A stretch of DNA of 37,006 nucleotides from Promethearchaeota archaeon (GCA_048938855.1 JBHLLT010000030.1:1-37006); one strand, 5' to 3'; shown: positions 1 to 37,006, counted from the stretch's first letter. Notes: a model not told the origin generated them from the letters alone. Numbers and translations are program-made.

Positions 1-1299
1 ATTATTTGCCAAGATTTCTTTACTTATATTAGGGCGTGTTGCTAGGGTTATTAAACATTCTCCGGTACCTCTCTGTAGTAAAGCTATATCTTCTAAATAT
101 GTTGTCAATTTACTCTTTTTTGCCAAATCTTGAGGAGCAAAATATTGAGCATCTTCAATAATGGTAATATGTTGGATTCCCTTAAAATTATAAGCCCCCC
201 TAGTTAAATTCTTATCCCATAAATATTTCAAAATCATATTTAGAAAGAATAAAGCATCTTCTTTCTCGCCACCTAAACGTATAATTGAGCTAAGATCGAG
301 AATTATATTTTTCTTAAACAAATCTTTTATGTCAATCTCATTTCTATTTTCAAATAAATTTTTTAATGGCCCAATAGAGAATCTTCTTACTCTGTTTTTG
401 ATACTAATGAGAGTTTGACTTAACATTGGGATTTGGTTTTTATTCTTCTTTAGATAATCTTGACAATAATATTCAAATCCCTTCCAACTTTGAAATTTTT
501 TATTCTCACATACTTTAACTAATATTTCAACTAAAACTTTTTCCATTTGGGGACTAAATTCCGCGGAATCATCCAGAAATTTTCCACTTTTTAAAATATC
601 AAAAATTCTTTCAGCATGAATAACTGGATTTACAACTCCTGGATTAAAAATATTAATAGAAAAATTTTCACCTGGCCATAATATGAGAACATCATTAATC
701 TTAGTTTGCAGGAAGTGATATTCTCCTTTAAACTCCACTAGAAAGAAGGGAATCTTGTGTATTTTTGTAAAATGTATTAAAAAATTCTGAAGAAAATTAC
801 TCTTTCCTGTTCCAGTTGCCCCACATATAAACATATGCTTTTCAAGATCTCTTATCGCAAGATAATACTTTTGCTTTTTAGCTTTACCTTTTAGAACTCT
901 TCCAATAGGGATGTCTCCTTTTCTATTACCCAATTGTGGAGGAATTTCAAGATCTATGATCTTCTCATCAGTATGTAATAAACTTAGTAAAAAAAAAATA
1001 ACTGAAGCACTATACAGCATATTAGCTAAATTGAATAGTATTGTCGGGATAAAATATCCTTGTCCTTTGTCGATAAATAAATCAGAATTCTTAGATAAAA
1101 AAAAAGGTAAATTGATAATTAAAAATAAAGTAGCACATATTATAATTCCAAAAATCAACAGTTTAATTCGATTTAGGTAATATTTCCTTCTTTTATACCT
1201 ATAGAATACTAAATTAATACAGAAAGATATTAAGGATATCCCTAAAAAAAATAAAATGGAGATCATGATTGAATAATTTATCTTTATATTACTCTTCAA
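1..1299 (-). CDS. Membrane-anchored HerA/VirB4/VirD4-like (DUF87-type) P-loop ATPase, 3' end runs off the window
   Basis: Not in the ORF track; translated by hand. TTG at 1299 (GAGG upstream; alternative ATG at 1266). About 3 hydrophobic N-terminal segments, then KHMFICGATGTGKS (Walker A, ~800-840) and HITIIEDAQ (Walker B, ~145-175). Confidence 0.8.
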   Translation of the reverse strand, partial: MKSNIKINYSIMISILFFLGISLISFCINLVFYRYKRRKYYLNRIKLLIFGIIICATLFLIINLPFFLSKNSDLFIDKGQGYFIPTILFNLANMLYSASVIFFLLSLLHTDEKIIDLEIPPQLGNRKGDIPIGRVLKGKAKKQKYYLAIRDLEKHMFICGATGTGKSNFLQNFLIHFTKIHKIPFFLVEFKGEYHFLQTKINDVLILWPGENFSINIFNPGVVNPVIHAERIFDILKSGKFLDDSAEFSPQMEKVLVEILVKVCENKKFQSWKGFEYYCQDYLKKNKNQIPMLSQTLISIKNRVRRFSIGPLKNLFENRNEIDIKDLFKKNIILDLSSIIRLGGEKEDALFFLNMILKYLWDKNLTRGAYNFKGIQHITIIEDAQYFAPQDLAKKSKLTTYLEDIALLQRGTGECLITLATRPNISKEILANN

Positions 1300-1436
1300 T
1301 TTTAAAAACCTCAATAAATTTTAAAAAAGCCAAAAAATAAGCATTGAAATATTTTTCGTAAACTTTTTTAATTTTATGACTTAGAGATCTATATAAATAA
1401 GAATTTTTCATTAAAAATCTAAAAAGTGAATAAAAG

Positions 1437-3041
1437 ATGGCACAATTATCCGGAGTTCCAATCCTTATACTTAAAGAAGGAACTGAAAGAAAACGTGGAA
1501 AAGACGCTCAAAAAAATAATATAGCTGCTGCTAAAGCAGTTGCTGAAGCAGTAAGAACAACGTTAGGACCAAAGGGCATGGATAAGATGCTAGTTGATTC
1601 TTTAGGAGATGTTACAATAACTAATGATGGAGCAACTATTTTAGACACCATTGATGTTGAACACCCAGCTGCAAAAATGATTGTAGAGGTAGCTAAGACT
1701 CAAGACGAAAAAGTTGGAGATGGAACAACAACAAGTGTTATAATTTCAGGTGAGTTATTAAATCTTGCTGAAGAGTTAATGGAACAATCTGTGCATCCTA
1801 CAATCATCTTCAGAGGATATAGAAAAGCTCTAATTAAAAGCAAAGATTTGCTTCAAGATTTAGCAACAAAGATAGAAATCACTGATAAAAGTACACTAAT
1901 GAAAGTAGCAGAAACTTCAATGAATAGTAAATTAATTGCTGGAGTAAAAAATCATTTTGCAGATATTGCTGTAAGAGCAGTAAGTCAAATCAAAGAAGAA
2001 CGTGGAAGTAATATAATGGTCGATTTAGATCAAATTCAAATAATTAAAAAAGAGGGAAAAAGCCTTTTAGACACTAATTTAATTGAGGGGATTATCGTAG
2101 ACAAAGAAGTAGTTCATCCTATGATGCCAAAATCTATTAAAAACGCTAAGATAGCCTTAATCAGTTCTTCATTAGAAGTAGAAAAAACAGAATTCGATGC
2201 AGAAATAAGAGTTCAGACACCTGATCAAATTAACAAATTTCTTGAGGAAGAAGCAAATATGCTTAGAAATCGTGTATCAAAATTGAAAGAAATTGGGGCT
2301 AATGTCGTATTTTGTCAAAAAGGAGTTGACGATAAAGCACAAAACTTTCTTGCAAGAGAGGAAATATTAACTGTACGTAGAGTTAAAAGATCAGATATGG
2401 AGAAATTGGCACGAGCTACCAATGCAAAAATCATAAATAATATTTTTGAAATCAGTGAAAATGATTTAGGAGAAGCTGGGAAAGTAGAGGAGAAAAAGAT
2501 AGGTGACGATAATATGATCTTCATCTCAGACTGTGCTGATCCAAAAGCAGTAAGTATACTAATACGAGCAGGTATTGAACATGTTGTTGATGAAGCTGAG
2601 CGAATGCTCAATGATGCACTATCCGTAGTTAAAGCAGCGATCGAATTACCTTTCATATTACCTGGTGGTGGAGCTTCTGAAATTGAATTAGCAAAACGAT
2701 TAAGAGCATATGCTAGATCAATAGGGGGAAGAGAACAACTAGCAATTGAGATCTATGCCAATGCATTAGAAATAATTCCGAAAACATTAGTGGAAAATGC
2801 AGGGTATAATCCTGTTGACTTAATCGTGGAACTGAGGTCTAAACATGAAACTGAAGTAGGCAAATCCTTTGGTATTAATATTGATACAGGTAAACCTGAT
2901 GATATGGCCAAATTAGGTGTTTTAGAACCATTATCCGTATTAACTCAAGCTGTTCAGTCTGCAACTGAAGTTTCATCTATGATTCTTAAAATTGATGACG
3001 TTATAGCTGCATCTGGTCTTTCAAAAGGTCCCGAAGAATAG
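1437..3041 (+). CDS. ths: Thermosome (group II chaperonin) subunit
   Basis: [29 protein letters not shown] motifs; 534 aa; ends without the usual Gly/Met-rich tail. Confidence 0.97.
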
Positions 3042-3053
3042 ATTATATAATGC

Positions 3054-3080
3054 TTTTTTATTTCTTTTATCTTTTTTTTT
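3054..3080 (+). terminator. Oligo-T tract, probable archaeal terminator between convergent genes
   Basis: Several T runs immediately after the thermosome stop codon. Confidence 0.4.
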
Positions 3081-3540
3081 AAAATTTATTTAGTTCTTTG
3101 AAGGTTTTCCCCCAAGAAAATTTTGAGAGAATTAAATTTGCCAAATCAAAAAATTTTGTGATATACAATGCTGCAGCTAGTGCTTCAGCAGAACTCAGTT
3201 TTTCCCATTTACCATAATTCGTAGGATTTGCGGCGATTAATAGTGGTAATTTACGAACGTTTTTAAAATCTAGTTTTGTCAAATTCATAATATTATTCCA
3301 AGAGCAATCAATTACAATTAATCCATATTTGAGAATTGTTTTTCTATCTAGATCAGATAATACATTATGTGCAAATGGATTTAGTATAACTGAATTAATT
3401 AGGCTTCTGTCAATCTTGCCAATTGATTTCACAAGACCCAATCTGCTTAATTTAAAACCAGTACATTTCTTTGGATCACATTCCTTATAATTAAGACAAA
3501 ATAATTTAGGTGATTCTTTTGTTGAATTAGTATTAGTCAT
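3079..3540 (-). CDS. tsr3: SSU rRNA aminocarboxypropyltransferase Tsr3 (DUF367)
   Basis: CDPKKCTG, IDCSW, RKLPLLIAANPTNYG, LSSAEALAAAL, FSWG motifs. Confidence 0.92.
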   Translation of the reverse strand: MTNTNSTKESPKLFCLNYKECDPKKCTGFKLSRLGLVKSIGKIDRSLINSVILNPFAHNVLSDLDRKTILKYGLIVIDCSWNNIMNLTKLDFKNVRKLPLLIAANPTNYGKWEKLSSAEALAAALYITKFFDLANLILSKFSWGKTFKELNKF

Positions 3541-3591
3541 GATTATTTTCTTAAAAGCAGTTATTGCATTTATAAAATCAAATTGTTTTAG

Positions 3592-4590
3592 TTAATCATA
3601 CTTAAAACTTGTAAGAACATTTATAGATTTTATAAAGTTCTCAGTTGTTTGTTCTTCACCTAGTATTTGTAAAATCGAATTAATAATATTTCGTGATTCA
3701 CAAATAACTGGAATTCCACCGTAAGTCAACCTAAATAAACCAATAAAAGAGATAACTTCAACGTTTGAAGTATTTTCAACATTAGAGAAATTAATTTTTC
3801 CTGAAGGACAAGCTATTAAGCCATAAAAATTTTCAGAACTTTCTCCTGAAATTGCAATATAACTCAAAAGATCTCCCATAGAACTTCCTCCAGATTCTTC
3901 CTTCATTTTTTGAAAAGCGACGTTAGCATTCGCAGAGAATGCTTCAATTGAAATGGGTAAATCTTGGCCACTAAAATCCTTTGCATCTAGAGTTAAACCT
4001 GAAGGATTAACTAGTCCGTATCGAATAAAAACAGGGTTCTGAACAGAATCTAAGACTTTGCTTATCGAAGGTAATGGATTTGAGAGATCAATAGCTTCGG
4101 GTTTATAAGATGAAAATGGTACTTCTGAACCCATTCCAAATAAATAGATCGCACTTCGTACTTTATCGCAAAAAATTTCTATATCCTTTTCAGATTCATC
4201 TCCACTTCCAAAAAATTCACCTAACTTTTGTTTTAAATAATACATAGCTGTAGCTAAATTATCTGCATCAATAGGCCACTCTTTATGATAATCATGCACA
4301 ATAGTTAGGAGTGTTTCATTAATTCTGATAGTAACTAAACACACCTTATCAAAATAAGAAAATGATATAACTTGATCTTTAATATTCAAATCTTCCCAAT
4401 TTTCTTCACTTGCAGAGAAGGCTGCTGAAGCTAAACTCGTGATCTGATTCGGATTTAAATCAATATCACTTTTTCTTCCTATTTTTGCTATTGAAAGACC
4501 ATCCTGATCACATAAAATTACCAAAACGGTACCTTCTGAAGCACGTAGAATAGATGTCAAGTGTTTTATTAAGGATTCTCTTACACTCAT
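3592..4590 (-). CDS. Roadblock/LC7 (MglB/LAMTOR-like) protein, probably two tandem domains
   Basis: N-terminal VILCDQDGLSIA...ITSLASAAF pattern; a second similar unit (GLVNPSGLTL...FSANANVAF) in the C-terminal half. Confidence 0.65.
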   Translation of the reverse strand: MSVRESLIKHLTSILRASEGTVLVILCDQDGLSIAKIGRKSDIDLNPNQITSLASAAFSASEENWEDLNIKDQVISFSYFDKVCLVTIRINETLLTIVHDYHKEWPIDADNLATAMYYLKQKLGEFFGSGDESEKDIEIFCDKVRSAIYLFGMGSEVPFSSYKPEAIDLSNPLPSISKVLDSVQNPVFIRYGLVNPSGLTLDAKDFSGQDLPISIEAFSANANVAFQKMKEESGGSSMGDLLSYIAISGESSENFYGLIACPSGKINFSNVENTSNVEVISFIGLFRLTYGGIPVICESRNIINSILQILGEEQTTENFIKSINVLTSFKYD

Positions 4591-4765
4591 TGAATCAACT
4601 AAGATTTTTTTTACTAAGTCTTTCTATTATATTTTATGTATTATGTATAATTATAAATTTTTTTCTTTTAATTCAATCGTATTTAAGTTTTTATCCTATG
4701 ATAAGAAATTTTTTTATTTGTAATAATTTTAATTAAATATTAAAACCGTTTTATATAATTTTATT

Positions 4766-4883
4766 GCGGGAATTGCCAAGTCTGGTCAAAGGTGCTAATG
4801 TGGTTGATCTAATACCGACTATAGGCGGTGGACTTAGAATCCATTCTCATAGGAGTTCGGGAGTTCAAATCTCCCTTCCCGCA
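4766..4883 (+). tRNA. trnL: tRNA-Leu(TAG) with a 33-nt intron at about 21/22 (4790-4822)
   Basis: Acceptor GCGGGAA/TTCCCGC, anticodon TAG 4835-4837, long variable arm, GTTCAAATC. BHB: central helix GGTC/GACT, bulges AA^A and AT^A. Spliced length 85 nt. Confidence 0.9.
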
Positions 4884-5008
4884 TTGTTTTGGCTTTTATT
4901 CATAAAATTTTTAATCCAAAATAAATTAAAACATTCTAACTAAATAGTAGATAATTAAAATTGATAAACTAAAAACATAATTATCTCTATTATGTTTTAA
5001 ATTTCTAT

Positions 5009-5110
5009 GCTCCCGTAGTGTAGTCCGGCCAAGCAATAAATATCCAAGGATAATTACTTGAATGCTAGGCCTTCACCCTGGTGACCCGGGTTCAAATCCC
5101 GGCGGGAGCA
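5009..5110 (+). tRNA. trnE: tRNA-Glu(TTC) with a 27-nt intron at 24/25 (5036-5062); C at position 33
   Basis: Acceptor GCTCCCG/CGGGAGC; BHB helix CAAG/CTTG, bulges CA^A and AA^T; anticodon arm CTAGG-CCTTCAC-CCTGG; spliced length 75 nt. Confidence 0.88.
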
Positions 5111-5245
5111 TTAAAACCAATAAAGCTCTCTGTTATAACCGAATTATTCGTTGAAGGTTTTTGAAATTTACCCTAAAAAATTTTTTACTTTAAGAAGTAT
5201 TGCTAAGGTAAGATTATATAAAATATATATATGAGTAATAATAAG

Positions 5246-5414
5246 CGCCCCCGGCATGGTTATCGTCATGTTCAGAGATTGAACATCGATATCGAACATG
5301 CGACCGCCCGGTTAACTTCCGGAGGTACTTAAACATCCCAAATACCTAAGCCGGGTGCTCTACTTAGCCGAGCACACCAAAAGCGGTGATTCTCACTAAC
5401 TGAGCTACGGAGGC
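5246..5414 (-). tRNA. trnN: tRNA-Asn(GTT) with three introns: 18/19 (5364-5395), 33/34 (5317-5348), 59/60 (5260-5290)
   Basis: Removing the 32-, 32- and 31-nt introns gives a 74-nt cloverleaf GCCTCCG TA GCTC AGTTAGGTA GAGC A CCCGG CTGTTAA CCGGG CGGTC GCATG TTCGATC CATGC CGGGGGC G; each junction forms a BHB or relaxed BHB. Confidence 0.9.
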
Positions 5415-5528
5415 ACTTTTCTAATATTTCTTCTGATATATAAATTTATTAAATATAATATTTAGCTTTTTCTCTATTATTTAAAGAGTATAAAAATTAA
5501 ATTAATAAATTCAATGCAATATTTTAAA

Positions 5529-6065
5529 TTATTCTGATTGAGCTGCATAATAGATCAGCCATTTTGCCATAGCTTGAAATGATTCGACGATATTAATATT
5601 ATCTTTGGACGAACAGAATACACATTGATTACATTTTGCTTTCAAAGCATAATCATTAGCTACATCATAATCTACCTCATGGTTCTGAAGATCCCATTTC
5701 ATACCGAGCAGAATTATAGGAATAAAACCAGCTTTTTGACGTATTATTTTTAACCATTCAGGTATTTCTCTAAAAGTATCATAATCACTAATATCAAAAC
5801 ATATAAATGCACCACTAGCTCCTTTACAATAATCCGGTAGCAATTCACGAAATCGTTTTTCGCCTGCAAAATCCCAAAGTTGCATTTTTACAGCTTCACC
5901 ACTATCTAATGTTTCAGATTTAGTATGAAATCCGGCACCTATTGTCATCTTATACCCTTCTTCGAATTTACCTGTGCAATACCGAGTGATCATAGCAGTT
6001 TTTCCTACACCTCCAGCACCAGCAATAATTACCTTAAAAATCCATGAGCTCTGCATTTTTATCAA
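5529..6065 (-). CDS. Rab/Ras-superfamily small GTPase
   Basis: G1 GAGGVGKT, G2 YKMTIG, G3 WDFAGE, G4 MKWD, G5 CSSK; no C-terminal prenylation cysteines. Confidence 0.92.
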   Translation of the reverse strand: MIKMQSSWIFKVIIAGAGGVGKTAMITRYCTGKFEEGYKMTIGAGFHTKSETLDSGEAVKMQLWDFAGEKRFRELLPDYCKGASGAFICFDISDYDTFREIPEWLKIIRQKAGFIPIILLGMKWDLQNHEVDYDVANDYALKAKCNQCVFCSSKDNINIVESFQAMAKWLIYYAAQSE

Positions 6066-6352
6066 TCATATAAATATTCTGACATAAAGAATAAGCTTAT
6101 TGATAAATAATAAAAATTTTGCTTTAAATACTTTTTTGGTTCAGAATTCATTATCAAATTTTTACAACCAAGATCTGAAATCTTAAACAATCTGAAAAAA
6201 AGTGGTTGATTAATAAATCACAATAAATGAATTTGAAATATTTTATCAAAGTGTTTCTGTGAAATGAAAAAGATTTTTATAAGATTTTATTCTATTATTT
6301 TTTAGATTTAAATTTTAAAAAGTTTAAATATTAAAGGTTGTGATAAAAGAGT

Positions 6353-6670
6353 ATTAAAGACGACGACATTTGTCCTATATGTAGTTTTCCAAAAGAACTA
6401 TGTATATGCGATAGCTTAAGTGCGGATGAGCAACAAATAGTAATCTCTAATGATACGAGGAAATGGGGGAGGGTTGTTACCGTCGTTAAATTTATCGGTA
6501 ATTTCGATGTAAACCTAAAAAATATACTGACAAAAGCAAAAAAAAAATGCGCTTCTGGGGGAACAGTTAGGGATAATGAGGTTGAGCTACAAGGGGATCA
6601 TCGGTTTAAAATGAAAAAATTCTTAATTGATCTAGGATTCCCTGAAGAAAATATTCTTATTCAAGAATGA
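6353..6670 (+). CDS. aif1: Translation initiation factor aIF1 (SUI1); no canonical start, probable ATT start
   Basis: Not in the ORF track; translated by hand: (I)KDDDICPICSFPKELCIC...RKWGRVVTVV...KKKCASGGTV...VELQGDHR...LIDLGF...; TGA 6668-6670. In-frame TAA at 6344-6346 bounds the frame, and no ATG/GTG/TTG precedes the Cys motif. Confidence 0.9.
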   Translation: MKDDDICPICSFPKELCICDSLSADEQQIVISNDTRKWGRVVTVVKFIGNFDVNLKNILTKAKKKCASGGTVRDNEVELQGDHRFKMKKFLIDLGFPEENILIQE

Positions 6671-6763
6671 GTTCCTCACACGATTATTTATCAAACAAGT
6701 TATGCAAGTTGGAATATCATAGTATTATATAGATTAATAATAAACTAGTTTAGTATAGTTTCT

Positions 6764-7201
6764 ATGAATTCAGTTATTTATAAAGTAATTTTCAGGGCAC
6801 TTGAACAATTTGAAAATAGAAATCTTACTTTGAGTTTTAAAAATTTAGAATTTAGCACCCCGATATCTCTTCCTAATAAATTCCGAGAATTTAGAGAGAT
6901 GAGTGTAAATACTGATCATGTCATGAGTTTCCAAAATATTGAAGAAGTTCTTATAATTGGAAACCCATCCGTAGAATATTCTTACAATTATTTCCTTGTT
7001 ATACTATACACATTTAAGGCAGATGGGAAAGAGAATGGATTTTTAATTGGTAATGTGAAAAATCTAGGGGATGTTATCATTGGTGTATGGCCATTCAATA
7101 AGGAGCTTAATAATATAACTAAAGATAATGTATTAAATTCATTTAAAGATATTATAGAAAATCCTGATAAATTTAGTAGTATTTGCCTAATTTCTCAATA
7201 A
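6764..7201 (+). CDS. Hypothetical protein
   Basis: 145-aa ORF filling the gap between aIF1 and RPA; no recognised motif. Confidence 0.6.
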   Translation: MNSVIYKVIFRALEQFENRNLTLSFKNLEFSTPISLPNKFREFREMSVNTDHVMSFQNIEEVLIIGNPSVEYSYNYFLVILYTFKADGKENGFLIGNVKNLGDVIIGVWPFNKELNNITKDNVLNSFKDIIENPDKFSSICLISQ

Positions 7202-7217
7202 GGAAGAACTTTATAAA

Positions 7218-8942
7218 TTATATCTTAATTTCCTGCATTACTCTTTCTAATTCCTCATCAATATTAATATCTTTATAATCATATACAATTATCTCATATT
7301 GATTTGAAAAATCACTAAATTTAGCTCTGCCCCTAATAATAATATCTTTTCCTAGAAACTCAGACGATTTTTTTTCAAGAAATCTCTCAAATTCAGGAGT
7401 CTCCCGAAGTTGTACAATATTATTGGTTTCTAGTCCAATTAATTTCTCTGCTAAATCTCCAATGAAAGTACACCTAATAGTTCCAGTTCCATCATCAATG
7501 ATCAGGTTTAAAATCATACGATATTCAGAATCTTCCGTTTTTTCGCAAGTACAATTTTCAATTTTCTTCATGCAATTTTTACATGCTTCATACAAAGTTA
7601 TTTTATTGAGATCTTTTGCAATAAATCCTTTTATTTCAATTGTACCGGGTGTATTAATCGAATCGATTTTAATATAATTACCAGAAAAGTTAGATTGTCT
7701 CTGTTTTTCAGATGCTTCAATATTTTTTAAGTTATTAATCTCTAGATCAATCAACTCCAAGGATGAATCGTTCAATAAAGAAATTTCATTTCTGCTTGAA
7801 AAATTACTATATTTTACTAATACATTCTTCAAAGATAATCCTTGTCCAACAGTCAACTGTTTTGAATATTCTTCTGCTTGCTCACGCCAGAGCGTGATTC
7901 TAATACCATCTGTATTATCACTAACTACAAATCCTAATAAAGAAACTTGGTCTCCAATTTTTAAAGATATTGACTTTAAATTATCTACTGAAGTTATAAT
8001 TCCTCTAAATGACACTATACCACTCTTTTTCTGAAGTTGTTTTATACTTTTTACAGAATCTCCTTTTATATCTAAATCTCCAGTCTTTTTAGCTATTTCT
8101 GTGTTTTTATTGGCTGTAAGCTCAATAGTTTTCGAATCTAAAGCGCTTAATCTAGGATTTAGGTTAGAAATTGATATTACATCATTAACTTCCAATTTCT
8201 TTATTTTTTCAGTATCTTCATTCCAAAATGTAATTCTGGTAGAACCTGTTGAATCTAATAATATTAAGGATTGAACGTATCCTAATTCGCCATCCTTACG
8301 AGTGAATTCTCTTTTTGGGGAAAGCTGAATGATTTTACCTTCTATTGATAAAGAATTAAGATTTAAGTTTATATCACTAATTTTAATTGATTTGAAAGTA
8401 ATTTTAGGGTATTTTTTGTAATCTATATCTTCTGGTGATATAATCACTTTACCATAACTTCCCACATGGATCTCCATATTTCCATACTTCCCTTTTTTTG
8501 CATTTCCGTTAATAATTTTAATTAATTCATTTTTTTCAAAATTTGGTTCAGTAAAAATATTTACTTGATTATCCCAAAGCACAATACGAGCATCTCCAGT
8601 GTTATCATTCAATAAAAAAGAACCAACATATCCTTTAGTGCCATCATTTCTTTCAAAACTATTAACATTATAAATTTCTTTGATCCTCCCATATAATGTA
8701 ATATTTTTCATATTTTGAGTAATATCTGATATAAAAATCTCAATTTCTTTTAATAAATCCTTATTTTCTCCTTTAATATCAACTCCTAACTCTTTTGCAA
8801 TAATAAATAATGCACCCTCATCAGAAATTAGTCCTTTTAATTCACTCTTCTTTTCTTCAACTAAATTCTGTATTTCTTTCCTTGTTAAACCTGTGTCCTC
8901 GATAATTTTATTGATATAAACTTCAGTTTTCATTTCAATCAC
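7218..8942 (-). CDS. rpa: Replication protein A large subunit (multiple OB folds plus Zn finger)
   Basis: GLISDEGALFIIAKELGV N-terminus; repeated DxTG/DxTD...ITxW OB motifs; YEACKNCMKK...CTC; IIDDGTGTIRCTF. Confidence 0.9.
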   Translation of the reverse strand: MIEMKTEVYINKIIEDTGLTRKEIQNLVEEKKSELKGLISDEGALFIIAKELGVDIKGENKDLLKEIEIFISDITQNMKNITLYGRIKEIYNVNSFERNDGTKGYVGSFLLNDNTGDARIVLWDNQVNIFTEPNFEKNELIKIINGNAKKGKYGNMEIHVGSYGKVIISPEDIDYKKYPKITFKSIKISDINLNLNSLSIEGKIIQLSPKREFTRKDGELGYVQSLILLDSTGSTRITFWNEDTEKIKKLEVNDVISISNLNPRLSALDSKTIELTANKNTEIAKKTGDLDIKGDSVKSIKQLQKKSGIVSFRGIITSVDNLKSISLKIGDQVSLLGFVVSDNTDGIRITLWREQAEEYSKQLTVGQGLSLKNVLVKYSNFSSRNEISLLNDSSLELIDLEINNLKNIEASEKQRQSNFSGNYIKIDSINTPGTIEIKGFIAKDLNKITLYEACKNCMKKIENCTCEKTEDSEYRMILNLIIDDGTGTIRCTFIGDLAEKLIGLETNNIVQLRETPEFERFLEKKSSEFLGKDIIIRGRAKFSDFSNQYEIIVYDYKDINIDEELERVMQEIKI

Positions 8943-9134
8943 AATTTGAAAAATTTTCTTTTAGTTCTAAAATATTTTAGTCTGGATTATTTAAAAAAAA
9001 AATTATTTAATTGTAATTAAAAAAAGGAATTCTTTTAAAAATAAAGACTATTAAATAAAGGTAATTTTTCATCTTTTAAGAAAGAAAAACTTTTGAAGCT
9101 GGCTAATATCTTTTAGATTATTTAGAATTTTTTA

Positions 9135-9893
9135 GTGAAATATTTATCGATATCATATATGAAGTCTTTTAGTATTATCCCTGTAATTGATATTTTAAAT
9201 TCTAGCGCAGTACATGCCATAAAAGGAGAAAGGGTAAATTATAAACCATTAAAATCATCTTTATTTCAATCCTCTGACCCTGTAGACATTATTAGAACAA
9301 TAAGAAAGAAGTTGAATTTCCATGAATTCTACATAGCAGATTTAGATTCCATTATAAAGGGAATCCCAAACTTAAATATAATAAATAAAATATTAGATCT
9401 TCCTAAAATTGAATTAATATTAGATCCAGGAATTGTTAATCTTAAGGGAGTTAAACAGTTTAAAGACCTACCAATTAAAAGGCTAATAATCGGATTAGAA
9501 ACCATAAAAAGTTATAAAGTTCTTAGTCAGAGTTTAGAAATCATTAATCCAGAGAAAATTACTGTCAGTGTTGATATGTATAAAGAACAGATTTTAACAA
9601 AAGCTAAAGATATAATGAATCATACTCCAATTGATCTTGTAAAAAAAATTGAATCTTTGGGTGTAAAAAGCATAATTCTATTAGATTTATTTAGAGTAGG
9701 TCAGAAAATTGGAGGAATTCCAACCCTTTATCTGGAGATTTTAAAAAATTTTAGTGGGGATATTTTTGTTGGGGGTGGAATAAAAAATATTGAAGATGTC
9801 TTGAATTATAAAGACCATAACTTCTCTGGTATATTAATAGCCACAGCTTTATACGATGGATCAATAAATATTGAAAAATTAAGGGAATTATAG
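9135..9893 (+). CDS. HisA/HisF-related TIM-barrel protein (family associated with C1-cofactor biosynthesis)
   Basis: IIPVIDI..AVHAIKGERVNYKP, YIADLDSI, LLDLFRVG, VGGGI motifs; close to mfnB. Confidence 0.8.
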   Translation: MKYLSISYMKSFSIIPVIDILNSSAVHAIKGERVNYKPLKSSLFQSSDPVDIIRTIRKKLNFHEFYIADLDSIIKGIPNLNIINKILDLPKIELILDPGIVNLKGVKQFKDLPIKRLIIGLETIKSYKVLSQSLEIINPEKITVSVDMYKEQILTKAKDIMNHTPIDLVKKIESLGVKSIILLDLFRVGQKIGGIPTLYLEILKNFSGDIFVGGGIKNIEDVLNYKDHNFSGILIATALYDGSINIEKLREL

Positions 9894-9907
9894 TAAATTT
9901 TAAAATT

Positions 9908-10441
9908 TTAATCTATAAAAATTACTCCTGTACTTGAAACATTTAACGATTTTTTACATACCGGACAAGTCTGTTTCATTCTAACCCAATCTGTCAAATG
10001 ATCCTTGTGAGCCTTTGCTTCGCATATAGGACAACCAGTTACTTCATCAAAAATCTCGATATTTTTTCCACATACAGAGCACTTTGTTTTAGATGCAGTA
10101 GCTATTCTAATTACTCCCTTTTTAATATCTAATGTTACTTTTTCAGTATTTTCTGCATTGGGGTTAATTTGTTTTAACTCATCTTTGGTATCAACACAAA
10201 AAATGGAACCTTCGGTATCATCTTTCTTATTTCCAATCCAGACAACTTTGCCTTTAAAATAACCTGAACCTTGATCTTCTAATGATAATTCCAAATTTCT
10301 ATCTTCCATAACATAGGTTTGAATTACTTTTGTATATTTTAAGTTTAAGTTTGATGATAATTGTTTCACTACTTCAATTGGTTCTTTAAATACTTCATTG
10401 GTAATATCCACTTTTGTAATTTCTTTTGGTGACATAATCAA
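9908..10441 (-). CDS. Protein with a C-terminal RING-like zinc finger
   Basis: CSVC-x12-CPIC-x4-H-x2-H-LTDW-x6-CPVC. Confidence 0.65.
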   Translation of the reverse strand: MIMSPKEITKVDITNEVFKEPIEVVKQLSSNLNLKYTKVIQTYVMEDRNLELSLEDQGSGYFKGKVVWIGNKKDDTEGSIFCVDTKDELKQINPNAENTEKVTLDIKKGVIRIATASKTKCSVCGKNIEIFDEVTGCPICEAKAHKDHLTDWVRMKQTCPVCKKSLNVSSTGVIFID

Positions 10442-10638
10442 CTCGTGATTTTTTTTTATATTTAATAAAAATGATTTAATTTAAATTTTTATATAAAATT
10501 ATACAAAAATAAATGTTTTGGAATTCTTAGATGTAATTTAGAAATTATTAACTAAATAAAATTTCTACTTCTTCGAATTATTCATATTTAATATCCTAAA
10601 TAAATTTTTTAATATTTTTACATTATATAAGAACAATC

Positions 10639-11397
10639 TTGTCACATAAAATTCGACTTTTAATTAGTCCCAAAACAATTGAAGAAGCTAAAATTATTGT
10701 TGCCAATCAAATAGAATATATTGATTGTAAAAATCCCGATGAAGGATCATTGGGAGCAAATTTCCCATGGATTATTAGCGAGATGAAGAAACTAATTCCT
10801 CCCGAGAGTTCTCAACTCCTTAGCGCAACTATAGGAGACTTTCCAAATTTACCCGGTTCAGCTTCATTAGCTGCTCTTGGTGCAGCAGTTTCTGGTGCAG
10901 ATATAATTAAAGTCGGTTTAAAAGGCCCCAATAACGAAAGAACGGGTATAGAACTAATGAAAAAAGTTGTGAAAGCTGTAAAAGACTATAATAAAGATAT
11001 TAAAGTTGTTGTTGCCGGATATGCTGATCGAATTAGAATGAATTCTTCACCAGAATTCATGAGTATTCCCTCAATTGCTTTGGAATCGGGAGCGGACATT
11101 GCTATGCTTGATACTTTTATTAAAGATAAGAAGGGGCTTTTTGATTTTTTATCTAAAGATCAACTAATTCAATTTAAAGAAAAGGCAAAAGAGTCAGATC
11201 TAGAAATTGCTTTAGCGGGGAACTTAAGGAAAAAAGATATTCCCTTACTAATAAAAATTTCACCTGATATAATAGGAGTAAGATCTGTTGTATGTGAAGG
11301 GTATGATAGATTGAATGGTTCTATCAAATCAGAGCTTATTGAAGACTTAAAAACGGAGCTCTCCAATAATTATCAAGAAAATTTGCACATCGTATAG
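10639..11397 (+). CDS. mfnB: (5-formylfuran-3-yl)methyl phosphate synthase (methanofuran biosynthesis)
   Basis: LLISP..EEA, DCKNPDEGSLGANFPW, SATIGD, IKVGL, MLDTFIKD, ALAG, GVRSVVC; TTG start. Confidence 0.92.
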   Translation: MSHKIRLLISPKTIEEAKIIVANQIEYIDCKNPDEGSLGANFPWIISEMKKLIPPESSQLLSATIGDFPNLPGSASLAALGAAVSGADIIKVGLKGPNNERTGIELMKKVVKAVKDYNKDIKVVVAGYADRIRMNSSPEFMSIPSIALESGADIAMLDTFIKDKKGLFDFLSKDQLIQFKEKAKESDLEIALAGNLRKKDIPLLIKISPDIIGVRSVVCEGYDRLNGSIKSELIEDLKTELSNNYQENLHIV

Positions 11398-11446
11398 GAA
11401 GAAGTAATTTTTCTTGATAAAAACATTAATTAAGGCTTATAAGAGG

Positions 11447-12409
11447 TTATTTTGTTTTTAATAGAATAGATTTATTTTGTTGTATATGAGTAGAAAAAGT
11501 CTTCAGTTCTGGTTTATAGGATTCCATCACATTTAAAACCTCATTTTCCTTCTCTTTTCCGCATATTGCGTAAACTGAACGCCCTAATTGATTCATACTA
11601 GCACCAATGATATCTAACCTATTTAAATCATCAATTAATTCTTTAACTTTTGATAATTTAAGGATCTCAAGAATTTCAGTATTTCTTACAAACTCAAGTG
11701 AAATATCCAAAAAGGATTTTATATCAGGATTTTTAATAATTTTTTTTAGTGCTATTTTACCAGCTTCCTTTATCTTAATATTTAAAACGGGATTAGTTAA
11801 AATTGATTTTGTATGAATCATCCCAAAGGAACCACAAATAATTATAATATTTGATGGTGTTTTAATTCGCTTATATACACATGGATATCCTGGTTCTTTA
11901 ACAATCCCTATACCACCATTTAATTGACCACAAACAGTTCCTAAGCCTGTGTGGTTCACTACTTCTGCAATATGCGCAATTTTACCTTGTTCATAGTAGG
12001 ATAATCCTAATTTAAATAAATTATTTAAACCAAATATTGTTCCTAATGCACCAGCTCCGCTAGCACCATACCCACATCCCACAGGTAAATCAAAAAAATG
12101 ATTAATCCTTATGTTATAAGGATTTTTAATAAATTTCTTAATTTGGTCAACTATATAGGAAGTTGTTTCAGCCTGTTGATTCATTTTATTACCATTGATA
12201 TATATTTCAACCATGAAATCATTGTTCCGCTTGAAATTTTCAGCAATAATTTCTGTTTTTCCTTTAGCACTAAGACATAATCCAGCTCCTCGAGATCCAA
12301 CTCTTTCAGGATCAATTATTTTAATTCCGTTAATTTTATCAACTATCTCAAAAAATCCAGAGATTCTAAGGGGGACTTCCACTATTATTTTTTTAGTGTT
12401 TTTAGACAT
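11447..12409 (-). CDS. Pantoate kinase (GHMP kinase family)
   Basis: P.RISGFF, GSRGAG, LPVGCGYGASGA, AHIAEV...TGLG, ASMNQLG. Confidence 0.85.
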   Translation of the reverse strand: MSKNTKKIIVEVPLRISGFFEIVDKINGIKIIDPERVGSRGAGLCLSAKGKTEIIAENFKRNNDFMVEIYINGNKMNQQAETTSYIVDQIKKFIKNPYNIRINHFFDLPVGCGYGASGAGALGTIFGLNNLFKLGLSYYEQGKIAHIAEVVNHTGLGTVCGQLNGGIGIVKEPGYPCVYKRIKTPSNIIIICGSFGMIHTKSILTNPVLNIKIKEAGKIALKKIIKNPDIKSFLDISLEFVRNTEILEILKLSKVKELIDDLNRLDIIGASMNQLGRSVYAICGKEKENEVLNVMESYKPELKTFSTHIQQNKSILLKTK

Positions 12410-12478
12410 AAACCTAAAATAACTTAATTTATCAATTCTACTATATAATAATACAAAGAAGATTTCAATGAAAATATT

Positions 12479-13186
12479 ATGAAAGGTAGACGTGTAATTA
12501 AAATAGGTGGATCTTTATTATTTACTGAAAATGGAGTTCTTGATTTGACAAGGATTCAAAAATTCTGTCAAATGTTCAAAGAAAACAATAATTCTGATAC
12601 TATTGTTATTATATGTGGTGGTGGAATGATTGCTAGGGAATATATTAATGCTGTAAGATCTTTTCAAGAAAATGAAGCGTTATGTGATACATTTGGAATT
12701 GATCTCTCACGAATAAATTCAAAATTGTTAATTGCTTCTTTAAAAGACTTAGCGTATCCATTAGTTCCAAAATCAATAGAAGAACTCTCAATGGCATTAC
12801 TTTTTAATAAAATTATAGTTATGGGTGGCTTACAACCGGGACAATCTACAACATCTGTTGCACTTGAAGTAGCGGAATTCATGAATGCTGACGAATTGAT
12901 AATTTTAACAGATGTCGAAGGAATATATGATAAAGATCCAAAAAAATTTGATGATGCAAAGTTGTTAAAAAACCTAACGTATAGAGAACTACAAGACATA
13001 ATTTTTGACTCATCTCAAGATAAACAAGCAGCAGCAGGAGAATATCGTATTTTTGATGCTGTTTCTTTACAAATTTTAAAAAGAAGTAATATTAAAACTG
13101 TGATATTGTCTGGTAAAAATCTTAATGAATTTGAAAAATATTGGAATGGTGAAGTAGATATTACTTGTACTATTATAACTAATTGA
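12479..13186 (+). CDS. pyrH: Uridylate kinase
   Basis: VIKIGGS, GGGMIAREYI, MGGLQPGQSTTSVA, TDVEGIYDKDP. Confidence 0.93.
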   Translation: MKGRRVIKIGGSLLFTENGVLDLTRIQKFCQMFKENNNSDTIVIICGGGMIAREYINAVRSFQENEALCDTFGIDLSRINSKLLIASLKDLAYPLVPKSIEELSMALLFNKIIVMGGLQPGQSTTSVALEVAEFMNADELIILTDVEGIYDKDPKKFDDAKLLKNLTYRELQDIIFDSSQDKQAAAGEYRIFDAVSLQILKRSNIKTVILSGKNLNEFEKYWNGEVDITCTIITN

Positions 13187-13259
13187 AAAGCTTTGATAAA
13201 TTATTTTAATCTTCTAATTTTTATTATCTTATATTAAACCTTATAAAATTTAGTTAAAG

Positions 13260-13502
13260 ATGTCTCAATCTTCATGGAAAGATCAAATTAAAAAAAAATG
13301 GGGACCTCATAGTCATTGTCCCATCTGTGGTAAAGCTATGCCTACTGATAAGAAATTTTGTAGTCAAGCTTGTAAAGATAATTACTTTGAATCAGAGAGG
13401 AAACAAAAAAGAAAGGGAAGATTACAATGTATATTTTTGATTGTAATGCTGGTAGTGATGATGCTCGTGATGATTGTACTCCCAATGTTTTCGCAGGGAT
13501 AA
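13260..13502 (+). CDS. DUF2116-type Zn-ribbon protein with a C-terminal transmembrane helix
   Basis: PHSHCPICGKAMP...FCSQAC followed by a ~20-residue hydrophobic tail; last 10 nt overlap tRNA-Leu. Confidence 0.8.
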   Translation: MSQSSWKDQIKKKWGPHSHCPICGKAMPTDKKFCSQACKDNYFESERKQKRKGRLQCIFLIVMLVVMMLVMIVLPMFSQG

Positions 13503-13654
13503 CCAAGTTGGTCAACGGTGCCGGACTTTTATGGAATATACATCTAATTAACCGGATTCAAGATCTATTTATTATTATCTCCGTTGATTAACATAATAAG
13601 TAATGGGATATCCGGTGAGATAGCTCTTCGTGGGTTCGAATCCCACTCCCTGCA
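13493..13654 (+). tRNA. trnL: tRNA-Leu(CAA) with two introns: 32/33 (13527-13557) and 37/38 (13563-13609)
   Basis: Acceptor GCAGGGA/TCCCTGC; spliced anticodon arm CCGGA-CTCAAGA-TCCGG; BHB helices CCGG/CCGG and CTCA/TGGG; spliced length 84 nt with a long variable arm. Confidence 0.9.
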
Positions 13655-14020
13655 CTATTCTTTTTTATTAGAGATTTTTTCTAAAGTTTCATTTAGAAAT
13701 TTCACTAAAGGTTTAATTATACCTTCCTGACTCTTTGTATTTTTCAAAAATAAAAGTAAAAGTACTGGAGCTTTTAAAATGTTTGTTGTTTTTTCAGCTA
13801 TAATAGTACTTAATAACTTTGTGTTCATACCAAAAAGACTATAAGAAGCTGTTGGTGATTTAATTCCGTTAATCACAGAAGGACTGCTTAAAGTCACGTT
13901 TCCAATTCCCATATCCTCTTGATCAGAAATCAATAAAAGAAAACTCTTATGTAATTTAAATAGATTTAAATAAATAGTAATATCATCAATTTTAATATTT
14001 GATTCAGTTAAAAGCTTCAT
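13655..14020 (-). CDS. Small protein resembling proteasome assembly chaperone PAC3/PAC4 family
   Basis: Size (121 aa) and pattern FLLLISD...GIGNVTLS.P...S.SLFG...IAEK....LKAPVLL resemble PAC4-like proteins; recalled similarity only. Confidence 0.5.
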   Translation of the reverse strand: MKLLTESNIKIDDITIYLNLFKLHKSFLLLISDQEDMGIGNVTLSSPSVINGIKSPTASYSLFGMNTKLLSTIIAEKTTNILKAPVLLLLFLKNTKSQEGIIKPLVKFLNETLEKISNKKE

Positions 14021-14095
14021 TATTTACCCATCAAATCCCTCTATTTTCGAAGTTTTCTTCATTTCTTATCATAAAGTCTAATATGTGAGTATTTT

Positions 14096-14599
14096 TTAAT
14101 CATCCGCTATGACTACATCCGATAATCTCTGTCTTCGAATATCAAAATCATGATCTAGATGAATTGTTAAGCAATGCTGATCTTTATTTCGAAGATTTTT
14201 ATGTACATAACTTATAGGAACAACTGGTAAATCTGAATCTAATACTGCTTTTTTAGGAACGGGAACAGGAATAACAGCTTCACAGCGTTCGCAATTTACT
14301 AAAACAACCTTTATATCTACTGATTCAAATTTTTTCATTCGTTCCAATACATCATTTGATAATTTTGAAGTATCTAATGTTAATTTTTTTTTTTTCTTTG
14401 GTGCTTCCGGAACGATAGGGATATCTAGATTCAAATGTTCTTTCGATAAATAATCTGAATCTGTTTCTTGTTCCTCTTTATTAGAAGTTTTTTTATTTTC
14501 AACTTCCTTAATTTTTACATGCTTTCCATTTTTCTTTATGCTTTTAGAACTAGATGTTTTGGTTATATTACTTTTATCTTTTTTAGTCAAAAATCTCAC
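14096..14599 (-). CDS. Hypothetical protein: charged, probably disordered N-terminus and a C-terminal CxxC/His putative metal-binding domain
   Basis: VNCERC...YVH...HCLTIHLDHDFDIR. Confidence 0.6.
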   Translation of the reverse strand: MRFLTKKDKSNITKTSSSKSIKKNGKHVKIKEVENKKTSNKEEQETDSDYLSKEHLNLDIPIVPEAPKKKKKLTLDTSKLSNDVLERMKKFESVDIKVVLVNCERCEAVIPVPVPKKAVLDSDLPVVPISYVHKNLRNKDQHCLTIHLDHDFDIRRQRLSDVVIADD

Positions 14600-14794
14600 A
14601 CCATTACTTAAGTTGAATTATTCTATTATTATGAATACCTAAAATATTAAATGAATTTATGTGTTTGTAATATGAAATTATCAATTCTGTCTATTAACAA
14701 ATAGGAATATGAAATAATAAAGTATATAATTTTTTTCCAAAATTTCAATTAAAATATAAATGTAAGCGAAAAATTTTCTCCACTTATTTTTAAT

Positions 14795-15454
14795 TTAAAC
14801 CCCAAAAATTTGTCTTAGCTCATTATAAATCTTTGATAATTCTGAAATTATTTGAGCATTATTTTGCTGAAGATAATAATTAATATAACCCGCTAAACCT
14901 TCACTATCCTTGATCCAGTCAAGAAATGATTGAATTTCCCCTTTTAATTGAGGATCTAGACTTGGTCCTGCACCATATGAAGAAGTGGCTCCGGAGGATG
15001 AAGTATCACCCATTTGGGCTACTTTTTGTCCCATTTGAGCATGAACATCCATATATGGCCCTTGTGAGCTCATTGATCCTACTGCTCTTTGGACATCCAT
15101 TATAGCTCCACGAGCATCACCATCTGGCTGAAGATAGCAAATAAGCTTATGCTCATCGTCTTTTGCTGCACAAATACTTCCTTCACCTTTTAATGATATG
15201 GCCACTAAACGTTCAGCCTCCATTTGTAAAATTGAATATTTAACTCCAGAAACCATTATAAATTGAGCATTTTGACCAACCCAACTTGATACTAGTCTGT
15301 CAACATCTCCACTAATATCCCAATTATCTGTTGTATATATAACTTGTTTCCCTTTGATTACAGCTGCAGCTATAATATTAGGATCTGATTGCATCAAATT
15401 ATAAACTGCCGTTGCTGGATCTACTGGCATCCTTTTTCCTCCTTCTTTTGGCAC
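14795..15454 (-). CDS. Asgard-type profilin with a C-terminal extension
   Basis: IIAAAVI...TTDNWDIS...GVKYSILQMEAERLVA...GEGSI...ICYLQPDG resembles Asgard profilins; followed by a Gly/Ser linker and a ~50-aa helical tail. Alternative start at MPVDP. Confidence 0.75.
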   Translation of the reverse strand: MPKEGGKRMPVDPATAVYNLMQSDPNIIAAAVIKGKQVIYTTDNWDISGDVDRLVSSWVGQNAQFIMVSGVKYSILQMEAERLVAISLKGEGSICAAKDDEHKLICYLQPDGDARGAIMDVQRAVGSMSSQGPYMDVHAQMGQKVAQMGDTSSSGATSSYGAGPSLDPQLKGEIQSFLDWIKDSEGLAGYINYYLQQNNAQIISELSKIYNELRQIFGV

Positions 15455-16095
15455 ATTTTAAATATTATAATGTCTACAGTCATTAAATTTTGTTATAAAA
15501 TAATTATATACTAATTTATTAAAAATTTATCTATAACATAATTTTATCCTTTTTTTTCTCCTTTTTTCTTTTAATTCTTCTGAATTTCACTTTTATCTAT
15601 GCGGTATTTTGCTTAACATCTCTTAGGTACTTCTCTTTAATATGATATTTATAGGAATGTCAATATTTTTAAAACAGAGGTTGTTCAAGAATTGTTTTTC
15701 TAACATAACTTTTACTTTTTTTGAATAATAATTGGATCCTTTTAGTTGCCACTGAATATCTATTTATGATGCCGACAAAATAGTCTCGTTAGTTTCCCTT
15801 AAAGGAATTATTATAAATAAAGATTAATTCCAATATTGAATACAAATATCAATCCAATTTAATGACAGAATTATTATAATATTTAAGGAACTCAGAGATA
15901 TATATGTGTTCTCAATGACTTATAATAATGTCGCATTATATTAAAGATAAGAAAGAATTTATTAAATTTTTAAAATCTAATAGTAAATTCAAAAATACTA
16001 AACTGAGTTTTTTATTAACTGACAAATCCTCAAAACGCAAACATTTAAATTTGCAAGTTCAATTATGAAAATTAAAGAAGAGAATTATTAAAGGG

Positions 16096-17034
16096 TTGGC
16101 ATTATTGGATCTTACATTCCCTCAAAAAAATTTCACTTTATGCCCAGAATGTGGTAACGAAAATATAATCTCAGATGAATCTCGTGGTGAGATTATTTGT
16201 AACGTATGTGGTTTAGTTTTAAGTCAAAGACTTATAGACACCGGTCCTGAATGGCGAGCATTCACGTCTGAAGAAGCCAATAAAAAAGTGAGAGTAGGAG
16301 CGCCTACAACACTTACTCTTCATGATAAGGGGCTAAGTACAATGATTGGTTGGAAGAATAAAGATGCATTTGGAAAGACAATTAGTCCAAAAATGAAAGC
16401 AGAGGTGTACCGGTTAAGAAAGTGGCATGTAAGAACAAGAACCAATAAATCGATTGATAGAAACTTAGCATATGCTATGAATGAGTTAGATAGATTTTCT
16501 TCACAATTAAATCTCTCTAAAGACTTAAAGGAATCTGCTGCTCATATCTATAGAAAAATGGCAAATAAAAACTTGATAAGGGGAAGATCGATTGAAGCGA
16601 TGCTGATAGGTTCAATTTATTTATCTTGTAGATTAAATAGCATCCCAAAAACCTTAGATGATTTTATTGAATTTGCCTCTGTAGATAAAAAAAAAGTAGC
16701 CCGATGTTATAGATTAATCTTAAATGAACTTAAACTGAATATTCAAGTCTCCTCTCCAATTAATTTCATTCCAAGGTTTTGTGCCGAATTAAAACTTTCT
16801 GGTAAAACTCAGAATAGAGCTGCTTCGATTTTAAAACTTGCGAAAAAATACCGTATTACAGCGGGGAAAGCACCCACTGGACTTGCAGGTGCTGCTTTAT
16901 ATGTTGCTGCAATACAAGAAGGAGAGCGGCGTACTCAAAAAGAAATTTCTATAGCCGCTGGAGTTACCGAAGCAACTATCAGAAATAGGTACAAAGAGCT
17001 AGTAAACCATCTAAAATTCGAAATAAATCCCTGA
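16096..17034 (+). CDS. tfb: Transcription initiation factor B
   Basis: CPECG...CNVCG Zn ribbon, GPEWRAF, TLHDKGLST, two cyclin repeats, GVTEATIRNRYKEL; TTG start. Confidence 0.97.
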   Translation: MALLDLTFPQKNFTLCPECGNENIISDESRGEIICNVCGLVLSQRLIDTGPEWRAFTSEEANKKVRVGAPTTLTLHDKGLSTMIGWKNKDAFGKTISPKMKAEVYRLRKWHVRTRTNKSIDRNLAYAMNELDRFSSQLNLSKDLKESAAHIYRKMANKNLIRGRSIEAMLIGSIYLSCRLNSIPKTLDDFIEFASVDKKKVARCYRLILNELKLNIQVSSPINFIPRFCAELKLSGKTQNRAASILKLAKKYRITAGKAPTGLAGAALYVAAIQEGERRTQKEISIAAGVTEATIRNRYKELVNHLKFEINP

Positions 17035-17100
17035 TATATTCTTTTCTTTTAATATATAAAATCAGAAAAAAAAAACATCTTTTTGACAAAAAAAATAGAA

Positions 17101-17250
17101 TTAACGAACTTTGATTCGTTTAATTACATCAGGTCTTTTTTTATATAAAATACGAAATCCACAGTGAGAACACTTAATACCCGGAAGAGCGCTCAATTCT
17201 TTTTTGCTAACTTCCTTCCCGCAACTCTTCCTAGCACACACATATCTCAT
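17101..17250 (-). CDS. rpo12: DNA-directed RNA polymerase subunit P (Rpo12)
   Basis: Not in the ORF track; translated by hand: MRYVCARKSCGKEV...LPGIKCSHCGFRILYKKRPDVIKRIKVR (49 aa). Confidence 0.92.
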   Translation of the reverse strand: MRYVCARKSCGKEVSKKELSALPGIKCSHCGFRILYKKRPDVIKRIKVR

Positions 17251-17349
17251 ATTTAATTTAAATTAACCATAATTAAAATACTTTTTCCTTGATTCTTTTA
17301 ACAATAATCAGTTTGCAAGGAAGAAGAAGTTATAATAAAGTAAAAGTTA

Positions 17350-18159
17350 TTAAATATATAATGATTTTCGTTTATCCTCTGTGTCTACAACTTGTAGGGA
17401 GTCAAGATCTTTTTCTAATTGATCTCTCTTTATTTGAAGATTTTTAGTAATATCTTCAATATTTTCTAAAGTGTACTTTTTCTTTATCGGAAGAGTAAAG
17501 GATTTTTTAAGCATTTCTAAGAGAGTAATTGAAGCTTTCAAATCAGTTATATCTTCATTAATCATAGCAATATTATCTGTTTCTGCTAAAAAAACTAATC
17601 CATCAATGTTAAATCGAGCTTTTGCTAATGTTGGAATTAAACCATTAGCCCCAATAATAACACCTTTTTGAATCTTTTGACAATTACTTTCAACTAAATA
17701 GTGAGTTAATAATTCTTGATTTGTTGCACTGAGGAAGATCTTTGGGAGTTTTGTGTTAATTTTTCTACTACTAACTGGATATGCCCCCAAAGCAATTATT
17801 AATTTGATTCCATATTGGTGGATAAGTTCAGTCAGAAAATTAGATATTTTATATATCCCTTTTGGAGTAAGACTTTGGGCATCAGCAGTAATTAATAATA
17901 AATCTCTCAACTCGTTTGGATCTTTCCAATATAAAATTTCTGCTTTAGGAGCAGATAATAAACTGTCATCTACAATAGCTCCGGCAGGATAATCATCAAA
18001 AATGATATCAACTAAATTTTGGGCATTAAGCTGACCAATAAGAGAATCTAATGCAAACTTACCCACATCAGCAATTCCAGGCATTCCCAAAATACATATT
18101 GGCCTTATAAAATCCTCTTTTCCTAAATTTTCATGTTTTATAGTTCGTATTCCTTCCAT
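17350..18159 (-). CDS. PAC2 family proteasome assembly chaperone
   Basis: ILGMPGIADVGK, LLLITADAQ, IIALGAY, GVIIGANGLI, LAET. Confidence 0.82.
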   Translation of the reverse strand: MEGIRTIKHENLGKEDFIRPICILGMPGIADVGKFALDSLIGQLNAQNLVDIIFDDYPAGAIVDDSLLSAPKAEILYWKDPNELRDLLLITADAQSLTPKGIYKISNFLTELIHQYGIKLIIALGAYPVSSRKINTKLPKIFLSATNQELLTHYLVESNCQKIQKGVIIGANGLIPTLAKARFNIDGLVFLAETDNIAMINEDITDLKASITLLEMLKKSFTLPIKKKYTLENIEDITKNLQIKRDQLEKDLDSLQVVDTEDKRKSLYI

Positions 18160-18333
18160 AAATTAAACCTTATATGTTAAAAATTGTCTCTAATAATAGG
18201 GTGAATTTATCAATTTAAAAACAATGTATTATCCTAGTAGACACATGATTTATTGTAAAAGTAATATAATCATAATATCGAAAAATTAAATTGATGGAGT
18301 TATCTTATACTCCTTGTTAAAAAAAAAATTTTC

Positions 18334-18930
18334 ATGATGTTAGAACATTATAAATGTAGATTATGCGGTACCTGTTGTCATGAAGTTCCTGGAGATTATG
18401 TAAAAAGAATTCCAATCTACCCCGATGAAGCAGAAAGATTAATTAATGTTGCTAAAGAACGCAATATTGAGTTTAAAATTATTGAGGATTTGGTATTTCC
18501 GGATTTTAAGAATGAAAAGATATTGATTTTAACCTATCGCATAAGATTAGATAATGAAAGTAGGGGATGTCCTTTTTATAATAAGCAAAAAGGATGCATG
18601 GTTCATGATTCTAAACCATTAGCTTGTCAATCATATCCTTTAGCTTTGAAACAGATTGATGCTTTTAATTTTGAGATTTCAATTGATCCTTTATGTAATT
18701 TTGTTATAGAAAACTATAATGAATTAAAAAATCTAGATCTTCCAAAATTGAAGGAAATTTTTAAAGACGAATATCCTAAAGCTGAAAATTTTTATCGAAA
18801 AAATAAGAAGTTAATGCTAAAAATAAGAAAATTGGAGACATTGAAAAAAATAGAAATACCTCGGGAAATTAGTATAGAAAAATTTAATGCCTGCTTGCAA
18901 GATTGGAATCGAGAAGAAATTATCGTTTGA
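18334..18930 (+). CDS. YkgJ-family (CxxCxxCC) cysteine-cluster protein
   Basis: CRLCGTCC, CPF...C.VH..KPLACQSYP. Confidence 0.85.
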   Translation: MMLEHYKCRLCGTCCHEVPGDYVKRIPIYPDEAERLINVAKERNIEFKIIEDLVFPDFKNEKILILTYRIRLDNESRGCPFYNKQKGCMVHDSKPLACQSYPLALKQIDAFNFEISIDPLCNFVIENYNELKNLDLPKLKEIFKDEYPKAENFYRKNKKLMLKIRKLETLKKIEIPREISIEKFNACLQDWNREEIIV

Positions 18931-18946
18931 AAAATCATCCAAAGTC

Positions 18947-19339
18947 TTAGATCTTGAGTTTTAAATTACTTAAAAACTCTTTAAATTCATCATCTTTCAT
19001 AATTATAATTTTATATTTCTTAAAAGCTTCGCTAATAATCTGAGCTATAATATGTTTACAAAATTCACGCTTTTGTTTAATCACAACATTTTTATAAAAA
19101 TCTTGGCAGGAACAATATAATTTAGGATATATCATGTGCTCTTGATTTTCTCCTTTAGCTGCCCAAACGATTCTATTTGAAGGTTTATAAATATATTTTA
19201 TTATTCCTCTCTTTAAAACCTCAAGTACGTTTGTAGATTTATCGGGAAAAATAGTCTCTAAATAGGTGATGAATTCTTCATCAATTACCTGTTTTCTCTT
19301 AGCTATTCTAAAAACTTGAAACAATAAATCTTTTGACAT
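18947..19339 (-). CDS. SWIM zinc-finger protein
   Basis: YCSCQDF...CKHIIA. Confidence 0.8.
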   Translation of the reverse strand: MSKDLLFQVFRIAKRKQVIDEEFITYLETIFPDKSTNVLEVLKRGIIKYIYKPSNRIVWAAKGENQEHMIYPKLYCSCQDFYKNVVIKQKREFCKHIIAQIISEAFKKYKIIIMKDDEFKEFLSNLKLKI

Positions 19340-19387
19340 CTTATAAAATATTATTACGATTTATAATTAAAAAGGATCAGTAACTCA

Positions 19388-20689
19388 TTGAATCATATTT
19401 TATATCTTCCAACAAGATTCTTTCCTTCAATATCTGGTGCTGAATTCTATTTTCAACGGATGGCAGAGATTTTAACAACAAAATATAATTATAATATAGA
19501 CATCCTCACATCAAATGCTATAGATTTTAAAGCTTTAAGAAATTTTGAGGGTAGAACAATAAAACGCAATGATAAATATTTCAATCGAGTAAATAATTTA
19601 TCAATAAATAGATTTACCGTAAATTATAATTTATCCGTACAAAAAATTCTAAATAAGCTAAATAATATTCCTGCGTATCGAAAATTAAATTTAAATGATA
19701 GATCTCTTGAATTATTTATAAAAAATGGCCCTTATTTAAATGAATTACTAGAATTTTTGTTAAATAAACCAGATTTGCAATATGAATTAGTGCATTCAAC
19801 CTTTTTCCCATATTTCAATTGTATTATCAGTTTAATTTTTGGAACTTCTATTAATATACCAAAAATTTGCACCCCTTTTTTCCATTTTTCCAATCCTAGG
19901 TATTCAGATCCCAAATTAATAGATGTTTTAAAAAAATTTGATTTGTTAATTGCCTGTACAAATCTCGAGAAGAATTATCTAACTAAAAAATGTTCAATCT
20001 CAGAAGATAAAATCAAAGTCATCCCCATGGGCGTAGATTATTCAAAATTTAAAACTAATCAAAATTCGACCTTGTCTCATTATTCCTTTAAAGAAAATTT
20101 CTTTAATAAAAAAGAAAAACGGTATAAATTAATTTTGTTTTGTGGATATAAAAATTATGAAAAGGGAGCTCTTTCAATTCTAAGATCAATACCTTACATT
20201 CTCAAAAAAATAAAGAAAGTCTATTTTGTATTTATTGGACCCTCAACATTTGCATTTAATAAAGAATTATCAAAAATATCTAAACTTGAAAATGCAAGAA
20301 TAATCAATTTTACTCCTGAAAATTTAACTGGATATTATGATAAGAAAAAAATAGCTGCGTTTAAAGAAGCAGATCTTTATTTAATGCCTAGTCGAAGCGA
20401 CGCATTTGGAATATCTTTTCTGGAGGCATGGTCAGCAGGAAAACCGGTCATAGGTGCGAAAATTGGAGCAACTCCTGAGGTTATTAGGGAAAACATAGAT
20501 GGATTATTAGTTGAATTTGATGATCCTAAGGATATTGCCCAAAAAGTTATTAATCTACTAAAAAATAAAGAATTAAGAACAAAGTATGGTTTAGCAGGAA
20601 AAACAAAAGTATACCAAAAATTCACATGGGAAATCGTTGCTAAAATGACCCACAATACATATCAAAATATAATAAAAAATAATAACTGA
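19388..20689 (+). CDS. GT4 family glycosyltransferase
   Basis: FFPSISGAE, VIPMGVD, EKG, MPSRSDAFGISFLEAW..GKPVI, DGLLV. Confidence 0.9.
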   Translation: MNHILYLPTRFFPSISGAEFYFQRMAEILTTKYNYNIDILTSNAIDFKALRNFEGRTIKRNDKYFNRVNNLSINRFTVNYNLSVQKILNKLNNIPAYRKLNLNDRSLELFIKNGPYLNELLEFLLNKPDLQYELVHSTFFPYFNCIISLIFGTSINIPKICTPFFHFSNPRYSDPKLIDVLKKFDLLIACTNLEKNYLTKKCSISEDKIKVIPMGVDYSKFKTNQNSTLSHYSFKENFFNKKEKRYKLILFCGYKNYEKGALSILRSIPYILKKIKKVYFVFIGPSTFAFNKELSKISKLENARIINFTPENLTGYYDKKKIAAFKEADLYLMPSRSDAFGISFLEAWSAGKPVIGAKIGATPEVIRENIDGLLVEFDDPKDIAQKVINLLKNKELRTKYGLAGKTKVYQKFTWEIVAKMTHNTYQNIIKNNN

Positions 20690-20696
20690 TTTCAAT

Positions 20697-21917
20697 ATGA
20701 AAAATATTTCAGGTAATTCTTTTATAATAAAAAAAGAGGGTAAAATTTATCTTGATAATTTACAATTGAATGAAATTGTTAAAAGATTTAAAACACCATT
20801 ACTGATATTCTTGGAAAATAGAATTAGGGAGAATATAAGAACTTTTAAAGAGGTTTTCAATTTAGAATTTGGTAATTTCCAATGTTATTATTCATTCAAA
20901 GCTAATTACCTTTATGATTTATGTAAAATTGTTCTTTCTGAGGGAGTTGGGGCAGAAGTTATAGGGTTACCTGAATTAAAGTTAGCATTAAAACTTGGTT
21001 TTCCTTCTAATAAAATATTAGTAGGTGGACCATATTTATCTAAAGAGCTGATTGCATTAAGTATTAAACATAAAATTAAAGAGTTTATAATTTATGACTT
21101 AAAAGATCTAAAAAAAGTCAATTCTGTTGCTCAGAAATATAACTATATACAAGATATATGTATTCGAATAAATTCACAGAAATACAATAGTAAATTAGGA
21201 GTAACATTAGATAAAAGAAAAATCAATGAATTTCTTGAGGTCTATGAGAATTATCAAAATATCCGTATTACAACTCTCTTATCACATTATAGCACTCAAA
21301 TGAATAATATCACCCAGTTCAAACAAAATATTTCTTCAGTTGCTCATAATATGAAACTCTTCTCAGATCACGGAATAATTGTTGATAATATTAATCTTGG
21401 AGGAGGTTTTCCAGAAGCAACCATAATGCCTCAAAATCAATTAAAAATTATTGCTAAAGAAATAAAAGCTACTTTAAAAAGTTTAAAAGTTAATTATAAA
21501 AATATCTATTTTGAGCCGGGAAGATATTTTATGGGAGATGCTGGTTTGTTTATCTCAAAAATAGTAAGAGTTGGAGATAATAGATGGATTTTTTTAAATA
21601 TCGGAAACCATATTTGCCCAAAGTTTGCACGTTGTTCTTTAAGATTTTATAATGCTTCACAAATTGATGAACCACATAAATACAAAACCTCTATTGCTGG
21701 TATAATTCCAACAGATCAAGATATATTAGCAAAAAACTATTTTTTCACAGAAAAATTACAAAAAGGAGATAATATTCTTGTTACTAATACTGGTGCATAT
21801 TGTTTAACATTTTCAAATAGATTTCCTTACTTATTGCCAAAAATCATTCTTATTAATCATAACAGTTTAAAAGAAATCTTTAATCCTGAAATTGATGGAG
21901 ATTTCTCATTAAATTGA
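20697..21917 (+). CDS. PLP-dependent fold-III decarboxylase (diaminopimelate decarboxylase-like, divergent)
   Basis: YSFKAN, SKLG, INLGGGF, FEPGRY, NTGAY; but HYSTQ replaces HIGSQ and GIIPTDQD lacks the usual Cys. Confidence 0.75.
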   Translation: MKNISGNSFIIKKEGKIYLDNLQLNEIVKRFKTPLLIFLENRIRENIRTFKEVFNLEFGNFQCYYSFKANYLYDLCKIVLSEGVGAEVIGLPELKLALKLGFPSNKILVGGPYLSKELIALSIKHKIKEFIIYDLKDLKKVNSVAQKYNYIQDICIRINSQKYNSKLGVTLDKRKINEFLEVYENYQNIRITTLLSHYSTQMNNITQFKQNISSVAHNMKLFSDHGIIVDNINLGGGFPEATIMPQNQLKIIAKEIKATLKSLKVNYKNIYFEPGRYFMGDAGLFISKIVRVGDNRWIFLNIGNHICPKFARCSLRFYNASQIDEPHKYKTSIAGIIPTDQDILAKNYFFTEKLQKGDNILVTNTGAYCLTFSNRFPYLLPKIILINHNSLKEIFNPEIDGDFSLN

Positions 21918-22027
21918 AAATGAATTGTATATTGTGACAAAACGCTAATGTAATATTCTGATATTACATTAATTCTAATTTTTTTGTTTCAATTCTTTGT
22001 ACAAATTAAATTAAAATTAGATTAATT

Positions 22028-23137
22028 ATGGAATCATTTATAAAGAACGCGCGTAAAAGAGAAATAATTCATCCTCAGAGTGATAGTTTTGGTTATGCTA
22101 ATATTAAAATTATCGGTTGTGGTGGCGCTGGAAATAATACCATTAACAGATTAATGAAAATAGGAATTAGAGGCGCAAAATGTATTGCTATAAACACAGA
22201 TTGCCAACATTTAGATAGTGTCGAAGCTCACATTAAAATATTAATTGGAAGAAATTTAACTAAAGGTCTTGGAGCAGGGGGAAATCCTGAGATTGGTAGA
22301 GCCGCGGCTGAGGAAACTCGAGAAGAGTTAACCAAAACTTTAAGAGATTCAAACTTAGTGTTTATTACATGTGGTGAAGGAGGCGGAACAGGTACAGGAA
22401 GTGCTCCAATAATCGCTGAAATTGCAAAACTAGAAGGGGCCATTGTAGTAGGAGTGGTAACACTTCCTTTTAACACTGAAATTGGAAGAATTGATAAAGC
22501 TAAGACAGGGTTAAATCTATTAAAACGATATGTTGATACTTTAGTTGTAATTGATAACAATAGGTTGCTTGAAATCGCTCCAAATTTACCCATAATCGAA
22601 GCGTTTAGTGTAGCTGACGAAGTTTTAGCCACTATGGTAAAAGGAATCACTGAAACGATTTCATTACCCTCCCTAATTAATTTAGATTTCGCTGATGTTA
22701 GAACAATTTTAAGCACTGGAGGAGTTGCAATTGTTGGCGTTGGGGAATCGAGTGGTAAAGAAAATAGAGTTGTAGAGGCGATTGATGATGCGCTTAATAC
22801 TCCATTATTAGATGTGAGTATTGATGGTGCTAAAGGAGCATTAATTCATATTTGTGGAGGAAATGATATGACACTTGCAGAAGCAAATTCAGTAGCTAAA
22901 GCAATTTCAGAAAAAATGGATGTAAATGATTCGATGGTTATTTGGGGTGCTCGGGTATCAGATGAGTTCGATGGCCTTTTACGAGTTATGCTTTTAATAA
23001 CAGGTATTAAATCTCCTCAAATTTTTGGTAGTGGTTATTCCTTTAATAAATCCATCTATAGTTCCAATATGAAAAAGAATTCAAAAATTGGCTTATCAGA
23101 TGATATTTTTAATATAGGCGAAATTGCTTTTGATTAA
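22028..23137 (+). CDS. ftsZ: Cell division GTPase FtsZ
   Basis: GCGGAGNN, GLGAGGNP, GGGTGTG, IDNNRL, NLDFADV, VIWGA. Confidence 0.97.
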   Translation: MESFIKNARKREIIHPQSDSFGYANIKIIGCGGAGNNTINRLMKIGIRGAKCIAINTDCQHLDSVEAHIKILIGRNLTKGLGAGGNPEIGRAAAEETREELTKTLRDSNLVFITCGEGGGTGTGSAPIIAEIAKLEGAIVVGVVTLPFNTEIGRIDKAKTGLNLLKRYVDTLVVIDNNRLLEIAPNLPIIEAFSVADEVLATMVKGITETISLPSLINLDFADVRTILSTGGVAIVGVGESSGKENRVVEAIDDALNTPLLDVSIDGAKGALIHICGGNDMTLAEANSVAKAISEKMDVNDSMVIWGARVSDEFDGLLRVMLLITGIKSPQIFGSGYSFNKSIYSSNMKKNSKIGLSDDIFNIGEIAFD

Positions 23138-23552
23138 GGCAATTTTTCATCTCCTTTTTATAATCCTATGTAAACATTTTTACATGGCCGATAAGTTTTC
23201 TCATGAAACTCAAGCAGAAATAAATAAAATTATGAAAAAAATTCGGAGATGGGAAAATTTCTTTGAATTTCAAACAGATTTTTATTTTAATGGCTGGTCT
23301 ATCTCTTTAAGAGAGCAAAATCTTTATCCTCGTTATATAATAATTTTCAAATCCTATGATACTGGTCTATATTCCATTAAAAGTTTTGAAATACATCTAA
23401 AAAATTATCAGAAAGAAGTTTACAAAGAAATATATTCAAATAATCACATAGAAGATACAAATATGATGTTGGAGGAATTAAAAGATATTATATATGGTAA
23501 GGATCTATTTGAAGAAGCATCAAAAATTTATAAGAATGCTTTTATAAATTAA
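23124..23552 (+). CDS. Hypothetical protein (true start may be ATG 23184)
   Basis: ORF between ftsZ and the convergent dim2; no recognised motif. Confidence 0.55.
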   Translation: MLLIKAIFHLLFIILCKHFYMADKFSHETQAEINKIMKKIRRWENFFEFQTDFYFNGWSISLREQNLYPRYIIIFKSYDTGLYSIKSFEIHLKNYQKEVYKEIYSNNHIEDTNMMLEELKDIIYGKDLFEEASKIYKNAFIN

Positions 23553-23555
23553 TAT

Positions 23556-24113
23556 TTAAAATTCAGGCTTATACATTTGCCTAAATTGCTCTTTTTTACT
23601 TTCACTGAATTTATCTTCCAAAAATTTTAAAACTACATGATGTGGCATTCCATTTATCAACATACTTACTGCTTTTCTGGCAATTTGTAAATTATCATAA
23701 TCAGCAATGATTGAAACTGTTTTGCCATAGACAGAGATAAAACTTTCAGCGTACTTTTCAATTGCCTTCCGCATCTCTCCATTTCTGCCAATTATTCGTC
23801 CTTTAATGCGTTTAATTCTTTTATCCGATTTTCCAACAATTTGCATTAGATTAAATACTTCTAAGTCATATATTTCCTCTAAAAGTTTCATAGCTTTTAT
23901 TGGATTAAAACCTCGATTAATTGCATTAGCTATCTTTTGTGCTGTGAAAACATTTAGGGGGACATAATTTGGATCTTCTGGATTAGACAGTATCTCACAA
24001 TTTCCTGTTGTACTATCTAAATTTATTCTAACCCCTAACTTCTTTTCAATCTCTTTCTTTATCTCTCCATCTTTTCCAATTAAGACAGCTATGCGATTTT
24101 TCCCAATTTTCAT
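23556..24113 (-). CDS. KH-domain pre-rRNA processing protein (Dim2/Pno1)
   Basis: RIAVLIGKDG, AINRGF, RIKGRIIGRNG, VYGKTVSII, G.PH..V. Confidence 0.92.
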   Translation of the reverse strand: MKIGKNRIAVLIGKDGEIKKEIEKKLGVRINLDSTTGNCEILSNPEDPNYVPLNVFTAQKIANAINRGFNPIKAMKLLEEIYDLEVFNLMQIVGKSDKRIKRIKGRIIGRNGEMRKAIEKYAESFISVYGKTVSIIADYDNLQIARKAVSMLINGMPHHVVLKFLEDKFSESKKEQFRQMYKPEF

Positions 24114-24133
24114 TTTAATTTTTTAACTATTGC

Positions 24134-24982
24134 TTATTTATCAATATTAATAACGCCATAATAAAAATCTTTAGGATCTGGTGTGTCTAATCCTAATTTT
24201 TCAAAATATTTAAAAATATTTTTTATATCTCTCACTAAAAAAACTTCTGCTTTTGGATGGTGTATTGATACGGCTTGAGAGATATCAATTACGATCGGTT
24301 TTTGATTGTGATATAAAATGTTAAATTCACTAAGATCCCCGTGGACCAATTCTGCTTTCTGATACAAATCTTTTATAAATGTCAATAATTCATCCATAAG
24401 ATTAATGATGTCTCTGGGATTCACTATATCCTTTAAGAGTGGAGCGGGAATGGATCCAAATCCAATATATTCCATGATTAAAATATTATTTTTAATAAAT
24501 AATGGTTTTGGGACGCTTAAACCAACTTTATACGCCCTTTTAAGATTTTTATATTCTTTACTTGCCCATAAAAAAATAATTTTTGAAACATTTTTGGGAA
24601 TTTTCTTAAATCTAGGATCTCCGATGATATAATTTCTCATCCATTTTGATGTATTACTATCAATTTTATATATTTTAATCGCCACTTCCTTTCCGGATAA
24701 ATCATATCCTAGATAAATATTAGCTTCCTTTCCAGCCGAAATGACACCTTCAACCTTGCCTAATGGACCATTCACTAATAATTTATTTAATAAAAAAGTA
24801 GTACGTTCATCAAAAACAGATTCTATAGCTGCTCTTTTTTTTGATTGATCAGTTGTCTTTATTCTTTTATTATCAAGTTTTTTTTTCTGTAGCTCATCTA
24901 TATTTGTATCGAAGTCTTTCTGAGACTTATCATCCAATATCTCATCAAAATCTTCTTCAATATCTTTATTGTCTTCCTCCAA
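24134..24982 (-). CDS. rio1: RIO1 family kinase/ATPase
   Basis: ISAGKEANIY, AIKIY, YIIGDPRF, W..KEYKNL, LVHGDLSEFNIL, IDISQAV. Confidence 0.94.
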   Translation of the reverse strand: MEEDNKDIEEDFDEILDDKSQKDFDTNIDELQKKKLDNKRIKTTDQSKKRAAIESVFDERTTFLLNKLLVNGPLGKVEGVISAGKEANIYLGYDLSGKEVAIKIYKIDSNTSKWMRNYIIGDPRFKKIPKNVSKIIFLWASKEYKNLKRAYKVGLSVPKPLFIKNNILIMEYIGFGSIPAPLLKDIVNPRDIINLMDELLTFIKDLYQKAELVHGDLSEFNILYHNQKPIVIDISQAVSIHHPKAEVFLVRDIKNIFKYFEKLGLDTPDPKDFYYGVINIDK

Positions 24983-24993
24983 TTCTCTGTCCT

Positions 24994-25908
24994 CTAGGCA
25001 TTATTTTTAGTAAATTTTTCGTTGAAGAAATAAGAATAATCTTTTATGAACTTAGTATTATTCTCATCCCGGATAATAACTTTATTTTTCATAATATTTT
25101 CAACTCTAAAAAGATGACCCTCAATTGATAATTCATCATTAATATTCACTGGTAATAATTTTATTAGAGATTTAAACCGATAAAGATTTTTACCTCTCTG
25201 ATTATCTCTCCCCACTAATTTTTTAGTCCTCTTGAATAAAAAGTGATACTTTGATCTTAGAAATTTAATTAATTGATTCATTAATTCATTTGTGCTAAGG
25301 TATAAATCTACCCCGTATTTTTGATCCTCAATTTTAGAAATATATTGTTTAGGATCGTTTTTGAAAAGATTCTCAGCATATTCATTAACTTCATCTATAA
25401 TGTTCTTTATCAAACCGAACTGTTCCTCATCCTTAACTCTTAACTGAATAATTGAAAGGTAATAAGTTCCACCTCTTAAATTAGAACAATTCTTACATAA
25501 CAGATAGTTTATATTTACTTTTATTGTCTGAGAGTGTTGGATATTACGATCCTCAGATAAAAATCCCTTTATTAACACTTCAAGTGAAGTTAATAAATCT
25601 TTTGATGAATAAATAAAACTATCTTCATCATAGAGAAATGAAAACTCAAGATTACGTCTTTTTAAGAGAGGATTTAACACATGCTTTTGAATAGCTTGTT
25701 CTAGAATAGAAAAAATTTCATTTCTCTCAGGTTTAATCCACATATCTTTCTTAGAAAAACTCCCGCAATCTATGCAGACGTTCAGTGAGAATTTATCTGG
25801 CAATTCAAATAGAGTATTTTCCTTTAAATAACACTTAAGACACATACCAAAATGAGGATCAGTCTTGTCTATAATTTTTCCACAAATTGCACAGAATCGG
25901 TTAGGCAT
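24994..25908 (-). CDS. nmd3: NMD3 family large-subunit biogenesis factor
   Basis: FCAICG...MCLKC, CIDCG, LCKNC....GTYYLSIIQLR, GVDLY, KKLVG.D. Confidence 0.9.
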   Translation of the reverse strand: MPNRFCAICGKIIDKTDPHFGMCLKCYLKENTLFELPDKFSLNVCIDCGSFSKKDMWIKPERNEIFSILEQAIQKHVLNPLLKRRNLEFSFLYDEDSFIYSSKDLLTSLEVLIKGFLSEDRNIQHSQTIKVNINYLLCKNCSNLRGGTYYLSIIQLRVKDEEQFGLIKNIIDEVNEYAENLFKNDPKQYISKIEDQKYGVDLYLSTNELMNQLIKFLRSKYHFLFKRTKKLVGRDNQRGKNLYRFKSLIKLLPVNINDELSIEGHLFRVENIMKNKVIIRDENNTKFIKDYSYFFNEKFTKNNA

Positions 25909-26213
25909 TAAAACATCATCTTTAAAGCCATGGGAACACCATTTATAGATCTTACACCTTCTAATGAGATAAGCTTACAATCTATTGCTTTATTGATTAT
26001 TCTTTCTCCCACGATGTTGAAACATGTAGCTTCTTTTAATATTAAAATCGCATCTTCAAGATCTATCAGTTTTCCTCCAAAGAATTGATTTGAAATTTCT
26101 ATTTTTAGATTTCCCTCTTTATAAATTTGATTAAGGAGCTCTTCATCACAGCAAGCAATTGTTTCCATATCATGCTTAATATGAACTTTTAAGTATACTC
26201 TCATCAATTTCAA
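25908..26213 (-). CDS. DUF424 family protein
   Basis: IACCDEELL, FFGG, NIVG...I..A, INGVP.A. Confidence 0.85.
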   Translation of the reverse strand: MKLMRVYLKVHIKHDMETIACCDEELLNQIYKEGNLKIEISNQFFGGKLIDLEDAILILKEATCFNIVGERIINKAIDCKLISLEGVRSINGVPMALKMMF

Positions 26214-26228
26214 ATCTTTTGCTTAAAT

Positions 26229-26642
26229 TTATTTTTCTTTAATTTCTTCTCTTGCTCCACACGCTGTACATTTTAAATAGAGTTTTTTAGCCTCTCTTTG
26301 AAATTGAGTATCAGGTTTATTACAAATTTTACATAGAACGTAGGTTTTCGTATAATTTTCAATCAGTCGATTTAATACCTGTTCTTTATATTGTCCTTTC
26401 AAGAATAATTGTTGACCTCTAATCTCTCCCATAGTTCCTGCCTTTTTTAGAAAAATCCCAATAAAATGTTTCCTTTCTCTATTAAGAGTGCTAATAATTT
26501 TATTAAAATTAGTTATAAATGTATTTCTGCTTTCAATTCGAATTTCGACCTTAGGTATTTCAAATCTTGAAGATTTTTTTACATTATCAGGAATCTTTTC
26601 ATAAGCTTTATCCAATAATTCTTCGTAATTATTTAAGTCCAT
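26229..26642 (-). CDS. Translation initiation factor aIF2 beta
   Basis: YEELLDKAY, RFEIP, T.ITNF, YVLCKICNKPDT, LKCTACGA. Confidence 0.95.
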   Translation of the reverse strand: MDLNNYEELLDKAYEKIPDNVKKSSRFEIPKVEIRIESRNTFITNFNKIISTLNRERKHFIGIFLKKAGTMGEIRGQQLFLKGQYKEQVLNRLIENYTKTYVLCKICNKPDTQFQREAKKLYLKCTACGAREEIKEK

Positions 26643-26740
26643 AATTATATTCCCTATTTAATTAATTTATAAAAATGAAATCAACCATAAGAAAAATAGT
26701 TTACTCTTATTATAGAAAATATTTGAAATAATAGAGGTTA

Positions 26741-27478
26741 TTAAAATGCTTCAAAATTATCATTATCAGATTTATAAATACGGGACTCCAAAATTAAATC
26801 ATTTAGAAAGGTTCTTAGATCATTATCGGAGATTTTAATTTCTCGCTTCAACCGTTCAAAATTAATTCCTTTTCCTTCTGCAGATGTTTGTTCAATAAGT
26901 GAAAAAATTTTTTCTTTTGTCTCATTCTGCTCAGAAAAATTTGTTTCATTTTCAAATAGAGTTGTTACATCAATTTCGTCTGAAAATTCTTCAAAATTGT
27001 CTGCTAGTTCTGGAATATCTTGGATTTCTCCACTTTTAATCCTTTTTATTATTTCAGCATCCCGTAATAAGACAAGATTTGGCTCTTTCACTTTTCTCAT
27101 CGACTCAATCCACAACGATACAAAATCATTATATTTACTCACACGCCCCATAACATCTACGATATTACCTTTTGTAAATTTATTATATTTTTCTGGATCT
27201 ATATTTCTAATAATTGCTCTTATTCTTCCCGTACCATCATCTAAATCAAAATCTATTCTTAGATTTGAATCTAATTCATCATTAAATCCCATATCTTGTT
27301 CAGTTGTTTCAATTAATTGTTCTTTTTTATCAATAATAGTCGCAATAATTCGAATGCGTTTAACATGCCCAAATATAGTGTAAAAAAACTTTTCATTTTG
27401 GTTATATTGTCCTTCTAAAACGTGCTTAATCCAACAGTGTATTGCTGGCGCTCTCTTAAAACTCATTCTTCCATTCAA
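26741..27478 (-). CDS. RPA32/RPA2-like OB-fold protein with a C-terminal winged helix
   Basis: RIRIIATI, LDDGTGRIRA, VDVMGRV; acidic linker; C-terminal helix-turn-helix ending L..ESRIY. Confidence 0.8.
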   Translation of the reverse strand: MNGRMSFKRAPAIHCWIKHVLEGQYNQNEKFFYTIFGHVKRIRIIATIIDKKEQLIETTEQDMGFNDELDSNLRIDFDLDDGTGRIRAIIRNIDPEKYNKFTKGNIVDVMGRVSKYNDFVSLWIESMRKVKEPNLVLLRDAEIIKRIKSGEIQDIPELADNFEEFSDEIDVTTLFENETNFSEQNETKEKIFSLIEQTSAEGKGINFERLKREIKISDNDLRTFLNDLILESRIYKSDNDNFEAF

Positions 27479-27623
27479 CTCAAACCTTTCTCATAATTTA
27501 ATATTTTAAAATTAAATCTTTTTTAATTTAGAACTAATTATTAAACTAAGAATAATAGGAGATTTTTTCTTAAAATTTTTACAGTTCATAATTCTTCTTT
27601 AGAAGATAATAAGATAAACAAAA

Positions 27624-27734
27624 TGGTAGCGGGGGTTCGATTTGAACGAACGATCTCAGGGTTTCTCAAAGAGATGGACATAAGTGTTATGCCTTATGAG
27701 CCCTGCGGCATAAACCAGGCTAGCCCACCCCGCT
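27624..27734 (-). tRNA. trnM: Initiator tRNA-Met(CAT) with a 32-nt intron at 37/38 (27663-27694) and encoded CCA
   Basis: A1:U72 acceptor AGCGGGG/CCCCGCT, three consecutive G:C pairs in the anticodon stem (CAGGG/CCCTG), BHB helix CTCA/TGAG with bulges TA^A and AA^A. Confidence 0.92.
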
Positions 27735-27928
27735 ATTAAACTATTTAAAGGTGTAATTCCTATGAGATATATACTTTTTATATATATAAGATTATAAACT
27801 AATAATTTAATCTTTTTCTATTTTATATAGCATATATCCTTCTAGTGCTAAAAACTTTTGATATAACCAATAACTTTAACTTCTTATATTAATTTGATAT
27901 TAAAAAGATAAAGCTTTATTGGAACCTT

Positions 27929-29743
27929 ATGTCAATAGTAGATGTCATTTTAGATTTTATTTTTAATCCTTGGTTCATTGTCTCTTTAGTATTTTGGATT
28001 TTTGTCTTTCTTCTAATTTGGCTTCTGAGGAATAAAAAAGAGGCATACTATCTCTGGTTTCCATTACTTGCAATGTTTAAAACAAAGAAATTAAATAACT
28101 TTATAATGAAAACTGGGAAAAAAGCTCCTAAGTTTTGGAAAATTTTCTGGACAATTGGAATATTTGTATCTTTTAGTTTTAGCATCTATGCTTTATATTT
28201 CTTATTTTCAAACTTTATAGGATTAATTATAAGACCAAGACTCGAACAAGTTATATTCCCTATTATTCCAGGACTTACAATCGATCTACCTACGTTGTTT
28301 TATTTAATCCTCCCATTATTATTTATTTTAACAACTCATGAATTTGCCCATGGTATTTCTGCAAGTGCTGATGGTGTAGATGTTAAATCAACTGGTGTTC
28401 TAGGAGCAGGAGTATTCTTCCTAATAGGATTTGGTGCTTTCGTAGAAGTTGATGAAAGAGAACTAAGCTCCAAAAAATTTAAAAGAAATACAAGACTAAG
28501 AATCGCTGCAGCAGGGACTTATGTTAATGGAATGACTGCGGGAGTAGCGTTCATCTTATTTTTATGTTTTCCCCTTATGATTGCTCCTTTCTATACTCAA
28601 GTTGCTCAAGTGAATAGTGTGCAGTTAAAAGTTGATGGAGGATTCAATGAGGGAAAACTAGATGCTCATGACGTCATCCTCGCAATAAAACAGGAAGGTG
28701 CTGGAGATGAAGAATATGTGTATCTTGACAATTATGCCGGTAAAACACTCAATAATATCTTGAATAACGGAACGAGTTTGCAATGTTCTATTGGAGACAA
28801 CTTAACTTTCAATATCTATACACCTTCTAATGATAGCTATTCAGAAAAAAATGTACTAGTAGGTCCTCGCTACAATATTGGAATTGCCTATCAATATATT
28901 TCTGATACAGAACTAAAAATAAATAAAATCTATTCTGCAAGTGAGGGGGGAAATAATTATGATAAAAATTTATCCATTGGTGTGATAATTGAAGGAATAA
29001 ATGGAGTATCAATTAATCGATCTAACGGAAATACATTAGAGAAAGCACTTACAGTATTTAACTTAAACAGTATTAATATTAGTTCAGCTACTGACACTTA
29101 TGTTTTAGACGTTGAAACTATTGGCGTAAAGATTGGAATCTATAGTAATTCATACTTTATGTTTAAAAATGATTTTGCCAAATTCTTTACAAGTGCCTGG
29201 CCAGATTTTTGGTTAAAAGAAATAGTATGGCTTTATGCCATCGCTTTTAGTGTCACCATATTTAATATGCTTCCTTTACCGGTATTTGATGGAGATAGAA
29301 TAGCAAAAGAATTACTCAACTGGGGTTTTGGTGAAGAATATAAATCCATAAAAAAGAAAAAAGATAAAATCAAAATTAATAAAGAAGACCTAAATCTCAA
29401 TTTGACAGAATATAGGGTAGAAAAAATTGATTCTGTCAAAATTATAATAGAAGATAAATCTAATTTGAGAGGAAAGAGTGAGATAATTTTAGCTGAAGAT
29501 AAGTATCATCTAATTGATAAAATTGGTGATGGCTTTAAAGATACAGTTGTGTTAGATCTTCCTCCATACACGAATTTAGATGAAGGAGCTGAAGTTGAAG
29601 TATCTTATGAATATTGGTATGATGAAAAACAAAAAATAAAAAGACCAATTTTAAATATTCTCCGGTATATCACCTTGTTCATTGTTGCTGGAAATTTTAT
29701 CTTATCTATTGTAAAATTTGGTGGATTAATTTTTTGGATTTAA
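27929..29743 (+). CDS. Site-2 protease (M50) with PDZ-like insert(s)
   Basis: HEFAH, GAFVE, RIAAAG..VN, FNMLPLPVFDG; multiple TM segments; ~200-aa soluble insert. Confidence 0.92.
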   Translation: MSIVDVILDFIFNPWFIVSLVFWIFVFLLIWLLRNKKEAYYLWFPLLAMFKTKKLNNFIMKTGKKAPKFWKIFWTIGIFVSFSFSIYALYFLFSNFIGLIIRPRLEQVIFPIIPGLTIDLPTLFYLILPLLFILTTHEFAHGISASADGVDVKSTGVLGAGVFFLIGFGAFVEVDERELSSKKFKRNTRLRIAAAGTYVNGMTAGVAFILFLCFPLMIAPFYTQVAQVNSVQLKVDGGFNEGKLDAHDVILAIKQEGAGDEEYVYLDNYAGKTLNNILNNGTSLQCSIGDNLTFNIYTPSNDSYSEKNVLVGPRYNIGIAYQYISDTELKINKIYSASEGGNNYDKNLSIGVIIEGINGVSINRSNGNTLEKALTVFNLNSINISSATDTYVLDVETIGVKIGIYSNSYFMFKNDFAKFFTSAWPDFWLKEIVWLYAIAFSVTIFNMLPLPVFDGDRIAKELLNWGFGEEYKSIKKKKDKIKINKEDLNLNLTEYRVEKIDSVKIIIEDKSNLRGKSEIILAEDKYHLIDKIGDGFKDTVVLDLPPYTNLDEGAEVEVSYEYWYDEKQKIKRPILNILRYITLFIVAGNFILSIVKFGGLIFWI

Positions 29744-29774
29744 TCCTTAACTATTACTTTTTTACAGAACATCT

Positions 29775-30752
29775 ATGAGTAATTATAAAATTTATTTAAA
29801 AAATGGAAAATGCTCAAAATGCAACAATACCCTAGTAATTCAAAGAAAATATTCTGGGGAAAATCTCTGCCCAGAGTGCTTCCAGAAAAATATTGAAAAA
29901 ATTGTTTATAAAACAATTTCGAAATATAAAATGCTAAAAAAAAGCGATAAAATTATTGTGGCGCTCTCTGGAGGAAAGGATTCAATTTCGCTTACTTATA
30001 ATCTGAATAAAATTCAAAATCGAGTTCATCATTCCAGACCAATTTCTGCTCTGATTATAGATGAGGGAATTCAAGACTATAGAGAAAGAAGTATTAAGAA
30101 AGCAACTGATTTCTGCAAAAAAAATGATATTGAATATAAAATTATTTCATTCAAGGAAAGAATCGGTATTACATTGGATGAAATCATTAAAATGAAAAGA
30201 GAAACTCCTGATTATAAATATGCGTGCAATTACTGTGCTACAATTAGAAGGAGATTACTAAATGACGGAGCAAGAGAATTAGGAGGCACCGTATTAGCAA
30301 TGGGGCATAATCTTACAGATTTCGCAGAAACGTTTCTCATGAATCTTCTCTATAAACGTCTAGACATTATTGCAAACCAATATTTCTTCAAGGAGGAGAA
30401 TAATAAATTAAGCCAATTCTACATTAAAAAAATTTCTCCATTAATCAGAATTCCTGAAGAAGAAATTTACTTATATGCTAACATTAAAAAATTTGATTAT
30501 TATGCTTCCCATTGTTTCTATAGAGAACAGGATCCAATAATCAGAAAAAGAGCTTTAGATTTTATTCAAGAATGTAAAAAATACAGTCCAGAGATTGAAT
30601 TTAATTTATTACAAGGATTTTTGGAGTTATCTGAAATACTTTATCATCATAGAGAAAAAGTCAAATATAATTCATGTCAAAATTGTGGTTATCCATGTGG
30701 TAAAGGGAAGCTCTGTAATTATTGCATCTATATCAAAGAGTTTTCTCATTAA
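29775..30752 (+). CDS. tRNA 2-thiolation protein (TtuA/NcsA/Ncs6 family)
   Basis: N-terminal CxxC...CxxC, SGGKDS PP-loop, ACNYC...RR, GHNLTD, C-terminal CxxCG...CxxC. Confidence 0.9.
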   Translation: MSNYKIYLKNGKCSKCNNTLVIQRKYSGENLCPECFQKNIEKIVYKTISKYKMLKKSDKIIVALSGGKDSISLTYNLNKIQNRVHHSRPISALIIDEGIQDYRERSIKKATDFCKKNDIEYKIISFKERIGITLDEIIKMKRETPDYKYACNYCATIRRRLLNDGARELGGTVLAMGHNLTDFAETFLMNLLYKRLDIIANQYFFKEENNKLSQFYIKKISPLIRIPEEEIYLYANIKKFDYYASHCFYREQDPIIRKRALDFIQECKKYSPEIEFNLLQGFLELSEILYHHREKVKYNSCQNCGYPCGKGKLCNYCIYIKEFSH

Positions 30753-31738
30753 TCTTCTTTAATAAGGAATTCTGCCATTTCCTTTAGTTTCTTATATTCT
30801 CTAACTTCTTCCTTAAATAAAGGCACTTCAATCAAATTTTTATTTAATTTATCTCGAAAGATATTCTTTATTTTATTCAGATTTTTCTGTTGCATTTTTC
30901 TTCTACCTACACAAAACTCACATAATTCAGGAGTGTTTGGATATAGTTGATTCACTACAATGTTCGAAACTGGAATCTCATATTTAACCAATTCGTTTAA
31001 TAGTCGACCAGTTTCTAATATTGCCATTTCCTCGGGAATAGTTACTATTATAAAAGAATTTTTTATAGGATTAGTAAGATCTTCTCGTGCATTTAATATT
31101 GATTGATTTAACCTTTCTAACACTTCTAATGAATTATCAGAGTCCTTCTCTTCTCGGGCAAACATCCTCTTTATTGCACTAAACATGCTCCCTATTCTCA
31201 TTCTCATTTTTATTAATTTGCCTATCCATCCTGATAAGGTTTCAGGGAGTCCCAATAATCTTAGGGTGTGCCCTGTTGGTGCAGTATCAAAAATAACCAA
31301 GTCAAAATTGTGTTCAGTCTCAATAAATTCTAAAATTTTAGCAAATGCTAGAGCCTCATCAATTCCTGGAGGATTCATTGAAGTTAAATCTTCTAGATCA
31401 CCAAATAATTCCATTCCTGCAGCCATATCGCCCATTCCCATTTCTTCTAAAGGATTCATATCAGTTAATCCTTTAAATTCTGCCATATTGGCTTTTGGAT
31501 TAATTTCTAAAGCAGTTAAATTCTCAATATTCTCAATGGGAGTAGGAATTCCAGGAGGTAATTCAACACCTAAACTATCACCTAAAGAGTGTGCGGGATC
31601 AGTACTTATAATTAGCGTATTTCTTCCATGTTCCGCTGCCCATATGGCTGAACTTGCAGCACAACTTGTTTTTCCAACTCCACCTTTACCTCCAAACATT
31701 AAAATTTTCAATCTTAACAACGCTTCTCTTAATTCCAT
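30749..31738 (-). CDS. GET3/TRC40/ArsA family ATPase
   Basis: GGKGGVGKT, STDPAHSLGD, PGIDEA, FDTAPTGHTLRLL, Met-rich groove segments, CEFC motif. Confidence 0.92.
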   Translation of the reverse strand: MELREALLRLKILMFGGKGGVGKTSCAASSAIWAAEHGRNTLIISTDPAHSLGDSLGVELPPGIPTPIENIENLTALEINPKANMAEFKGLTDMNPLEEMGMGDMAAGMELFGDLEDLTSMNPPGIDEALAFAKILEFIETEHNFDLVIFDTAPTGHTLRLLGLPETLSGWIGKLIKMRMRIGSMFSAIKRMFAREEKDSDNSLEVLERLNQSILNAREDLTNPIKNSFIIVTIPEEMAILETGRLLNELVKYEIPVSNIVVNQLYPNTPELCEFCVGRRKMQQKNLNKIKNIFRDKLNKNLIEVPLFKEEVREYKKLKEMAEFLIKED

Positions 31739-31789
31739 TTTGAATTTACCAACCTCAATTTTTTTTTTAAAAATAGATGAATCATTTTT

Positions 31790-33064
31790 TTAATAGTCAA
31801 TTTTATATCGAAGAATAGCAGCAATACCACCAAAAGTGCTATATAACATTTCTCCTTCTTCCGTTCCTGTAGATAAAATATCAACTTCTGCTCCTGTTGC
31901 TTCAGCTATCTCCCCTAATTCTACAATTATTGATTTTTTTTCAACAACGCTAAAGCTGTTTGAATTACATTGAGGACAAGAATCATCTCCCACATCATTG
32001 CTATGACTCTCTAAATCTGCTTCTTTAACGGACTTAGATTCAGAATAACCACAATTAGAACATTCTGATTTTACTTTATATAAATCTAGTCTTTCTGAAA
32101 GTAGAAGAGTATCAACAACCCCATAATTCAACGCTTTTTTAATATCCTCCAATCCATAAGATGCTAATCCTGTATCCGTCGATATCTCTTTCATAAAGCG
32201 TTGCATGATTTGTTTTTCTCGGATATATTTTACATCCTCAATTTTATCCTTCACTTTTTCAATTAATGCTCGTATTCCTTCTGTACCACCATAACCTAGA
32301 TCAACAACATCTAATATTTTATCTCTTAACCTATAATCTAAACTCTCATCACTAACAAACTTCTCTTTAGATTGACCTGGACCACCAACAAATATTCCTC
32401 GCAAATCTTCTATTGGTAAAAAAAGTTTATTGACAGTATCTGAGATACTACGATAAAATTGTTTTTCACCTTCTTCGATTAATCTTTCAAATCTTCTCTG
32501 AGACTGACCTCCAGCACTAAATTTTCCATGGATTCCAGAAGTGAATTCTCTAATAACTTCTACATTATTTCCTCTAATATAACCTACTGCTGACTTAGCT
32601 CTACCAATAACCAATAACCCATAAGTTTCTCTAGGAGTCAACATTTCCTCTAAAGGCCATAAGAGGAATTCACTCGCACAATGATATCTAAACGTAGTAA
32701 CTTTATCAGGGGGCTCTACTATGGTCAACTCATTTCTCTCTGTCCCGGGAGTATTGCTTTGGGGTATAGCTCCAGAAAACATAACTAAGCCATTTTCGGG
32801 AATATCATTTATATTTTTTAATTGGCCTAAAAGACTATTTATACTATCTAACACGTTTTTCCTAGTTAATTTTGATTTTATGTTTTGACTTTCACTGATT
32901 TCATTCTTTAAATGATTAGTTACATCTGATACTTTCCTATCATGGGGAATATATACTGATATCAATTCTGTATGAAACCCTTTTTTACTTTTAAGTTCCT
33001 CTATTATTTTTTTTGTCTTATAAAAACTCAAATCCTTGGGCTTCTTTTTCTCTTCGTTGGTCAT
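31790..33064 (-). CDS. prf1: Peptide chain release factor aRF1
   Basis: TELISVYIP, NIKS, YHC, GGQSQRRFERL, FGGIAAILRY; CxxC/CxxC minidomain. Confidence 0.97.
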   Translation of the reverse strand: MTNEEKKKPKDLSFYKTKKIIEELKSKKGFHTELISVYIPHDRKVSDVTNHLKNEISESQNIKSKLTRKNVLDSINSLLGQLKNINDIPENGLVMFSGAIPQSNTPGTERNELTIVEPPDKVTTFRYHCASEFLLWPLEEMLTPRETYGLLVIGRAKSAVGYIRGNNVEVIREFTSGIHGKFSAGGQSQRRFERLIEEGEKQFYRSISDTVNKLFLPIEDLRGIFVGGPGQSKEKFVSDESLDYRLRDKILDVVDLGYGGTEGIRALIEKVKDKIEDVKYIREKQIMQRFMKEISTDTGLASYGLEDIKKALNYGVVDTLLLSERLDLYKVKSECSNCGYSESKSVKEADLESHSNDVGDDSCPQCNSNSFSVVEKKSIIVELGEIAEATGAEVDILSTGTEEGEMLYSTFGGIAAILRYKIDY

Positions 33065-33158
33065 ACTTATCTACAAAAATATAAAATTATACAAAAGATT
33101 AATAGTTTTTCTTTATATCCTCCTATATAAAGAACAATATTAATTGTCTTGAAATATT

Positions 33159-33956
33159 ATGAATCCGAATGAAAACCAATATCATACTGTCCCTAAATCT
33201 CACCCACGCTATGAAAGTCTAAAATATCGTCATAAAATTATTGAAGGTATGAAAAAACTGGTTGTTGCAGAAGCTGGATTAATTGCACATGGAAGAGGAG
33301 AGTGTTTTGATTATATACTAGGTGAAAGAACTACTGATGTTGCGAAAAAAGCCATAAAAGCCGCTGTAGCCTCTTTATTGTTAGCTGAAAGACCTGTTAT
33401 CAGTGTAAATGGAAATGTTGCCGCTTTAATACCTGAGGAGCTTGTGACACTGTCCAATTTAGTTAAGGCACCTCTTGAAATTAATTTATTTTATCAAAAA
33501 AAAGGAAGAATCAAAGCAATTAAAAATGCTTTACAGAAAGCAGGTGCTACAGAAATATATGGAGTTGATCCAGATAAAATGATCGAACTCAGTGGCCTTG
33601 AAAGTAATAGGAGAAAAGTGGAATTAATAGCACAAGCAGATTTAGTTATGGTTCCACTAGAAGATGGAGATCGAACTGAAGCTTTAAAAAAACTAAAGAA
33701 AACTGTCATTGCGGTTGATTTAAATCCATTAAGCAGGACTTCAGTATGGGCAGATATAACTATTGTTGATAATATAGTAAGAACTATTCCTGAAATGATA
33801 AAAATTGTAGAAGAGTTAAGAAATCTAACTAGAGAACAACTAGAAGATATTGTTAAAGACTTCGATAACAAGAAAAATATTCAAGATAATCTAACTCTAA
33901 TTATTAGCTATATTAAAAACCAAAAAGAAACTGTTTTTGATACAATTGAAATCTAA
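33159..33956 (+). CDS. 4-phosphopantoate--beta-alanine ligase (archaeal phosphopantothenate synthetase)
   Basis: P.SHPRYESL, GLIAHGRGE.FDY..GE, SVNGN, VPLEDGDR, VDLNPLSRT. Confidence 0.93.
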   Translation: MNPNENQYHTVPKSHPRYESLKYRHKIIEGMKKLVVAEAGLIAHGRGECFDYILGERTTDVAKKAIKAAVASLLLAERPVISVNGNVAALIPEELVTLSNLVKAPLEINLFYQKKGRIKAIKNALQKAGATEIYGVDPDKMIELSGLESNRRKVELIAQADLVMVPLEDGDRTEALKKLKKTVIAVDLNPLSRTSVWADITIVDNIVRTIPEMIKIVEELRNLTREQLEDIVKDFDNKKNIQDNLTLIISYIKNQKETVFDTIEI

Positions 33957-34063
33957 TTTTACTCGACAAATTCTTTTTAATAAAAGGTTAAAAGTTATTA
34001 ATTTTATATTCCATATATTGTTAAGGCTGTTTGTTATATACAAAATAAGAGACGCTTATTACA

Positions 34064-34597
34064 ATGACCACAAATAAAGATACTGAGACAAAGATCTTTG
34101 ATAATACAAATATTGATTTGGAATTCATTATAAGAAGATGTACATTAGAAGATTTAGACACTGTAATTGAAATAAATGAACGAGAATTACCCGAAGATTA
34201 CCCTTATTTTTTCTATAAAAGCATACTTGATAATTTTCCAGAATGCTTCTTAGTTGCTCAAAATAGAAATGGTGAAGTAATTGCCTACATAATGTGGAGA
34301 GTTGAGAAAGCTCCAGCAGCTAATATTTTAAAATATGTTAATAAAGGACATTTAGTATCAATTGCAGTCTCAGAAAAATACAGAAGAAAGGGAGTTGCTA
34401 ACGCTTTATTGTCAAGTAGTATGGCTGCCATAAAAAAATACAAAATTAAACAATATGTGCTTGAAGTAAGAGTCTCTAACTACACCGCAATCAGATTATA
34501 TGAAAAATATAATTTCAAAGCCGAAAGTATCAAGCAAAATTATTATCGAGATGGAGAAAACGCGTATTTTATGATTTTAGATGTAAAAAAATCTTAA
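34064..34597 (+). CDS. N-terminal acetyltransferase (RimI/Ard1-like GNAT)
   Basis: LPEDYP, GHLVSIAV...RRKGVA, LEVRVSN..AI.LY, YYRDGENA. Confidence 0.9.
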   Translation: MTTNKDTETKIFDNTNIDLEFIIRRCTLEDLDTVIEINERELPEDYPYFFYKSILDNFPECFLVAQNRNGEVIAYIMWRVEKAPAANILKYVNKGHLVSIAVSEKYRRKGVANALLSSSMAAIKKYKIKQYVLEVRVSNYTAIRLYEKYNFKAESIKQNYYRDGENAYFMILDVKKS

Positions 34598-35589
34598 ATT
34601 TTCGATCGCTCTAAGCCTCTTATTAACAACGTCAAAGATTCATTAAAAGGCACTTTAATTCCTAATTCTCCAGCATATTTTAAGATTTTCCCATTCATAT
34701 ATTCAATTTCAGTCGGCTTTTTGTTTAAAATATCTTGAAGCATTGAATTCTTATTCATAGCTGTTTTTTGAGCTACATTATGGGCAATTGAAACATAATC
34801 TCTTTTGGAAAGTTTTATTTTCTTTAATTTTGCTACCATAACAGCTTCATTAATAGCTTCTTCCATTATATATTTTAACCCTTCTACTTCTAATATTTTT
34901 CCATTAGGTAATCGTGTTAGAGCCCCCAATGCGTTTATTCCAATATTTACTAAAACTTTCTCCCAACATTCACTAATTATATCTTCTGCAATTATTGTCT
35001 CTAAACCAGCTAAATTCAATAGATCTTTTAATGTATTTATATCAGATCTAGCCTTCTCTTTTATCTGTTCTTCTAAATTAAGTTCATTCAGAAATGGAAA
35101 CCCAATCTTAGTCATTCCTTCTCCTGTATGAAGTACTCGCCCTGGTTTATCTGAAAATGCTCCAGCTGACGTTACAATTCTTATAATTTTTGATTTCTCA
35201 CAATAAGGAATAATTATATCCTCATTTCCAATCCCATTCTGCAAGATCACTACCCATTTGCTTTTATCAATTAATCTTTTGTACTGGCGCACAGCTTCCT
35301 CGCTATCATAAGCCTTGGTTGTAAGGAAAAGGAAATCAAATCCATTTGTAGAATCTTTCTCAAAAACTTTTTCATTTTCGTATGCTTTGATGTTCTTAAT
35401 TACCTTCCTCTTTTGATTACTAATTAAAACTAATCCCTTCTTGTTCACCTTATCCGCATGAAGCTTTTTACAAAAAAAGATTACCTGAACTGAATAATTC
35501 TCAGATTTAATATCAGCTAAAAAACCTCCAAATAGACTCCCTATCGATCCCGCTCCAATAAAACCAATTTTGAGATTTGTAATTGTCAA
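34594..35589 (-). CDS. panE: 2-dehydropantoate 2-reductase
   Basis: GAGSIG, TKAYD, LQNGIG, WEKVLVN..IN, SMLQD, TEIEYMNG. Confidence 0.92.
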   Translation of the reverse strand: MTITNLKIGFIGAGSIGSLFGGFLADIKSENYSVQVIFFCKKLHADKVNKKGLVLISNQKRKVIKNIKAYENEKVFEKDSTNGFDFLFLTTKAYDSEEAVRQYKRLIDKSKWVVILQNGIGNEDIIIPYCEKSKIIRIVTSAGAFSDKPGRVLHTGEGMTKIGFPFLNELNLEEQIKEKARSDINTLKDLLNLAGLETIIAEDIISECWEKVLVNIGINALGALTRLPNGKILEVEGLKYIMEEAINEAVMVAKLKKIKLSKRDYVSIAHNVAQKTAMNKNSMLQDILNKKPTEIEYMNGKILKYAGELGIKVPFNESLTLLIRGLERSKI

Positions 35590-35606
35590 GTTTCCTTTTG
35601 CCTTTA

Positions 35607-36485
35607 TTATTTCATAAATTTATCTAGTGCAACCTGCCCTTTTGAATATTCTCCTGACTTTTTCTTAAACGCCAATAGACTTATTTCTTCTGGTGATTTT
35701 TTTGGCTCGACTCCCAATTCTCTCATTAACATCAAAGAATTCTTTGCTGCATAGCCCGAGAAATGATTATTAAAATAAATTCCAACTTTGTCAGATTTCT
35801 GAAGGACCTCTCGAATTGGATGTGCCCATTTCTTTATCTCCTCTTCAGTAAAGCAATAATCAAACCATATATCTTTTCCATAACCATGAAATCTAATATA
35901 TGAGAACATCGGATTTGTAACATCCATCCTTGGAGGTAATAAAGGCTCAATTACAGCACAGTATGTCAAAGAATTGTCTTCCAAATAGCTAAATACTTCG
36001 GTATCCATCCATGATTTATCCCTAAATTCCACAACCAAATGGTAACCTTCTTTCTTAGGATTGCCTGACCAATTGTTAATAAATTGCTTTAAGTTGTCGA
36101 AATGTTCTTCCCTCTTAAAATACGGAGGCAACTGAATAAGAAAGGCAATTATTTTCCTTGATTCTATCAGTGGCTCCATTACTTTCAAAAAATAATCTAA
36201 CTTGTCTAAGCATAAATCTATATCTAATTTCGCTTCATGAGTAATTGATTGAGGAATTTTTACCGAAAATAAAAAATTAGCAGGTGTTTTACTCACCCAA
36301 TTTTCCACAATCTTTCTCGAAGGAATACTATAAAACGTGGTATTTATCTCATTCGTGTAAAAAATCTCTGAATAATATAACAAATAATCCTCTTTCCTTA
36401 ATCCCTTAGGATAAAAAGGCCCAACCCACTCGTCATATCCCCATCCTGATGTCCCTATCAAAACCTTCTGATCCGTCGTTCGCAC
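35607..36485 (-). CDS. DUF72 family protein
   Basis: IGTSGW.Y..W.G.FYP, EINTTFY, F.VK.P..ITH, LIQLPP, VEFR..SW, YIRFHG, YFNNH. Confidence 0.92.
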   Translation of the reverse strand: MRTTDQKVLIGTSGWGYDEWVGPFYPKGLRKEDYLLYYSEIFYTNEINTTFYSIPSRKIVENWVSKTPANFLFSVKIPQSITHEAKLDIDLCLDKLDYFLKVMEPLIESRKIIAFLIQLPPYFKREEHFDNLKQFINNWSGNPKKEGYHLVVEFRDKSWMDTEVFSYLEDNSLTYCAVIEPLLPPRMDVTNPMFSYIRFHGYGKDIWFDYCFTEEEIKKWAHPIREVLQKSDKVGIYFNNHFSGYAAKNSLMLMRELGVEPKKSPEEISLLAFKKKSGEYSKGQVALDKFMK

Positions 36486-36686
36486 CTTATCTTCTCTACT
36501 TCCAATAATTCCTTCGAACTCTTCTCCGTCTAATATTAATAATTTATGGTATTCATAATTAAACTTTAAAACTTACTATATTTTCTAATTTGTTCTCTCA
36601 ATCAAATCCCCTCTTCTCATTAAATCACCTATTATTAACCCCTTAACTAAGCATCCAATAATACCCTCCTCTACCTTATAACTTTT

Positions 36687-36971
36687 ACGAAACTAGACCA
36701 TAAAATTTTTAATCAAGGATTTATTCTTATATTTCGTCGCTGGTAGTTTTACCATCGATAATTATCGGTGAGAAAATATACCATCCACATGGATGATATA
36801 CACCTTTAATTAGCAACGCCTCGTGGAAGTATATCTAATAAGGCGAAACATGCGAGAAATTGAAAACAAAGACACGAACATGTAAAAATCTCCAAATACG
36901 GCGCATGGAGTACCCCATGAATCAGATATTACAGGAAACGATACGCTACGCTAAGCATGAAAATCATGCTC
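36687..36971 (-). ncRNA. Candidate structured RNA (ncRNA or long 5' leader), family unknown
   Basis: No long ORF seen; at least six stem-loops, several with G-U pairs only on the minus strand; begins about 28 nt downstream of the first T of a TATA box. 3' boundary uncertain. Confidence 0.45.
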
Positions 36972-36986
36972 ATAAGAACATACTCC

Positions 36987-37000
36987 CTTTATATATAAAG
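36987..37000. promoter_or_regulatory. Palindromic TATA box CTTTATATATAAAG
   Basis: Perfect 14-bp palindrome containing TTTATATA on both strands; spacing fits a minus-strand start near 36970. Confidence 0.55.
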
Positions 37001-37006
37001 TCTTCA

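Follow-up and report, generated by a model that had tools for sequence, protein, structure and literature searches.

A candidate AUU start codon on the aIF1 gene of a Promethearchaeota archaeon and its possible role in feedback control

We propose that the aIF1 gene of a Loki-type Asgard archaeon (Promethearchaeota) is functional, that its translation begins at a Shine–Dalgarno (SD)-led AUU codon and that this weak start has been selected for feedback, an explanation to which, taken as a whole, we assign a probability of about 0.5. The gene lies in the window, by which we mean the whole stretch of 37,006 nucleotides that was analysed, on contig C31 of a MAG of 3.95 Mb (30% G+C, ~97% complete). 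Among archaea, the Asgard group stands closest to eukaryotes, and the aIF1 case would place a eukaryote-type factor under a bacteria-type signal in that very group, and would thus bear on the evolution of initiation stringency control.

The aIF1 gene and its start site

Positions 6347-6667 (plus strand) form a stop-free frame of 107 residues, the translation of which contains a CPIC...CIC motif followed by the SUI1 domain. Two stops, TGA at 6341-6343 and TAA at 6344-6346, close this frame upstream, and after them it reads AAG AGT ATT AAA GAC GAC GAC ATT TGT CCT. The observation of the earlier note that no ATG, GTG or TTG lies between the in-frame stop at 6344-6346 and the Cys motif was confirmed in the sequence. 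The first such codon in frame is ATG 6611, codon 88 of 107, and for this reason the canonical-start ORF listing of the window contains no ORF at the aIF1 locus. The features of the locus are as follows.

6353-6670, plus strand: aIF1/SUI1 CDS, 105 codons and a TGA stop at 6668-6670 (PF01253, NF002096)
6341-6346, plus strand: two in-frame stops, TGA TAA, directly 5' of aIF1; the TGA belongs to the SD
6371-6409, plus strand: N-terminal Cys motif C-P-I-C...C-I-C, residues 7, 10, 17 and 19, from the translation
6353-6355, plus strand: ATT, proposed AUU initiation codon, from conservation, SD spacing, profile and NCBI proteins
6335-6344, plus strand: SD-like element AGGTTGTGAT, 8/10 match to the consensus AGGAGGTGAT
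6266-6282, plus strand: candidate BRE/TATA promoter (AAAAAG + ATTTTTATAA), a conserved block 71-80 nt before the start
6340-6357, plus strand: out-of-frame mini-ORF GTG ATA AAA GAG TAT TAA, judged a by-product

The frame is an intact aIF1/SUI1 gene, as first supposed: PF01253 matches at 6428-6643 with 66.7 bits (cut-off 25.5), and NF002096 scores 115 bits (cut-off 98), with residues 4-103, counted from ATT 6353, covering profile positions 2-101 of 102. It is the sole SUI1 match in the 97%-complete genome and hence single copy; a second, ATG-initiated aIF1 was sought in this genome and none was found. The Cys motif is of the archaeal type, CxxC...CxC (C7, C10, C17, C19), and almost all of the Asgard and DPANN orthologues that were read retain it. 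Within the genus the protein is 85-99% identical, and the 21 orthologues differ from the window genome by 690 synonymous versus 154 nonsynonymous codon changes, indicating strong purifying selection. The gene is therefore a functional, single-copy aIF1 of essential type, and its product is predicted, by homology only, to be a start-codon fidelity factor.

Translation of this gene very probably starts at the near-cognate AUU at 6353, as judged from comparative sequence evidence. The element GGTTGTGA occupies 6336-6343 and ATT 6353 comes 9 nt later, and the coordinates first given for this ATT and for the out-of-frame mini-ORF proved correct. The two mismatches of AGGTTGTGAT to the consensus AGGAGGTGAT are central and are themselves conserved, and the 16S 3' end of the genome reads GGATCACCTCCT, which is complementary to AGG..GTGAT of aIF1. 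In 2,382 long ORFs of this genome, GTGAT peaks 3-8 nt and GGAGG 7-12 nt before the first canonical start, and SD-guided initiation is used by this genome. The GTGAT of aIF1 (6340-6344) ends 8 nt before ATT 6353, inside the 3-8 nt range of the canonical genes but 3 nt longer than the sharp 5-nt peak of the other near-cognate starts, a departure that counts against our reading. Downstream of ATT, the codons AAA GAC GAC GAC change among genus orthologues only synonymously or between Asp and Glu, indicating that they are translated, and upstream of AGT two species carry an extra stop (TAA TAG), indicating that no start lies there. The NF002096 alignment begins at residue 4 counted from ATT 6353, and NCBI annotation of several relatives gives 105-aa aIF1 proteins beginning MKDDDICP, which corresponds to a start at this ATT; in those relatives the start has already been placed and is not new. 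The earlier claim that standard gene callers miss or truncate aIF1 thus stood in part: some give products of 84, 76, 70 or 65 aa, but NCBI gives the 105-aa MKDDDICP protein.

Three other in-frame codons that differ from AUG by a single mismatch could in principle serve instead, namely AAG 6347, ATT 6368 (just before the first Cys) and ATA 6377. The first position, however, varies among AAG, GAG, GAA, GAC and even TAG; ATT 6368 lies 23 nt from the SD and varies between ATT, ATA and ATC like an ordinary Ile codon; and the K-D-D-D codons at 6356-6367 behave as translated sequence, with synonymous and D/E changes. We give a start at any of the three hardly any probability.

The AAAAAG/ATTTTTATAA block emerges as a consensus when 76 unique family 5' regions are lined up by their start codons, and it also lies upstream in genus g19 loci. 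A promoter role for 6266-6282, with a transcript start that would leave a leader of ~50 nt, is suggested by this conservation and position. The fold of 6320-6420 was no better than that of shuffled sequences (z = -1.08), and a 13-bp hairpin at 6376-6410 (plus strand), within the Cys-motif codons, gave no consensus structure across 74 family sequences. No initiator tRNA, special or otherwise, was identified among the 24 tRNAs found with aragorn or the 30 found with RF00005; the single CAU tRNA (C71), with its G1-C72 acceptor end, is elongator-like. Two differing 16S 3' ends occur in the genome (G000, C18 and C40), with identical anti-SD and different flanks, and could represent two rRNA operons or the 7% contamination.

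Around aIF1, the 5' neighbour is a divergently transcribed small GTPase (window 5529-6065, minus strand, TIGR00231, TTG start). On the 3' side, a 145-aa ORF without family match (6764-7201, plus strand), which also lies 3' of aIF1 in a relative (L115), is followed by a gene for a replication factor A-like protein with several OB folds (7218-8942, minus strand, GTG start).

Conservation of the start in the genus and the family

All 21 readable orthologues of the genus (one further orthologue, masked by N, was not counted) keep AAAGGTTGTGATAA, a variable codon, AGY and then ATT AAA GAC GAC. The variable codon, at the position of 6347, is AAG, GAG, GAA, GAC or, in two species, TAG. Two findings that would have overturned the near-cognate start, an ATG at 6347 and a 1-nt indel placing GTG 6340 in frame, were both sought in the genus; the ATG is absent from the orthologues and no such indel exists. 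The first ATT is the same in every one of them (21/21), while none of the 10 other Ile codons is constant, each varying among ATT, ATA and ATC or changing residue.

In the family, aIF1 is present in 102 of 121 genomes, and 40 loci from about 10-11 further genera were read. No canonical in-frame codon lies between the stop and the Cys motif in 31 of the 40, and ATG occurs there in none (0/40). The shared layout begins with an SD-like block (in most cases GGTTGTGA, in some GGAGGTGA or AAGGAAGGAA), which is followed by a spacer and ATT, then AAR or AGY and GAN. Among 76 unique family sequences the start codon is ATT in 72, ATC in 3 and ATA in 1, with ATC in three species of one genus and ATA at a few loci, and the proposed ATT start thus withstood the conservation check in both genus and family. 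The most conserved upstream block is AGGTTGTGAT or AGGTTGTGAA, present in 65/76; the spacer after GTGA measures 9 nt in 70/76 and comes in 36 different sequences, indicating that conservation is limited to its length. The same plan was seen in 55 of 56 close relatives taken from public MAGs (53 ATT, 2 ATC), the last being cut by a contig end. Exceptions, with GTG either in frame inside the SD or at the start position, were seen in L047, L058-61, L065 and L068. Judged from these alignments, aIF1 almost certainly begins at this weak AUU, which is kept across more than 100 related species.

If only one MAG were considered, in which nothing but the canonical start is missing, one would suspect a mistake in assembly or sequencing, or else a pseudogene in decay. 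The identical architecture recurs, however, in more than 100 independent assemblies, and the gene is single copy, essential in type and under strong purifying selection. Sequencing error, private mutation and pseudogene are ruled out by the orthologues together with this selection, and we leave them practically no probability.

The earlier note had also suggested that the mini-ORF, or a +1 shift from it, acts as the device, and the comparison spoke against this. Two versions were weighed: a start at GTG 6340 or TTG 6338 followed by a programmed +1 shift, and termination at the end of the mini-ORF with reinitiation at AUU. In 65 of 76 family sequences the GTG mini-ORF is open up to a TAA that overlaps ATT, an 8-nt spacer puts GTG in frame in a few genera (L047, L065), and TTG-TGG is in frame in some metagenome lineages. 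Yet GTG and TTG are both part of the SD, and neither is served by a separate one; neither peptide nor shift site is conserved across the 36 distinct spacers; the ATC species have no overlapping stop, their frame running to +29, and the stop comes early in 2 sequences; UAU-UAA-A would probably be unworkable as a +1 slip site for tRNA-Tyr; and other Asgard families have ATA or CTG on aIF1 and no such mini-ORF. Moreover, the GTG is the SD core and the TAA arises from ATT-AAA, and for this reason we regard the mini-ORF as a by-product and either version as very unlikely.

The bacterial prfB gene (RF2) is autoregulated by a programmed +1 frameshift. Like prfB, aIF1 encodes a translation factor and has a stop in frame close to its 5' end, with an SD a short way upstream; unlike prfB, it has no conserved shift site, and its stop lies 5' of the coding region rather than interrupting it, and the parallel was rejected.

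The SD also contains an in-frame TTG-TGA 'start-stop' (window 6338-6343, plus strand), in which AAAGG abuts TTG and leaves no SD spacing available. In some metagenome lineages this TGA is TGG, and callers then start at TTG, giving MWKK[ST]IKD (P0012, P0014).

Near-cognate starts in other genes and in other Asgard families

We searched the genome for long ORFs, delimited from stop to stop, whose first 50 codons include no canonical codon and which are unshadowed by other genes. Among the 29 ORFs obtained, about 13 are seemingly real, and those confirmed by Pfam are uS10, eL34, eS26, pterin-4a-carbinolamine dehydratase, a cytidylyltransferase-like protein and an MGMT DNA-binding-domain protein. 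In each Pfam-confirmed ORF an SD is followed after 4-8 nt by ATT, ATA or CTG where homologues have Met. The three ribosomal protein genes, which have no canonical start (set L196-L198), are the following.

G000 C70:173540-173848, minus strand: uS10, ATA start
G000 C49:50822-51106, plus strand: eL34, ATT start
G000 C49:212709-212990, minus strand: eS26, ATT start

Four further loci of G000 (L199-L201 and L204, respectively) encode the pterin-4a-carbinolamine dehydratase (C54:69032-69379, plus strand, ATT), the cytidylyltransferase-like protein (C34:111608-112054, plus strand, ATT), the MGMT DNA-binding-domain protein (C34:327689-328066, minus strand, ATT) and a RING/zinc-ribbon-like protein (C41:4925-5278, plus strand), the CTG start of which stands behind TAGGTGAT. 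At G000 C64:6139-6688 (plus strand, 0-based ORF coordinates) an in-frame TGA precedes an HdrA-like ORF; the genome has a tRNA-Sec(TCA) according to aragorn, and this TGA is probably a selenocysteine codon, not a sign of a missing start.

An orphan-SD test was also applied to this genome, using SD matches of at least 5 nt close to the 5' end of an ORF where a canonical in-frame start is lacking in the vicinity. Of the 55 in-frame codons lying exactly 5 nt away, 40 were near-cognate (ATT 23, ATA 9, ATC 4, ACG 3, CTG 1), whereas ATT occurred 1-5 times at control distances. Looser filters were swamped by in-coding noise, and the signal became clear after splitting by distance and frame under stricter filters. 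By our estimate, ATT, ATA and ATC start several dozen genes here, ribosomal proteins included; annotation limited to ATG, GTG and TTG would truncate or miss these as well as aIF1. AUU and AUA are genuine start codons in this lineage, because they alternate with ATG, GTG and TTG at the Met position of uS10, eL34 and eS26 orthologues.

These findings raise the possibility that the AUU of aIF1 has no sensing role and reflects a relaxed or expanded start repertoire, being either a means to a constitutive modest rate or a frozen accident. Dozens of genes here, uS10, eL34 and eS26 among them, use ATT or ATA behind an SD, such starts are already accepted by table-11 annotation, and no conserved regulatory RNA structure surrounds the aIF1 start. 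We regard this as quite possible, at rather less than even odds. A merely tolerated codon should, however, turn over on aIF1 as it does on the three ribosomal protein genes, and we compared these genes in 30 genomes of 11 family genera. AUH stands at the start of aIF1 in 30/30 genomes, of uS10 in 12/25, of eL34 in 5/29 and of eS26 in 14/28, all counts ignoring kinship; for aIF1, 27 of the 30 genomes have no canonical alternative and ATG never occurs (0/30). The Met-position codon of uS10 in 25 family genomes is ATA in 11, ATT in 1, ATG in 3, GTG in 6, TTG in 2 and another codon in 2; that of eL34 in 29 genomes is ATT in 5, ATG in 16, TTG in 5, GTG in 1 and GTT in 1, with ATT, ATG and GTT all present inside the genus; and that of eS26 at 28 loci is ATT in 12, ATA in 2, ACG in 1, ATG in 8, TTG in 4 and GTG in 1. 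By this comparison the near-cognate codon turns over freely in the three control genes and is frozen on aIF1. The ACG of eS26 is found in one genus of the Loki-type family (L281, G049). Pterin-4a-carbinolamine dehydratase was dropped as a fourth control gene, being present in only 3 of the 30 family genomes.

Beyond the family, we surveyed 60 further Asgard loci from 26 families. A canonical codon before the aIF1 Cys motif is missing from thirteen loci in seven families (f5, f7, f9, f12, f14, f19, f20), and likewise from two loci of genus g5 (family f2). These 13 + 2 loci have ATA or CTG, ~9 nt after AGGAG/GGAGG or 3 nt after GGTGAT. Several of the Asgard families surveyed have GTG or TTG on aIF1, and roughly 40% have ATG. 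In the 15 genomes with ATA or CTG on aIF1, uS10 is canonical in 14/15 and eS26 in 14/14, and in 15 genomes where aIF1 begins with ATG the two genes are canonical throughout, suggesting that outside the Loki-type family the weak start belongs to aIF1 and not to the genome, at least as judged by these two control genes. This pattern, too, stands against a start without sensing role. In the DPANN control phylum, reached through a Woesearchaeota locus, aIF1 has ATG in 22 of 24 Cys-motif loci, with one GTG and one unclear case. In f12 and f9, two Asgard families richer in GC, aIF1 apparently starts at CTG (L159, L161, L162, L151, L195), and genera related to these have GTG at the same position.

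The remaining initiation factors of this genome, aIF1A (two copies) and aIF2 alpha, beta and gamma, all use ATG, which again is not what a generally relaxed repertoire would predict; the gene for aIF2 beta lies in the window (26250-26585, minus strand), ~20 kb from aIF1, and its ATG has no obvious SD. We consider that the weak start has probably been kept on aIF1 by selection, because AUH is frozen on aIF1 while other AUU/AUA genes swap to canonical codons.

Possible feedback and comparison with known systems

As to why such a start would be selected, an IF3-like negative feedback is in our opinion the best reading, although we hold it tentatively and somewhat short of even odds. Transcription from the AAAAAG/ATTTTTATAA block would yield the short leader. 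The 30S subunit would dock on the imperfect SD AGGTTGTGAT via the 16S 3' end, and initiator Met-tRNA would be placed on AUU 6353, 8 nt downstream of the SD, to give the 105-residue MKDDDICPIC... protein, two steps to which the comparative data lend support. The product would then destabilise initiation complexes on non-AUG codons and so oppose its own AUU: abundant aIF1 would lead to rejection of this codon and scarce aIF1 to its acceptance, so that the aIF1 level, and hence start-codon stringency, would be held at a set point. The same level would also tune dozens of other AUU/AUA-started genes in the family. Three weak features occur together on aIF1, namely the near-cognate codon, the SD with two central mismatches and the 8-nt spacing. 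The feedback idea is plausible, and it is strengthened by the frozen aIF1 codon and by the gene specificity in other Asgard families; it is a mechanism that we infer, because ATT and ATA start dozens of other genes here. AUU may not be especially weak in this lineage, and its aIF1 may discriminate against AUU poorly. A weak start on aIF1 is also not universal, given the plain ATG in ~40% of Asgard families.

The biochemical activity that feedback needs is found in the same protein family. According to the account in PMC4705826, the 30S complex of S. solfataricus binds an AUU mRNA only without aIF1, AUG being unaffected (Hasenohrl et al. 2009), a discrimination measured in a distant crenarchaeon. 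More generally, aIF1 is described as destabilising 30S complexes on AUU or erroneous complexes in vitro (Hasenohrl 2009 via PMC4705826; Monestier et al. 2018, PMC6237735). The S. solfataricus and P. abyssi proteins come, however, from Crenarchaeota and Euryarchaeota rather than Asgard archaea, and the searched text of the aIF1 biochemistry papers makes no mention of the start codon of the aIF1 gene. Our full-text literature search (including PMC6237735, PMC4705826 and PMC7531240) did not bring to light any description of an archaeal aIF1 gene that starts at a near-cognate codon, and no case of self-limiting fidelity-factor synthesis in archaea was found in that search, in an archaeal initiation review or in an aIF1 paper.

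Self-limitation of a fidelity factor through its own weak start is established in both bacteria and eukaryotes. Bacterial infC, encoding IF3, has an AUU start and is under translational autocontrol (Butler, Springer, Grunberg-Manago 1987, as cited in PMC4705826). As in infC, the start-codon fidelity gene itself begins at a conserved AUU behind an SD, and the expected logic is the same, less factor leading to more initiation at its own AUU. However, IF3 and aIF1 are unrelated proteins, and the autocontrol of infC was proven genetically, whereas feedback on aIF1 is proposed; dozens of other genes in this lineage, ribosomal proteins included, begin with AUU or AUA; and in other Asgard families aIF1 carries AUA or CUG rather than AUU. 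Eukaryotic eIF1 (SUI1) is autoregulated by means of an AUG whose Kozak context is poor (Ivanov, Loughran, Sachs, Atkins 2010, as cited in PMC4705826 and PMC6237735). It is the homologue of aIF1 (PF01253), and both genes have a suboptimal start site of their own. They differ in that the weakness of aIF1 resides in the codon (AUU) and initiation is SD-guided, not by scanning, and, with no in-frame AUG before codon 88, aIF1 lacks the poor-context AUG of eIF1.

A wider hypothesis would be that Asgard archaea set their stringency through near-cognate starts on aIF1 (AUU, AUA or CUG according to lineage), as an archaeal counterpart, and possibly a forerunner, of eIF1 autoregulation, with a co-controlled regulon of several dozen AUU/AUA-started genes (uS10, eL34 and eS26 among them) in the Loki-type family; in this full form we consider it rather unlikely.

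A second aIF1, with 62-66% identity, occurs in seven family genomes (for example, G060:C2:79568-79882 and G142:C133:10118-10432) and may be a paralogue or contamination, the host genomes having an estimated contamination of 4-9%. In the two copies examined (L070, L071), a perfect SD, GGAGGTGA, is followed after 8 nt by ATT or ATA.
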